A stretch of DNA of 49,321 nt, from assembly GCA_964360175.1 (NCBI GenBank), contig CAYHUI010000004.1, positions 1 through 49,321 on the forward strand. The letters run 5' to 3'. The notes under the pieces are model-generated. The model was not told the origin of the DNA. It did not search any database and saw only the letters and a list, made by a program, of their open reading frames with translations. This document shows positions 1-49,321 of this stretch, one piece after another; position 1 is the stretch's first letter, and the number at the start of each line of letters is the position of its first letter. The translations under genes and the position numbers were made by a program. The stretch is from Candidatus Woesearchaeota archaeon. Its GTDB lineage: Archaea; Nanobdellota; Nanobdellia; SCGC-AAA011-G17; CAYHUI01.

Positions 1-579
1 GCAGTTACTGAATTATTAAATCAAGGAATAAAAGTAGCTCAAATTGAAGACCTAGCTCAAATTGAAGACCTAGAATTTATTGTCAAAAATAATCCTGGAT
101 CTTTAAGAGGAACATACGAAGATTATCCTGCTATAATTCTAAAAAGTCAAGAAGATCCTTATAAGCCAAATAATGAATATTTAATAAAAAGACTTATTAA
201 TTCAATTGAAAGTAGAAAAGATGGAAAAAGGTTTATAAGGGAAATGAAGAATGGTAGTCCTTTACTTATTTTAAACCCATCTTTAGAAGAAGATAAAAAA
301 TCAGGATATGGTTTAAGATTTGAAATAGGAGAAAAAACACAACTTGTTGAGGCTCCTGACTTAAGATACGAAAATGATCGTAAAAGTTTTTTGAGTCTTG
401 GAACAGAAGGTAATGTTCAATTTGACGAAAATAGCAAAAGAAAATTATATATAAGAAAAGGTGGCCTTTCCAGGTTGTACTTGTACAGGGACTTGGGCTT
501 GTCCTCCAGCAGGAACTTCTTGGCGAACTCGGGTTCCGGCGGTCGGGTAGTTGTGGTAAGCGCCGAAGGCGCTTCGTAA
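1..579 (+). CDS. DGR variable (target) protein, 5'-truncated by the window edge; the C-terminus carries the variable repeat
   Basis: Frame 1 is open from base 1 to TAA 577-579, so the listed 244..579 ORF is only the tail of a longer gene. The last ~35 codons (KGGLSRLYLYRDLGLSSSRNFLANSGSGGRVVVV) are the GC-rich VR. VR/TR differences fall on codon positions 1-2 of this frame. Confidence 0.85.
   Translation, partial: AVTELLNQGIKVAQIEDLAQIEDLEFIVKNNPGSLRGTYEDYPAIILKSQEDPYKPNNEYLIKRLINSIESRKDGKRFIREMKNGSPLLILNPSLEEDKKSGYGLRFEIGEKTQLVEAPDLRYENDRKSFLSLGTEGNVQFDENSKRKLYIRKGGLSRLYLYRDLGLSSSRNFLANSGSGGRVVVVSAEGAS
37..72 (+). repeat. Perfect 2 x 18-bp in-frame tandem duplication (gctcaaattgaagaccta; AQIEDL AQIEDL)
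   Basis: Read directly: 37-54 is identical to 55-72. Confidence 0.9.
461..550 (+). repeat. DGR variable repeat (VR)
   Basis: GC-rich 90-nt block. It aligns to 847-954 (minus an 18-nt TR-only block) with 12 mismatches, all opposite adenines of the 847-954 copy. Confidence 0.9.
559..573 (+). promoter_or_regulatory. GC-rich hairpin just 3' of the VR (agcgcc-gaa-ggcgct); candidate DGR homing hairpin within an IMH-like region
   Basis: 6-bp perfect inverted repeat with a 3-nt loop, absent from the corresponding TR flank. The position matches the hairpin/cruciform known downstream of VRs in characterised DGRs. Confidence 0.6.
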
Positions 580-846
580 AATTTTGAAACTTACATTAAA
601 CAAATTAATAAAGAAAAAGAAAGATTCCAAAAAGCAATGGCTTTGTTAAAAAAATAAAAATTTTTAAATGAATTTTTCTAGTGTGTTTTGTCCTAGCCAT
701 AACTATATGGCTGGGCTACATGCCTATTAATAGTACACAAAACCTTTGTGTCATGAAATTCAACCACAACATTAAGTAACTTTATCAAAGAGAAGGTGAA
801 ATATGAAGTGGTGGTGATTATTTTGATTAATAGGCTAAATCTGTCC

Positions 847-954
847 GTGGCCTTTCCAGGTTGTACTTGAACAGGGACTTGGACTTGAACTCCAACAGGA
901 ACAACTTGGCGAACTCGAATTTACAATTAAACGAGACTTCCGACGGTCGAATAG
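847..954 (+). repeat. DGR template repeat (TR)
   Basis: Intergenic GC-rich copy of the VR ending 25 nt upstream of the RT start. It keeps AAC/AAT/GAC codons where the VR has substitutions, and contains an extra 18 nt (921-938). Confidence 0.9.
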
Positions 955-978
955 CTCAGTCAGCTAGGACTTCTTAAA

Positions 979-2052
979 ATGAAAACCTACAAAGACCTTT
1001 ACCCTTTAATTTATGATTTAAGAAACTTACTTCTTGCTTGGAGAAAAGCAAGAAAACATAAAACTGAAAAAGATTATGTTATTGAATTTGAGAAAAATTT
1101 AGAAATTAATTTAATTAAACTACATAAAGAACTAAAAAATTTAAATTATAAACCTAATAAATTAAAAACTTTTATTTTGCGAGACCCAAAAACACGCAAA
1201 ATAAGCAAATCTGACTTTAGAGACAGGGTTGTGCACCACGCTTTATACAATGTAATTGAGCTGATTTTTGATAAAACTTTTATTTATGACTCTTGTGCAA
1301 ACAGAAAAGGAAAAGGTAATTTGTTTGCATTAAAAAGATTTTATTTTTTTATGAGAAAAATTTCAAGAAATGGTTCAGTTTTAGCTAATGATTTTAAAAA
1401 TAGTAATTTTGTTAAAGGCTATTGTTTAAAAGCAGATATAAAACACTATTTTCAAGAAGTTAATCATGAGATTTTAATAAAAATTATCAAAAGAAAAATC
1501 AATGATGAGAAGCTTATATGGTTAATTAAAAAGATACTTAAAAATAATGTTTTAGGAAATGAAAAAGGCAAAGGTATGCCTTTAGGAAATTTGACTTCAC
1601 AATTCTTTGCTAATGTTTATTTAAATGAATTAGATTATTTTATAAAACATAAATTAAAAGCAAAATATTATGTAAGATATGTTGATGATTTTGTTTTGCT
1701 TCATAATTCAAAACAAAAACTTGAATTTTGGAAAGAACAGATTGATAATTTTTTAAAGAAAGAATTGAAAATTGAACTACATCAAGAAAAGTCAAGAATA
1801 ATTCCTCTTTTAAGAGGTGTTGATTTTGTAGGTTTTAAAAATTTTTATTACTTCAAGTTGCTGAGAAAAAGAAATATAAAGAAGATTTTGCTAAAGATAG
1901 AGCAGTATAAAAATAGAGATATGACTTATACTAAACTAACTGAAAGTTTTCAAGGCTGGCAAGCTTATGCTAAATGGGCTAATACTTATGAATTAAGAAA
2001 AAATATTTATAAAAGAATAATTTTACTTAATGATTTTTCCAAGCTTATCTAA
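979..2052 (+). CDS. DGR-type reverse transcriptase
   Basis: 357 aa with FRDRVVHHAL, PLGNLTSQFFANVYLNELD and YVRYVDDFVLL (YxDD) motifs. The N-terminal AWRKARKHKTEKDYVIEFE is typical of DGR RTs. It lies directly downstream of the TR. Confidence 0.9.
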   Translation: MKTYKDLYPLIYDLRNLLLAWRKARKHKTEKDYVIEFEKNLEINLIKLHKELKNLNYKPNKLKTFILRDPKTRKISKSDFRDRVVHHALYNVIELIFDKTFIYDSCANRKGKGNLFALKRFYFFMRKISRNGSVLANDFKNSNFVKGYCLKADIKHYFQEVNHEILIKIIKRKINDEKLIWLIKKILKNNVLGNEKGKGMPLGNLTSQFFANVYLNELDYFIKHKLKAKYYVRYVDDFVLLHNSKQKLEFWKEQIDNFLKKELKIELHQEKSRIIPLLRGVDFVGFKNFYYFKLLRKRNIKKILLKIEQYKNRDMTYTKLTESFQGWQAYAKWANTYELRKNIYKRIILLNDFSKLI

Positions 2053-3507
2053 TTTCTCTCCTTCTAAGAATTTATTTAGAGTTTCAGGCAAATCTTTAAT
2101 TTTAACTCTAATTTGCTTCATTGTATCTCTATCTCTTAAAGTACAGTCATTTTTATTTAAACTTTCAAAATCTACTGTTAGCATAGCTTTAATCCCTATT
2201 TCATCAGCTCTTCTGTACATTTTACCAATAGAACCTTTGCTATCATAAAAAATTCTAAATTTATTTTTTAAAACATTATAAACTTCTTTTGTTTTTTTAA
2301 CAATTTTTTCTTCATTAGAAACCAAAGGGAATATTGCTATATCAAAAGGAGCTATGTTGGCAGGAAATTTAAATAAACTTCTTTCTTTATCTTCATCATA
2401 AAATATATCTAGTAATGAATATATATTTCTATCAACACCAAAACTCAACTCCAAAACATTTAATAAAATTTTTTTGTTGTCAATGCTAACTTCTAAATTT
2501 TCTCCGGATCCTTTCTGATGAACTTCTAGATCATAAAAACCTCTATGATGTAAACCAGCTACTTCTTTAAAACCATTTAAAGTTTCTAAATAAAGTTCAA
2601 CATCAAAATGTATTTTTGTATAAAAAGATCTTTCTTCTTTGGATAGTTCTCTGAATCTAAACTTATCTTCTTGTATTTTTAATGTATCTAAATAAAATTG
2701 TTGAATTTTTGCTAAGTGGTATAAATAAATTTTAGGCAATTTTAATTTTTTATAAGCATCTTCTACTTTAATCTCATTTAATTTTTTATTTAGATATAAT
2801 CTTAATTTATAATTTTTAACTTCGCTGAAATCAAAATCATCTTCTGGATTAAAGAAAATCTGAAGTTCTGCTTGTGTAAATTCCCTCAATCTAAAAAATC
2901 CTTTTCTTGGAGAAATTTCATTCCTAAAAGCTTTTCCTATCATAGCTAATCCCATAGGAATTTTTTCTCTTAAAGCTGAAAATTCTCTTTTAAAAGATAA
3001 ATAAGGATTTTGTGCGCTTTCAGGAGTTAAATAAGCTATATCTTCTCCAAAAACACCTAATTTTAATTCAAACATCATATTAAACCATTTTACTTTATCT
3101 AAATCAGAATTACACTTTGGACATTTTAGTTTTTTATCTTTAATTATTTTATCTAATTCTTTTTCATTTAAACCTTCTGCATTGATTTTAAGTTCGTCTT
3201 CGATTAATTCATCTGCCCTAAATCTAAAATGACATTTTTTACATTCGGTTAGAGGATCTTTGAACTTATCTAAATGACCAGAACTTTCAAAAACTTTTTT
3301 AGGTAAAATTGCATTCCCAGAAATTTCAAAATAATTTTCATTTAATCCTAAAAAATAGCACTTCCATAGATTTTCAAATTTATTTTTCATTAAACTACCT
3401 AAATGTCCATAAGTCCAAAATCCAGCAGGCCCGTTGTATATTTCAGCTGTTGGAAAGAAAAATCCTCTTTTTGTAGCTATGTTTAATATTTTTTCAGCTT
3501 TATCCAT
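2023..3507 (-). CDS. glyS: Glycyl-tRNA synthetase (archaeal/eukaryotic dimeric type)
   Basis: N-terminal KRGFFFPTAEIYNGPAGFWTYGHLG and FRNEISPRKGFFRLREFTQAE class II motifs. The 3' end overlaps the RT ORF convergently by 30 nt. Confidence 0.9.
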   Translation of the reverse strand: MDKAEKILNIATKRGFFFPTAEIYNGPAGFWTYGHLGSLMKNKFENLWKCYFLGLNENYFEISGNAILPKKVFESSGHLDKFKDPLTECKKCHFRFRADELIEDELKINAEGLNEKELDKIIKDKKLKCPKCNSDLDKVKWFNMMFELKLGVFGEDIAYLTPESAQNPYLSFKREFSALREKIPMGLAMIGKAFRNEISPRKGFFRLREFTQAELQIFFNPEDDFDFSEVKNYKLRLYLNKKLNEIKVEDAYKKLKLPKIYLYHLAKIQQFYLDTLKIQEDKFRFRELSKEERSFYTKIHFDVELYLETLNGFKEVAGLHHRGFYDLEVHQKGSGENLEVSIDNKKILLNVLELSFGVDRNIYSLLDIFYDEDKERSLFKFPANIAPFDIAIFPLVSNEEKIVKKTKEVYNVLKNKFRIFYDSKGSIGKMYRRADEIGIKAMLTVDFESLNKNDCTLRDRDTMKQIRVKIKDLPETLNKFLEGEKLDKLGKIIK

Positions 3508-3535
3508 ATATTAATTTAAATTTACTTTGTTTATA

Positions 3536-4318
3536 TTATTTTTGATTTGTTCTTGTTAAATCTCTTAGTAAATAATATCCTGGTATTAGTGGACTTTCTG
3601 GAATAATTCTTTTTGGAGTTTCAACTGCCCAAATTGTTCCCCCAACTTCCGGTTTTTTTATATGATATCTCCAAGTACTATCCCAAGTATCAACCACTGG
3701 TTTAAATTTGTAACGTCCCCAAACTTTATTTGGATTTCTTAAAACACTATGACGATGATTACAAATTACAATTGCGTGTGTAATAATCTCTTGTTCTTGC
3801 GACTTGCTTAAAAATTTATTAATAATACTATTACCTATACCTATTCTTTGATATTTTTCTGCAACTGCAAAACCAACAATATTTTGAGATTGTCCCTCTT
3901 CTCTATATAATTCTTTTGGATTATGATCCCAAGGTGGAAAACTTTTATTATAACCAAGTTCTAGTTTGTTTGGATCTTTATAACCAGATACTACTCCTAC
4001 TATTAAAGCACGGTAATCTACCGGATATGCTCCTATATATCCTCCAACTTCTCCTTCTTTGTTAATAGCAACAACTAAAACTGATTCAGGTAAATCATTA
4101 GGGTTTAACAAATGATAACTTTGAAATCCAACATACTCATAATATTTAGCACCGACAGGTTTCTCAGTTCCTTTCTCTGGTCTTTCCTTCCAAGTTTTAT
4201 CATCTAATCCTTGAACTCGTCTAAGTATTTCTTGAATCTCTTCTGGAGATTTTGATTTATATCTTACTAAATCTTCTATGGTTGTTATTTCAAAATCATC
4301 ATGTGTATGTTCAGTCAT
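3536..4318 (-). CDS. GNAT-like acetyltransferase domain protein
   Basis: VAEKYQRIGIGNSIINKF resembles the GNAT acetyl-CoA binding Q/RxxGxG/A motif. The remainder is not recognised. Confidence 0.45.
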   Translation of the reverse strand: MTEHTHDDFEITTIEDLVRYKSKSPEEIQEILRRVQGLDDKTWKERPEKGTEKPVGAKYYEYVGFQSYHLLNPNDLPESVLVVAINKEGEVGGYIGAYPVDYRALIVGVVSGYKDPNKLELGYNKSFPPWDHNPKELYREEGQSQNIVGFAVAEKYQRIGIGNSIINKFLSKSQEQEIITHAIVICNHRHSVLRNPNKVWGRYKFKPVVDTWDSTWRYHIKKPEVGGTIWAVETPKRIIPESPLIPGYYLLRDLTRTNQK

Positions 4319-4383
4319 ATATTTAACCCCTATAATACAACATATCCTAAAAATTTATAAACTTTATTATTAAATTTTTTATT

Positions 4384-5364
4384 ATGTATGATCTAGAAGA
4401 AACTAAATTAATAGAAGAAATTAAAAAAAGGAATGCAAATAAAATATTATTGCAGTTACCAGAAGGTTTAAAGAAAGAAGCATCTAGATTAATTAATTTA
4501 ATAGAAACTAAAACTGATGCAGAAGTTATCGTATCTGGAGAGCATTGCTGGGGAGCTTGTGATGTTGCAATAAATGAAGCTAAATCTCTTAATGCGGATT
4601 TAATAATTTTATACGGACATGCACCTTTTATGAAAGTTGATTTTCCAATTTTATATTTAGAAACTAGGTTTAAAGGAAAGATTAATGGTTTAATGGAAAA
4701 AACTTTACCTTTGCTAAAAAATTTTAAAAATATTGGGATAGCTTCTTCAGTACAACATTTAGATCAACTTAAAAAAGTTAAAGAAATTTTAGAAAAAAAC
4801 AATAAAAATGTTTTTATTCCTGATGCAAAAGGACATGCTTTTTATGACGGCCAAGTTTTGGGTTGTGAATATAATGGTTTAAAAAAAATTAATGCTGATG
4901 CTTTTTTAGTAATAGCTAATAAATTTCATGCATTGGGTGCAGCTTTAGCTGTTAAACAACCAGTTTTTTTACTAGATCCTTATAATAAAAAAATAGAATC
5001 TATGCAAGATTTAAGAAATAAAATAATAAAACAAAGAGCAATTGCAATTGAAAGAGTTAAAAATGCAAATAAAATTGGATTAATTATAGGATTAAAACAC
5101 GGACAAAAGTTCGGTTCTGAAAAACTTTTAAAAGAAAAATTTAAGAAACTTGGAAAAGAAGTTATAACTTTAAGCATCGCTGAAATTACCAATGATAAAT
5201 TATTAAATTTTTATGATGTTGAAGCTTTTGTTGAAATAGCTTGTCCAAGAATTGCTATCGAAGATGTAGCTAAATTTGAAAAACCCATTATAACTTTTAA
5301 GGAAGCTTTAGTTGTTTTAAATGAACTTACATGGGATGAATTATTAGACCAAGGTTTGTTATAA
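4384..5364 (+). CDS. dph2: Diphthamide biosynthesis protein Dph2 (2-(3-amino-3-carboxypropyl)histidine synthase)
   Basis: LLQLPEGLK ... GEHCWGACDV ... LYGHAP pattern and ~330-aa length typical of archaeal Dph2. Confidence 0.8.
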   Translation: MYDLEETKLIEEIKKRNANKILLQLPEGLKKEASRLINLIETKTDAEVIVSGEHCWGACDVAINEAKSLNADLIILYGHAPFMKVDFPILYLETRFKGKINGLMEKTLPLLKNFKNIGIASSVQHLDQLKKVKEILEKNNKNVFIPDAKGHAFYDGQVLGCEYNGLKKINADAFLVIANKFHALGAALAVKQPVFLLDPYNKKIESMQDLRNKIIKQRAIAIERVKNANKIGLIIGLKHGQKFGSEKLLKEKFKKLGKEVITLSIAEITNDKLLNFYDVEAFVEIACPRIAIEDVAKFEKPIITFKEALVVLNELTWDELLDQGLL

Positions 5365-5444
5365 ATAATGTATACTACCAGCACTATTTTGATATAACAT
5401 AAAAGAGCATTTAGATAAATTTAGAAAAATAGCAGAAGATATCT

Positions 5445-5580
5445 CTAAGCAAGTCTCTTAAATTGACCTTTTTTTAGATCTTGTAAACTGCTAGCAAATT
5501 GTCTAATTAAATCAAAATCAAGTTCTTCTAATCTCTTTAACTTTTCATATTCAACCTTTGTAATCGTTACTGTTTCCATA
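5445..5580 (-). pseudogene. Frameshifted remnant of a small antitoxin-like gene
   Basis: METVTITKVEYEKLKRLEEL then TGA. Shifting one base continues DFDLIRQFASSLQDLKKGQFKRLA*. The joined 45-aa product resembles short archaeal type II antitoxins. No toxin partner is adjacent. Confidence 0.3.
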
Positions 5581-5632
5581 ATAATATTATATTATTTATC
5601 TTTATATAATTTACTATTTCTTAATTTATTTT

Positions 5633-6151
5633 TTATTTCAACTTTTCAACTTTAACTTTATCGCTAATAATAGCAGAATTTCCAGATTTATCTTCTATTA
5701 TAACTTTTATTGGAATCTCGCCTAATTTAACTTTCCAAATTTTCTTCAACAGATTTTTGGCTTTTTTCTTTATATCATCCTCTTCTGCTTCGTCTCTTTC
5801 TCCCTCTATTATTTTTTTAAATCTGTCTAAAACTCCTTCAACATTGCTAATATAACCATCAGATGCTGGTCCAGATTCTACACTTACCCTTAATTCAGGT
5901 ATTTTAATAGAAGCATTAGAAGATTTAACAATTTTAATATTCATGTCTTTTTCGCTATCTATCATAATAGTCAATCTACAAGGTTCTTTTTGTTCAGCAG
6001 ATTCGACATCTGATTGATGATATTTGCAATCCTCACAAATCATAGAAAATAAATAAGTTTTCCCAAAATGAGGTACATCAACTTCTTCTTCTGTCAAAGT
6101 TAAAGTATTTTTTCTGCATATAGGGCAGGGTTGGTTTTTTAATTTATCCAT
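5633..6151 (-). CDS. ZPR1-type zinc finger protein
   Basis: CPICRK...CEDCKY C4 finger followed by a ZPR1-like beta-rich domain of ~170 aa, as in archaeal ZPR1 homologs. Confidence 0.7.
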   Translation of the reverse strand: MDKLKNQPCPICRKNTLTLTEEEVDVPHFGKTYLFSMICEDCKYHQSDVESAEQKEPCRLTIMIDSEKDMNIKIVKSSNASIKIPELRVSVESGPASDGYISNVEGVLDRFKKIIEGERDEAEEDDIKKKAKNLLKKIWKVKLGEIPIKVIIEDKSGNSAIISDKVKVEKLK

Positions 6152-6224
6152 GATAATTAAGAATTAAAATAAGTTTAAAAAATTTATCTTTTTCCTTGTT
6201 CAGGCTTTCTTTCTAAGAATATCA

Positions 6225-6620
6225 TTAATCTTCCTTAACTTCTTCTGTTTGCGAGCTTCTATAAATTTGAGCAAAAGTTGGGGTTACAACAATCCAGTCT
6301 TCTCCAAAACCAGCTATATCCCCTTCAATAGCATCACATGTTTTCTTAAGTTTATTAACTACTCTTTTTAATTCAACCATATCCCTATCTTTTATAGGCT
6401 TAATATTTATAAGTGCAATAGTATAACCCTCCCTTAAGCTGTCCAAAATTCCCCTAATATCATCAAAATTTTCCACAACAAAAGGCCTTACAAAAATTTT
6501 CGCTTTGTTCTTAATATCACTTTTTGTATCTATCTCTAAATAATCATCTTCAAATTCTTCAGGATAATCCTCTCGAGAACCACCAAATGTTTTACCAATT
6601 TGCTTTAAAATTTTCCTCAT
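6225..6620 (-). CDS. sepF: Cell division protein SepF
   Basis: SepF/DUF552 core: IFVRPFVVENFDDIRGILDSLREGYTIALINI ... GDIAGFGEDWIVVTP. Confidence 0.8.
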   Translation of the reverse strand: MRKILKQIGKTFGGSREDYPEEFEDDYLEIDTKSDIKNKAKIFVRPFVVENFDDIRGILDSLREGYTIALINIKPIKDRDMVELKRVVNKLKKTCDAIEGDIAGFGEDWIVVTPTFAQIYRSSQTEEVKED

Positions 6621-6672
6621 TTTTAATTTTTACCTTATTATTCTTAAATAATAAACAAATATATAAACATTT

Positions 6673-6936
6673 CTATTCTATACTTTCTAGCATACTTACT
6701 ACATTCCAAATCTGTGTTCTGGTGTAAATAGGCATATTAGGATCGTCTGAAATTTCATCTAACTCTTGTAAAGATTTATCAATCCTTACTGCTAAACTCT
6801 TTGTAGCATCTTGTAAAGCAACATAAGCATACTTGACCTTACTTCTAACGTTTTTAGGAACAGTATAATCATTTTCAATTTGCGATAGAAGTTCTATAAC
6901 TTCTTTTACAGAATCTTTAGTTTCAACTTGATTCAT
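6673..6936 (-). CDS. UPF0147 family archaeal protein
   Basis: 87 aa; the VPKNVRSKV ... ISDDPNMPIYTRTQIWNVVSMLE pattern is typical of UPF0147. Confidence 0.7.
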   Translation of the reverse strand: MNQVETKDSVKEVIELLSQIENDYTVPKNVRSKVKYAYVALQDATKSLAVRIDKSLQELDEISDDPNMPIYTRTQIWNVVSMLESIE

Positions 6937-7270
6937 TTTTTTTAAGTTCTTTCATAACTTCTGTTTGAAGTTCATTAGATCTCTCTTTTAATTTTTGTTC
7001 TTGCTTATCAATATTTTTTATTCTTAAGTTAATTATTTCTCTTTTTGAATTTAAATCTTTTTCTAATTTATCTTTATCTGTTAGTATCATTATATTACCA
7101 ATAATTTTATAAGGTTTTTCTTTCAAATTTTTTAATTCACTTAAAGCATTCTCTAATTCTAAAAGTTGCGAGTGAAAAGTTTGTTTTTGCAGTAAAAAAT
7201 TTTGTAAATTTTGTTCTATCAATTGTAAATGAGCTATTTTTTCTTCAACTTCTTTATTGATTTTTTCCAT
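6923..7270 (-). CDS. pfdB: Prefoldin beta subunit
   Basis: 115-aa coiled-coil / beta hairpin / coiled-coil layout (LQLIEQNLQ ... YKIIGNIMILTDKDKL ...), located in the conserved archaeal neighbourhood. Confidence 0.8.
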   Translation of the reverse strand: MEKINKEVEEKIAHLQLIEQNLQNFLLQKQTFHSQLLELENALSELKNLKEKPYKIIGNIMILTDKDKLEKDLNSKREIINLRIKNIDKQEQKLKERSNELQTEVMKELKKNESS

Positions 7271-7307
7271 TTTTATTTAATTTGTTTTAAGCTTTTTTAA
7301 AATGTTA

Positions 7308-7445
7308 TTAGACAGCTTTAACTTTTATATTAACAACTCTTGGTTTAAATAAAATTTTACTTCCACAATAAGGGCATCGAATTCTTTTTCTAAGATCTTC
7401 GTATTTAATAATTTTGTCACAATTAAAACATTTATAAGTTACCAT
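7308..7445 (-). CDS. rpoP: DNA-directed RNA polymerase subunit P (Rpo12)
   Basis: Not in the ORF track (45 aa): MVTYKCFNCDKIIKYEDLRKRIRCPYCGSKILFKPRVVNIKVKAV. It has a CxxC...CxxC zinc ribbon and the usual position next to rpl37ae. Confidence 0.8.
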   Translation of the reverse strand: MVTYKCFNCDKIIKYEDLRKRIRCPYCGSKILFKPRVVNIKVKAV

Positions 7446-7478
7446 TTTTTTATTTTTGATTAAACTTTTTCTAAAAGT

Positions 7479-7694
7479 TCATTTAAAACTATAAGCTTTT
7501 CCAGCAAATTTTAAATCACATTTATTGCATTGCCAAATTCCAACTGAAACTCTTTTTACTTTTATTTTATGACAATTAGGACATTTATAAAATGCTTTTT
7601 GTTTATTTTCTATTTCTAATAATCTTTGTCTAACTTTTAGCCCGTATCTTACCCCAAATCTACCAGTACTACCAACTTTTTTTGTTTTTGACAT
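7479..7694 (-). CDS. rpl37ae: Ribosomal protein L37Ae (eL43)
   Basis: MSKTKKVGSTGRFGVRYG...CPNCHK...CNKCD zinc ribbon. The start is trimmed to the internal ATG because the upstream part of the 107-aa ORF overlaps a tRNA. Confidence 0.9.
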   Translation of the reverse strand: MSKTKKVGSTGRFGVRYGLKVRQRLLEIENKQKAFYKCPNCHKIKVKRVSVGIWQCNKCDLKFAGKAYSFK

Positions 7695-7739
7695 TTTTAT
7701 ATAACATATTGTTATTTTAAAAAGTTTTTGATTGTAAAA

Positions 7740-7837
7740 TGGGGTTGCCCGGATTTGAATTCCCCCATGTTTTTTATCATGTCCGGGGCTTTCGGCTCCC
7801 AAAGCCGAGAGACTAAACCAGGCTATCTTACAACCCC
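7740..7837 (-). tRNA. tRNA-Pro (UGG) with a 23-nt intron between positions 53 and 54 (intron = 7760..7782)
   Basis: Hand-folded cloverleaf:
- acceptor GGGGTTG/CAACCCC;
- D stem AGAT/GTCT with A14, G18, G19 and A21;
- anticodon stem TCGGC/GCCGA, loop TTTGGGA (U33, UGG, G37);
- G15-C48;
- T stem CCCGG/CCGGG, interrupted after G53 by ACATGATAAAAAACATGGGGGAA before the TTCAAAT loop.
The mature length is 75 nt. No CCA is encoded. Confidence 0.8.
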
Positions 7838-7942
7838 AATTTGTTTTTAGAAATCAATTATTTATAAATTTATGGTTACTTAATTTTTTAAAGAAATCAT
7901 CGATAATTCTAAGTGCTTCATCTAAACTTTTATAACTAATTT

Positions 7943-8671
7943 TTATTTCTTCTTTTCTCTAACTTTTTCTTTTCCTTTCTCTTTAACTTTTCCTTTAACA
8001 TCAACCTTTTCTTCGACTTTCTCTTCAGCTTTTACTTCTTCACCCACTTTTACTTCAGCTTTAACTTCAGTAGGTTTTATTTTCTCAGCTTCTATCTTAG
8101 CTTTTTCCAGCTCTTTTTGTAATTCTAATCTAACACTTTCTAATTTACTTTGCATTTCTAATTTTTTTTCTTCGCTTACGTCTGTTTTCTCTGATTTAAT
8201 CACATCATCAAACTTACCATTATCTATCTCTTGATTAATTGCTACTGCATCCAAACCTTCTACTAAAATACCCATTGAATTACAACTTCCTATAACACTT
8301 TTAACCCCTCCCTTTAAATCATTTAACAACATAGTATCATATTTCATCTTTGTAATTTTAATAACTTGTTCTATTGCCAAATTTCCAACTTTATCTATAT
8401 CAGGCCTACCAGAACCTTTCTCTAAATTTAATTCTTTTTTAATAAGTTCAGAAGTCGGCGGGGTTCCAACATATATTTCAGTAGATTTAGTATTAGTATC
8501 AATAATGACTTTAACAGGAACTTTTATACCTTTAAATCCAGCTGTTTTTTTATTAATATCCTCTAATAAATTTTTAATGTTAATGCCTAAAGGACCTAGA
8601 CGTTGTCCCATTTGTGCATTAGAAGTTGCTTTACCTCCTTCTACCAATAATTCAACTGTTTCTTTACTCAT
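7943..8671 (-). CDS. rpl11: Ribosomal protein L11 (uL11) with ~80-aa Lys/Glu-rich C-terminal extension
   Basis: LVEGGKATSNAQMGQRLGPLGINI ... VGTPPTSELIKKE core; the tail is KAEVKVGEEVKAEEKVEEKVDVKGKVKEKGKEKVREKKK. Confidence 0.9.
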   Translation of the reverse strand: MSKETVELLVEGGKATSNAQMGQRLGPLGINIKNLLEDINKKTAGFKGIKVPVKVIIDTNTKSTEIYVGTPPTSELIKKELNLEKGSGRPDIDKVGNLAIEQVIKITKMKYDTMLLNDLKGGVKSVIGSCNSMGILVEGLDAVAINQEIDNGKFDDVIKSEKTDVSEEKKLEMQSKLESVRLELQKELEKAKIEAEKIKPTEVKAEVKVGEEVKAEEKVEEKVDVKGKVKEKGKEKVREKKK

Positions 8672-9119
8672 CTTTTTCTTCCTCTTCCCTTCTTATTACT
8701 TTAACTGAATCTAATTTTAAAGTTAAAGGTATTGGAACTGCTGCTTCTAATAATTCAACTACTACTTCTTCTTTTGTTTTATCTATTTTAATGACTTTAG
8801 CTTTTTCTCTTTTGAAAGGTCCTGAAATTACCTCTACTATATCCTTATTTTTTATGTTTACTTGAACTTTAATTTGTTCTAGCATATGTTCTATCTCTTT
8901 ATAATCAATAGGTTTAGGTAAAATACCTCTAGCATAAGGAACTCCGCGGAATGCTTGTTCAGCTTCTTCTTTACTTATAGCTTCTATAAATATATAACCT
9001 CTTAAGTCATGCGGCCTTATCAAACTAAATATTTCTAAGTTCTTTTTTTTAGAGTTCTCTATAACGAAATCCATTACTTGGTCTTCTCGATTTGCTGTTG
9101 TTCTTAAGGCAAAAATCAT
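8664..9119 (-). CDS. spt5: Transcription elongation factor Spt5 (NusG)
   Basis: NGN domain (IFALRTTANREDQV ... GYIFIEA) plus KOW (VEVISGPFKREKAKVIKID), in the conserved secE-spt5-rpl11 order. Confidence 0.9.
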   Translation of the reverse strand: MIFALRTTANREDQVMDFVIENSKKKNLEIFSLIRPHDLRGYIFIEAISKEEAEQAFRGVPYARGILPKPIDYKEIEHMLEQIKVQVNIKNKDIVEVISGPFKREKAKVIKIDKTKEEVVVELLEAAVPIPLTLKLDSVKVIRREEEEKDE

Positions 9120-9120
9120 T

Positions 9121-9321
9121 TTACTTTTTTATTTGCAAAATAACTGCAATAATAAATCCGATAGCCCCTATTATTAATAAACCTATTGAAGTAACTTTTA
9201 CAATAATTTTATACTCATCTTTAGTTGGTTTTTTAGTAACTCTAAAAACTCTTTTACTTTCTATTGCAAATCTTTTAAATTTACTCCAGATACTAGGTTT
9301 CTGAAATTCTCCAAACTCCAT
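9121..9321 (-). CDS. secE: Preprotein translocase subunit SecE (Sec61 gamma)
   Basis: 66 aa with a single C-terminal TM helix (VTSIGLLIIGAIGFIIAVIL), preceded by RVFRVTKKPTKDEY. Synteny supports the call. Confidence 0.85.
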   Translation of the reverse strand: MEFGEFQKPSIWSKFKRFAIESKRVFRVTKKPTKDEYKIIVKVTSIGLLIIGAIGFIIAVILQIKK

Positions 9322-9412
9322 AATTCCATTAAAAAATATATCTTTATAAAAGTTTTTATTATAAATTAAACAAAGTTTTATATACTATTTAAAAATTTTA
9401 AGTAAATTAAAA

Positions 9413-9790
9413 ATGTACCACCAAACATCAACTACTATAAATAGCTTAGGAGGACTATTACCTACATTAGAAAGAGAATTACCTCCTAGAGAATATATGG
9501 CTATAAAAAAAGGATATCAATTTATAATAGGAAATCAAGATGCATTGCCATTGGAAAAATTAAAAAATTTACTTCCATCATTACAAATAGCATTACGTTG
9601 GCAAGAGTATGTAGCAGTTAGAGCTATTTATAAATTCATGAAAAATTATTATGATCAAGGTTATATAATTGATGAAAAAACTGATACCATATCTCTAGAA
9701 AATATACTTAATCATAATAAATATTATTTAGAAAATCCCGAAGACAACATTCTTTTACAGCTAGCAATTGAAATTATCAAAGAATTTTAA
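9413..9790 (+). CDS. Hypothetical protein
   Basis: 125-aa ORF that fills the secE-ftsZ gap. No recognisable motif. Confidence 0.4.
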   Translation: MYHQTSTTINSLGGLLPTLERELPPREYMAIKKGYQFIIGNQDALPLEKLKNLLPSLQIALRWQEYVAVRAIYKFMKNYYDQGYIIDEKTDTISLENILNHNKYYLENPEDNILLQLAIEIIKEF

Positions 9791-9796
9791 ATTTAT

Positions 9797-10915
9797 TCAT
9801 TGAAAAAATTCAATACCTAATTCTTCTTCAATTTCTTTTTTCTTCTTTGCAACAGTTGAATTTCTATAACCAAATATTTGAGGCGAATTTACACCAGTTA
9901 CAATTAACATAACTCTTAATGTATCTTCCAAATCTTCTGAAATCTGAGCTCCCCAAATCAAAGTTGCATCTTCTGCTATCTTCTCAGAAACAGATTCGAC
10001 AACTTTTCTAGCTTCATCCAAAGTTAAATCTTTACCACCTGCAATATTGATTAAAGCACCACTTGCACCTGTAATATCAACATCTAACAAAGGATTTTGG
10101 ATAGCCTTTTCTACTGCTTCAAGTGCTCTATTTTCTGAATCACTTTCACCAACACCGATTAAAGCAACTCCACCATTACCCATTACAGTTCTGATATCGG
10201 CAAAATCTAAATTAACTAAACCAGCTTTTGTAACTAATTCTGCAATTCCTTTTACAGCATTTGTTAAAATTTCATCTGCTACTTTAAATGCAGTATGTAA
10301 AGGCAAATCAGGAGCTAATTCAAGCAATTTATCGTTCGGGATTACAATTAAAGTATCTACTATATGCTCTAATTTCTCTAAACCTATCATAGCATTTTCA
10401 AATCTTCTGTTACCTTCCATAGCAAAAGGTAGTGTAACAATACCTACAGTTAAAGCTCCTGCTTTCTTAGCAGTATCAGCAATTATTGGAGCTGAACCTG
10501 TTCCAGTACCTCCACCTAAACCGCATGTAATAAATACCATATCAGCACCTTGTAAACTTTGTTTTATATCATGTTCGTTCTCTCTAGCTGCTTCTTCTCC
10601 AACCTGAGGTATGCTTCCAGCACCCAAACCTTGGGTTACTTCTCTGCCTATCAGAATTTTAACACTAGCATTTGTATAAAGTAGATCTTGAGCATCAGTG
10701 TTTATAGCAATAGTTTCAGCGCCCTTAACACCAACTTCAAAAATTCTATTTATTGTGTTATTACCTGCACCACCGGTACCAACTACTTTTATTTTTGCTT
10801 TTTGTTTAGAAAGTAATTTTTCCAATTCTTCATCGATAAGATGGGTTCTTTGAGGTTGAAGTTTAAGATCTATATCTATGTTTTTTGTTGTTGTAAAAGG
10901 TCTTAACATATCCAT
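9797..10915 (-). CDS. ftsZ: Cell division GTPase FtsZ
   Basis: GTGGAGNN, the tubulin signature [12 protein letters not shown], and [11 protein letters not shown]. Confidence 0.95.
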
Positions 10916-10999
10916 TTTTTTATACCCTCTTTAAAAAGAATGATAAATAAGAGTTAAACTTATATTTAAATTTATTTATTTTAGAGTGATTATTTATTT

Positions 11000-11692
11000 T
11001 TATTTAATACCCTCTTCTTTTTTATTTTCAGTTTTAAATTCTATCTCTTTTAACTCTGGAACAACTCTCTTTAATTCATCTTTTATTTTTTCTTTAACAC
11101 TAACTGTTAATTTTTTATCCAGTTCTTTTAAATCTATCATGATTTTATCTTCTTGTTGATTAACTTCAAATAAATCTACAGGTAAATTTAAATTAAGACT
11201 TATAAAACTCATAACTTTTTCTTTTAAATCCTCTATCATTCTATTAATCTTAAATTCATAAACTAAGTCCTTTCCAGATAATGGATGATTAAAATCCACT
11301 AAAACTCTGCCACCACTAACACTTCTTATAATCCCAAAGATTCCATCTATGCTAACTTGAAGTCCTACTACTGGATTAATGTTTTGTTTTCTAAATGAAT
11401 TTATCGAGACTAATTTTATTAATTTTGGATCCTTTTTCCCAAAACCTTCTTCTAAGTTAACATCTATCTTATAATTTTTTCCTGTTTCTTTTCCTTCTAA
11501 AGATTTATCTAAACTAGGAACAACATTTTTTTCTCCAACACAAATTACTATAGGTTTATATCTAACTTCAGGATTATAAATATTGTTGTCTCTGGCTACT
11601 TTTTCATCAGTTAAATCAAATATTTTATTATTTTCTTTTAACCTTCCTATAAAATCTAATTCTATAAAATCTCCTTTTTTGACTTGTACCAT
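11000..11692 (-). CDS. FKBP-type peptidyl-prolyl cis-trans isomerase (long archaeal/SlyD-like type)
   Basis: VKKGDFIELDFIGRL ... FDLTDE ... VDFNHPLSGKDLVYEFKI pattern with an insert-in-flap region. Confidence 0.8.
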   Translation of the reverse strand: MVQVKKGDFIELDFIGRLKENNKIFDLTDEKVARDNNIYNPEVRYKPIVICVGEKNVVPSLDKSLEGKETGKNYKIDVNLEEGFGKKDPKLIKLVSINSFRKQNINPVVGLQVSIDGIFGIIRSVSGGRVLVDFNHPLSGKDLVYEFKINRMIEDLKEKVMSFISLNLNLPVDLFEVNQQEDKIMIDLKELDKKLTVSVKEKIKDELKRVVPELKEIEFKTENKKEEGIK

Positions 11693-11988
11693 TTTATGAT
11701 TTTTAAAAGTTTATTTTTATTTAAGTCTTGTTATTTTAATTTATCTTTTGTAATCACTTTATAATAGAAAAATATATAAGGTAATATCTATTATATTTAT
11801 ATGAAATGGTAAATGAATTGGAAAAGAGAGTACAAGATACTTATGGAACAGTCACTGAACAGATTAGATTAAGCGAACAGGATAGTAATACCTCTTCAGA
11901 TCGTATTGATCCGCAATAAATCTTTTATTAAGCTTTTATAATTCTATAATTAAAGTTCAAGAAAAAGAAATAAATTCTTTAATGGAAA

Positions 11989-12177
11989 ATGAAAATACAA
12001 AACATTATTATAATAGTTTTAGGAAAGATTTTTATAAGATTCTTAGGATTAGAATATAAACCTTATGGGGATAATTTATTAAATTACTATGATAAACAAA
12101 TTTTAGAAATATTAACCAAGAAGGTTAATCAAGATATCGAAGAAAAATTTTATTTAGACTTAATAAAAGTGTTATAA
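11989..12177 (+). CDS. Hypothetical small protein
   Basis: ORF only. Confidence 0.25.
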   Translation: MKIQNIIIIVLGKIFIRFLGLEYKPYGDNLLNYYDKQILEILTKKVNQDIEEKFYLDLIKVL

Positions 12178-12195
12178 AAAAACTAAAAAATAAAA

Positions 12196-12654
12196 ATGTT
12201 AGACGAAGAAATAATTTTGTTATTATTTTATGCATCTGAAGAGAAAGGATATAAAGGAATTCCTAATAAAGATATTGGTAATTTAATTTTTATTTTAGGA
12301 TTCCAATACCAATTATTTGATAGTTTTTATTATGAATTTAATGGAAACTATGATTCACAAGGTTTGTTTAATCTATCAAGTAATTTATTAAATGTTAAAA
12401 TATTACAAGAACTTGAAAAGAAAGGGAGATTAATACAAAAATTAGATCCAACTAATATATGGATGATGAATATAAATAATGCTAATATTTCATTATTGGC
12501 AAAAGAAAAAAAGAATCTTATCGAACAATATAACCGATTTTATCCGAATATACAATACAATCCTTTTTTGATAGGTGCAGTTGACTTAAGTTTTAGAAAA
12601 TCAAAAGAAATATCTGAATGGTGCGAAAATTATTCTAAAATAATAAAAAAATAA
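12196..12654 (+). CDS. Hypothetical protein
   Basis: 152-aa ORF with no recognisable motif. Confidence 0.4.
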   Translation: MLDEEIILLLFYASEEKGYKGIPNKDIGNLIFILGFQYQLFDSFYYEFNGNYDSQGLFNLSSNLLNVKILQELEKKGRLIQKLDPTNIWMMNINNANISLLAKEKKNLIEQYNRFYPNIQYNPFLIGAVDLSFRKSKEISEWCENYSKIIKK

Positions 12655-12695
12655 AAACAAAGATTTTATAAACGAAATAATTATTTTTATTTGAA

Positions 12696-13085
12696 ATGGA
12701 TAAAAAAATAGAAAGTATAGGTGAATTAAAAGTAGGTAGTAATGTAATATTTGATAATAAAGCTTGTGTAATCAAAACCATCCAAAAATCTAGTACTGGA
12801 AGGCACGGTCATGCAAAATATAGAGTATCGGCGGTTAGTTTGATAGACGACCAAAAAATAATTAAATTACTTATAGACGGTGAAAAAGTAGAGGTTCCTA
12901 TAATAAATAAAAAGAGTGCACAAGTTTTATCAATACAAGAAAATATCGTAAATGTTATGGACAATGAAACTTATGAAACTTTTGATCTTAAAATTCCCGA
13001 AGAATTAAAAGATCAAGTAAAAGAAGGTGCTCAAGTTTCATATTGGATAATACTAGGTGAAAAAATTTTAAAACAAATTAAATAA
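12696..13085 (+). CDS. eif5a: Translation initiation factor 5A (aIF5A) with Arg at the hypusine position
   Basis: KSSTGRHGHAKYRV aligns to the conserved (S/T)KxGKHGxAK hypusine loop. Codon 36 is agg (12801-12803). A C-terminal OB domain is present. Confidence 0.85.
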   Translation: MDKKIESIGELKVGSNVIFDNKACVIKTIQKSSTGRHGHAKYRVSAVSLIDDQKIIKLLIDGEKVEVPIINKKSAQVLSIQENIVNVMDNETYETFDLKIPEELKDQVKEGAQVSYWIILGEKILKQIK

Positions 13086-13089
13086 AAAA

Positions 13090-13254
13090 ATGGTAAAATT
13101 TCCAGAAGCAACAGGACGTCTATTCCATAATGTATTTGTTTGTAGAAAATGTAAAACAAAAATAAGAGCACCTATCTCAAAAGTACTTCAAAGAAAAATT
13201 TCTTGTAGAAGATGTGGTAACAAATCGTTGAGACCTATCAAGAAGTCTAAATAA
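13090..13254 (+). CDS. rpl40e: Ribosomal protein L40e (eL40)
   Basis: Not in the ORF track (54 aa): MVKFPEATGRLFHNVFVCRKCKTKIRAP...CRRCGNKSLRPIKKSK, a C4 zinc ribbon typical of L40e. Confidence 0.8.
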   Translation: MVKFPEATGRLFHNVFVCRKCKTKIRAPISKVLQRKISCRRCGNKSLRPIKKSK

Positions 13255-13255
13255 A

Positions 13256-14449
13256 ATGGTTAATTATGATATATTATTTGCAGTAATATTTTATGGTATA
13301 CTCCTTCTATTCTTTATTAAAAATAGAAATAAATTTGAAGTACAAGGGGGGATATTTGCGCTTTATAAAACTAAGAGAGGTATAAAATTAATGGAAAAGT
13401 TCTCTAAATTTTTCCCGAAGTTTTTAAGAGTTTTAGGTATATTTGGGGTATTAGTTGGAGTTATTGGTATGATATTTATGTTTTATATATTGGTAGACGG
13501 TGCTATAAAGATTTTTACTTTACCAGGAGCACCGCCAGTTGTGGCACCATTACTTCCTGGGATTAAAATTCCCGGTTTACCTACATTATCTTTTTGGCAT
13601 TGGATTATCTCTATTTTTATTGTCGCAGTTATTCATGAATTTTCACACGGTGTTTTTTCTAAATTACATAAGGTTAAAGTAAAATCTTCTGGTTTTGCTT
13701 TTCTTGGTCCAATATTAGCAGCTTTCGTCGAACCTGATGAAAAACAAATGATTAAGAAAAATAAATTAGCCCAATTAAGTATTTTTGCAGCAGGTCCTTT
13801 TTCAAATATAATCTTAGCTCTTTTAATATTTTTAATAGCAATATTTTTAGTTTTTCCAGCAAGCGCATCTTTAATCCAAAGTGAAGGTGTTCAAATAAAT
13901 AATTTAGAGAAAAATTATCCTGCAATGAATGCCGGTATAAAACAGGGTGATGTAATTACCGCAGTAAATGGAATAAAAATTAATAATGTTGAAGATTTTA
14001 TAAATACTTTAAAAGAAATTAAACCTAATGAACGAATTACATTAACAACTAATGAAAGTAATTTTAATATGATTGCTGCAGCAAATCCAAAAAATAATGA
14101 TAAAGGTTATATTGGTGTTGCTATTTCTCCTGTTAGTGTAGACATTAAAGAATCCGTTATAAATAAATATGGAAATTTTTTACCTAAATCTTTGTTTTGG
14201 TTTTCAATATTATTACAATGGCTTTTTATAATAAGTTTCGGTGTGGGGTTATTCAATTTATTACCACTAGGTCCTATCGACGGTGGAAGAATGTTTAGAA
14301 CTTTATTATCTTACTTTATTAAAGATACTAAGAAATTAGATAAAATATTTATTACAGTTAGTTTATTTAGTTTACTTTTGATCATATTAAATTTAATGCC
14401 ATTTATAATAAAATTAATTTCATTTATTTTTACGCCGTTTAAAATTTAA
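13256..14449 (+). CDS. Site-2 protease family (M50) membrane metalloprotease with PDZ domain
   Basis: HEFSHG (HExxH), PDZ-like GIKQGDVITAVNGIKI, NLLPLGPIDGG motif, and multiple TM segments. Confidence 0.85.
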   Translation: MVNYDILFAVIFYGILLLFFIKNRNKFEVQGGIFALYKTKRGIKLMEKFSKFFPKFLRVLGIFGVLVGVIGMIFMFYILVDGAIKIFTLPGAPPVVAPLLPGIKIPGLPTLSFWHWIISIFIVAVIHEFSHGVFSKLHKVKVKSSGFAFLGPILAAFVEPDEKQMIKKNKLAQLSIFAAGPFSNIILALLIFLIAIFLVFPASASLIQSEGVQINNLEKNYPAMNAGIKQGDVITAVNGIKINNVEDFINTLKEIKPNERITLTTNESNFNMIAAANPKNNDKGYIGVAISPVSVDIKESVINKYGNFLPKSLFWFSILLQWLFIISFGVGLFNLLPLGPIDGGRMFRTLLSYFIKDTKKLDKIFITVSLFSLLLIILNLMPFIIKLISFIFTPFKI

Positions 14450-14586
14450 TTTTTATAAAATTCTTAAAAATTTTTTATAAAAATAAAAAAAAACGAAACA
14501 TTTAAATACAATCAACACATTAAAATTGATATAAAAAATATTTTATTCCTAATTATATTTAGGGTAAAAAAAGAGGTGATTTTAAT

Positions 14587-14634
14587 ATGGCTGCAAGAAA
14601 AAGAGCTGCTAAAAAAACAACTAAAAGAAGATAA
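14587..14634 (+). CDS. Candidate 15-aa Arg/Lys-rich micro-protein (MAARKRAAKKTTKRR)
   Basis: Strong SD (agaggtga) 7 nt upstream of the ATG, an upstream AT-rich TATA-like box and a T-rich tract downstream. The unit stands alone in an intergenic region. Confidence 0.3.
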   Translation: MAARKRAAKKTTKRR

Positions 14635-14676
14635 ATTCTTATAGTTCTTATTTTATTCTTCTTTTTGTTTTTTTAT

Positions 14677-15273
14677 TTATATATTGATTATCTCTCCGGT
14701 TTTTCCTGGATTAATAATCAAAGTTTTATTTATTCTATCTTTCTTATTCATATTTTCATGTAAATGACCACAAATATTTAATATAGGTTTAACTTCTTTA
14801 ATAAAATTTCTAATAGATTTACTTCCACAATATCCTATATCTAATCTATCTAAAGAAGTTCCATAAGGTGGTGCATGTGTTATTAAAATTATTTTTGAAT
14901 CTTCTTCAATAGTTTTTTTAAATTTGTTTGCAACAGCTTCAAATTCTTTATCAAAATATGAAAAACCTCCGCCGCCGTAACCAAAAAATAAATATTTATC
15001 TAATTGATAACTTGTTTTGTCTAAGTAAATTACATTATCAAGTTTTGAACAAATAATTTTTAATTCGTCTTCAAAATCATGATTACTCGATATAATCAAT
15101 AAAGGAATTTTAATTTCTGCTAATTTTAAAACTAATTTTTTTAAATTATGTCCAAAATTAGAAAGATCTCCAGCACAAATTAGTAAATTAGGATTTTCTT
15201 TTTGAGCTTTATTAATAATCTTATTTAGGGCTACTTCATCTCCATGTAAATCAGTAAAAGCTAAAATTTTCAT
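14677..15273 (-). CDS. Metallophosphoesterase (calcineurin-like, YfcE/MJ0936-like)
   Basis: DLHGD, GDLSNFG, SNHD, THAPP and GHLHE motifs in canonical order. Confidence 0.8.
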   Translation of the reverse strand: MKILAFTDLHGDEVALNKIINKAQKENPNLLICAGDLSNFGHNLKKLVLKLAEIKIPLLIISSNHDFEDELKIICSKLDNVIYLDKTSYQLDKYLFFGYGGGGFSYFDKEFEAVANKFKKTIEEDSKIILITHAPPYGTSLDRLDIGYCGSKSIRNFIKEVKPILNICGHLHENMNKKDRINKTLIINPGKTGEIINI

Positions 15274-15462
15274 AGATATTTAAATATAAAAAGATTTTAT
15301 AAATAAATCGTTTTACAGAAAAAAGTTTTATTATTTAACAAATATGGCCTATGGTAAATTTTCTTAATTCGGTTAAAATTTCCATTTTCCTATTAATTTG
15401 TTATCACAGTTATAACTTTATAAACTTTCCAGTCTTTAAATTTAAATTAAAAATAAAAAAAT

Positions 15463-15576
15463 TTAATCAAAATCTTCATCTTCGCAGTAACCTTCCATAA
15501 AAGCTTCTTCCTGCAAAGTTATTTCATCATTCTCACATAAATATCTTATATCTTTTTTATTATATATATCTAACAT
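15463..15576 (-). CDS. Candidate 37-aa acidic micro-protein (MLDIYNKKDIRYLCENDEITLQEEAFMEGYCEDEDFD)
   Basis: SD ggtga upstream. Its ATG overlaps the stop of the preceding micro-ORF (ATGTTAG), which suggests translational coupling. Confidence 0.3.
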   Translation of the reverse strand: MLDIYNKKDIRYLCENDEITLQEEAFMEGYCEDEDFD

Positions 15577-15671
15577 GGTCTCACCTTTTTAGATTTACTT
15601 TCATCTAAAGGTAAACTTCTCAACTGTATACTCAATAATCTCTCTATATTGTTTAAGCTTAAATCTAACAT
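15570..15671 (-). CDS. Candidate 33-aa micro-protein (MLDLSLNNIERLLSIQLRSLPLDESKSKKVRPC)
   Basis: Very strong SD aaggaggtgg 5 nt upstream of the ATG, with a TATA-like ctatttaaac ~45 nt upstream. Confidence 0.3.
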   Translation of the reverse strand: MLDLSLNNIERLLSIQLRSLPLDESKSKKVRPC

Positions 15672-15718
15672 ATTAACCACCTCCTTAACAAATTAAGAAA
15701 TAGTTGTTTAAATAGCTC

Positions 15719-15728
15719 ACACGCGTGT
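15719..15728. promoter_or_regulatory. Perfect 10-bp GC-rich palindrome ACACGCGTGT upstream of the micro-ORF promoter; candidate operator
   Basis: Read directly. It lies between the cdc6 stop and the TATA-like box of the micro-ORF pair, and is unusual in this AT-rich background. Confidence 0.3.
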
Positions 15729-15750
15729 TTGTCGCATTGTCGTGTTGCTT

Positions 15751-16821
15751 TTAGAATTCATCTAACTTTTTAAATTTAACAATATTAGACCTTCCTCCAC
15801 CTTTTCTTACAAACTCTTCTGTATTCACCACATCTCCTTTCTCAAGATTTTCAATTTTTCTTTGGAAGGTTCTATAATTTATTTCATGATTTTTGGAATA
15901 AATATCATATATCTCTTTAGTAGTTTTACCGGAATTTTCTTTTACCAAATTCAAAATTTCTTTTTCTTCTTCATCAAAATCTTTAGAGTTTCTAATTTTA
16001 AATGGATTTAACTTTAATATAACATTTTTCACATGGTCCAATGTGATCTTCTTAGAAGATTCGTCTTCAGCTAAATTAGCAGATTCCCTTAACAAAAACA
16101 AGCCAGTTCTAACATCTTTTAATTCAAAAGTTTTTTCCATAATTAAATTAAGAGCATCTTTCTCAAAAACATTAGGAGCAAAACCGTATTTTATTCTTTG
16201 CTCTAAAATACCTTTAGTTTCTTCTAAATTATAAGGTTTAAATTCTAAATATTCTACTATTAATCTTGATTTTAATCTTTGATCTAATCCATTTAACCAG
16301 TTTTTATCATTGGTTATTAAAATAATTGTTTTTCTGTAAATATCTTCAGCTATATTATATAATATATCTGGATTGTCTACCTTATCACATTCATCAAATA
16401 CAAATACAACACTTTTTTTATTTAAAATTGTAGAAATTATTTTGAAAATTTCTTCTGTTGTTTTATTATGTGTAAATTTATAATCAATCTGATCGCAAAT
16501 ATCTAAAACAATTTTATGGGAAGTGTCTTTTTTCCAGCAGTTTAAATAAATTATTTGTATATCGTTAGGTTGTTCTTCGAGTTCATTTAAAACATGTCTT
16601 GTAGATACAGTTTTACCTACCCCTGGAGACCCAAATACCAAAAGATTTTTTCCATTCCTCTTCATAAGCAACGGTCTAATGCAAGTTGCAATATAATGTT
16701 GTTGGTTTTCCCTAAAAGGCACTAGTTTAGGCTGGTAATCGAAATCTAATGCTACTGGATTAATAAACAAAGATTCTTTATCTGATAAAATATTTTTAAT
16801 ATCTTTAAATAAATTAGCCAT
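15751..16821 (-). CDS. cdc6: Orc1/Cdc6 replication initiator
   Basis: AAA+ Walker A GSPGVGKT, Walker B VFVFDECD, and a C-terminal winged helix (GGGRSNIVKF). Confidence 0.9.
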   Translation of the reverse strand: MANLFKDIKNILSDKESLFINPVALDFDYQPKLVPFRENQQHYIATCIRPLLMKRNGKNLLVFGSPGVGKTVSTRHVLNELEEQPNDIQIIYLNCWKKDTSHKIVLDICDQIDYKFTHNKTTEEIFKIISTILNKKSVVFVFDECDKVDNPDILYNIAEDIYRKTIILITNDKNWLNGLDQRLKSRLIVEYLEFKPYNLEETKGILEQRIKYGFAPNVFEKDALNLIMEKTFELKDVRTGLFLLRESANLAEDESSKKITLDHVKNVILKLNPFKIRNSKDFDEEEKEILNLVKENSGKTTKEIYDIYSKNHEINYRTFQRKIENLEKGDVVNTEEFVRKGGGRSNIVKFKKLDEF

Positions 16822-16866
16822 TTTAATATTAATAAGATATTATAATTTTTAATGCTTTCGTTTTTA

Positions 16867-17115
16867 CTAATACATTCTTGAACGTTTATCTATTTTTATA
16901 ACACCAATTAAATTTTCTTTATAGTCAACTTCGTATAGTATCCTATATTTTCCTACTCTTACTCTAAATAACTTTTCACCTTCTATCCTTTTTGTATCAT
17001 GAATAACAGGTTCTTCTCTAAGATTTTCTATTTTTTCTAATATTCTTTTAGCAAGGATTTTGTCTGCTTTCTTTAGAAATTTACGAGCTTGGTTAGAATA
17101 ATTTATATTGAACAT
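16867..17115 (-). CDS. relE: RelE/ParE family type II toxin
   Basis: 82 aa: FLKKADKILAKRILEKIENL ... FRVRVGKYRILYEVD ... VIKIDKRSR, typical of the RelE/StbE fold family. Confidence 0.75.
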   Translation of the reverse strand: MFNINYSNQARKFLKKADKILAKRILEKIENLREEPVIHDTKRIEGEKLFRVRVGKYRILYEVDYKENLIGVIKIDKRSRMY

Positions 17116-17309
17116 TATAATTTTAATTCTTTTTTAAGTTCTTCGTGAGAAATTAATTTTCTTGCTCTTTTTTCTTTTTTATACTCCTCTAAAGCTTCAT
17201 AATCGTCCTTTATCATGATACTATCTACATCTACCATATGGGTTTTTATGAATTTTAATTCTCCCTTAATTGATTTTAATTCATCCATAATTTGTTTTCC
17301 GTTTACCAT
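17115..17309 (-). CDS. Putative cognate antitoxin
   Basis: 64-aa ORF whose stop overlaps the toxin start by 1 nt. Assigned by position only. Confidence 0.5.
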   Translation of the reverse strand: MVNGKQIMDELKSIKGELKFIKTHMVDVDSIMIKDDYEALEEYKKEKRARKLISHEELKKELKL

Positions 17310-17515
17310 CTTAAGCTTATATTTACTTTATTGTTTATAAATCTAACGATTGATTTTCGGACATTTTTAAAATATTAATGTCTTAAAAATAAAAATTTTA
17401 TATTGTTTAAACTATATTTTAAATAACAATTATATATATATATCCTTTAATTATATAAATTACTAATTATAAGGTAATAATTTTTAATAAAAAATAAAAA
17501 GGAAGTGATTATTAA

Positions 17516-18271
17516 ATGAATAAAAAGTTAATTGTCTTAAGTGCTTTTTCTTTAGTTTTGATTTTTGCTGCTGTTAATTCTGTAGAAGCAGTATGTTGGT
17601 TTGGTATTTTGGGTGATTGTGATGTTGTTGGTGCTAGACAAGTTAGATCAGATGAACCATTACCATTTATTAGTATAAATATAGATTATCCAGAAGATGG
17701 AATGATAGTTTCGGGTGTTATCCAAATAACAGCAGTAGCAAAAAGTTCATATCCTATAGATAAAATGATTCTTGATATTATTGGAGGAGAAGAGATATCA
17801 CAACCATTTGAAAATTGTAAAATAAACGAAGATAAAAAATCAATGTTATGTTATAATTTTTGGGATACTTCTAGCTACGCAGGACAATTAGTTAAGTTAA
17901 CAGCAACAGCATATGACGAAAAAGGACAAAAAGCAAATGATAGAGTAGAAGTAAAAGTAATAAAAACTATAGAATATCCAGTTACTTATCAGGGTATTTT
18001 AAATATGTTGAGAGATAATAGTTTTAGTCCAGAAATAGAAGCTCAACCAATTGGTTATTCAACCACGTGCACAGATATTTGTTCTCAACAACACATTGGT
18101 ATAATTACTGCTACTTGCATATACGCAGAAGGAAGCATAACCGAACAAGAAGGAAATAGAGAAATAATCTCATGTAATAGCGAGGTATGGGTCAAGGGCA
18201 AGAAAGAATTTCCACAAGGTTCTATAACAGATTTTAGATGTTGGTGTGCTTATCCTCCAAATTCAAAATAG
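17516..18271 (+). CDS. Secreted Cys-containing protein (signal peptide, Ig-like middle domain)
   Basis: N-terminal signal-like MNKKLIVLSAFSLVLIFAAVNSVEA, with SD ggaagtga upstream. Confidence 0.55.
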   Translation: MNKKLIVLSAFSLVLIFAAVNSVEAVCWFGILGDCDVVGARQVRSDEPLPFISINIDYPEDGMIVSGVIQITAVAKSSYPIDKMILDIIGGEEISQPFENCKINEDKKSMLCYNFWDTSSYAGQLVKLTATAYDEKGQKANDRVEVKVIKTIEYPVTYQGILNMLRDNSFSPEIEAQPIGYSTTCTDICSQQHIGIITATCIYAEGSITEQEGNREIISCNSEVWVKGKKEFPQGSITDFRCWCAYPPNSK

Positions 18272-18294
18272 GAAGAAAATAATTTTTTCTTTTT

Positions 18295-18651
18295 TTAAAT
18301 TTCTTCTACACCTTCTTTAGTCAAAGCAGTTAATCTTATACCGATACCTAATTTAAGTAAAGCACCCATTAAAGCCATATGCTCTTTTCCAGTGCCAGAA
18401 ATGAAATTCACTGCTACCTCACTACCTTTAATATTATCTTTTAATTTTGATTGTATTTCATCTCTTAATTCTCTTAAGCCTTGATTTATATTTACAGGTA
18501 TTAATTCTGTTTTATCATCTTTAGTGAAGTTTTCTTTTCCATAATCATTTGTTATTAAAAATACTTTATCCCATTTCCCGTCAGAAATTAATCTTGATAC
18601 ATGCCCCCAAGTTCCTTTTCCTGTACTTAAACATGCTACTAATTCTGTCAT
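18295..18651 (-). CDS. Conserved hypothetical protein
   Basis: 118-aa ORF with an ACLSTGKGTWGHV N-terminal motif. The family is not recognised with certainty. Confidence 0.5.
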   Translation of the reverse strand: MTELVACLSTGKGTWGHVSRLISDGKWDKVFLITNDYGKENFTKDDKTELIPVNINQGLRELRDEIQSKLKDNIKGSEVAVNFISGTGKEHMALMGALLKLGIGIRLTALTKEGVEEI

Positions 18652-18727
18652 GCTAGCAAAGAAATGTAAGTTCTATATAAAACTTACTATAATAATATTT
18701 AAATATACGATTTTACTTAAATTTATT

Positions 18728-18937
18728 ATGGTTAAAATTTTTAGCAGAAGTTTAATAACATCATTATCATTTTTATTATTAATTATAATAGCTTCAATAA
18801 TTACAAATAATTATAGTAATGAAATTACAGGAGCTGCTGTTAATTTAAATTTAGTACATACTTATAATTTATTAAGTTTAATCATAGGATTAATTTTAAT
18901 AATAATCTTAATTTTATTATATAAAAAATTTAAATAA
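18728..18937 (+). CDS. Small membrane protein
   Basis: Two hydrophobic segments. The internal ATG is chosen because the listed start at 18650 overlaps the divergent gene's start. Confidence 0.35.
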   Translation: MVKIFSRSLITSLSFLLLIIIASIITNNYSNEITGAAVNLNLVHTYNLLSLIIGLILIIILILLYKKFK

Positions 18938-18939
18938 AA

Positions 18940-19395
18940 ATGTCAAAAACAATCTCAAAAGATACACCTTTGGCAGAAATAGTATTAAGACGATATGAAA
19001 AACCTTATTCTGATAAAAAAAGAGATTTAATAAGAAAATTATGTTTAAGTATTGGTTTATTACAACCAGGAGATTCTAGGGATATCATAGTTGATATTTT
19101 ATATGCATTATTAATAGCAAAAGATGAACAAAAATTATTATCAGCAGAAGAAGTAAAAAAACAAGCTATTCAACTTAGACAAAAAGAAAATTTACCTTTG
19201 AAAGGCATTGCAGATTCTAATGTAAGAAGACAGTTAAAAAGATTAAGAGATTTATTTTTAGTAGAAAAAATCCAAAATAATTACAGAATTACAGAATTTG
19301 AAGATTTGTCTAAAATATTTGAAGAAAAAATAGAAAAATTTTATTTGCAAAATATTTTAACTAGAGTAAAAGAATATTTTGATAGTGTTAAATGA
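18940..19395 (+). CDS. Putative winged-helix DNA-binding protein
   Basis: 151-aa conserved-looking archaeal ORF (LRRYEKPY ... RRQLKRLRDLFLVEK). The assignment is tentative. Confidence 0.4.
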   Translation: MSKTISKDTPLAEIVLRRYEKPYSDKKRDLIRKLCLSIGLLQPGDSRDIIVDILYALLIAKDEQKLLSAEEVKKQAIQLRQKENLPLKGIADSNVRRQLKRLRDLFLVEKIQNNYRITEFEDLSKIFEEKIEKFYLQNILTRVKEYFDSVK

Positions 19396-19940
19396 TAATT
19401 AAATTAAAAGAATTAAATGAAAAAGAAATTATAAAGAAAATTAAAAAAGGAGAAATTTTTATTTATCCTACTGATACTATTTATGGAATTGGTTGTGATG
19501 CTACCAATTATAAAGATGTTAAAAGATTAAGAAAACTTAAAAAAAGTAAAAAACCATTTTCTATAATAGTAAGTAAAAAATGGGTAATAAAAAATTGTTT
19601 TGTTGATAAAAAAGTTGAAAAATATTTAAAAAAATTACCAGGACCTTACACTTTTATACTGAAATTAAAAAATAAAAAAGCAATTTCTAGAGAAGTAAAT
19701 TTAAATTCAAATACTATTGGTATAAGAATTCCAAAACATATCTTTACAAAAATAATTTTTAAAGCAAATATACCTTTTATAACAACATCTTGTAATATAA
19801 GCGGTGAAAAATATATAAGAAGTGTAAAAGAAGTTCCAGAAAAATTTAAAAATAATATAATAATAGAAGATGGATTGTTAAAAGGAAAACCTTCTAAAAT
19901 TGTTGATTTAACTGGTAAAATAAAATTAATAAGAAAGTAG
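19392..19940 (+). CDS. tsaC: L-threonylcarbamoyladenylate synthase (YrdC/Sua5/TsaC domain)
   Basis: IFIYPTDTIYGIGCDATN ... KKSKKPFSIIV ... GPYTFIL ... IGIRIP motifs of the YrdC fold. Confidence 0.8.
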   Translation: MIIKLKELNEKEIIKKIKKGEIFIYPTDTIYGIGCDATNYKDVKRLRKLKKSKKPFSIIVSKKWVIKNCFVDKKVEKYLKKLPGPYTFILKLKNKKAISREVNLNSNTIGIRIPKHIFTKIIFKANIPFITTSCNISGEKYIRSVKEVPEKFKNNIIIEDGLLKGKPSKIVDLTGKIKLIRK

Positions 19941-19954
19941 AAAGATTAATAAAT

Positions 19955-20068
19955 ATGCCACAAATTTTAATTTTTAGAGATAGTATTACCTACTGTGCTT
20001 GGGATATAGAAGGTGGTTGGGTATAAAGATTAAGAAAATTTTCAGATAAAAAAATAAGAGAAATATAA
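19955..20068 (+). pseudogene. Remnant of an SGNH/GDSL hydrolase N-terminus
   Basis: MPQILIFRDSITYCAWDIEGGWV*RLRKFSDKKIREI* resembles the ILIFGDSITYGxWDxEGGWVxRL block I of SGNH hydrolases. It differs by G->R, an in-frame TAA at 20024-20026 and truncation. Confidence 0.45.
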
Positions 20069-20086
20069 ATATTTAAACTTTATTCT

Positions 20087-20527
20087 TTATAAATGTTTAT
20101 TAAATTTTTTTTCTAGATAACATTTCAATACTCTTTCACTTGGAAAAAACATTGGTTTTGGTAAATTATCTAAATTAAACCATTTCCATTCTTTTATTTC
20201 ATCTGGTTCTTTAACTTGTGGTTCGCCTTCAAATTTATCTGAAATTAAACCTATAGTTATAAAATGCGCATACTCATTCATATCATTATTTATACATACA
20301 ACTTTAACTTTGTTTATTTTAATACCTGTTTCTTCAAAAACTTCTCTAATAGCACCTTCTTCAAATGATTCTTTATAATCTAATTTACCACCAGGCATAC
20401 TCCAAGTACCTTCTCCTCTTAATTCAGAATCTGCTTTTTCAGGATCTTCATGCCTCTTACCTAAAAGAATTTTATTATTTTTTAACAACATAACTCCAAA
20501 ACCTACACCAATTTTATTCTCTTTCAT
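20087..20527 (-). CDS. NUDIX hydrolase
   Basis: Nudix box GGKLDYKESFEEGAIREVFEETGI. Confidence 0.85.
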   Translation of the reverse strand: MKENKIGVGFGVMLLKNNKILLGKRHEDPEKADSELRGEGTWSMPGGKLDYKESFEEGAIREVFEETGIKINKVKVVCINNDMNEYAHFITIGLISDKFEGEPQVKEPDEIKEWKWFNLDNLPKPMFFPSERVLKCYLEKKFNKHL

Positions 20528-20549
20528 ATTTATTTTAAATTATTTTAAT

Positions 20550-21016
20550 TTATATAATTTTTGTTATATCTTCTAAATATTCTTTCCATACATTAATCTC
20601 TCTTCTAGCTTCTTCTACAGAATCAGAACAATGGATTACATTTTCTACTGGTCTATTTTCAGATATAGCTTTATCTAACGAATCCCTACTAAATATGTAT
20701 CTTATTGTTCCTACAACTGCTTTTGCAGGATTTGTATTACCTATAACATCTCTAAATTTTTTAATAACTTCTTTTTCAACTTCATAAATTGCTAAAACAA
20801 CTGATTGATTTTCAAAATAATCTATCATCCTTCCATAAAAATCTTTATCTTTATGAGGACTATAAAAATCTTCAATTATTTCTCTAGGAACTGAATCGAC
20901 TCTAATTGTTTTTACTCTGCTTGAATAATCTTGTACTAATCCATCTAATGTGTTTAAAACGCTTCCAGCTATATTAACACGACTGGTTTTATCATAACAA
21001 GTATCTGTCCGGTCAT
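20550..21016 (-). pseudogene. ndk: Nucleoside diphosphate kinase-like gene with an apparent 1-nt frameshift near codon 12
   Basis: ATG at 21016 gives MTGQILVMIKP (the NDK LVxIKPD start), then stops after 15 codons. The adjacent frame continues SRVNIAGSVL ... GTIRYIFSRD ... NVIHCSDSVEEARREINVW to the stop at 20550. Total length is 467 nt (3n+2). Confidence 0.6.
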
Positions 21017-21161
21017 TTTAAATTACCTTAAATTGTAATCACTTTTAAGGGGATATTTTATATATAAATATTTTGTTTTTTTAATTTTTAGAAACTTTTA
21101 TAAATGTATATGTAAATAAAATTTATACCCGTTGTTACTACATAAAGTAGGAGGGCTTATC

Positions 21162-21854
21162 ATGGATAAAAATTTAATAATAAATTCTATAAAACAAGTT
21201 AGAGAAAAAACTAAAAAACGTAACTTTAATCAGACATTTGATTTTATTGTTAATCTAAAAAATATCAATATTAAAAAAGAAGGAGAAAAAGTAGATTTAT
21301 TTTTAGTTTTGCCTTATAAAAAAAGCAATAAAAAAGTAAAAGTTTGTATTTTCGTTGATAAAACTTTAGAAAAAAAAGCAACAGGTTTATTCGATCAAGT
21401 TATATTAAAAGAAGATTTTCTTCAATGGAAGGATGATAAAAAATCATTAAAAAAATTAGTAAATAGTCATAGTTTTTTTGTTGCACAAGCTAGTTTAATG
21501 CCTGATATCGCAAAAATTTTTGGTAAAGTTCTTGGTGTTAAAGGAAAAATGCCAAATCCAAAAGCTGGTTGCGTTGTAACACCAGATACTAATCTAAATG
21601 AATTATATGAAAGATTACAAAAGATTATAAGACTAGAAACGAAAATCGAACCTATTCTAAAAATACCAGTAGGATCTGAGGATATGAAAGACGAAGAAAT
21701 ATCAGAAAATATTTTAACAATTTATAATACTATCATACCTACTTTATCGCAAGAAAAACAAAATATAAAAAGTATGATGCTTAAGTTAACAATGAGCTCA
21801 TCCTTCCAAATAGAGGAAACTGAAAAAGCTAAAGTTGTTGAGGTTAAAAGATGA
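21162..21854 (+). CDS. rpl1: Ribosomal protein L1 (uL1)
   Basis: ATG preceded by SD aggaggg. FNQTFDFIVNLK ... FFVAQASLMPDIAKIFGKVLGVKGKMPNPKAG. Begins the L1-L10-L12 operon. Confidence 0.9.
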   Translation: MDKNLIINSIKQVREKTKKRNFNQTFDFIVNLKNINIKKEGEKVDLFLVLPYKKSNKKVKVCIFVDKTLEKKATGLFDQVILKEDFLQWKDDKKSLKKLVNSHSFFVAQASLMPDIAKIFGKVLGVKGKMPNPKAGCVVTPDTNLNELYERLQKIIRLETKIEPILKIPVGSEDMKDEEISENILTIYNTIIPTLSQEKQNIKSMMLKLTMSSSFQIEETEKAKVVEVKR

Positions 21855-22960
21855 AACCCAAAGCACATGTATCAGAAAATAAAAAAGAGGAAGTAAAAGA
21901 TATAACTAATCTAATCAATAAGCATAGTATATTTGGCATAGTTGATATCACCAATTTACCTTCATCTCAATTACAGACATTAAGAGCAAAATTAAAAGAT
22001 AATTTATTAATTAAAACTACTAAAAAAAGATTAATTAAAATTGTTTTGAATCAATTAAAAGAATCTAAAAAAAATATTGGAGAAATAGAAAAATATTTAG
22101 ATAATTGCATGCCTGCTCTGGTTTTTACGAATCTGGATACGTTTAAATTAAGTAAAACACTATTAAAAAATAAATCCAATGCTCCTGCAAAAGCTGGTCA
22201 AATTGCTCCTCGAGATTTAGTAGTGCTGGCTGGTCCAACTTCATTTACACCAGGTCCAATAATTGGAGAATTAGGCCAGATAGGAATTAAAGCTGGAATT
22301 GAAAGTGGTAAAGTTATAATAAAAGAAGATTCTTTAATAGTAGAAGCAGGAAAAGAAATTAATAGTAAAGCAGCAGATATTTTATCCAAGCTTAATATCA
22401 AACCTATGGAAGTTGGTTTAAATCTAAGAGCAGTATACGAAAAAGGTTTAGTTTACTTTGGGGAAATATTAAGAATAGATGAACAATATTATATAAATGA
22501 GATTAAGCATGCAAGTAATGATGCTTTTAGTTTAGCTGTCGGGATAAATTATATTAATAAAGAAACTGTTGAATATTTTATTAAGGAAGCATATTTAGCT
22601 AGTCAAGCTTTGGGTGATGATATGGAAGTAAAAGGTATAAAAATAGAAGAAGAATTTGGAGAAACTAAAGAAGAATCTAAACAAACTGAAGAAAAAGTAG
22701 AATTTATTGAGGAAGAAAAAGAAGAGAAAAACAAAAAACAAAAAAAAGAACCCAAGGAAAAAACAGACATACCAGAAAAAGCTTCAGAAGAAGCAAAAAG
22801 AATATTAAGTTTACGAGAACCAGATAGAAAAGCAGAAATCCCAATGCCCCAGTATTCAGAAGAAGCTGTTGCAAAAGCACAAGAAATTATTGATACTATG
22901 AAAGATGAACAAATTAAAAAAGAGGAAAAGAAATCAAAAAAATTAGATGATGGAGGTTAA
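21851..22960 (+). CDS. rpl10: Ribosomal stalk protein P0 (uL10) with long Lys/Glu-rich C-terminal region
   Basis: N-terminal L10 domain (KKEEVKDITNLINKHSIFGIVDITNLPSSQLQTLRAKLK). Overlaps the rpl1 stop (ATGA). Confidence 0.85.
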   Translation: MKPKAHVSENKKEEVKDITNLINKHSIFGIVDITNLPSSQLQTLRAKLKDNLLIKTTKKRLIKIVLNQLKESKKNIGEIEKYLDNCMPALVFTNLDTFKLSKTLLKNKSNAPAKAGQIAPRDLVVLAGPTSFTPGPIIGELGQIGIKAGIESGKVIIKEDSLIVEAGKEINSKAADILSKLNIKPMEVGLNLRAVYEKGLVYFGEILRIDEQYYINEIKHASNDAFSLAVGINYINKETVEYFIKEAYLASQALGDDMEVKGIKIEEEFGETKEESKQTEEKVEFIEEEKEEKNKKQKKEPKEKTDIPEKASEEAKRILSLREPDRKAEIPMPQYSEEAVAKAQEIIDTMKDEQIKKEEKKSKKLDDGG

Positions 22961-22962
22961 AA

Positions 22963-23253
22963 ATGGAACTTATATATGCAGGTATGCTATTACACAAATG
23001 CGGTCAGCCTATAAATGAAAATAATGTAAAAAGAGTATTAGAAGCTGCAGGAAGTAAAGTTGATGATGTTAAAGTTAAAGCTTTGGTTGCAGCATTAGAT
23101 GGTGTGGATATAGAAAAAGTAATAAAAGAGAGTAAAGTAGTTACAGCTGCACCTGTTGCAGAAGCTAAAGAAGCTAAAAAAGAAGAGAAAAAGCATGATG
23201 AAAAGAAAAGTGAAGCTGAAGCTGCAATGGGACTTGGAGCATTGTTTGGTTAA
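22963..23253 (+). CDS. rpl12: Ribosomal stalk protein P1 (archaeal L12)
   Basis: MELIYAGMLLHKCGQPINENNVKRVLEAAG ... and the conserved tail AAMGLGALFG. Confidence 0.9.
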   Translation: MELIYAGMLLHKCGQPINENNVKRVLEAAGSKVDDVKVKALVAALDGVDIEKVIKESKVVTAAPVAEAKEAKKEEKKHDEKKSEAEAAMGLGALFG

Positions 23254-23265
23254 ATCTTCATAATT

Positions 23266-24147
23266 ATGGAAAAAGAGAGGCAAGATTTATTAAAAGAATT
23301 AGATCTAACTAAAAAAGAGATAATAGAATTAAAAGATCAACTAAATAAAAGTAATTATAATAAGGAAACCTGGTTCAAAAATAAAGAAAATCTTAGAAAA
23401 GAAATTTATAATTCTATTAATAAATTTAAAGAAATTAAGAAAATTAAAGACGAATTTAATATAAATTTACAGAATTTAAAAAAACAAAGGGATAATTACA
23501 ATAAAGAAGTTAAGAATTTTATAGAAAGTCTTAGACAACTTAAAAAGCAAAGAACAGATCTTCTTAAAAAATATAATTTTAAAATAAATCCACTAACCAC
23601 AAAAGATAAGATATTACAATTAGAGCAAAAAATAGAAACAGAAGGTTTACAATTTAAAGATGAACAAAAATTAATGAAAAAAATTAATCAACTTAAAAAG
23701 ATAGCAGAGCAAACAAAAGATGTAGAAAATATAGTAAATGAAATAAATAGTTTATATAAAAAAATAGAAGATTCTAGGAAAAAAGCTGATGATGTTCATA
23801 AAAAAATTAAACAAAATTTAAAACTCAAAACAGATTACAAAGATTTAATTGATGTAACTAATAAAATAGATTCTTTAAAAAAACAACATGAAGATGTGTT
23901 TAAAAAATTCTTAGAATATAAAAATGAATTTAGTAAAATTAACCATCTTTTAAAAGAAAAACTAATTAAGGCTAATTATATAAAATCAAAAATGAATGAA
24001 ATTGATTTAGCTTTTAAATTAAACAAAGAAAAAGAAGAGAGAGAAAAAATAAGTGAAAAAACACAACTTGTTGAAAATAAATTAAAAAGAGGAGAAAAAT
24101 TAACTAGAGAAGATTTAATTGTATTTCAACATTCAGAAAATGAGTAA
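23266..24147 (+). CDS. Coiled-coil protein (archaeal COG1340-like)
   Basis: 293 aa, almost entirely heptad-like K/E/L-rich. It lies downstream of rpl12, as such genes often do in archaea. Confidence 0.5.
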   Translation: MEKERQDLLKELDLTKKEIIELKDQLNKSNYNKETWFKNKENLRKEIYNSINKFKEIKKIKDEFNINLQNLKKQRDNYNKEVKNFIESLRQLKKQRTDLLKKYNFKINPLTTKDKILQLEQKIETEGLQFKDEQKLMKKINQLKKIAEQTKDVENIVNEINSLYKKIEDSRKKADDVHKKIKQNLKLKTDYKDLIDVTNKIDSLKKQHEDVFKKFLEYKNEFSKINHLLKEKLIKANYIKSKMNEIDLAFKLNKEKEEREKISEKTQLVENKLKRGEKLTREDLIVFQHSENE

Positions 24148-24601
24148 TCCTACAATTATAACAATAATCTTAAGTATGTTGCCTATCTCTGAATTAAGAG
24201 GAGCAATACCGTTTGCAATAGCATCTAAAATTCCACCATTACAAGCTTTTATAATAGCTACTTTATCTAATATTATAATAATACCTATAATATTTTTATT
24301 TTTAGATTATATACATAAGTATCTAATAAAATTTAATTTTTATAAAAAAATAATTGAAAAACAAATTGATTCGAAAAAGAGTCAAATAGAAAAAAATATA
24401 GGTACTAAATGGGAATTTATTGCTTTGGCTTTATTTGTTGGAGTACCTTTACCATTAACTGGAGCTTATAGTGGTTGTTTATTAGCATGGTTTTTTAAAT
24501 TAAAAAGAAAACAATCTTATTTAGCAATAATTTTAGGTGTAATCTTAGCTGGAATAATAGTTACATTAGCTAGTATTGGTTTAATCTCTATTTTTTCCTA
24601 A
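24140..24601 (+). CDS. Small multidrug-export-like membrane protein (COG2426 family)
   Basis: MSNPTIITIILSMLPISELRGAIPFAI N-terminus typical of this family. The ATG at 24140 overlaps the upstream stop (ATGAGTAA); the listed start at 24119 is a TTG. Confidence 0.55.
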   Translation: MSNPTIITIILSMLPISELRGAIPFAIASKIPPLQAFIIATLSNIIIIPIIFLFLDYIHKYLIKFNFYKKIIEKQIDSKKSQIEKNIGTKWEFIALALFVGVPLPLTGAYSGCLLAWFFKLKRKQSYLAIILGVILAGIIVTLASIGLISIFS

Positions 24602-25121
24602 AATAACTTTTTTTATACAACTCTTTTAAATCACTGTAGATTGGAATAGATTTAACTTTAAACATCTTAATTAAAATTATCCAAACTAAAAATACATATA
24701 AAGTTGAAACAAAACCCCAGATAAATAAATGTACTGATTCAAAAGCATTAGCCCCATATACTAATAAGATTATAATTAAAACTATTATTCTAATTATATT
24801 AAAAGCTAAAATTAAAATACTTCCTACTAAAAACATATAAATTCTTTTTTTTAAATTAATATCTTTTGTAAATAAAATTAACATCGCTAATAAAAAATAA
24901 GCCATTGTTGCTACACAAGCTTCAATAAAATTTAGATTATATTCATTAATTAAGATTATATTACCAATTAGACTACCTTCAAAAAATAATTTTAAAAAGT
25001 AGTAAACTGGATATATTGTTAAAGGAAAGAATATTCTATAAAAAAGTTTTAAGAAGACAATAGTTATTAATATTGCAATTAAAATTCTTATTATTAATTG
25101 ATGTTCATATTTAAACTTCAT
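24588..25121 (-). CDS. Archaeosortase/exosortase family-like membrane protein
   Basis: Polytopic 177-aa protein with Cys (FIEACVATM), Arg (AFNIIRII) and His (ESVHLFIWG) in the order of the exosortase/archaeosortase catalytic residues. Confidence 0.5.
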   Translation of the reverse strand: MKFKYEHQLIIRILIAILITIVFLKLFYRIFFPLTIYPVYYFLKLFFEGSLIGNIILINEYNLNFIEACVATMAYFLLAMLILFTKDINLKKRIYMFLVGSILILAFNIIRIIVLIIILLVYGANAFESVHLFIWGFVSTLYVFLVWIILIKMFKVKSIPIYSDLKELYKKSYFRKK

Positions 25122-25207
25122 AATATTTTAATATTTAGATTGTTTTTATAATTATCTTTTTTTAAACAAAAACATATTTAAATTAAAGAAATTGTTAATA
25201 AGATGTA

Positions 25208-25777
25208 ATGAAAAAAAATATAATTCATATCGTAATAACTTTAATAATATTAATAATAAGTATAATCTTAGATAAACAAATCACATTATTAATAGCATCT
25301 AACAGATTAAATTTTTTAAATATATTTTTTAAATTAATAAGTTATCTTGCAAGCACAACCGGAATTATAATAATTTTACTTATATCATTACTTTTTGTAA
25401 AAGATAAAAACAAATTCATTAAAAAAAGTTTATTAGTGATACTTACAGCTTTAATAATAACTTGGATATTAAAATTGATTATAGCAAGACCAAGACCTTT
25501 TACAGTATTACAAATAAAAAATTTAATCGAGGTTTCTAAGTATTCTTTTCCAAGCGGGCATGCAACTGCAGCTTTTGCTATATTACCAATTTTAATTGAA
25601 GAATTTAAAAAAATTAAATACGTCTTAATAATGATAGCACTATTAATATTATATTCAAGAATTTATTTAGGAATCCATTATTTAACTGACGTTATAATGG
25701 GAGCTTTAATAGGATATTCATCTTACTTATTTTATAGAGATAAAATAAAAGGTAAAAAGAGAAAAGTAAAATCTTAA
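25208..25777 (+). CDS. PAP2 family lipid phosphatase
   Basis: KLIIARPRP, PSGH and SRIYLGIHYLTDV, the three PAP2 motifs. Confidence 0.85.
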   Translation: MKKNIIHIVITLIILIISIILDKQITLLIASNRLNFLNIFFKLISYLASTTGIIIILLISLLFVKDKNKFIKKSLLVILTALIITWILKLIIARPRPFTVLQIKNLIEVSKYSFPSGHATAAFAILPILIEEFKKIKYVLIMIALLILYSRIYLGIHYLTDVIMGALIGYSSYLFYRDKIKGKKRKVKS

Positions 25778-26095
25778 AATATGCTTATAATCAAGAAAAA
25801 CAACCTTTTTGATTGTTTTTTAAGCTAAAAGTCTTGAAAATAATGTTTTTTACGAAAATAGTTTTTTATAAACAATTTAGAACTATTTTAATATATTATT
25901 CAAGCTTTTTTTATCAAATAAAGTAATAGTTTCATTAATAATAATTAAGTATTTTCTGAGTTATTTAATATTTAAAGAAATTAAAATGATAACAAAAGAT
26001 AAACCAAAAGGTTTATATATAGGTTATAACTATAAAATGATAACAAAAGAGGATGATGGAAGAACTTTAAATTTAATAATTTTGGGGGTTAAAAA

Positions 26096-27484
26096 ATGAG
26101 AATAAAACTTTTAAGTATATTTATTGTATTTTTATTATTTTTAGCTACAGGAATTAATGGCGGTATGGCTGCTAGATCAGCTAATATAATACCTTCTTTA
26201 GATGTTCCTGATAGTGTTTCAATGATTGTAGGTCAAGGTGGATCTACTTCTACTACATTTATAATCACTAATAATGGAACTACTAATATAACAGTAAATT
26301 CTATTACTTTTAGTCAAGCAAATTTCACAGATAATGATGGAGATTTAATAACACTTACATTTTCTGGTTATGGTGCAGTATTGATTCCATCAAGTTCTGA
26401 AACTGCAACAGTTAAAGCTGCTCCAACTGATAAAGTAGATATTAATACTTATACAGGGATAGTTACTGTAAGCGATACTGTAGCAGGTGCAAGTGATACT
26501 TTTACTTTATCTGTATTAGTTGGACCTGAACTTTGTAAAGATGGTGAAATTGGCGATTTAGAAATTGACATAAAAGAACCAGATAATGGTGATGAGTTTA
26601 AACCTAATGAAAAAATAAATATGGAAGTAGAAGTTAGAAATGAGGGTTCTGATGATTTAAATGATGTTATGGTAGAAGCTGTTTTAGTAGATCTTACAAA
26701 TGCTGATGAAATAGAAAATTCAGAATCAGAACAACAAGATGTAGATGAAGGTGATGAAGCAAATTTTGATTTTGATTTGATTGTTCCTATAGATCCTAAT
26801 GAAATAGACCAAAGCAACACTTATGGAATTTTCTTTAAAGCTTTTGAAGATGGTAATGAAGATGAGCAATGTAGTGAAGACTTTTTAGATATGGAAATAA
26901 AATTAGAGAAACACGATATGATAATAGAAAATGTTGTATTTACTCCTTCAGTTGTAAAAAGAGGAGAGTTAGTAACAGCAAAAATTAAAGTGTTAAATAT
27001 CGGTGAAAGTGATGAAGAAGATGTTTTTGTTGTATTAAAAGAAACCGGTAGCTTAGGAATTAATGTAGAATCAACAACTGTAAGTGAGATAAAAGAATTT
27101 AAAGATGAAGATGACAATAGTGCAACAATAAGTGTAACATTCACAGTTCCAGAAGCTGCACTTGATGGAGAATACCATGTTAATGTTGCAGTATTCTTTG
27201 ATAATGGAGATGAAAGTTCAGATACTTTCCAACCTTTAACAGTAAGCGGTGCAGTTGCAGAAGAACCTTTACAAGAAAAACCTGTAGTTCAGGAACCAGT
27301 AGTAATTGAAGATAGTTTTGATTTATCACAAAAAACTACAGCAGAGACAACTGGATTTGCATTTTTATCGAGCTTTTCTCCATTCAGTCCAAGAAGTTGG
27401 TCAATAGTAACTTTAGGAATTGCTGATATAGTTTTAGTAATTTTAGGTATATACTTAATAGTGTTAATAGTTAGAAGATTTTAA
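26096..27484 (+). CDS. Cell-surface protein with signal peptide, acidic Ig/CARDB-like repeats and C-terminal TM anchor plus basic tail
   Basis: N-terminal MRIKLLSIFIVFLLFLATG and C-terminal WSIVTLGIADIVLVILGIYLIVLIVRRF. Confidence 0.65.
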   Translation: MRIKLLSIFIVFLLFLATGINGGMAARSANIIPSLDVPDSVSMIVGQGGSTSTTFIITNNGTTNITVNSITFSQANFTDNDGDLITLTFSGYGAVLIPSSSETATVKAAPTDKVDINTYTGIVTVSDTVAGASDTFTLSVLVGPELCKDGEIGDLEIDIKEPDNGDEFKPNEKINMEVEVRNEGSDDLNDVMVEAVLVDLTNADEIENSESEQQDVDEGDEANFDFDLIVPIDPNEIDQSNTYGIFFKAFEDGNEDEQCSEDFLDMEIKLEKHDMIIENVVFTPSVVKRGELVTAKIKVLNIGESDEEDVFVVLKETGSLGINVESTTVSEIKEFKDEDDNSATISVTFTVPEAALDGEYHVNVAVFFDNGDESSDTFQPLTVSGAVAEEPLQEKPVVQEPVVIEDSFDLSQKTTAETTGFAFLSSFSPFSPRSWSIVTLGIADIVLVILGIYLIVLIVRRF

Positions 27485-27898
27485 ATAATTTGGTGTATGA
27501 GAAATTAGAAGTTTAAAATAAAAATAAAACCTAAAGATTATCTTATAGCTTATGCGTATTTATTACCTGCAACTCTTTTTGGTAGTTTTGCAATTAGTAA
27601 TCTATCAGATGCAAGAGCATTTTATAGGGGGAATGATCCTTATTATGTAGAATCTACTCTTGACAATAGTGAGTTTAATCCAACCGTAAAACAACGTGTT
27701 TTAAGAGGTAGTTTATCGGGTTTAAACGGTAGTTTATCGGGAGTGTTATCCTTATATTTTCTAGGAGCCGGTCTTAGAAAATTAAATGAAAAATAAAATA
27801 ATCTTTTTTTAAATCTGTCTTTAATAATTATATAAACTTGATATAATTTAGAAAATTTTTCATCGTACTTTGCTCTAAGTAAAACATCAATATGTATC

Positions 27899-28312
27899 TT
27901 AAAATAATTCTTCTAAAGAATCTACTATCTGTTTTTTTATTTGATTTATATTAAAATTTTTTCCAGGACAATTTTTTTCCAAACTTTCTAAATCTTTATG
28001 TCTTATAATATCATCTATATTGATATCAAATTCTTTTTTTAAATTTTTAAGTAAATATATTAAACTATTAAGTTGAGCTTTTGTAGGTTTATCAATATTA
28101 AGGTTACCTATTAAACAAATTCCAATAGAATTATTAGCACTATTAATCTTTATGTTTCTAACTTTTTCTATAAAACCATCTTCTTTTAAATTTCCATTAT
28201 CAATAATAAAATTATAAATGTTATCTAACTCATTATTATGCAGTTTAATATTTTTAGAATTACCTTTACTTTTTCCAGAGTGGTGTATTATTATCTTATT
28301 CATTTTTTTCAT
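27899..28312 (-). CDS. N-acetylmuramoyl-L-alanine amidase (amidase_2 / PGRP fold)
   Basis: IIIHHSG ... IRHKD ... CPGKNF: zinc ligands His, His and Cys at the spacing of the amidase_2 family. Confidence 0.7.
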   Translation of the reverse strand: MKKMNKIIIHHSGKSKGNSKNIKLHNNELDNIYNFIIDNGNLKEDGFIEKVRNIKINSANNSIGICLIGNLNIDKPTKAQLNSLIYLLKNLKKEFDINIDDIIRHKDLESLEKNCPGKNFNINQIKKQIVDSLEELF

Positions 28313-28425
28313 TTTCCAGCTATTGTAGAGAAAAAGTCTACTGTATTGTTTAATATATCTTTTTTAAATAAAATTAATAAAATTACGACTATTATCAAAA
28401 TTATAATTATTGTACTTATTCTCAT
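28309..28425 (-). CDS. 38-aa single-TM peptide, holin-like by position
   Basis: MRISTIIIILIIVVILLILFKKDILNNTVDFFSTIAGK, with SD ggtga upstream. Its stop overlaps the amidase start (ATGA). Confidence 0.35.
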   Translation of the reverse strand: MRISTIIIILIIVVILLILFKKDILNNTVDFFSTIAGK

Positions 28426-28445
28426 TTAATCACCTTTTTTTGTTA

Positions 28446-28517
28446 AGGGTGTAGAGGGACTCGAACCCTCATTCATCGCTCTGCAGGCGATTGCCTTGCC
28501 AATTTGGCTATACACCC
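28446..28517 (-). tRNA. tRNA-Cys (GCA)
   Basis: Hand fold: acceptor GGGTGTA/TACACCC, anticodon stem ATCGC/GCGAT, loop CTGCAGA, T arm GAGGG-TTCGAGT-CCCTC, discriminator U73. Confidence 0.85.
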
Positions 28518-28560
28518 ATATTTAAATCTTTTTTGATTAAACTTTTTTTAAAAGTTTCTA

Positions 28561-28635
28561 TGGACCCGATGGGATTTGAACCCACGACCTACTGCTTAGA
28601 AGGCAGTCGCTCTATCCGGGCTAAGCTACAGGTCC
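28561..28635 (-). tRNA. tRNA-Arg (UCU)
   Basis: Hand fold: acceptor GGACCTG/CGGGTCC, D stem GCTT/GAGC, anticodon stem ACTGC/GCAGT, loop CTTCTAA, T arm GTGGG-TTCAAAT-CCCAT. Confidence 0.85.
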
Positions 28636-28732
28636 TTAATTTTATAAAATTATATTTATTATATAAAACTTACTTTTTTATTTTTTTAAACAAACCAAAA
28701 ATAATTTAAGTTAATCATTATCTTTATTTCTT

Positions 28733-31732
28733 ATGGCAGATTTTAAAAAAATAGAAAAGAAGTGGCAAACTGCTTGGGAAAAATCTAAAATTTTTAAAGT
28801 AAAAGAAGGTAAAAAGGAAAAATATTATATTTTAGAGATGCTTCCTTATCCTTCTGGTTCTGGTTTGCATATGGGTCATGCTAGAAATTATTGCATTGGA
28901 GATGTATTGGCTAGATATAAAAGAATGCAGGGTTTTAATGTTTTATATCCGATGGGTTATGATAGTTTTGGATTGCCAGCTGAAAATGCAGCAATAAAAG
29001 AGAAATCCCATCCTAAAATCTTTACAGAAAATGCAATTAAGAATTTTATAAGACAGCAAAAAAATTTAGGTTTAAGTTATGATTGGGACAGGATATTAGC
29101 TACACATTTACCTGAATATTATAAATGGAATCAATGGTTATTTTTAGAGTTTTTAAAAAGAGGTTTAGTCTATAAGAAAAAAGCTGCTGTAAATTATTGC
29201 AAAAAATGTGATACCGTTTTAGCAAATGAGCAAGTTGTAAATGGTAGATGTTGGAGACATGAAGATCAAGAAGTAGAAATTAAAGAATTAGAACAATGGT
29301 TTTTTAAAATAACTGATTATGCTGAACAGCTTTTAAAAGATTTAGACAGATTATATTGGCCTGAAGATATTAAAATAATGCAGAGAAACTGGATCGGAAA
29401 AAGTGAAGGTACAGAGATTGAATTTGAAATTATAAATTTAGATATTAAAGATGCAGAATTTGTTTTCTTTCACGGATTTAATAGTAATTCTAGAAGCGAT
29501 TTTTGGCCGTGGTTGAAAAAAGAGATTGAAGATCATGGTGGAAAAGTAGTTTTTACTCCAGATTTACCTAATACCTTTGAACCTAATATCGAAAAACAAT
29601 TAGAATTCGTTCTAAAAAATCATAAATTTAATTCAAATACTATAATTATTACTCATTCATTAGGCGGGGTGCTTGCAATGAAATTACTACCTAAACTTAA
29701 TGTAAAAATTAACAAATTAATTATGATAACCCCTCCATTAAAACCTGAATATTTAGATAATAAAAGAAGACCTATATTAGAAGAGTGTTGTGATTTCAAA
29801 TTTGATTTTTCTGCAATTAAGAGAAAAGTGAATAAAATTATAATTTTAGCTGATAAAAATGATCATATCTTACCAATTAATCAACCACGTGAAATAGCAA
29901 AAAATTTATCAGCAGATATTTATATTGGAAATGGAGTTAAATCTCATTTTAATAATTTAATTGAACCAGATGTATTAAATATCTTATTTCAAAAAGCTAA
30001 AGTATTTACAACAAGACCAGATACTTTATTTGGAGTTACTTTCATGGTATTTGCACCAGAGCATCCTAAAGTTTTAGAACTTGTAAAAGAAACACAATAT
30101 GAAAAACAAGTTAAAGATTTTATAAAAAAGGTTTTAATACAAGATAGATTTACAAGAACTTCTGCAGAAAAAGAAAAAGAAGGAATGTTTATAGGAAAAT
30201 ATGCAATCAATCCTATTAATAATGAAAAAATTCCTATATATATTGCTAATTTTGTTGTAATGGATTATGGAACTGGTTTTGTAATGAGTGTTCCAGCTCA
30301 TGATCAAAGAGATTTTGAATTTGCAAAGAAATATAATTTACCTATTAAACAAGTTATTTTATCAGAAAATAAAAAAGAAGTTAAAGATCAAGCTTATTTA
30401 GATAATGGAATTTTAATTAATTCAGGAAAATTTAATGGATTAGATAATATAAAAGCAATTAAAGAAATTACAAAATTCTTAGATCAAAAAAATTTAGGCA
30501 AATTTGTAATACAATATAAATTAAAAGATTGGTTAATTTCTAGACAAAGATATTGGGGAACACCAATTCCTGTTATATATTGTGATAAATGTGGTATTAT
30601 ACAAGTTCCAGAAAAAAAATTACCAATTTTATTACCAGAAAAAGTTAAGTTTGATGTTAAAGGTAATCCATTAGAGAATGTTAAAGAATTTGTAAATGTA
30701 AAATGTTATAAATGTAAATCTAATGCAAGACGTGAAACAGATACAATGGATACTTTTGTTGATTCTTCATGGTATTTTTTAAGATACTGTGATAATAAAA
30801 ATAATAAAAATATATTTAACAGTAAAAAAGTAAATTATTGGATGCCTATTGATCAATATATTGGAGGAAAAGAACATGCAACTGGACATTTAATTTATTT
30901 TAGATTTTTGACTAAGGTTTTAAAAGATATGAATTTAGTAAATTTTGATGAACCAGCTTTAAGATTGTTTAATCAAGGTATGCTACATAAAAATGGTTAT
31001 GTTATGAGTAAAAGTAGAGGTAATGTTGTATCACCAGAAGAAATTTCTGAAAAATATGGTATTGATACAGGTAGATTATTTTTGTTATTCGTTGCAAGCC
31101 CAGATAAAGATATGGAATGGAATGATGAAGGTATAGAAGGAGCTTATCGTTTTATAAACAAAATTTATAATTTGTTTGATAAAAAAACTGTTAAGCATAA
31201 TGAAAGATTAGAAAGTAAAAGAAACAAAATTGTTAAAGAAGTTACTGAAAATATTGAAAGTTTCAGATATAATATATCTATAGTAAAATTAATGGAGTAT
31301 GTTAATTACTTAAATACAAAGGGAGCTTCAAAAGAATGTTTAGAAGTTTTATTAAAATTATTAGCACCATTTACCCCGCATTTAGCAGAAGAATTTTGGC
31401 ACAAAAATCACAGAAGTTTTATTTCATTGGAAAAGTGGCCTTCTTTTGATGTTAAGAAAATTAAAAACGAGTTTGAATTTGAAGATAAGTTAATCGAACA
31501 AACAATTCAAGATATTAGATCTATTTTAAATATTGTTAAAATCAAACCAAAAAAAGGTTATATATATTGCATTCCAAAAGAAAAGAAAATATTTGAAGAC
31601 AACAAAAATTTATTTGAAATAGAATTAAATTTAAAAATTAATATATTTGCAGTTAATGATAAAAATATTTATGATCCTCAAAGTAAAGCAAAAAAAGCTA
31701 AATTAGGTAAAGCTGGTATTTATATAGAATAA
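28733..31732 (+). CDS. leuS: Leucyl-tRNA synthetase, bacterial type, with inserted alpha/beta serine hydrolase domain (aa ~240-422)
   Basis: HIGH (LHMGHARNY), NWIGKSEG, editing-domain TTRPDT and GTGFVMSVPAHDQRDFEFA, KMSKS (VMSKSRGN). The insert FVFFHGFNSNSRSDFW...ITHSLGG...ILADKNDHILP...VKSHFN lies between NWIGKSEGTEIEFEI and KVFTTRPDT. Confidence 0.9.
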   Translation: MADFKKIEKKWQTAWEKSKIFKVKEGKKEKYYILEMLPYPSGSGLHMGHARNYCIGDVLARYKRMQGFNVLYPMGYDSFGLPAENAAIKEKSHPKIFTENAIKNFIRQQKNLGLSYDWDRILATHLPEYYKWNQWLFLEFLKRGLVYKKKAAVNYCKKCDTVLANEQVVNGRCWRHEDQEVEIKELEQWFFKITDYAEQLLKDLDRLYWPEDIKIMQRNWIGKSEGTEIEFEIINLDIKDAEFVFFHGFNSNSRSDFWPWLKKEIEDHGGKVVFTPDLPNTFEPNIEKQLEFVLKNHKFNSNTIIITHSLGGVLAMKLLPKLNVKINKLIMITPPLKPEYLDNKRRPILEECCDFKFDFSAIKRKVNKIIILADKNDHILPINQPREIAKNLSADIYIGNGVKSHFNNLIEPDVLNILFQKAKVFTTRPDTLFGVTFMVFAPEHPKVLELVKETQYEKQVKDFIKKVLIQDRFTRTSAEKEKEGMFIGKYAINPINNEKIPIYIANFVVMDYGTGFVMSVPAHDQRDFEFAKKYNLPIKQVILSENKKEVKDQAYLDNGILINSGKFNGLDNIKAIKEITKFLDQKNLGKFVIQYKLKDWLISRQRYWGTPIPVIYCDKCGIIQVPEKKLPILLPEKVKFDVKGNPLENVKEFVNVKCYKCKSNARRETDTMDTFVDSSWYFLRYCDNKNNKNIFNSKKVNYWMPIDQYIGGKEHATGHLIYFRFLTKVLKDMNLVNFDEPALRLFNQGMLHKNGYVMSKSRGNVVSPEEISEKYGIDTGRLFLLFVASPDKDMEWNDEGIEGAYRFINKIYNLFDKKTVKHNERLESKRNKIVKEVTENIESFRYNISIVKLMEYVNYLNTKGASKECLEVLLKLLAPFTPHLAEEFWHKNHRSFISLEKWPSFDVKKIKNEFEFEDKLIEQTIQDIRSILNIVKIKPKKGYIYCIPKEKKIFEDNKNLFEIELNLKINIFAVNDKNIYDPQSKAKKAKLGKAGIYIE

Positions 31733-31774
31733 ATCTTTTTTCTATTGGGGTTTCATTTCATATAAAGGTTTTTT

Positions 31775-32404
31775 TTATTTTAAATATTTTAAAATATCAA
31801 AATGATCTTTGAAAACTTTATCTGTTTCAAAAATGCTATTTCTTTTTAAGTAAGTTTTAATAGCAAAAACATTACAACCTAGTGTTTTAGCTGCTTTTAT
31901 ACCAGGAACAGAATCTTCAACAATAATAATTTTGGAAGGAAGTAAATTTAATTTCTTAATTGTAATTTGATAACATTCGGGATCTGGTTTAGAAGAATTG
32001 AATTCTTCTCCAGATACAATCACATCAAAATAATCCAATATAGAATGATTTTTAAGGATCTTTTCTATAAAATTTCTTTCTGAACCTGTTGTAACTGCAA
32101 TTTTATATCGTTTAGATTTTAAAAAAACAAGAAGTTCTTGAATTCCAGGAATTAATTTATATTCTTGTATGTTAACATATCGAAGCTTTCTTATTATTTT
32201 ACTAATAATTTTTATAGTTTCTTCAGGTATTTGAGGGAATTTCTCAGCAAGAAATTTACTGGTTTTTTTACCAATTAAATCAAGGAAGCTATCTTTTTCT
32301 AAATTATATTTATATTTACGTAAAATATTTCTAAGATATTTAAATTTTTTAGGTTCGGTATCTACTATAACACCATCAAAATCAAAGATAATCCCTTTAA
32401 ACAT
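31775..32404 (-). CDS. HAD superfamily hydrolase (beta-phosphoglucomutase/phosphatase-like)
   Basis: IIFDFDGVIVDTE motif I, VTTGS motif II, KPDPE ... VEDSVPG motifs III/IV. Confidence 0.8.
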   Translation of the reverse strand: MFKGIIFDFDGVIVDTEPKKFKYLRNILRKYKYNLEKDSFLDLIGKKTSKFLAEKFPQIPEETIKIISKIIRKLRYVNIQEYKLIPGIQELLVFLKSKRYKIAVTTGSERNFIEKILKNHSILDYFDVIVSGEEFNSSKPDPECYQITIKKLNLLPSKIIIVEDSVPGIKAAKTLGCNVFAIKTYLKRNSIFETDKVFKDHFDILKYLK

Positions 32405-32430
32405 ATCAACCTCCTTAAAATTTATTTTTG

Positions 32431-33099
32431 TTATACGAATTTTGGGTTTATATGAATTGGATGCATGACATAATCTATTCCAACCTCAAAAATAACATCC
32501 ACTAATTGTTTTGTTGGTTCAATTAATTTTTTATAATCTGGTTTTAGACTTTCATACAATATCAGAGCTTCTTCAAGACTATAGTTTCTTTCCTTAACGT
32601 CTCTTTCGATTCTACTTTGAATTTGAGTTTCCTCATTTGCATATAGGAAAAATGATATATTATTTAGTTCTACTAACTCTGGATAAAGAGGAGTTACTCC
32701 TTCGATAACAATTATTTCTCTTGGAGAGATAGTTTCATTACTTAAAACTTTTCCAGTTGAATGATCATAACATGGTTTTAAAATTGATTTTCTTGAAATA
32801 AGTTCTATGATATTACTTCTTGCTTCAAATAATTTATTAGCTTTTGGGTGATATCCTGTTATACCGAGTTTTCCTCTGGTTTCTCTAGGTATTAAATAAT
32901 CATCAAGGTCTATTGAAACACAGTTTTCAGAACCATAATATATGACTATATTCTTACCAAAAGTTGTTTTCCCAGCACCACCTGATCCAGTTATACCAAC
33001 AACTAAAGGTTTATCTGATTTATATTTCTTGACTGCAGATTCTAGTATTTCAAAAGCCCCTTTATTTTTAACATCTGGAATTGGATTTTTTGGATTCAT
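32431..33099 (-). CDS. P-loop kinase of the uridine kinase/phosphoribulokinase family
   Basis: VVGITGSGGAGKTTFGKN Walker A and a DLDDY motif. The substrate is unknown. Confidence 0.6.
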   Translation of the reverse strand: MNPKNPIPDVKNKGAFEILESAVKKYKSDKPLVVGITGSGGAGKTTFGKNIVIYYGSENCVSIDLDDYLIPRETRGKLGITGYHPKANKLFEARSNIIELISRKSILKPCYDHSTGKVLSNETISPREIIVIEGVTPLYPELVELNNISFFLYANEETQIQSRIERDVKERNYSLEEALILYESLKPDYKKLIEPTKQLVDVIFEVGIDYVMHPIHINPKFV

Positions 33100-33261
33100 T
33101 AATTATAAATATTAATCCTTCTATATAATATACAGGTTTTATGTTAATAAATTTATCGAAAAGATAATTTTATATAAGAAATAACATTAGTTTTATATAT
33201 AACTTCAAATCAAATTGAAGTCTTAAAAACCTTTATATACTTTCTAATTATACTTGAAGTT

Positions 33262-33858
33262 ATGGCAAAAGACGAAACTTTTATTTTGATAAGTTTAGAA
33301 GAAGAGAAAGCTAAAAAACTAGCTGAAGTTATAAGCAATAAAACTTCAAGAAAAATTTTAAATTATCTAAGTGAAAAAGAAGCTTCTGAATCAGAAATAG
33401 CTAAAGATTTAAACATTCCAGTATCGACTGTACATTATAACATAAAGCAACTTTTTCAGAATGGTTTAATAGAATCTAAAGAATTTATGTGGAGTGAAAA
33501 AGGGAAAAAAATGGAGATTTATGCACCAGCAAAAAAATTCATAGTTATTGCACCTAAAAAAATTGATTTACTAAAAAATCAACTTAAGACTGTTTTACCA
33601 ATTTTAGGTTTTAGTTTATTCGCAAGCGGAATAATTTATTTCTTTACTAGTGCATTTACAACATTTGGTAGACTTAATAGCGAGGCAATACCAGATTCAA
33701 TACAAGAATCATTAAGAACAACAGTAGGCTCAGAATCAGCTTCAAAATTAACTACAGCAGTTCAAATTCCAAATTTCGCTTTATGGTTTTTATTTGGTAG
33801 TTTATTTGCAATATTAATTTATATATTAATAATTTTAATAAGGAGGAATGGAAAATGA
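33262..33858 (+). CDS. ArsR-type winged-helix regulator fused to C-terminal TM segments
   Basis: ISNKTSRKILNYLSEKEASESEIAKDLNIPVSTVHYNIKQLFQNGLIE HTH, and a C-terminal IPNFALWFLFGSLFAILIYILIILIRRNGK. Confidence 0.65.
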   Translation: MAKDETFILISLEEEKAKKLAEVISNKTSRKILNYLSEKEASESEIAKDLNIPVSTVHYNIKQLFQNGLIESKEFMWSEKGKKMEIYAPAKKFIVIAPKKIDLLKNQLKTVLPILGFSLFASGIIYFFTSAFTTFGRLNSEAIPDSIQESLRTTVGSESASKLTTAVQIPNFALWFLFGSLFAILIYILIILIRRNGK

Positions 33859-35126
33859 AAATAAAAATTTTGACAATACTTTTAATTTGTATTTTAATTT
33901 TACCGGTAGCTTTTGCTAAAATTGGTGTTTTTGCACCAGAATCATACCCACAACCAACAACTTTTAACATAGGTCAAGATCAATCTTATTCTGTAATTTT
34001 TGATGGAGAAGGAGAGGCTACAGTAGCAGCTAAATTAGTTATAAATAATATACAAGAAACTTCATTAAAAGAATTAAAATTAGAAATTCCAGGTAATGAT
34101 ATAAGAATTATAGCTATAGTACAAGAATATTATTATCTTAAAAAAACATGTTCTAGATATGGAGAGATATGTGTAGACGAATCATGTAGATACGATTATA
34201 ATAAGTGTATAGAATATACAGAATATCCATATGGCAATCCTTTATATTATTTAATAGATTATACAAAAGAAGAATTATCTAAATCAACAATCTATACTTT
34301 AGAATTACCTCAAAAAGTAAAATCGCAACAATCAGCAAATGTAATTTTATATTATAAAACAGAAGGTTATACAACAAAAAATCTGGGTAAGTTTAATTTT
34401 GATTTTGAAACTATTAAAAATGAATATGATACAAACAGCGTTAGAGTTTCTATTAGCGTAAATGAAGATTTATATTTAAAAGGTGTAAAATCTCAAATAG
34501 ATTACAGAAGTAATTTTCTAGCAGCAGAAGGATCATTTAATAAATTAAGTGGAACTGAAGAAAGTGCTGATTTACAAAGATTTTCAAGTCAAATCGGTTA
34601 TTATGGTGGTATAACTAAAACTGCTCAAGGTTTAGATCCATGGGAAAGTTTTCATGTAAAAGGAACTTATGCTAAATCTAAATTTGCTTTATACGCAGTA
34701 AATACATTTTTAATAATATTAGGAATAATATTTGTTCTTTGGTTATTTTATTTCTTTGTAGTAAGGAGGTTAATAAGAATGAAAACTAAAAATAGAACAT
34801 TAAAAGTAATTGGAGGTGGAGTTGGTGGTGCTGTTGGCGTAATTATTTTATGGTTCATTGCTTGGTTTTTAATTAGAATTCTTGGTAAATATAATAGCAT
34901 GATCCTTTTACCTATAATACTTTTATTTGGTATATTAATATTTATAATGTTTTTAGGACCATCAGTTTATATAGGTATTAAAGAAGGTGTTGGAGCTGGA
35001 ATTTGGACTTTAGTTATTACTGCAATAAGTTTGTTAATCTTATCAATTATAATAATTGTATTATTAGGTATTTTAAATTCCCCACAAATAATGCCTATGA
35101 TGGGAGTAGCAGAAACTTTTGATTAA
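33855..35126 (+). CDS. Membrane protein with large extracellular N-terminal domain
   Basis: Signal/TM at the N-terminus and several C-terminal TM helices. Overlaps the upstream regulator gene (ATGA). Confidence 0.55.
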   Translation: MKIKILTILLICILILPVAFAKIGVFAPESYPQPTTFNIGQDQSYSVIFDGEGEATVAAKLVINNIQETSLKELKLEIPGNDIRIIAIVQEYYYLKKTCSRYGEICVDESCRYDYNKCIEYTEYPYGNPLYYLIDYTKEELSKSTIYTLELPQKVKSQQSANVILYYKTEGYTTKNLGKFNFDFETIKNEYDTNSVRVSISVNEDLYLKGVKSQIDYRSNFLAAEGSFNKLSGTEESADLQRFSSQIGYYGGITKTAQGLDPWESFHVKGTYAKSKFALYAVNTFLIILGIIFVLWLFYFFVVRRLIRMKTKNRTLKVIGGGVGGAVGVIILWFIAWFLIRILGKYNSMILLPIILLFGILIFIMFLGPSVYIGIKEGVGAGIWTLVITAISLLILSIIIIVLLGILNSPQIMPMMGVAETFD

Positions 35127-37618
35127 ATTTTTTCTTTTAATTCTTTTAAAAACCTAGAAATAGTTTTAGTAATATTTTCTGGTTGGGTTTTTAATATATT
35201 TGCAGTTTCTTGTAAAATATCCCACTTAAAAATTTTTTTAGAATTTAGTTTAAAACTATGAATAGATTTTCCCTTTTTAACAACATCTTTCCACAAATTA
35301 AATAATTCTTCAGCTCTTCCAGGAATTTGATTAATATCACAATTTAATAGATCAGAAGCTTCTTTTAAAATTTCTTGTTCATAATTTAATTCTTCTTCAT
35401 ATTTTTTACCTGCAACATATTCTAATCTTACAATAGCATCTGAAATTTTAGTTGATTTTAATATTTTTATTTTTCCAACTTCGGATGTATTATCTAAATG
35501 AGTGCCCCCACAAGCTTCAACATCTGTATTTTTTATGTTAACAATTCTAATATTTTTTCCAGGAACTACACCACCCTGATAAATTAAAGTTCCATATTTC
35601 TTTTCAGCTTCATCTCTAGACATAAAACTTTTTTCTACTTTAATTTTTTTAGCTACAATTTTATTAGCTTCATCTTCTATTTTTTTAATTTCATCTTCAC
35701 TTAAACTTTGATAATGTGTTATATCTAATCTAGCTTTATTTACATCTTTAAACGCACTTGCTTGATTTACATGATTTCCTAAAACTTTTCTAGCAGCAGC
35801 ATTAATAATATGTGTTGTTGTATGATGTTGCATTAGTTGATATCTTCTATCCCAATTAATTTTTCCTTTTACTATTGAATTTTCTTTAAATTTAGGTTTG
35901 TCTTTTAGAACATGAACAATAATATTTCCTTGTTTAAAAACATCTGCAATTTCATTATCATTTAAATAACCGATATCATATAATTGACCACCAGAAGTTG
36001 GATAAAAACAAGTTTTATCTAATATAACGTTGTTGTCAATGATTTTAAGAACTTTTGCTGAAAAATCTTTTTGTTTTTCATTTTTATAAAAAAGTAATTC
36101 TGTCTCTTTAATATTTTTTAAATTTAATTTCTCTTGTTTTTCTGTAGCATATTTTTGTTCAACTTTTTCATGTAATTGAGCTACTTTAGCATAAAAGTTT
36201 TCAGGTATTTTAATATCACGATTAAATTTAATAGCTTCTTCTCTTATTATTTCCGGTGAAATTCCATGGCTATCATATAATTGAAGTAATTTATTTTCAT
36301 TAATATCTTCTTTAATTAATCTAGCTACAATCTCTACAGATTTTTGTTTTGTATTATCGTATTTAATTTTCTCAACATCTAAAATCTTTTTAACATTGTC
36401 TAAATTTTTACTTAATTCTGGAAATAAAGGTTTGAGATAAGAAGCATGCCAACTGCAAATTTCTGCTAAATCTAAATTCCAATTGTATTGATCAATGAAA
36501 CTTAAAGCTCTTCTTAAAATAACTCTTAAATTATAACCACTAGCTGTGTTGCTAGGCAAAGCACTATCATTTAATGCTACCAATAAAGATCTGCTATGTT
36601 CTGCTATCGAATAAAGAGCAGCTAATGGCAAAATTTTATTTTTTAATTCAGTTAAATTAATATTAATCTTTTTAGAAATTTCAGTCCAAGTTTTATCTAC
36701 ATCTTTTATTTCATCTATATTTAAATAAGAAGAATAAGGTAAAAATCTTTTCATCAAATCATTATCAATTTTAATTCCAGTTTTATTATATAGTTTATTC
36801 ATAACAGTTGGAAAAGTTGCATCATAACTTGTTTGATTTCCTTGAGTAAACCAAGCAGCTCTTTCTTGCCCTTGACCCATATCCAAAACTTTAATATTTA
36901 ATTCTTTAATGCTGTTATTTATTAGTTCATATTGCATATAAACCTGATTGCTAATTTCTAAACCTTGTGAAAAAAACTCTAATGAACTTCCTAAATTACC
37001 TCCTCCAAGCCAAGCATCTTCATGTATTTTTAAATATTCATTTTTAATTCCCATTCCTTTATTTAGCCAAGTTAAATGGTCTTTTAGATATTTATTAATA
37101 TTGTAATCTTTTGGTTTTACAAATGCATGTTCCCCCATCATAACAAATCCAGTAAAATGCGAAGAACTTAATCCAACATTATCTATATCTGAAAATCTTA
37201 AACAAAACTGAGGTATAACCAAGGGGTTTGCAGGAGGTTTAACTTCTCCACTTACAATATAAGGCTGAAAAGCTGCTATCGAAGCTATTGTAAAATCTGT
37301 TGTTGGATTCCACCTGCTAACTACGGGGTATCTCTTAATAGGTGTATAACCTAAATTTTTATGAATTCTAGAAAATTCCTTCCAGACATCAATATAGCTT
37401 AATTTTTTCTTTGAACCTTTGCCTATAAATCTAAAACCACCTGAACAAGAAGGCTCTCCACAAATTTTATCCTTATTTAAACTCCAGAAAAAATTTTTAC
37501 ATTTATTACATTGATTTCTGGTAAAATTTAATTCTTTTAAAGTTTTGACTGGATAATATTTTTCTGAATTTTTCTGTAACTCCTTTTTAAAATTTAATTT
37601 AATCTCTTTTTCATTCAT
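35123..37618 (-). CDS. alaS: Alanyl-tRNA synthetase (archaeal type)
   Basis: 831 aa with a class II catalytic core and editing domain motifs HHTTTHIINAA and ACGGTH. Confidence 0.9.
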   Translation of the reverse strand: MNEKEIKLNFKKELQKNSEKYYPVKTLKELNFTRNQCNKCKNFFWSLNKDKICGEPSCSGGFRFIGKGSKKKLSYIDVWKEFSRIHKNLGYTPIKRYPVVSRWNPTTDFTIASIAAFQPYIVSGEVKPPANPLVIPQFCLRFSDIDNVGLSSSHFTGFVMMGEHAFVKPKDYNINKYLKDHLTWLNKGMGIKNEYLKIHEDAWLGGGNLGSSLEFFSQGLEISNQVYMQYELINNSIKELNIKVLDMGQGQERAAWFTQGNQTSYDATFPTVMNKLYNKTGIKIDNDLMKRFLPYSSYLNIDEIKDVDKTWTEISKKININLTELKNKILPLAALYSIAEHSRSLLVALNDSALPSNTASGYNLRVILRRALSFIDQYNWNLDLAEICSWHASYLKPLFPELSKNLDNVKKILDVEKIKYDNTKQKSVEIVARLIKEDINENKLLQLYDSHGISPEIIREEAIKFNRDIKIPENFYAKVAQLHEKVEQKYATEKQEKLNLKNIKETELLFYKNEKQKDFSAKVLKIIDNNVILDKTCFYPTSGGQLYDIGYLNDNEIADVFKQGNIIVHVLKDKPKFKENSIVKGKINWDRRYQLMQHHTTTHIINAAARKVLGNHVNQASAFKDVNKARLDITHYQSLSEDEIKKIEDEANKIVAKKIKVEKSFMSRDEAEKKYGTLIYQGGVVPGKNIRIVNIKNTDVEACGGTHLDNTSEVGKIKILKSTKISDAIVRLEYVAGKKYEEELNYEQEILKEASDLLNCDINQIPGRAEELFNLWKDVVKKGKSIHSFKLNSKKIFKWDILQETANILKTQPENITKTISRFLKELKEKI

Positions 37619-37699
37619 AATAAACTAAAAAGAAATTTATTATATAAATCTTTTTATTAAAAGAAAAAATTTAAATAAAGCAAAAAGGTAAATAACAAC

Positions 37700-37924
37700 A
37701 TGAATTTAAATACAAAACTTTGGATTATAATTCTTATAACTTTAATCATAATAATAGCTATATTTGGTATAATAAAAAGCAAAATTATGGTAGAGCAAGA
37801 AATCGTGGGAAGTTTAAAAGGCTTCGAGTTTAGTGATGATACAATATGTGGTAAATGTGCTGAAGAAGGTGGAACTGGTTTATGCAGTTATACTTGTTGT
37901 TTTTTTGAGTTGATATGCTGGTAA
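37700..37924 (+). CDS. Small membrane-anchored Cys-rich peptide
   Basis: N-terminal TM (LWIIILITLIIIIAIFGII) and C-terminal CGKCAEEGGTGLCSYTCCFFELICW (7 Cys in 25 aa). Confidence 0.45.
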   Translation: MNLNTKLWIIILITLIIIIAIFGIIKSKIMVEQEIVGSLKGFEFSDDTICGKCAEEGGTGLCSYTCCFFELICW

Positions 37925-37929
37925 TTTAA

Positions 37930-40041
37930 ATGAAAAAAATTTTAATAATCTTTATAATGTTAATATTATCTACCATATTATTGAATGGAACTTCCGCTTT
38001 ATCTATTTCTATTATTACAGGAAGAGCTACTCAACAAAGAGAATGTACAACTAATAACGATTGTTTTTCAAAACCGGAATGTAGAGCAGCTACTTGTATT
38101 CAATGTCCTGGTTGCCCAGAACCAAATTATATAAATTTGTGTATCTGTACTAATAATATTTGTAAAGCTACTTTAGCAATAACTCCAACAACTTTAAATT
38201 GTGGTTGCGGTGATAATGTTTGTAATCCAGCTTATGAAAATAGTAATAGTTGCCCTCAAGATTGTCCAGTTTCACCAGCAATCATTGATAAAAAAAAAGC
38301 AGCACAAATTGATGACGTAGAAAAAATAACTTGTAGAGATGGAACCCCTTATAACAGATGTTCTAATATAAAACCAAGTTTTTGTAAAGATGGAAATTTA
38401 ATAGATAATTGTGAGCTTTGTGGTTGTAATGAAGGTAATTTATGCCAAAATAAAAAATGTGTTCCAGACGCACCTGAAATCAATAATAAACCTATTTTAA
38501 CCAAATTACCAGATATAATTTTAAATGAAGATCAAAATAATCTAAATAATATATTAAATTTAAATGATTATGCGATAGATTATGATAATGATGTATTAAC
38601 CTTTTCTTTTAACAATAATATAAATTTTAATTCCGACATAATTGATTGTAACATTGATAATAATTTTATTAATTGTAATACCCCTAAAGGGATAGGAGAA
38701 ACTAGTGTAACTATATTGGTAAGCGATAATATAGAAAGTGTAACTGGAAATTTAAAATTTACTGTAAATGCTAAAGTTATTAAAAATACAGCTCCAATCG
38801 CTGTTGCCGGTGAGGATTTAATCATTAATCCTAATCAAGAAATAATTTTAGATGCTTCAAATAGTTATGATTTAGAGAATAATATACCAAATACAAAATT
38901 TGCATACAATGAGATACCAACTTTTTTATGGTATGAAATTATTAATAAAGAATTAAAATTAATTGGAGAAGAAGAAAAAATAAAAGTAAGTTTTCAGTCA
39001 GGGGTACATGAAATTTTATTAAAAGTAACTGATACATCAGGTATAACCGGAGAAGATACTTTAAAAATAATTGTTACAGAAAGAGATAATTGTAAATCAA
39101 CTGCTGCAAAGTATTATCCTAAAGACACTATTTGTAATGAAGCATGGCCTACCAAAGAAGGCGTTGAAATAGATATCAACAATAAAGCTGATAGTTGCGA
39201 AATATTTGAAGTTTGCAGTTCAGAAATAGATCATGTAGTAGAGGATGCTATTAATTGTTGTGATGGAACCCCTTTACAAGATCCAAATAAATTTAAAGCT
39301 TGTAGTTTTGCTAATGAATTTTCAGATAATAATCTAAAATGTCAAGCTCTTTATTTAATACAAAGTTTTGGTAATGAAGCAATTTATATGCAAGGTTGGT
39401 TTGAAACTGAAATGTGTTGCAGTGCAGTTAAAGGACTTTGTTCAAGACAAGAATATTTCTTTAGAGCCGAACCTCCTTTAAAGAATAAACCAAACATAGG
39501 ATCTTCTCAGTTAACTTTACTAACAGGATTAAATTGCGAATATGATTACAAAAAAGATATTTTTAGCAGAGCTATAAGTTCTATTACAACCAAACCGATA
39601 AGAAAACCTTTAATTGGCTGGTGGAAATCTGATGGAGATGTAGCTGAAAATAATATTGCATTGTTTGACGCTCCTGCACACGTTTCAATTAATAAACTTA
39701 AAACCGGAACATGTGTTGATTATTCTAGTGCTTTAACTACTGTTTTAAGAAAAGCCAGTTATAAAAAAGATGAGGTATTTACAGTAGCTTATAGAGATCA
39801 TGCAGCTAATTTAATTAAATTTAAAGGCGATGATAAATTCACTATTGTAGACACTACTGGAAATAATTACGGGATATCTATAAATAATGTACCAAAAGGT
39901 TATGATTATTGTGGTAAAAATAAAAGATGCTATAATGATAACGGCGAAGTAACTTGTCCGAGTTTATCTGAAATATTTGGATGTGAAAATAGTATAAATG
40001 TAAAAGAAAAATTTAATGAGGTAAGGGGTAGATTATTATGA
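37930..40041 (+). CDS. Large secreted Cys-rich protein with PKD-like domain and C-terminal transglutaminase-like cysteine protease core
   Basis: Signal peptide; Cys-rich modules (NCGCGDNVCNPAYENSNSCPQDCP); PKD-like APIAVAGEDLIINPNQEIILDASNSYD; Cys-His-Asp core GTCVDYSSALTTVLRKA ... DHAANLI ... VDTTGN. Confidence 0.65.
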   Translation: MKKILIIFIMLILSTILLNGTSALSISIITGRATQQRECTTNNDCFSKPECRAATCIQCPGCPEPNYINLCICTNNICKATLAITPTTLNCGCGDNVCNPAYENSNSCPQDCPVSPAIIDKKKAAQIDDVEKITCRDGTPYNRCSNIKPSFCKDGNLIDNCELCGCNEGNLCQNKKCVPDAPEINNKPILTKLPDIILNEDQNNLNNILNLNDYAIDYDNDVLTFSFNNNINFNSDIIDCNIDNNFINCNTPKGIGETSVTILVSDNIESVTGNLKFTVNAKVIKNTAPIAVAGEDLIINPNQEIILDASNSYDLENNIPNTKFAYNEIPTFLWYEIINKELKLIGEEEKIKVSFQSGVHEILLKVTDTSGITGEDTLKIIVTERDNCKSTAAKYYPKDTICNEAWPTKEGVEIDINNKADSCEIFEVCSSEIDHVVEDAINCCDGTPLQDPNKFKACSFANEFSDNNLKCQALYLIQSFGNEAIYMQGWFETEMCCSAVKGLCSRQEYFFRAEPPLKNKPNIGSSQLTLLTGLNCEYDYKKDIFSRAISSITTKPIRKPLIGWWKSDGDVAENNIALFDAPAHVSINKLKTGTCVDYSSALTTVLRKASYKKDEVFTVAYRDHAANLIKFKGDDKFTIVDTTGNNYGISINNVPKGYDYCGKNKRCYNDNGEVTCPSLSEIFGCENSINVKEKFNEVRGRLL

Positions 40042-40625
40042 AAAAATATTTTTTAATAATTTTATTATTTTTGATTAATATAGATTTAATATATGCAGCT
40101 GAACCTAAAATAATAAAAGAAGCTAATGATGTCATAATAGGAAATAACTTAGAAATTAGAATAAGTATATTCAATGATAATAATATAGAAAAAGAATTTT
40201 ATGTAGAAGAACAAGTGCAACAAGATGCTGTATTTATAAATCCAGAAAAACCTACTGAAATAAGGTCATTTGACAGTTTAAAAACTTCTTTTATAACTTG
40301 GCAAATTAAAGTACCTCCTCAACAAGTTTATATTTTAAGCTACATAATAAAACCAACTGTAATTGGAATTTACTATAGCAAACCAACAAGAGTAACTGAA
40401 ATTTCAACTGATATAACTTACTTAAGCAGCGCTTTACAAGTAATGGTTAGCTGTAATAAAAATAATATATGTGAAGAAAATGAAAATAATTTAAATTGTC
40501 CAGAGGATTGTAAAGATGCAGAAAAAATGCTAGAAAAAGAAAATTTTAATTTACTTTATATACTAATACCATTAATTATCATATTTTTAATACTATTATT
40601 TTTTATATTAAGAAAAAGAAGATAG
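40038..40625 (+). CDS. Secreted protein with C-terminal TM anchor and RKRR tail
   Basis: Signal peptide, the module CNKNNICEENENNLNCPEDC shared with the upstream gene, and a C-terminal LLYILIPLIIIFLILLFFILRKRR. Confidence 0.6.
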   Translation: MKKYFLIILLFLINIDLIYAAEPKIIKEANDVIIGNNLEIRISIFNDNNIEKEFYVEEQVQQDAVFINPEKPTEIRSFDSLKTSFITWQIKVPPQQVYILSYIIKPTVIGIYYSKPTRVTEISTDITYLSSALQVMVSCNKNNICEENENNLNCPEDCKDAEKMLEKENFNLLYILIPLIIIFLILLFFILRKRR

Positions 40626-40680
40626 AAAACTTTATATACAATATAAATTAATATAACTAAAGATTAAAAGAGGTGATATC

Positions 40681-40845
40681 ATGAAAGATATGATGTGTCC
40701 AACATGGGTTGGTGTTGTTGTATTATTAATAGGTCTATTGATGTTAGGGCAAGACTTAGCATGGTGGAGTTTCTGGAAAATTGGAGCCTGGACAGCAGTA
40801 TTCGTATTAATAGGATTATGTGTCGTTTTTGGTAAAAAGAAATAA
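40681..40845 (+). CDS. 54-aa two-TM membrane protein
   Basis: Not in the ORF track. SD agaggtga 7 nt upstream. MKDMMCPTWVGVVVLLIGLLMLGQDLAWWSFWKIGAWTAVFVLIGLCVVFGKKK. More plausible than the antisense 115-aa low-complexity ORF. Confidence 0.5.
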   Translation: MKDMMCPTWVGVVVLLIGLLMLGQDLAWWSFWKIGAWTAVFVLIGLCVVFGKKK

Positions 40846-40931
40846 TTTTTTCTTTTCTTTTTTTTATTAAATTGATTAATTAGGAATCTGTAAAAGATAA
40901 TTTTATAAATTAATTTATATATCATATTAAC

Positions 40932-41249
40932 ATGCAAGGAAGAATTGAGTATAAAGGATATGATTTGAAAATGAATCATCTAACTGTTAGGATATATAAT
41001 AAAAATTTTAACAGAGATTTTATGATGTATACGCTAAATCTTTCTGATCATCCTGAAAAAATGTTTGAAGATTTTATAAATTTTATGAAGGATTTTGCAG
41101 ATGTTAGGAAAATAGATAAAGAAAAAATTACATCTTTTTTTAGAGTTCTTAAGGAAAAGATTGATAAATTAGAAAAAATAAAAGATCCTGTTGAATTTAT
41201 AGAAAAGAAGCAAGAAATGGCTCGATTGCCACGTTCAACAGAATTTTAA
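40932..41249 (+). CDS. Hypothetical protein
   Basis: ORF only; the start is uncertain. Confidence 0.35.
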   Translation: MQGRIEYKGYDLKMNHLTVRIYNKNFNRDFMMYTLNLSDHPEKMFEDFINFMKDFADVRKIDKEKITSFFRVLKEKIDKLEKIKDPVEFIEKKQEMARLPRSTEF

Positions 41250-41257
41250 TTAATTTT

Positions 41258-41614
41258 TTATAAACTTTGTAATTTTCTTCTTATATCATCTATATCTCTA
41301 TCTATCCTTCTAACTTGATGTTTTAATTCTGTTTTAATCTTTCCCTTATCTTTTAATTTTACTTTTTTTATTCCTTTTATTTTAACCTCTTCTAAATCTG
41401 GAAGTTCACTTTTTAATTTATTAAATAAAATTTTCAAAGATCTTGTAATAGTGTTTAATTCTTTTATTTTTTTAAGTTCATCTTGTCTTAAACTTTTATA
41501 GTCCTCTTGGTATTTTATAATACTAGCAGTATCAATAGCAGAAGTAAGCATTACCTTTCTAACATCATTAGGCTGTCCAATTTTGACATAAACAGATTTT
41601 TCTTCTTTTTTCAT
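41258..41614 (-). CDS. Hypothetical coiled-coil protein
   Basis: 118-aa ORF immediately downstream of 41615..42139 and contiguous with it. Confidence 0.4.
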   Translation of the reverse strand: MKKEEKSVYVKIGQPNDVRKVMLTSAIDTASIIKYQEDYKSLRQDELKKIKELNTITRSLKILFNKLKSELPDLEEVKIKGIKKVKLKDKGKIKTELKHQVRRIDRDIDDIRRKLQSL

Positions 41615-42139
41615 TTATATTTCAAATAAATTTTTATCTATCTTAAGTAAATTTTCCTTTATTTTTTCAATATCTTCTTTCCATTCTTGTAATGTTTTAT
41701 CTTCATCATCTCTAAGCATAATCAGCTCATCTAATTTTCCAGTAGCTTCTTTTAATTTTAATCTTATCTTATCTAAAATTTCTATTGCTTCTTTGTAATT
41801 ATCGACTTTAATAAATAAAGGTTTTTCAGAAACAGATGTAACTTGATGAGTAACTTCTGTCTCTTCAGCTCCATAATCAAATTCATGAGTATCTGTTTTT
41901 AGTGGTTCTTTATATCTTGCAACTTTAGAATCTCTTTTTGGAATTTTTATCTCTCCTAAAGATTCTTCTGAATAGCTAACAGGTTCAATAATTGGTTCTT
42001 CATAAGTTGGAAATTCCGGAGATTCTAATCTCGGTGATTCTAATATAGGTAAACGTTCTTCATCATAAAACGAAGGCTTGCTAGGAAATGTCCTAATAGG
42101 CTCTTTCTTTTTTTTCTTACCTAAACCAAATAATGCCAT
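41615..42139 (-). CDS. Hypothetical protein with MALFGLGKKKKK N-terminus and C-terminal helical domain
   Basis: 174-aa ORF. Its C-terminal half resembles the downstream 118-aa protein in pattern (V.IK..NY/DV ... coiled coil). Confidence 0.4.
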   Translation of the reverse strand: MALFGLGKKKKKEPIRTFPSKPSFYDEERLPILESPRLESPEFPTYEEPIIEPVSYSEESLGEIKIPKRDSKVARYKEPLKTDTHEFDYGAEETEVTHQVTSVSEKPLFIKVDNYKEAIEILDKIRLKLKEATGKLDELIMLRDDEDKTLQEWKEDIEKIKENLLKIDKNLFEI

Positions 42140-42297
42140 ATTATCCCCCTTTATATTTAAAAATAGATTTTAATATCTTATTAAAACTTTTCTCATTATC
42201 TTGTTGTAGTGACTAATATAAAATTTCTGAAAATCAAAAAGTATTTAAACATCGACTTTAAAAATATATAGGATACGCTAAAATTTTTTAAATTAGA

Positions 42298-42930
42298 ATG
42301 CTTAAGCGATCCAAAAAATTCAAATTAGTTAAAAAGCTCAGACCCAAGCTAGTAAAAAAGAGAAAAATACAAAAAATCCAGAGATTACAGAAAACAAAAA
42401 AATTACAAAAACAAAGAAAACCAAAAGAAATTAAGAAAATAGAGTTTGATCATGGATTTATTAGAAAAATTGCTGGGGAAGAGGCAATTAAAATAGTTGA
42501 ATTTCTAGGTATTAAGAAAAATGTTTCAGAGTTCGTATTGGCTGAGAAATTAAATTTAACTATAAACCAAATTAGGAATATCCTTTATAAACTTCAAAAT
42601 AATAATTTAGTCAGTTCTACTAGAAAAAAAGATAAAATCAAGGGTTGGTATATCTACTATTGGACTTTTAATTTTCCGATTTTAGGAGAATTAGCATTTA
42701 ATATTAAAAGACAAAAATTAATGCAACTTAAAAATCAATTAAGTGACTCTGCTGTTTCACAACTTTATATTTGTAAAAATAAATGCATCCTATTAAAATT
42801 TAAAGAATCTTTGGAATACGAATTTAGATGTCCTGAATGTGATCTGTTGTTAGAAGAAAAAGATAGTAAAAAAGAATTAGAAGAAATCAAAAAAGAAGTT
42901 GAAATTCTAGAAAAAGAATTAAAACAATAA
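42298..42930 (+). CDS. tfe: Transcription factor E (TFE alpha) with ~50-aa Lys-rich N-terminal extension
   Basis: Winged helix (VLAEKLNLTINQIRNILYKLQNNNLVSS...KGWYIYYWTFN) plus zinc ribbon (CKNKC...CPECD). Confidence 0.75.
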   Translation: MLKRSKKFKLVKKLRPKLVKKRKIQKIQRLQKTKKLQKQRKPKEIKKIEFDHGFIRKIAGEEAIKIVEFLGIKKNVSEFVLAEKLNLTINQIRNILYKLQNNNLVSSTRKKDKIKGWYIYYWTFNFPILGELAFNIKRQKLMQLKNQLSDSAVSQLYICKNKCILLKFKESLEYEFRCPECDLLLEEKDSKKELEEIKKEVEILEKELKQ

Positions 42931-43482
42931 CTTAAACAAACCAAACCAAACTTTTGATCCATCTAATGGGGGTATTGGTAACATGTTAAATATAAATAAC
43001 CACATATTGATTATAACTGAGAAATGTAAAGCAATTGCAGTATTTCTTTTTAATTTTCTTGTTTTAAGTATAAATAAGGAAACTAACCATAAAATTAAAT
43101 TTATAAAAGGACCTGCAAAAGATATTAAAATATTTTGTAATTCATTTGCACCTTGGGATATCAAAACATAACCGGGAGCTACTATCAAAAATGGACTGTT
43201 AATGAATCTAAGGAGTATCCCTAATAATAAACCGAATGGAAATAAATTAAATGAAGCATCTAAACCAAACCCTATTGCTATAAATTTATGAGCTAGTTCA
43301 TGTAAAACTACAGCAGGAGCAGCAATTAAACTTGCAAATTTAATATCCTCTAAATTAAATCTGCTTCTTATATACAAATCATATAATCTTTTTGGCTTTC
43401 TAACAAAACCAGAGAAAATATAACCTATTACTATTATTAAGATTACTAAGTTTATTATCTCGATAAAAGTTATTAACGGCAT
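42919..43482 (-). CDS. M50/site-2-protease-like membrane metallopeptidase
   Basis: VLHELAHKF (HExxH) and NMLPIPPLDGSKV motifs in a polytopic 187-aa protein. Confidence 0.7.
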   Translation of the reverse strand: MPLITFIEIINLVILIIVIGYIFSGFVRKPKRLYDLYIRSRFNLEDIKFASLIAAPAVVLHELAHKFIAIGFGLDASFNLFPFGLLLGILLRFINSPFLIVAPGYVLISQGANELQNILISFAGPFINLILWLVSLFILKTRKLKRNTAIALHFSVIINMWLFIFNMLPIPPLDGSKVWFGLFKLLF

Positions 43483-43546
43483 TTATCTAATTGATTTTAT
43501 ATAGTTTAAAATACTTTCTGTTAAAATAAGATTAGTATAAAATAAT

Positions 43547-43741
43547 TTAACCTTTAAAATCAATAAATCCAAGCAATATAAATACTAATCCAATCCCTAT
43601 TACACCGAGTACAATTCCACCTTGTATCAAATCTATTGTTGCTTGTCCCCATCCTTTAAATGTCACTGTCCCCCATATTGATACTAATACTAATATCAAA
43701 CCAACAAAAACTTTAAGTAAACTTGCTATTGTATTTACCAT
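43547..43741 (-). CDS. Small two-TM membrane protein
   Basis: 64-aa hydrophobic ORF. Confidence 0.4.
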   Translation of the reverse strand: MVNTIASLLKVFVGLILVLVSIWGTVTFKGWGQATIDLIQGGIVLGVIGIGLVFILLGFIDFKG

Positions 43742-43861
43742 TTTTGAATAACCCCCATAATTTTCTATTTTATAATGAATAATAACTTATATAAATAACT
43801 TTTGAAATTACTTTATATATCTTTAGTTTATGTAAAAATAAAAAGTTTTATAAATGTTATC

Positions 43862-44986
43862 ATGGAACATCAATTTCATCTTTTAAATTTCACATTAAAC
43901 AGGGAATTATCAGAAATTTATTTATCTATTATTATCAGAACATTAGCTCTTTCTATGGTTGGTATTTTCATTCCTTTGTATTTATTAATAGAAATTGGAT
44001 TTCCTTTAAAAATTGTTTTATTATATTTTATAGTTGAATATATTTTTACAACATTGTTTTTTCCATTCACAGCTAAAATTTCTTCAAAGATTGGATTTAA
44101 ACATTCTATATTATTAAGCATACCTATATTGATGATAAGCATTGCTTTATTCTATTTTTTAAAGAATTACAATCATATTTGGTTTTTAAGTGTTATAGCT
44201 ATAGTAATTGCATTTGGTCAAGCATTATTCTGGTTAGCTTTTCACGAAGATTTTGCAAAATTTAGTGATAAAAAACACAGAGGTGAAGAAGTTAGTATAT
44301 GGTTCTCTTCTTCTGTTTTAATTAGTTTAATAGGACCTTTCTTAGGTAGTTTAATCATTATTAGTTTAGGTTTTAATATTTTATTTATTATAGTAAGTAT
44401 CCTCATGTTGGGATCTGCCATTCCATTATTCTTTTCCGGGGAGGTTTATGAACCATATAAATTTTCTTTTAAGCATGTTTTTAATAAATCTCATTTTAAA
44501 GATATGTTAGCATTTATTGGTTTTGGTGCTAGAAACAGCGGTATAAATGTTATATGGCCGATCTTCATTTTTTTAATTTTAAATCAATATCTCTCAATAG
44601 GATTAGTATTTTCTGTTGCCGGATTTTTTGTAGCAATTTTTACTTTTTTAAGTGGTAAGCTAGCTGATTTAGTTAATAAAATGATATTAATAAGGATAAG
44701 TTCAATTATAGAATTAGTAATTTGGATATTTAAAGCATTCGTTACAAATTTCTGGCAGATTTTTATTTTAACTATACTTGGGAGTATATTTTTTAGGACA
44801 ACAGATGTACCTTTTACTGCTAGAACTTATGACAAAGCAAATAAAGGTAATAGAGTAGAGTATCTTATTTTTAGAGAGTCTAGTATAAACATTGGAAGAA
44901 TTTTAGTTTTACTTATAGCTATGATAAGTTTAAAGATTGGTATTTTAAGTACAGCATTAGGTATTTTGTTGCATATTTTCTTTTAA
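43862..44986 (+). CDS. MFS-like transporter
   Basis: About 10-12 predicted TM segments. The ATG at 43862 is preferred over the listed TTG at 43802. Confidence 0.5.
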   Translation: MEHQFHLLNFTLNRELSEIYLSIIIRTLALSMVGIFIPLYLLIEIGFPLKIVLLYFIVEYIFTTLFFPFTAKISSKIGFKHSILLSIPILMISIALFYFLKNYNHIWFLSVIAIVIAFGQALFWLAFHEDFAKFSDKKHRGEEVSIWFSSSVLISLIGPFLGSLIIISLGFNILFIIVSILMLGSAIPLFFSGEVYEPYKFSFKHVFNKSHFKDMLAFIGFGARNSGINVIWPIFIFLILNQYLSIGLVFSVAGFFVAIFTFLSGKLADLVNKMILIRISSIIELVIWIFKAFVTNFWQIFILTILGSIFFRTTDVPFTARTYDKANKGNRVEYLIFRESSINIGRILVLLIAMISLKIGILSTALGILLHIFF

Positions 44987-44999
44987 TAATCTCTTTTAG

Positions 45000-45090
45000 T
45001 TCTCTATTAACTTATCGGTTGGTGATTGAACCAAAAAATTTAATTAAGATAATTTTAAAGCCTAGCAAGAACCTTTAAGTTAACAGAGAA
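45000..45090. mobile_element. MITE-like 91-bp element: 12-bp terminal inverted repeats flanked by a 9-bp direct repeat
   Basis: ttctctattaac (45000-45011) versus gttaacagagaa (45079-45090) is an 11/12 inverted match. ctcttttag occurs immediately outside both ends (44991-44999 and 45091-45099). Confidence 0.4.
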
Positions 45091-45241
45091 CTCTTTTAGA
45101 AAGACTTTTAAATATATTCTATTTTCAATAGTAAAAGGAATGTAGGTAGTAGCTTACCTGAACCTTTAAAATAAACTTTCTTTAAAAAAGAAACGTTAAC
45201 GAAAGAAAGTTTTAATCAAGAGATTAATGGAGGCTAATTAA

Positions 45242-45817
45242 ATGGGATTATATTCTAGATTAAGAAATTTACATAAAAAATCTATTTTAAAAGAACTACA
45301 AAGAACTAGATTAATAGAATGGAGAAAAGAACCTGTTATAAAGAGAATAGAACATTCGACTAGATTAGATAGAGCAAGATCTTTAGGCTATAGAGCAAAA
45401 CAAGGTTATATCTTGGTAAGAGTTAGAGTTAACCGTGGCGGTAGAAAAAGACCAAGTATCAAAGCAGGTAGAAAACCTAGACATTACAGGCATAAAAAAA
45501 TCGTTGGTAAAAGTTATCAGTGGGTTGCAGAAGAAAGAGTAGCAAGAAACTTTCCAAATTTAGAAGTATTGAATTCTTATATTAGCGGTAAAGATGGAAT
45601 ACATTATTGGTTTGAATGTATTTTAATAGATGTGAATCATCCTGTTATAAAATCAGATCCAAAAATAAATTGGATATGTAGTAATAAAAATAGACGTAGG
45701 GTATTTAGGGGTTTAACAACAGCTGGAAAAAGAAGCAGAGGAATCTTAACACATAAAGGAAAAGGTGCAGAAAAGCTCAGACCAAGTTTAAGAGCAAAGG
45801 GAGGATTAGCAAAATAA
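45242..45817 (+). CDS. rpl15e: Ribosomal protein L15e (eL15)
   Basis: [48 protein letters not shown] ... typical L15e; SD ggagg upstream. Confidence 0.9.
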
Positions 45818-45818
45818 T

Positions 45819-46844
45819 ATGATCCCTCCTGAAAAATTGGAAGAAATTAAAGATTATTTAACAAAATCAACCAATCCTTTATTCTTTTTTGATGGCGATT
45901 GTGATGGGATTTGTTCTTATTTATTACTTAAAAAATTTATAGATAGAGGAAAAGGTGTTATTGTTAAAGATTCTCCGATATTAGATATAGCTTATGAAAG
46001 AAAAATAGAAGAGTATTATCCGGATTTTGTTTTTGTTTTAGATAAACCTATAATAACTCAAAATTTTATAGATAAAGTAAATGTTCCTTTAATATGGTTA
46101 GATCATCATCCTATTGTTAAAAGAAATGGCATACATTACTATAATCCTAGATTAGAAAATACGAAAGATAATAGGCCGACTTCTTATTGGTGTTATAAAA
46201 TAACCAAACAAAATTTGTGGATTGCAACTTTAGGTTGTATAGCTGATTGGTTTTTACCGGAATTTGCTAAAGATTTTTCAAAAGATTATCCAGATTTATT
46301 GCCTAAAGATATAAAAAAAGCAGAAGATGTTTTATTCAATACGAGGATAGGTAAATTAGTTAGAATAGTAAATTTTAATTTAAAGGGTAGAACTTATGAT
46401 GTTATGAAATCTGTAAATATCTTATCAAGAATAGAAAGTCCTTATGAAATATTAGATCAAACAACTCCAAGAGGAAAATTTATTTTTAGGATAGGAGAAA
46501 AAATGAATAAAAAATATGATAATTTACTGGAAAAAGCTCTGAAAAATAAACCTAAAGGTAAATTATTTATGTTTGTATATAATACTGAAAAAATTAGTTT
46601 TAGTGAGGAATTAGCAAATGAATTACATTACAGATTACCGTATGAAATTACTTTAATTGCGGGAGAAATGAAAGATCGTGTAAAAATTAGTTCAAGAAGC
46701 AAAACAGTTATACTCCCTAAAATAATAGAAAATGCATTGAAAAATGTAGAAGGTTATGGTGGTGGTCACGATCATGCTTGTGGTTCTAACATCAATAAAA
46801 GAGATTTCGATAGATTTGTAGATAATATTAAAGAACAATTATAA
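45819..46844 (+). CDS. DHH family phosphoesterase (RecJ-like)
   Basis: FFFDGDCDGICS (motif I/II), WLDHHP (DHH), and GGGHDHACG (DHHA1 GGGH). Confidence 0.75.
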   Translation: MIPPEKLEEIKDYLTKSTNPLFFFDGDCDGICSYLLLKKFIDRGKGVIVKDSPILDIAYERKIEEYYPDFVFVLDKPIITQNFIDKVNVPLIWLDHHPIVKRNGIHYYNPRLENTKDNRPTSYWCYKITKQNLWIATLGCIADWFLPEFAKDFSKDYPDLLPKDIKKAEDVLFNTRIGKLVRIVNFNLKGRTYDVMKSVNILSRIESPYEILDQTTPRGKFIFRIGEKMNKKYDNLLEKALKNKPKGKLFMFVYNTEKISFSEELANELHYRLPYEITLIAGEMKDRVKISSRSKTVILPKIIENALKNVEGYGGGHDHACGSNINKRDFDRFVDNIKEQL

Positions 46845-46884
46845 AATCGAAACTTTTTTTAATTAGCTTTCTTAGATTTAATAC

Positions 46885-47391
46885 ATGCCAGATCAGATAA
46901 TTGTAGTACCAGCTGTAAAACTTAAATGGAAAGGAATTTTTGATTTCGAAGGACTATATAAAAAAATGAAGTTTTGGTTAGAGTTTCAAGGGTATGGCGA
47001 CGAGAGAAAAAATTTTAGAGAAGAAAAATATGTAGAGCAAGTTAAACCTACTGGAAAAATATACGAAATAGTATGGAAAGGAGAGAAAAATATTAGCGAT
47101 TATTTTAGTTTTATCATAAAAATTACTTTTCTTGGTTTGAATATAGAACAAGTAGAAACACAAAAGGAAGGCAAAAAAGTTAAAATGAGTAAAGGCGAAA
47201 TTGAAATAAAGTTTACAGCAATTTTAGTTAAAAATAGACAAAACAAATGGAAACCTGATAGTTTTATAAAGAAAATTTATGAAAATTTTATATCTAGAGA
47301 TAGAATAGAAGAATATAAGATAGATATTTATAAAAAATTATATGAATTGCACGACGAAGTAAAAGCTTATCTTGATTTAAGTAGATTATAA
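46885..47391 (+). CDS. Hypothetical protein
   Basis: 168-aa ORF with no recognisable motif. Confidence 0.4.
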   Translation: MPDQIIVVPAVKLKWKGIFDFEGLYKKMKFWLEFQGYGDERKNFREEKYVEQVKPTGKIYEIVWKGEKNISDYFSFIIKITFLGLNIEQVETQKEGKKVKMSKGEIEIKFTAILVKNRQNKWKPDSFIKKIYENFISRDRIEEYKIDIYKKLYELHDEVKAYLDLSRL

Positions 47392-47471
47392 TTTTAAAAA
47401 TAAATAAGTTTAAATATTAGTTGATATTAAATTTATTAAACTCAAAATTTTTCCAAAGGAGGTTGACATTA

Positions 47472-47498
47472 ATGGCAGGAAGAAAAAAGAAGAGATAA
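47472..47498 (+). CDS. Candidate 8-aa Arg/Lys-rich micro-ORF (MAGRKKKR)
   Basis: Strong SD aaggaggt 7 nt upstream, a TATA-like gtttaaatatt ~55 nt upstream and a T-rich tract downstream. The architecture matches 14587..14634. Confidence 0.2.
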   Translation: MAGRKKKR

Positions 47499-47596
47499 TA
47501 ATATAAATTAATAGATAATTTTTATTTTCTTTTTTGATTTCTCTTAAAATTTCGATAATAGAAAATAATATAAGTCATTTATTTCTAGTATTAAAT

Positions 47597-49321
47597 ATGT
47601 TTAAAGTAAAATTTATTATAATAATATTAATTATTTTACTAACGTTTAATGTAGTAGCTCAAGAAATACATGAAGAAAATTACAACGATTTACAAAGTTT
47701 AATAATTAAAGTAGAAATTTCCGGAGATATAGAATCCGTTAAAACAAATCCAGGTTCGATCTTTAAAAAATTAAACGCTAATTTAGCTTTATTTCCAAGG
47801 CAAGATGAAAGACAACAAATTATATCTTTAGGTTTAAGTTCAACACCAACATCTAAAATTGTTAGAGAAGATGTTATTTCATACGAATGGGAAGAACTTT
47901 CTGATAAGTTTAATTTTGATCTAAAATCTAATGTTAAAACCAGTAATATTTTTTATAAAGTTCCAAGGTTGAAATTTCCAATAACAAATTTAGACGAGGA
48001 TATAAAAAAATATGCTGAGCCAACAGAATATATAGATATAAATCAGGATATAATAAATAAAGCTTCTGAAATAGTAGAAGGAGAAACAGATCTTTTTACA
48101 GCAGTTTTTAAAATAGCAGACTGGACTAAAAAAAATATAGAATATGATTTAAATACATTAACAGCTGAAGTTGTACAAAAGTCAACATGGGTTTTAGAAA
48201 ATAAAGTTGGGGTTTGTGATGAGATGACAAGCTTATTTATTTCTATGTTAAGAGCTGTTGGAATACCTGCAAGATTTGTTACAGGAATGGTTTATACTAA
48301 TTTGAATTATGAGTGGGGTGCTCACGGTTGGGCGGAAGTTTATTTCCCAGAAGTAGGTTGGGTACCATTTGATGTTACATTTGGCCAATACAGTTGGATT
48401 GATCCAAGTCATGTTAAGTTAGCAGATAATTTTGATTCAAAAGATCCGGCTGTTAGATATCTTTGGGAATCTAGGAATATTGATATGAAAATACAACCAT
48501 TAAACATTAAAACAAATTTAGTTAGTAAGAGTAATAAAATAAATTCTGTATTTGAAATGCAAGCTGAAGCTTTGGCAAATAAAGTAGGACCAGGAAGTTA
48601 TGTTCCAGTACAAGTAACTATTACTAATCCTAACGATTATTTTTTAAGTAGTAGTTTAACTGTAATTACAGCTCCTGAATTGCTTGGAAATAATTTTAGA
48701 GAGATACTACTAAAACCAAAACAACAGAAAAGTATTTTTTGGATTGTTAAAATTCCAGAAGAAATAGATGAAACCTACTTATATAAAACTAAATTTAAAA
48801 TTATAGATTTGTTTGGTTCAGAATCTTCTGATGATATAGAATATGCGTCTATATATAATATTAATACTTTAGAAGATGCAGAATCAGTAATTAAAATTTT
48901 AAGCGAGGAGGAAGAAAAAACTTATTCGATAGACTTAAAATTAAATTGTAATACTATAAAATCTTATTATTATACTTATGAGACTCCCGGAATAAAATGC
49001 GATCTTAAAAATACAGGAAATACTTTATTAAAAGATTTAAATGTTTGTTTAGAAAATAACTGTAATAAATTAGATTTAAGAATAGGTCAAGAAAAAGAAA
49101 TTAATTTTATTTTAAACGAAATAGACCAAAACAGATTTTTAATAAATGCAAAAAATGATGATGTAGATTTAAATAATATTGTTATATTAAAACTTTTTGA
49201 GAAACCTGATTTAAGAATTACTAATCTAGAAATCCCAGAAGAAGTCAACTATAAAGAAAATTTTGAATTAAATTTTGATTTAACTTCAGAAGTTTTAATT
49301 AAAGATTTAAATATAAAAGCT
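47597..49321 (+). CDS. Secreted transglutaminase-like protein, 3'-truncated by the window edge
   Basis: Open frame from the ATG at 47597 to the window end (575 codons). Signal peptide MFKVKFIIIILIILLTFNVVAQ. Transglutaminase core GVCDEMTSLFISMLRAVGIPARFVTG ... GAHGWAEVYFPEVGWVPFDVT. Confidence 0.8.
   Translation, partial: MFKVKFIIIILIILLTFNVVAQEIHEENYNDLQSLIIKVEISGDIESVKTNPGSIFKKLNANLALFPRQDERQQIISLGLSSTPTSKIVREDVISYEWEELSDKFNFDLKSNVKTSNIFYKVPRLKFPITNLDEDIKKYAEPTEYIDINQDIINKASEIVEGETDLFTAVFKIADWTKKNIEYDLNTLTAEVVQKSTWVLENKVGVCDEMTSLFISMLRAVGIPARFVTGMVYTNLNYEWGAHGWAEVYFPEVGWVPFDVTFGQYSWIDPSHVKLADNFDSKDPAVRYLWESRNIDMKIQPLNIKTNLVSKSNKINSVFEMQAEALANKVGPGSYVPVQVTITNPNDYFLSSSLTVITAPELLGNNFREILLKPKQQKSIFWIVKIPEEIDETYLYKTKFKIIDLFGSESSDDIEYASIYNINTLEDAESVIKILSEEEEKTYSIDLKLNCNTIKSYYYTYETPGIKCDLKNTGNTLLKDLNVCLENNCNKLDLRIGQEKEINFILNEIDQNRFLINAKNDDVDLNNIVILKLFEKPDLRITNLEIPEEVNYKENFELNFDLTSEVLIKDLNIKA

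Follow-up and report, generated by a model that had tools for sequence, protein, structure and literature searches.

Among described systems, the closest to the element reported here are the diversity-generating retroelements (DGRs) of Nanoarchaeota and other DPANN archaea. As far as the accessible parts of the two main reports go (PMC4372165, PMC5006420), the likeness extends to a cassette of target gene, template repeat (TR) and reverse transcriptase (RT) in an ultra-small archaeon, adenine-only differences between the TR and the rewritten repeat (VR), a GGGT IMH set against a GAAT IMH*, an RT of the DGR clade, a GRA-loop hairpin lying within the coding part of the target ahead of a helical tail some 46 aa long, and extra target-only paralogues elsewhere in the genome. 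In those same parts no mention of a TR-internal insert was found.

The DGR of phage BPP-1 is similar in its mutagenic TR-to-VR retrohoming via an RNA intermediate and in its RT, bRT, to which the present RT is homologous. When a self-splicing td intron was placed in the BPP-1 TR it was spliced out, and the spliced RNA was reverse-transcribed (PMC5703328); the present element is proposed as the natural counterpart of that result. There are also clear differences. BPP-1 needs Avd, while the present element is without it; BPP-1 has its structured RNA (Sp, Rfam RT-10) in the interval from TR to RT, while the RNA motif found here, RT-16, is on the opposite side of the TR, 5' of it; and the intron used in BPP-1 was a group I ribozyme put in by engineering, while the insert seen here occurs naturally, measures 16-22 nt and would need a host protein enzyme. 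Avd is present in about 74% of DGRs, and Avd-less DGRs of "architecture A" are known. RT-16 is one of 19 "RT" motifs found beside RT genes, and in the accessible main text of the paper describing them only RT-10 is tied to a DGR, that of BPP-1, between TR and RT (PMC5737381).

The third system is the archaeal intron bounded by a bulge-helix-bulge (BHB) motif, which consists of two 3-nt bulges with a 4-bp helix between them and is also found in mRNA and rRNA; relaxed forms are cut by broad-specificity EndAs, those of DPANN lineages included (PMC5829648). 

Organization of the element

The window -- the whole stretch of DNA analysed, 49,321 nucleotides -- comes from a tiny groundwater archaeon. 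The element lies at its 5' end, in the order target gene (its 3' end holding the VR and, after it, a GAA-loop hairpin), RT-16 RNA, TR and RT. Its features are as follows.

1-579, + strand: 3' part of the target gene, an ORF of 192 codons without Pfam domain
461-550, + strand: VR, 90 nt aligned to the TR, with all 12 differences opposite TR adenines
541-550, + strand: IMH-like 3' end of the VR, GGTCGGGTAG; the homology stops here
558-574, + strand: hairpin 3' of the VR and inside the coding sequence, AAGCGCC-GAA-GGCGCTT (7-bp stem, GAA loop, DNA fold -9.5 kcal/mol)
577-657, + strand: stop TAA (577-579; CAA in relatives) and in-frame remnant
692-843, + strand: RT-16 RNA (Rfam RF03019), 107.2 bits (gathering score 50), full length of the model (1-158 of 158)
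847-919, + strand: 5' part of the TR ("exon 1"), from the alignment to the VR
920-937, + strand: TR-only block of 18 nt, candidate BHB mini-intron, UUUACAAUUAAACGAGAC; absent from the VR
938-954, + strand: 3' part of the TR ("exon 2"), from the alignment to the VR
945-954, + strand: IMH*-like TR counterpart, GGTCGAATAG, with which exon 2 ends
952-966, + strand: hairpin across the TR 3' end, UAGCU-CAGUC-AGCUA, followed by AGGA and the RT start codon
979-2052, + strand: DGR RT, 357 aa (Pfam RVT_1; LGNLTSQ, YVDD)

Judged from its sequence, the element is an active, Avd-less DGR of the known DPANN/Nanoarchaeota kind, situated in an archaeal chromosome. The mutagenic-retrohoming signature recognized in the first-pass annotation of this DNA is borne out by adenine-only repeat pairs, a bRT-like RT, IMH- and IMH*-like ends and a covarying hairpin. 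The description of the DGR as complete within the window has to be dropped, as the target ORF runs off the 5' edge with 192 aa present.

The repeat pair

Realignment of VR 461-550 with TR 847-919 plus 938-954 (or, equivalently, 847-920 plus 939-954) gives 90 aligned nucleotides and 12 mismatches, exactly the adenine-only pattern first claimed for the pair: 12 of the 24 TR adenines are mismatched, against none of the 66 other TR sites (P ~1e-8, hypergeometric). The earlier count was reproduced: in the + strand ORF, 11 changes fall on first or second codon positions, with ATA added to AAC, AAT and GAC as the template codons hit; the one change at codon position 3 is CGA to CGG. The two repeats do stand out as GC-rich (VR 59%, TR 46%) in a window of 26% GC, and they form the sole long GC-rich direct repeat within its 49 kb. 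Their 3' ends contrast GGGT in the VR with GAAT in the TR, a contrast known for Nanoarchaeota DGRs, in the accessible part of PMC4372165, as TGGGGT/TGGAAT. From the end of the TR to the ATG of the RT there are 24 nt. In about 20 related target-TR-RT loci the repeat pairs are gap-free, with mismatches confined wholly or almost wholly to TR adenines.

L067, a variant of the strain in a different sample, was located via its 99%-identical RT. Its TR positions aligned to the VR are identical to those of the window, and its VR differs from that of the window only at 484-485 (TA vs GG), opposite TR A870/A871; the nearby differences at 843, 846 and 847 are at or just outside the 5' repeat edge. Set beside the expectation that population variation would be restricted to VR positions opposite TR adenines, this one comparison of window and L067 shows a VR changed only at a TR-AA site. 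The single differing codon, at the 5' end, would not easily be explained by one full-length homing event. An invariant 23-mer of the repeat 5' end had no match in JGI/ENA metagenome contigs.

The reverse transcriptase and the RT-16 RNA

The 357-aa ORF carries all three motifs attributed to it at first reading, FRDRVVHHAL, LGNLTSQFF and YVRYVDDF; DGR RTs are defined by an (I/V/L)GxxxSQ motif in domain 4 (PMC3521204). Its closest solved relative is the Bordetella phage bRT (PDB 8ub7; E 7.5e-38, residues 3-339 aligned), with weaker matches to LtrA (E 8e-17) and to a "retron-type" RT chain (E 3e-16), and its scores are far under the NCBIfam cut-offs (144 bits vs 300 for TIGR04416, 50 vs 235 for the retron St85 RT). 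An Rfam scan of positions 400-1200 gave only RT-16 above its gathering score. A group II intron or retron RT was rejected on these NCBIfam family cut-offs and on RT-16 being the only Rfam match nearby; the assignment to the DGR type stands, with bRT as best solved relative and the SQ motif in place. RT homologues number at least 7980, and the nearest of them, 65-76% identical, are from DPANN archaea. No Avd-like ORF was found between or beside the DGR parts or among the 47 window ORFs scanned, in a window that lacks the DNA upstream of the target.

The RT-16 RNA ends 3 nt before the TR starts. Among the related loci scanned, all 19 that bear a TR have it immediately 5' of the TR, and the 3 target-only loci lack it; because it abuts the TR 5' end in every TR-bearing locus scanned, it is read as the structured 5' portion of the template RNA of the DGR in this DPANN clade. 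At the other end of the TR, the hairpin at 952-966 has its counterpart in a family consensus, GGCTCAGYYAGCTAGG, at the same place.

The target gene

The target belongs to a family of DPANN proteins of 230-300 aa without Pfam domain, whose C-terminal scaffold reads GLSRLYLxxxLxxxSxxxxLAxSxxxGRVVVVSAEG; its 40 homologues are all hypothetical proteins, from Nanoarchaeota, Pacearchaeota and Woesearchaeota. The target itself had no Pfam or NCBIfam match, and the family profile and member P0038 found no related PDB chain. A C-type-lectin fold had been suggested for the C-terminus. The model of the target homologue P0007 is confident (pLDDT 88, pTM 0.80), but in a Foldseek search of it against PDB and BFVD nothing appeared at E <= 0.001, and the lectin matches are weak and non-significant: several C-type lectin domains at E 1.4-5 with target-normalised TM 0.40-0.46, beside a phage tail-collar fibre at E 0.02. 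AvpA was rejected as the target, with no detectable sequence relation and with the AvpA motifs HPxxxPFxG and RFxGV, taken from the accessible part of the source, absent from the family consensus.

The hairpin 3' of the VR reads AGCGCC-GAA-GGCGCT or AGTGCC-GAA-GGCACT in relatives, a compensatory C-G to T-A change; GRA-loop hairpins within the target gene are described for Nanoarchaeota DGRs in the accessible part of PMC4372165. The TAA stop at 577-579 is the same in L067, and the 78 nt past it (580-657) stay in frame and encode a helical-tail remnant, NFETYIKQINKEKERFQKAMALLKK*. Target-only paralogues occur elsewhere in the genome, as with L003 and L006 in one MAG and likewise L008 and L010.

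The TR-only block and its fold

In the first alignment the 18-nt block of the TR was set aside. It is real, and two assemblies made independently from one population, L001 and L067, have it as well; it is also conserved, structured and precisely excluded from the VR clade-wide. It can be placed at 920-937, 921-938 or 922-939. A second copy was sought in the window, with up to 3 mismatches allowed, and none was found; the block consensus had no match in IMG/VR viral contigs.

Folded as RNA, the block and its 5' flank form a 4-bp central helix between CUCG (914-917) and CGAG (932-935), with a probability of 0.83-0.99 in all folding contexts tried, a 5' bulge A918 A919 (U920), a 3' bulge A936 C937 (U938) and an inner hairpin (920-923/928-931); each strand of the helix is followed, 2 nt downstream, by an excision point. 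Archaeal BHB introns have the same 4-bp central helix, opposite-strand bulges, a short intron with its own hairpin, and a cut two nucleotides beyond each strand of that helix, a position read here from the DNA footprint in the VR. They sit in tRNA, rRNA or mRNA, while the present candidate is in a retroelement template, and unlike them it has a 3' bulge that faces unpaired bases and a weak outer helix. The chance of the BHB geometry in a random insert is ~1e-3 to 4e-3 in simulation, with criteria set after the fold was seen.

Homologous blocks have been found in 10 related loci, each missing from every VR recovered, and with the window there are 8 distinct variants at the same TR position, of 16, 18, 21 or 22 nt. 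Those of L068/L069, L070, L075/L080, L078 and L079 are 16 nt long, that of L076/L077 is 22 nt and that of L081 is 21 nt. Related loci had been sought with a 14-sequence target subset and the pattern GRVVVVSAE, and the block-bearing subclade was missed by that first search because its targets read GRVVVVGD. About 20 TRs of the SAEG-type family are without the block.

The central helix is invariant in the 8 variants and in most of them not extendable. As 5' bulge, seven variants have AAA and the window has AA(U), which shrinks to 2 nt should U920 and A931 pair; as 3' bulge, NC^U or CU^U occurs (^ marks the joint or cut). In the minimum-energy folds the 3' site lies within a 4x4 internal loop (CGAA/NCUU), not a clean 3-nt bulge: NC^U opposes unpaired CGA(A), though pairing of GAA with UUC would turn it into a 2-nt bulge. 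The outer helix forms weakly or with an offset, as GAA/UUC beside a 2-nt bulge or as UUGG/CCGA. Because of this unclean 3' bulge and weak outer helix, the motif fits the relaxed HBh' type, not the strict hBHBh'. The inner h' helix has 2-5 bp in all variants and keeps its pairing as its sequence changes (UUUA/UAAA, CC/GG, CUU/AAG, CCUAA/UUAGG, UUUAU/AUAAA), with two covarying pairs; paired cells make up 94%, against 29-47% with the partners slid, and 16 of 500 shuffles reach the observed covariation score. The covariation is limited to these two inner-helix pairs in 7 sequences (8 with L081) because the central and outer helices never vary. A fold-back (templated) origin of the hairpin was rejected, since a copy of CTCGAATTT would carry two T's opposite the AA bulge and the block is without them.

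ARAGORN found no tRNA introns in the window or in 10 loci scanned. Rfam detected two long intron-containing tRNAs of related archaea, tRNA-Pro in L045 and tRNA-Gly in L072, and their introns fit the same cleavage offsets as the block.

The block in active templates

In five registered TR/VR pairs, 62 of 62 mismatches are at A, and over 84 nt no VR has a non-A mismatch to its own TR. Where two TRs differ at positions that are non-A in both (1-16 such differences per comparison), every VR matches its own TR. The RTs of the block-bearing relatives are 71-76% identical to that of the window. Because the VRs follow their own TRs in this way, homing must have gone on past the divergence of these lineages and hence past the origin of the block; the adenine-only mismatches together with the match of VR to own TR at the non-A differences indicate that the block-bearing TRs are active templates from which the block is precisely removed. 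The DNA footprint left in the VR is CTCG(NN)^TTC in 8 VR/TR pairs (window, L067, L068, L075, L076/L077, L078, L080 and L081, where L076 and L077 are two samples of one VR), and the base after the two variable junction positions is always T.

The best reading of the block, to which we would give a probability of roughly 60%, is that it is a natural BHB mini-intron in the TR RNA. From the sequences compared, we infer that it would be removed at the RNA level, by a splicing endonuclease plus a ligase. 

Other explanations for the missing block

One rather unlikely explanation is that the RT itself skips the block during cDNA synthesis, stalling at the structured insert and jumping from U938 to A919. 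The block is indeed a stable local hairpin, there is a 1-2 nt U microhomology at the window-variant junction, and the conservation of the block could also reflect selection for a jump-promoting structure. TR and VR differ in length in about 7% of DGRs, which has been ascribed to template slippage by the RT that adds diversity; those indels mostly adjoin AAC repeats, unlike the present insert, which is conserved and structured, occurs without exception in the TR, occupies a fixed site and is exactly removed (PMC5758913). Bypass of a hairpin should moreover delete from base to base (914-935), and the deletion edges are different: CUCGAA is kept while the two nucleotides after CGAG are lost, an asymmetric offset specific to BHB cleavage. 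The L068-type junction, ...GAA^ACC...GTC^TTC, is without microhomology, and in every VR seen the loss is of exactly 16, 18, 21 or 22 nt and never partial.

It is improbable that the block is copied into cDNA and then lost at the DNA level, either through repair of a heteroduplex loop toward the recipient or through purging of block-containing VRs. Integration of the cDNA needs homology on both sides; a non-homologous loop between the two might be accommodated and then repaired, and blocks of 16 or 22 nt would, if copied, shift the reading frame of the target and so be strongly counter-selected. The invariant 4-bp helix with its exonic partner and the fixed 2-nt offsets are left unexplained by this, as is an inner hairpin that covaries across lineages with RTs about 72-87% identical; VRs track their own TRs, and homing that was lethal to the target would make the DGR a liability that should decay, whereas RT, TR and VR are intact.

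From the window alone, the simplest reading would be a defunct DGR whose TR has lately gained the block, with a VR older than the insertion. The target stop at 577-579, which cuts the C-terminal tail, could suggest decay, and the SAEG-type TRs without the block also speak for this reading. It is hardly credible all the same, and the TR/VR pairs of the block-bearing relatives contradict it. The block is common to DGRs with RTs 71-76% identical to that of the window and with TRs that diverge from one another at as many as 16 non-A sites; each VR equals its own TR at all such sites, so its rewriting must postdate the origin of the block by a long time. The VRs of the window and L067 differ at a TR-adenine codon with both TRs block-bearing, and the RT ORF is intact with all motifs.

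A proposed course of homing

If the block is a BHB mini-intron, a transcript of RT-16 and TR would be made into template as follows. The host tRNA-splicing endonuclease would cut the TR RNA 2 nt 3' of each CUCG/CGAG strand, and the cut exons would be joined. The RT would then reverse-transcribe this RNA with misincorporation opposite adenines, and the cDNA would replace the VR, so that only the spliced template, ...CUCGAA^UUCCGAC..., would be copied into it. We consider it slightly better than an even chance that this holds for a clade of DPANN DGRs, with a BHB mini-intron in the TR and host endonuclease and ligase processing the template RNA before the RT copies it. No EndA or RtcB gene was found within the 49-kb window; both are assumed to lie elsewhere in the genome, as in archaea generally. 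In the literature searched, no paper was found that pairs bulge-helix-bulge with diversity-generating.

Implications

To our knowledge, no natural system in prokaryotes other than DGRs carries out targeted hypermutation of proteins, and we know of no experimental study of archaeal DGRs. A template insert that is absent from every rewritten target amounts to a natural version of the intron-tagging experiment by which the RNA intermediate was established for BPP-1, and so bears directly, as genomic evidence, on how an archaeal DGR works, pointing to an RNA intermediate in homing. The orphan Rfam motif RT-16 is placed, for these archaea, within the DGR RNA, as its 5' portion. On the practical side, DGR-finding software that requires a gap-free TR/VR alignment will truncate or miss such elements.

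If the mini-intron reading is true, this would be, as far as the literature searched shows, the first intron known to occur naturally in the template of a DGR, and with it a built-in natural proof of the RNA intermediate in archaeal DGR homing. It would also add a new class of substrate for archaeal splicing, beyond tRNA, rRNA and a few mRNAs; and in these archaea the hypervariation of a protein would depend on host RNA splicing, which may serve as a control point.

Repeat pair and reverse transcriptase

The two GC-rich blocks noticed in the first-pass annotation are copies of one direct repeat (repeat family D2 of the window), the variable repeat (VR) and template repeat (TR) of a diversity-generating retroelement (DGR) that also includes a reverse transcriptase (RT) ORF.

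Features of the element
461-550: VR, within the target ORF ending at 579
558-574: hairpin of 7 bp with a GAA loop, directly 3' of the VR and still within the target coding sequence
692-843: RT-16 RNA (Rfam RF03019), a full-length match at 107 bits against a gathering score of 50
847-954: TR
979-2052: RT ORF

With an 18-nt stretch found only in the TR (the block) left out, VR and TR realign over 90 nt with 12 mismatches, and the adenine-only pattern claimed for them holds: all 12 lie opposite TR adenines (12 of 24 A changed) and none at the 66 non-A positions, where the probability of 12 random mismatches all falling on A is ~1e-8. Read in frame with the ORF ending at 579, eleven of the changes are at positions 1-2 of a codon, the template codons being AAC, AAT, GAC and ATA. 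The two repeats close differently, the VR with GGTCGGGTAG and the TR with GGTCGAATAG; Paul et al. (PMC4372165) described such a GGGT/GAAT contrast in Nanoarchaeota DGRs, as well as hairpins with GRA loops within the target gene. In relatives, the hairpin 3' of the VR reads AGCGCC-GAA-GGCGCT or AGTGCC-GAA-GGCACT, a compensatory change.

The RT ORF carries the motifs attributed to it earlier, and its assignment to the DGR class was borne out: among solved structures the Bordetella phage DGR RT comes closest (8ub7; E 7.5e-38, end-to-end alignment), as against E ~1e-16 for group II and retron-type RTs, and its scores with the NCBIfam group II and retron RT models are far under their cut-offs. It contains LGNLTSQ, fitting the (I/V/L)GxxxSQ motif given as characteristic of DGR RTs in a passage of PMC3521204. 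The element is a DGR of the kind known from DPANN archaea, and a new member of that kind. It lies on a piece of archaeal chromosome (GlyRS, Dph2, FtsZ, SepF, Orc1/Cdc6, ribosomal proteins, LeuRS, AlaRS, TFE, aIF5A). No gene resembling the DGR accessory protein Avd was found within the 49-kb window; cassettes lacking Avd are described as a known architecture in part of PMC5758913. Between the catalytic and editing parts of the LeuRS ORF (28733-31732, 999 aa) lies a Ser_hydrolase-like stretch (PF06821; residues 247-407, E 1.7e-6).

Target gene

The element had been called complete; TR, VR and RT are indeed all present, but the target gene is not whole: the window edge truncates its ORF and leaves 192 codons. 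The target family comprises hypothetical proteins of 230-300 aa from Nanoarchaeota, Pacearchaeota and Woesearchaeota, without a Pfam domain, that share the invariant scaffold GLSRLYLxxxLxxxSxxxxLAxSxxxGRVVVVSAEG (x, variable positions). A relationship to AvpA, the solved Nanoarchaeota DGR variable protein, was not detectable. Structure searches with a confident predicted model (pLDDT 88) of a full-length homologue gave no significant match; the weak ones include several C-type lectin domains (target-normalised TM 0.40-0.46, E >1) and a phage tail-collar fibre (E 0.02).

The stop of the target ORF (TAA, 577-579) is also present in L067, a locus from the same population, and is CAA in relatives such as L063. 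In most family members a helical tail comes after the VR; in the window the 78 nt that follow the TAA stay in frame up to 657 and encode a shortened homologue of that tail, NFETYIKQINKEKERFQKAMALLKK, and a stop. Short tails also occur in several other members, and the early stop, judging from these sequences, may be tolerated. Extra target copies with no TR or RT nearby are found within single genomes (L003/L006 in one MAG, L008/L010 in another), and L021, L029, L034 and L064 are also among the loci with extra copies or two tandem paralogues; the extra copies resemble what has been described in Nanoarchaeota as remote or "partial" DGR targets.

RNA elements flanking the template repeat

RT-16 ends 3 nt before the TR. 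Of the related loci scanned, all 19 that have a TR carry it directly 5' of that TR, and three with a target only lack it. In the main text of the RT motif paper (PMC5737381), as far as its passages on DGRs go, RT-10 is the sole motif linked to these elements and is placed in phage BPP-1 between TR and RT. In the window, by contrast, RT-16 is on the other, 5' side of the TR, and just 24 nt separate the TR end from the RT start. RT-16, so far an orphan "RT-associated" motif, probably forms the 5' structured portion of the DGR RNA.

A conserved hairpin at 952-966 (UAGCU-CAGUC-AGCUA; family consensus GGCTCAGYYAGCTAGG) spans the 3' end of the TR and is followed by AGGA and the RT ATG. As there is no space for a BPP-1-like spacer, this hairpin may have a part in priming cDNA synthesis.

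The block in related elements

The 18-nt block is real (placements 920-937, 921-938 and 922-939 are equivalent), and the TR including it is identical in the independent assembly L001. About 20 TR/VR pairs of the family whose targets end in GRVVVVSAEG have equal lengths and no block, so that it looked at first private and recent. The closest RT relatives have targets that read GRVVVVGD and so escaped the search by target sequence; all of them have a block at the same TR site, with CTCGAA before it and TTC after it.

Blocks in the TRs of the window and related loci
TTTACAATTAAACGAGAC, 18 nt: window, L001, L067
ACCTAAATGGCGAGTC, 16 nt: L068, L069
ACCTAAATGGCGAGAC, 16 nt: L079
ACCTAAATGGCGAGCT, 16 nt: L078
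ACTTAACAAGCGAGAC, 16 nt: L070
ACTTAATAAGCGAGAC, 16 nt: L075, L080
ACCTAATGAATTTAGGCGAGAC, 22 nt: L076, L077
ATTTATAGAAATAAACGAGTC, 21 nt: L081

The block is missing from all VRs recovered; copying a 16- or 22-nt block into the VR would disrupt the target reading frame. In five registered pairs (window, L068, L078, L075, L081) 62 of 62 mismatches are at TR A. The TRs of separate lineages differ pairwise at 1-16 positions that are non-A in both, and the VR follows its own TR at all of these (14/14 for the window and L081, for example); the VRs have therefore been rewritten from block-bearing TRs since the lineages separated, which rules out a recent insertion into a dead element. This pattern shows precise removal of the block at some step from TR DNA to VR DNA.

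Several of these loci have peculiarities of their own. At L075 (880-3065) target, RT-16 and block-bearing TR are on the minus strand and the RT ORF is inverted, lying on the plus strand and facing the TR tail to tail; even so, the VR has 11 changes, adenine-only. In L076 (1407-1516) and L077 (20-107) the VR has CGGG and the TR CTTG, two neighbouring T-to-G differences in an otherwise adenine-only pair, identical in the two samples. At L068 (4414-6321) the gene 3' of the RT encodes an eIF2-gamma-like GTPase split by an intein with a LAGLIDADG domain. In L072-L074 (2419-2503) an RT 72% identical to that of the window accompanies a different target type, with VR end GCGTTTGGGGTG and TR end GCGTTTGGAATG (AvpA-like RFxGV / TGGGGT); the TR extends into the RT start codon, and L072 and L074 share one TR, yet their VRs differ (8 A + 1 C changes as against 15 A).

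Variation within the population

The window and L067 derive from different samples of one aquifer, and their RTs are 99% identical; the TR repeat, block included, is the same in both. There are 19 differences over 1796 nt, in clusters: two lie in the VR, three at the RT-16/TR junction (843, 846, 847) and ten in a 50-nt stretch of the RT gene (1422-1471), and this last cluster looks like a recombination or conversion patch. The VR differs only at 484-485 (TA versus GG, hence TAC versus GGC), opposite TR A870/A871. This is the predicted kind of variation, in a single codon only, the 5'-most variable one of the VR; all other substituted VR positions are common to both, and a single full-length homing event does not account for the difference.

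Structure of the block and a possible route of its removal

CUCG at 914-917 pairs with CGAG at 932-935, with a probability of 0.83-0.99 in all folding contexts tried, and around this helix the window sequence folds with an AA bulge 5', a small inner hairpin and ACU 3'. Cuts 2 nt past each strand of the 4-bp helix would excise 920-937 and nothing else. When random 18-mers were put in its place, ~0.1-0.4% of trials gave this geometry, by criteria set after seeing the fold. All eight block variants have the CUCG/CGAG helix unchanged. Seven have AAA as 5' bulge and the window has AA(U); the two nucleotides 3' of CGAG are AC, UC or CU, and the next is U. Despite sequence change, pairing is kept in the inner helix (UUUA/UAAA, CC/GG, CUU/AAG, CCUAA/UUAGG, UUUAU/AUAAA): 94% of its cells are paired, versus 29-47% with partners slid by 1-3 columns, and the covariation rests on double compensatory changes in two inner-helix pairs in eight sequences. 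The VR junction always reads CTCG(NN)/TTC (slash, junction), the base after the two mutable positions always being T, which puts CUCGAA directly before the predicted 5' cut and CGAGNN directly before the 3' one.

These features suggest that the block is a natural bulge-helix-bulge (BHB) mini-intron in the TR RNA, a reading to which we assign a probability of about 0.6. The TR RNA would be cut at those two points of the BHB-like motif and the exons joined to read ...GAACUCGAA/UUCCGAC..., and the spliced RNA, its block gone, would then serve as template for VR rewriting. This reading is favoured because the excision offsets match the archaeal BHB rule (two 3-nt bulges with a 4-bp helix between them, at exon-intron boundaries; PMC5829648) and because there is a precedent in BPP-1, where, according to a passage of PMC5703328, a td intron placed in the TR was spliced out and the spliced RNA was the template; that intron was engineered, whereas the candidate here is natural. 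The motif is at best a relaxed (HBh'-like) one, because in minimum-energy folds the 3' site is within an internal loop and the outer helix is weak and invariant. Relaxed motifs of this type are cut only by broad-specificity endonucleases, which have been reported in DPANN lineages (PMC5829648); none was identified among the ORFs of the 49-kb window. Two tRNA genes of related loci, both Rfam matches missed by ARAGORN, have introns with the cut offsets of the block.

Intron-containing tRNA genes
L045, 825-954: tRNA Pro-UGG, 130 nt, long intron at 37/38
L072, 4713-4825, minus strand: tRNA Gly-UCC, 113 nt, long intron at 37/38

The tRNA-Pro reads TCAGG TTTG GG/T GAAGG ... CCTTC CTGA AT/A CCTGA (slashes, cuts), and the BHB central helices of both introns have just 3/4 pairs.

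Skipping of the block by the RT during cDNA synthesis is an unlikely source of the same loss, since plain bypass of a hairpin is predicted to remove the whole hairpin down to its base (914-935), which is not observed. Exclusion of the block at the DNA level is considered more improbable still.

Known TR/VR length differences are attributed, in a passage of PMC5758913, to slippage at AAC repeats. In the passages of DGR papers searched there is no mention of a conserved template insert, precisely excluded and with BHB geometry, and the literature searched held no paper combining "bulge-helix-bulge" and "diversity-generating". The DGR itself is of a known kind; what would be new, going by these searches, is a conserved and precisely excluded template insert with BHB geometry.

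What the first reader, a model, noticed from the sequence alone, without database searches (positions are those of the whole stretch)
29450..29998. Serine hydrolase (alpha/beta fold) domain inserted inside leucyl-tRNA synthetase at the entrance of the CP1 editing domain
The LeuRS is otherwise a complete bacterial-type enzyme, with HIGH, NWIGKSEG, TTRPDT, GTGFVMSVPAHDQRD and KMSKS motifs.

Between NWIGKSEGTEIEFEI and KVFTTRPDT, E. coli-type enzymes have only a ~10-residue loop. This protein carries ~183 extra residues there.

The insert looks like a YdeN/RBBP9-type serine hydrolase:
- FVFFHGFNSNSRSDFW (oxyanion/N-terminal strand);
- ITHSLGG (nucleophile elbow);
- ILADKNDHILP (Asp);
- VKSHFN (His).

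The triad appears intact and the reading frame is continuous.

A hydrolase grafted next to the site that hydrolyses mischarged tRNA suggests two possibilities. It could be an additional or altered proofreading or deacylase activity, or a moonlighting esterase. I do not recall such an architecture being described.
Basis: partly seen in the sequence, partly recalled or inferred. Interest (0 to 1): 0.8.

Follow-up and report, generated by a model that had tools for sequence, protein, structure and literature searches.

The report
Serine hydrolase nested inside leucyl-tRNA synthetase
An archaeal leucyl-tRNA synthetase carries a complete, apparently active YdeN/RBBP9-type serine hydrolase built into its proofreading domain, and close relatives of that hydrolase sit inside or right next to LeuRS genes in many other uncultured archaea, which points to an undescribed helper activity for this translation enzyme.

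Summary
ORF 28733-31732 is a 999-aa bacterial-type LeuRS in an archaeal (DPANN-like) contig. About 185 residues (aa 235-419) are inserted in the first beta-hairpin of the CP1 editing domain. The insert is a YdeN/RBBP9-family (PF06821) alpha/beta serine hydrolase with triad S309/D377/H405, by both sequence and predicted structure.

It is not an assembly artefact. 53 of the 120 nearest LeuRS relatives carry the same insert, and the triad is conserved in all of them.

The hydrolase is linked to LeuRS in several independent ways:
- It is nested at three different LeuRS sites.
- 8 of 10 informative free-standing relatives lie in leuS operons, with both bacterial-type and archaeal-type LeuRS. One operon also holds a YbaK-like deacylase and Ham1.
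- A more distant branch is fused to a tRNA-binding domain.

The canonical CP1 editing residues stay intact, so the hydrolase is an optional add-on and not a replacement. RBBP9 hydrolyses single hydrophobic aminoacyl groups that have a free alpha-amine. My best reading is therefore an accessory aminoacyl-ester or aminoacyl-adenylate hydrolase working with LeuRS. That function is inferred and untested. I found no published description.

The parts
28733..31732 (+). leuS: bacterial-type leucyl-tRNA synthetase, 999 aa, single continuous frame
   Evidence: ORF list. TIGR00396 leuS_bact scores 938 bits against a cutoff of 548. T. thermophilus LeuRS 1h3n matches at E=2e-226.
28733..29434 (+). N-terminal half of the catalytic (Rossmann) domain with HMGH (aa 46-49) and ZN-1-type CxxC...CxxH region, running to the first CP1 strand (NWIGKSEGTEIEFEI, aa 219-233)
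   Evidence: Aligns to Tth LeuRS residues 9-240. Motif positions. AF2 places a strand at aa 223-234.
29435..29989 (+). Nested YdeN/RBBP9-type (PF06821) alpha/beta serine hydrolase domain, aa 235-419
   Evidence: PF06821 scores 32.4 bits against a cutoff of 22. YdeN 1uxo matches at E=2.7e-13. AF2 pLDDT is 94.1. Foldseek top hits are 1uxo and RBBP9. In the full-length model the domain spans aa 242-418 at pLDDT 86-96 with very short linkers.
29471..29476 (+). Oxyanion-hole His247-Gly248 (FVFFHGF)
   Evidence: His is kept in 53/53 nested copies and 70/76 free copies. Coordinates.
29657..29659 (+). Catalytic nucleophile Ser309 (ITHSLGG elbow)
   Evidence: Ser is kept in 53/53 nested copies and 73/76 free copies. 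It aligns with RBBP9 Ser75. Coordinates.
29861..29863 (+). Catalytic acid Asp377 (ADKNDHILP)
   Evidence: The column holds Asp in 48 and Glu in 5 of 53 nested copies, and Asp in 72/76 free copies. It aligns with RBBP9 Asp138.
29945..29947 (+). Catalytic His405 (VKSHFN)
   Evidence: His is kept in 53/53 nested copies and 71/76 free copies. It aligns with RBBP9 His165.
29990..30580 (+). Remainder of the CP1 editing domain, with the T-rich motif TTRPDT (aa 426-431, nt 30008-30025) and AHDQRD (aa 522-527, nt 30296-30313) intact
   Evidence: PF13603 matches aa 421-583 to profile positions 22-184. T426/T427/R428/D430/T431/H523/D524/R526/D527 are invariant in carriers and non-carriers.
30581..31732 (+). 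Zinc hairpin (CDKCG aa 617-621, CYKC aa 658-661), second half of the catalytic domain with VMSKS (aa 757-761), anticodon-binding domain and C-terminal domain. No leucine-specific domain.
   Evidence: Alignment to Tth LeuRS shows Tth residues ~577-622 have no counterpart. Pfam Anticodon_1 matches aa 826-941. Motif positions.

Best explanation
The insert is a catalytically competent YdeN/RBBP9-family serine hydrolase that works together with LeuRS as an optional accessory activity.

**Shown**
- It is a complete alpha/beta hydrolase domain with an intact Ser-Asp-His triad.
- It is spliced into the turn of the first beta-hairpin of CP1. Only 1-2 residues separate its last helix from the strand that leads, about 6 residues later, into the T-rich TTRPDT editing motif.
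- The canonical LeuRS synthetic and editing motifs are intact.
- The hydrolase lineage is associated with LeuRS repeatedly and independently, as nested domains at three sites and as operon partners of both bacterial-type and archaeal-type leuS.

**Inferred**
- Like RBBP9, it forms an acyl-enzyme with a single hydrophobic aminoacyl group bearing a free alpha-amine.
- Its substrate is an aminoacyl ester or anhydride generated at LeuRS. The most likely candidates are a mis-acylated or surplus aminoacyl-tRNA(Leu) 3' end, or a released non-cognate aminoacyl-adenylate.
- It would then act as a second, mechanistically different (covalent serine) proofreading or house-cleaning step beside the CP1 pocket. 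It would work in cis when nested and in trans when encoded next to leuS.
For: **Identity**
- PF06821 scores above its gathering cutoff.
- YdeN matches at E=2.7e-13.
- The model has pLDDT 94, and its best folds are YdeN and RBBP9 at TM ~0.8.

**Activity is retained**
- Ser 53/53, His 53/53, Asp/Glu 53/53 and oxyanion His 53/53 are kept, while mean insert identity is only 43%.

**The link to LeuRS is not chance**
- 55 of the 150 best cluster representatives are nested in bacterial-type LeuRS. 42 are at the CP1 hairpin, 11 after the CxxCG zinc hairpin and 2 in the CP1 variable loop.
- In 17 of 17 species-representative genomes found with a hydrolase-only query, the domain is nested in LeuRS (14) or directly upstream of leuS (3, one of them archaeal-type).
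- Context look-ups of free-standing relatives place P0122, P0133, P0145, P0153 and P0163 in leuS operons.
- Together, 8 of 10 informative free-standing cases are leuS-linked.

**tRNA and editing theme**
- The L004 operon is hydrolase, hydrolase, YbaK-type tRNA_edit, Ham1, archaeal LeuRS.
- A conserved hydrolase+tRNA_bind fusion family exists.
- The module is also nested in ValRS and AlaRS, both editing synthetases, and in TsaD.

**Chemistry**
- RBBP9 S75Dap traps Leu/Ile, Met, Phe, Tyr and Trp. [quoted passage not shown]

**Mounting**
- The linkers are short and confident in the full-length model, which has pLDDT 88 and pTM 0.75.
Against: - No activity has been measured.
- No coordinates were available, so I could not check the distance or orientation of Ser309 relative to the CP1 pocket or the tRNA CCA path.
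- CP1 editing residues are fully intact, and no CP1 position distinguishes carriers from non-carriers. There is therefore no sign of a need for extra editing.
- The module is dispensable. Closely related LeuRS lack it and have no hydrolase neighbour.
- The same hydrolase is also nested in UvrA, SecA, an EngA-like GTPase and TsaD, and fused to glyoxalase, peptidase S51 and riboflavin kinase. Nesting by itself therefore does not prove a substrate link.
- Its frequent companions NUDIX and Ham1 are generic house-cleaning enzymes, and they cluster with it even away from leuS (L030).
- RBBP9's demonstrated activity is that of an aminopeptidase, not a tRNA deacylase.
Confidence: 0.45

Rival explanations
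1. House-cleaning passenger. The CP1 hairpin, the CP1 variable loop and the zinc hairpin are insertion-tolerant surface loops. In small DPANN genomes, compact stand-alone enzymes (YdeN-like hydrolase, NUDIX, Ham1, GNAT) become embedded in, or placed beside, a constitutively expressed essential gene. The hydrolase would do a general metabolite-repair or esterase job. It would share expression and stoichiometry with LeuRS but no substrate.
For: - The same LeuRS sites carry alternative passengers: NUDIX, Ham1, GNAT and even an IS200-type Y1 transposase domain.
- The hydrolase is also nested in UvrA, SecA, an EngA-like GTPase and TsaD.
- A Ham1-NUDIX-hydrolase cluster exists without leuS (L030).
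- CP1 is unchanged in carriers.
- The module is optional.
- Insert and host identities do not co-vary (Mantel r=0.001).
Against: - The bias toward LeuRS is extreme: 55 of 150 representatives, against single cases for every other host.
- The operon linkage involves two non-orthologous LeuRS types and both gene orders. Loop tolerance cannot explain that.
- The YbaK-type deacylase in the operon and the tRNA_bind fusion point to tRNA.
Confidence: 0.22
2. Amino-acid supply. The domain is an RBBP9-like aminopeptidase or esterase that frees leucine (or other hydrophobic amino acids) from scavenged peptides or esters. It would feed LeuRS in an amino-acid-auxotrophic symbiont.
For: - The only demonstrated activity in the family is removal of N-terminal hydrophobic residues, and Leu/Ile adducts were trapped (PMC8866121).
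- One relative is fused to peptidase S51.
- Co-expression with LeuRS.
Against: - Free leucine diffuses, so rigid mounting on CP1 brings no obvious gain.
- This does not explain the companions YbaK, tRNA_bind, NUDIX and Ham1.
- There is no similar linkage to aaRS for other hydrophobic amino acids, apart from single ValRS and AlaRS cases.
Confidence: 0.12
3. Inhibitor detoxification. The hydrolase, and in relatives the GNAT, NUDIX and Ham1 modules, destroy natural leucyl-adenylate-mimicking antibiotics that target LeuRS. This would be analogous to microcin C immunity by MccF (serine peptidase) and MccE (GNAT). That analogy comes from my own knowledge and was not tested here.
For: - It explains in one scheme the co-occurrence with LeuRS of an aminoacyl-bond hydrolase, an acetyltransferase and two nucleotide hydrolases.
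- It fits the optional, patchy distribution expected of a resistance trait.
- NCBIfam already recognises an IleRS with an embedded GNAT (NF040702, listed).
Against: - No such inhibitor is known for these organisms.
- Embedding the enzyme in the target gives no clear kinetic advantage.
- The YbaK and tRNA_bind partners are not explained.
- The scheme is entirely inferential.
Confidence: 0.1
4. Selfish or mobile insertion (intein-like or transposon-borne) or an assembly chimera. The insert would not be a functional part of the protein.
For: - The host list (aaRS, UvrA, SecA, GTPase) resembles typical intein hosts.
- One relative has an in-frame IS200-type transposase domain at the same site.
- A 15/18 imperfect inverted repeat brackets the insert in this window.
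Against: - There is no Hint or intein domain, nor any other family hit, in the insert.
- The triad is conserved over deep divergence.
- The boundary repeat is absent in 13 other carriers, all with shuffle fractions of at least 0.17.
- GC content is the same as in the flanks.
- The architecture recurs in dozens of independent assemblies.
- The insertion is in a variable loop, not in a conserved motif.
Confidence: 0.03

Closest known systems
YdeN (B. subtilis, PDB 1UXO) / RBBP9 (PDB 2QS9, 7OEX) family, Pfam PF06821 Ser_hydrolase
   Same: - Same minimal ~180-aa alpha/beta hydrolase fold without a lid (TM ~0.8).
- Same Ser-Asp-His triad positions and HG oxyanion motif.
- The Pfam score is above the gathering cutoff.
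   Different: - Known members are free-standing proteins. Here the domain is nested inside another enzyme's editing domain, or encoded in leuS operons.
- Sequence identity is only 18-24%.
- The residue after the catalytic Asp that lines the RBBP9 aromatic cage (Phe140) is Ile, Val or Leu here (DHILP versus DPFLP). This may fit aliphatic side chains, but that is inference only.
LeuRS CP1 post-transfer editing domain (Pfam PF13603)
   Same: - It is a hydrolytic module inserted into the class Ia Rossmann fold that removes aminoacyl groups from tRNA(Leu).
- The new domain sits within it, a few residues from its T-rich motif.
   Different: - The fold is unrelated.
- By established knowledge, CP1 uses no covalent serine nucleophile.
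- CP1 is universal in LeuRS, whereas the hydrolase is optional.
Free-standing trans-editing deacylases (YbaK/ProXp PF04073, AlaXp, DTD)
   Same: - They are small hydrolases that act with an aaRS. Members of this hydrolase lineage are likewise encoded as separate genes beside leuS, once in the same operon as a YbaK-type protein.
   Different: - The fold and catalytic mechanism differ.
- To my knowledge no trans-editing factor dedicated to LeuRS is known.
- Deacylase activity of the hydrolase is unproven.
IleRS with embedded N-acetyltransferase domain (NCBIfam NF040702 ileS_w_GNAT)
   Same: - It is a precedent for a class Ia aaRS carrying an extra enzymatic domain, recognised as an 'exception' model (listed).
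- A GNAT is also found nested in a LeuRS relative, P0215.
   Different: - The passenger fold and the host synthetase are different.
- Our protein scores only 103 bits against a cutoff of 1999.
Inteins in essential genes
   Same: - They are in-frame nested elements in conserved housekeeping proteins, including aaRS, UvrA and SecA-type hosts.
   Different: - The insert has no Hint domain.
- It lies in a variable surface loop.
- It has a conserved enzymatic triad.
- It has no boundary signature.
- It is presumably retained in the mature protein.

Membership tests
PF06821 Ser_hydrolase (YdeN/RBBP9) | Profile HMM score above Pfam gathering threshold | tested here: met
   The insert alone scores 32.4 bits and the whole protein 28.5 bits, against a cutoff of 22.
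PF06821 Ser_hydrolase (YdeN/RBBP9) | Compact lid-less alpha/beta hydrolase fold of ~180 aa | tested here: met
   The AF2 model has pLDDT 94.1 and pTM 0.90. Foldseek gives 1uxo at TM 0.80/0.83 and RBBP9 at TM ~0.78/0.82. The next folds have E>=2.5e-7 and TMt ~0.5.
PF06821 Ser_hydrolase (YdeN/RBBP9) | Ser-Asp-His catalytic triad (RBBP9 S75/D138/H165) and GxSxG-type elbow | tested here: met
   S309 (HSLGG), D377 and H405 align to RBBP9 S75, D138 and H165. They are conserved in 53/53 nested copies, with Asp replaced by Glu in 5.
PF06821 Ser_hydrolase (YdeN/RBBP9) | Hydrolysis of aminoacyl-X with a free alpha-amine (RBBP9 activity) | not testable with these tools
   The activity is known only for RBBP9 (PMC8866121). 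The alpha-amine anchor (RBBP9 Glu108) could not be mapped reliably from the pairwise alignment.
Bacterial-type LeuRS (TIGR00396) | Equivalog HMM above the curated cutoff, class I HIGH and KMSKS signatures | tested here: met
   938 bits against a cutoff of 548. HMGH is at aa 46-49 and VMSKS at aa 757-761.
Bacterial-type LeuRS (TIGR00396) | CP1 editing domain with T-rich motif and conserved Asp of AHDxRD | tested here: met
   PF13603 scores 222 bits. TTRPDT and AHDQRD are invariant in the alignment of 48 relatives and across carrier and non-carrier classes.
Bacterial-type LeuRS (TIGR00396) | Leucine-specific insertion domain (present in T. thermophilus and E. coli enzymes) | tested here: not met
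   Tth residues ~577-622 have no counterpart in the query. The domain is not universal in bacterial LeuRS, so this does not affect membership.
Known aaRS editing / trans-editing domains (CP1, YbaK/INS PF04073, tRNA_SAD/AlaX, DTD) | The insert itself belongs to one of these folds | tested here: not met
   The insert hits only alpha/beta hydrolase families in Pfam and NCBIfam. Structural neighbours are all alpha/beta hydrolases.
Inteins / Hint-domain elements | Hint splicing domain and conserved junction residues | tested here: not met
   There is no Hint or intein hit. The junctions vary among carriers, and there is no recurrent boundary repeat.

The most novel reading that the evidence does not exclude
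A sixth, mechanistically new class of aminoacyl-tRNA synthetase proofreading module. It would be a covalent-catalysis alpha/beta serine hydrolase dedicated to LeuRS, deployed either nested in CP1 (cis) or as an operon-encoded partner (trans, the first trans-editing factor for LeuRS). It would be part of a wider DPANN/CPR toolkit in which LeuRS serves as a scaffold for hydrolytic quality-control domains (YdeN-like, NUDIX, Ham1, YbaK-like).
Probability: 0.3. Interest if true: 0.85.

Novelty: new variant of a known kind. Interest (0 to 1): 0.72.

Why it matters
**Why the architecture is unusual**
- Editing by aaRS is carried out by a small, well-catalogued set of domain folds. LeuRS is thought to rely only on CP1.
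- Here a catalytically intact serine hydrolase, from a family whose one characterised member cleaves single hydrophobic aminoacyl groups, is repeatedly welded into or encoded beside LeuRS in a large group of uncultured archaea.

**If it acts on aminoacyl-tRNA or aminoacyl-adenylate**
- It would be a new proofreading fold and mechanism.
- It would be the first LeuRS-specific trans factor.
- It could reveal a fidelity problem peculiar to these reduced symbionts.

**If it does not**
- The data still show that LeuRS in these lineages is a hub for nested house-cleaning enzymes (hydrolase, NUDIX, Ham1, GNAT). This is a striking example of domain-in-domain evolution in essential genes.

**Practical value**
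- It gives a testable function for the poorly understood YdeN/RBBP9 family.
- It flags many database entries annotated simply as 'leucine--tRNA ligase' or 'alpha/beta fold hydrolase'.

Tried and rejected
1. **Word-index search with the insert alone** found nothing. This is a sensitivity limit of the index, because the full-length search and the exhaustive HMMER search found hundreds of relatives.
A tighter 7-sequence alignment worked, but it reaches only close relatives.
3. **Mobile-element footprint.** Repeats at the insert borders in the window include a 15/18 inverted repeat, reached by 6/1000 shuffles but also by 5% of other window pairs in leuS. It is absent in 13 other carriers, so I rejected it as chance. 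GC content does not differ from the flanks.
4. **Compensation for a degenerate CP1** is rejected. The editing residues are invariant, and no CP1 column separates carriers from non-carriers.
5. **Single ancient insertion with strict vertical descent** is not supported. The state changes about 13 times on a crude NJ tree, and insert identity does not correlate with host identity. Star-like, saturated core distances may contribute, so this stays unexplained and is not proof of exchange.
6. **Assembly chimera** is rejected because the architecture recurs.
7. **Literature.** Seven searches found no description of a LeuRS-hydrolase architecture (plus 42 for RBBP9). One query was malformed.
8. **Geometry of Ser309 relative to the CP1 pocket** could not be measured, because the model tools return no coordinates.


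Full report
**1. The observation**

The window contains one uninterrupted ORF, 28733-31732 (+), of 999 aa. NCBIfam calls it a bacterial-type leucine-tRNA ligase: TIGR00396 scores 938 bits against a cutoff of 548.

- HMGH at aa 46-49.
- NWIGKSEG at aa 219-226.
- TTRPDT at aa 426-431.
- GTGFVMSVPAHDQRD at aa 513-527.
- VMSKS at aa 757-761.

In a residue-by-residue alignment to T. thermophilus LeuRS (PDB 1h3n), query residues 238-421 have no partner. They lie between Tth residues 240 and 243, in the turn of the hairpin '...EILFPVEGKE / VR / IPVFTTRPDT'. Insert-free relatives have only an 8-10 residue turn there, for example 'IDFTIEGTDKKITVFTTRPDT'. The observation and its coordinates are correct. 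I set the insert at aa 235-419, nt 29435-29989.

**2. What the insert is**

- The insert alone scores 32.4 bits on Pfam PF06821 (Ser_hydrolase), whose gathering cutoff is 22. Weaker hits go to other alpha/beta hydrolase families.
- Against PDB sequences the best hit is B. subtilis YdeN (1uxo, E=2.7e-13), followed by human RBBP9.
- An AlphaFold2 model of the insert, built with 16 nested homologues, is very confident: pLDDT 94.1 and pTM 0.90.
- The model's closest solved folds are YdeN (TM 0.80/0.83) and RBBP9 (TM ~0.78/0.82). They are well separated from the next alpha/beta hydrolases.
These align with RBBP9 Ser75/Asp138/His165 (coordinates).

**3. The host organism and the rest of the protein**

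The window is archaeal. It encodes an archaeal-type AlaRS (TIGR03683), Orc1/Cdc6, archaeal ribosomal protein L10/P0, Dph2, FtsZ and a dimeric GlyRS. GC content is about 25-30%. The nearest LeuRS relatives are labelled Woese-, Pace- or Nanoarchaeota by their depositors. This fits a DPANN archaeon using a bacterial-type LeuRS. I did not verify the depositors' taxon labels.

The canonical CP1 editing residues (T426, T427, R428, D430, T431, H523, D524, R526, D527) are invariant in an alignment of 48 relatives. They are invariant in 53 carriers, 15 short non-carriers and 52 long non-carriers alike, and no CP1 column separates carriers from non-carriers. The hydrolase is therefore an addition and not a substitute for a decayed editing site.

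In the full-length AlphaFold model (pLDDT 88.1, pTM 0.75) the order of elements is:
- CP1 strand at aa 223-234.
- A 7-residue linker.
- The hydrolase at aa 242-418, with pLDDT 86-96.
- After 1-2 residues, the CP1 strand at aa 420-426, which runs straight into TTRPDT.

The domain is thus tightly mounted and not tethered. From established LeuRS structures (my own knowledge: E. coli T247/T248/T252 of this motif line the editing pocket), the C-terminal anchor of the hydrolase is only about six residues from the pocket-forming T-rich segment. I could not measure real distances, because no coordinates are returned.

**4. It is not an artefact and not rare**

- A full-length search found an identical protein on an independent ENA contig, plus thousands of relatives.
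- Among the 120 best relatives, 53 carry a 153-186 aa insert at exactly this position. The other 67 lack the site-A insert.
- In the 53 nested copies, Ser is kept in 53/53, His in 53/53, the acid is Asp in 48 and Glu in 5, and the oxyanion His is kept in 53/53. Mean pairwise identity of the insert is only 43%, against 62% for the LeuRS core. The catalytic machinery is therefore under purifying selection.

**5. The hydrolase lineage follows LeuRS**

An exhaustive HMMER search with the insert alone against 1.84 billion cluster representatives gave 1024 hits at E<=1e-3 and 199 at E<=1e-10. I classified the best 150.

| Class | Count |
|---|---|
| Nested in bacterial-type LeuRS | 55 |
| Free-standing (<=230 aa) | 81 |
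| Nested in a ValRS (P0177) | 1 |
| Other | 13 |

The 55 LeuRS-nested copies occupy three different positions:

| Site | Position | Count |
|---|---|---|
| A | CP1 hairpin or N-side | 42 |
| C | Just after the CxxCG of the zinc hairpin that follows CP1 (about window aa 620) | 11 |
| B | CP1 variable loop (about window aa 549) | 2 |

The other hosts and partners are:
- Nested in an AlaRS, between the tRNA-recognition and editing parts.
- Nested in UvrA, SecA, an EngA-like GTPase and TsaD/Kae1.
- Fused end-to-end to NUDIX, glyoxalase, peptidase S51, riboflavin kinase and a tRNA_bind domain.

A scan of one genome per GTDB species, using a hydrolase-only alignment with no LeuRS residues, returned 17 loci:
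- In 14 the match is nested in a bacterial-type LeuRS. Thirteen are at site A and L026 is at site C.
- The other three are free-standing genes lying directly upstream of leuS. Two precede an insert-free bacterial-type LeuRS (L014, L024). One precedes a 957-aa archaeal-type LeuRS (L017).

Context look-ups of free-standing metagenomic relatives gave the following:

| Protein | Identity to insert | Context |
|---|---|---|
| P0122 | 49% | Stop codon abuts the ATG of an archaeal-type leuS |
| P0133 | 37% | Tight operon: hydrolase, hydrolase, YbaK-type tRNA_edit, Ham1, archaeal-type LeuRS |
| P0145 | 36% | 6 nt upstream of a bacterial-type leuS |
| P0153 | 32% | 2 nt upstream of a bacterial-type leuS |
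| P0163 | 31% | 2 nt downstream of a bacterial-type leuS, next to Sua5 and near Ham1 |
| P0125 | 38% | No leuS nearby |
| P0184 | 32% | No leuS nearby |
| P0143 | 33% | Uninformative |

Altogether 8 of 10 informative free-standing cases are leuS-linked. They involve two non-orthologous LeuRS types and both gene orders. Loop tolerance or chance cannot explain that.

Conversely, two insert-free LeuRS genes that I checked (P0048, P0053) have no hydrolase neighbour. They sit beside the ribosomal-protein/RNA-polymerase cluster. The module is therefore optional.

**6. Companions**

- The same LeuRS hot spots carry other small enzymes in relatives. NUDIX is nested in LeuRS in at least six of the 17 genome loci. 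Ham1, a GNAT and an in-frame IS200-type Y1 transposase domain each appear once.
- The Ham1 nested in the bacterial-type LeuRS P0220 is 54.5% identical to the free Ham1 gene upstream of the archaeal-type leuS in L004. At least two different modules therefore alternate between nested and operon forms around LeuRS.
- A Ham1-NUDIX-hydrolase-NUDIX/hydrolase cluster also exists without leuS (L030).
- The hydrolase+tRNA_bind fusion is a small conserved family of six clusters at 39-49% identity over their full length.

**7. Mechanism**

The only biochemically characterised relative is RBBP9. When its Ser75 is replaced by Dap, it traps single Leu/Ile, Met, Phe, Tyr or Trp residues. [quoted passage not shown] An aminoacyl-tRNA 3' end and an aminoacyl-adenylate are exactly such free-amine aminoacyl esters or anhydrides. 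Leu, Ile and Met are the cognate and classic non-cognate substrates of LeuRS (established knowledge).

I combine that chemistry with four results: the LeuRS-specific linkage, the YbaK and tRNA_bind partners, the rigid mounting beside the T-rich motif, and the invariant triad. My best explanation (confidence 0.45) is an accessory covalent-serine aminoacyl hydrolase that proofreads or clears LeuRS products, in cis when nested and in trans when adjacent.
- Shown: identity, integrity, position, distribution and linkage.
- Inferred: substrate and physiological role.

The rivals are:
- House-cleaning passenger sharing only expression with LeuRS (0.22).
- Leucine supply by aminopeptidase action (0.12).
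- Detoxification of leucyl-adenylate-mimic inhibitors, which would also rationalise GNAT, NUDIX and Ham1 (0.10).
- Selfish element or artefact (0.03).

**8. Things that do not fit neatly**

- Insert identity does not track host-core identity (Mantel r=0.001).
- Core identity is 0.614 within insert clusters and 0.635 between them.
- The carrier state changes about 13 times on a crude NJ tree. LeuRS with adjacent free hydrolases nest among carriers.
- This may reflect repeated gain, loss or exchange of the module, or simply saturated, star-like core distances. It needs proper phylogenetics.
- No DNA-level signature of mobility exists. The one boundary inverted repeat in the window is absent from 13 other carriers.

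**9. Novelty**

- Seven full-text searches found no description of a LeuRS with a nested or adjacent YdeN/RBBP9-type hydrolase, or of the NUDIX or Ham1 variants.
- Public annotations call these proteins 'leucine--tRNA ligase', 'class I tRNA ligase family protein' or 'alpha/beta fold hydrolase'.
- Extra enzymatic domains in class Ia synthetases have a precedent in NCBIfam NF040702, an IleRS with GNAT. Both component families are known.
- I therefore rate this as a new variant of a known kind. It has a realistic chance (about 0.3) of being a genuinely new class of aaRS proofreading module.

Noticed in passing
window 692-843 (+) and 979-2052 (+): An Rfam RT-16 RNA (107 bits, gathering cutoff 50) lies immediately upstream of a 357-aa ORF with a reverse-transcriptase domain (RVT_1). 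This is an RT plus ncRNA element in a DPANN-type archaeal contig.
   Followed up: partly
window 27899-28312 (-): A 137-aa N-acetylmuramoyl-L-alanine amidase (Amidase_2, PF01510) is encoded just upstream of the tRNA pair and leuS. A peptidoglycan amidase in an archaeon is unexpected and may relate to a bacterial host or prey.
   Followed up: no
window 2023-3507 (-), 35123-37618 (-), 28446-28635 (-): The window holds two further aaRS genes, a dimeric GlyRS and an archaeal-type AlaRS. Neither carries an inserted domain. tRNA-Cys(GCA) and tRNA-Arg(TCT) lie directly upstream of leuS on the opposite strand.
   Followed up: partly
P0003, P0016, P0027, P0042, P0047, P0051, P0061, P0076; loci L012, L013, L015, L016, L018, L023: Many LeuRS relatives carry a NUDIX domain nested in the CP1 variable loop (reference position ~363-379, about window aa 549), in addition to the hydrolase at the hairpin. 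This gives enzymes of 1100-1210 aa.
   Followed up: partly
P0135 (aa 269-374), P0215 (aa 306-388), P0220 (aa 255-326): The same CP1 hairpin site holds other in-frame passengers in single relatives: an IS200-type Y1 transposase domain, a GNAT acetyltransferase and a Ham1 (ITPase-like) domain. Each of these proteins also carries a YdeN-like hydrolase elsewhere in the LeuRS.
   Followed up: partly
L004 5001-9882 (GCA_020049755.1, JAHZTO010004402.1): A tight five-gene operon reads hydrolase, hydrolase, YbaK-type tRNA_edit, Ham1, archaeal-type LeuRS, with overlapping or abutting start and stop codons. Its Ham1 is 54.5% identical to the Ham1 nested in the bacterial-type LeuRS P0220.
   Followed up: partly
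P0177, P0199, P0224, P0138, P0147, P0179: The same hydrolase module is nested in a ValRS, an AlaRS (just before its editing domain), a UvrA, an EngA-like double GTPase, a SecA and a TsaD/Kae1. Domain-in-domain insertion into large housekeeping proteins appears to be a recurrent habit of this module.
   Followed up: partly
P0264, P0271-P0275; loci L027-L029: A conserved family of about 300-aa proteins fuses a YdeN-like hydrolase to a Trbp111/MetRS-C-type tRNA-binding domain (PF01588). One is annotated 'methionine--tRNA ligase beta chain' in a Planctomycetota MAG.
   Followed up: partly
P0030-P0119 (~879-aa LeuRS clade), reference P0048 position 764: A 57-61 aa extra segment near the C-terminal domain defines a large clade of insert-free LeuRS. 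A few hydrolase carriers (P0005, P0047, P0051, P0054, P0076) have it as well.
   Followed up: no
L019, L025, L026, P0080: Some carriers are labelled Gammaproteobacteria, Saccharibacteria or Patescibacteria by their depositors. Either the architecture extends to CPR bacteria or these bins are mislabelled. I did not check.
   Followed up: no
window 29423-29440 and 29976-29993: An imperfect inverted repeat (15/18) brackets the insert. It is marginally unusual by shuffling (6/1000) but absent in 13 other carriers, so I judged it chance.
   Followed up: yes
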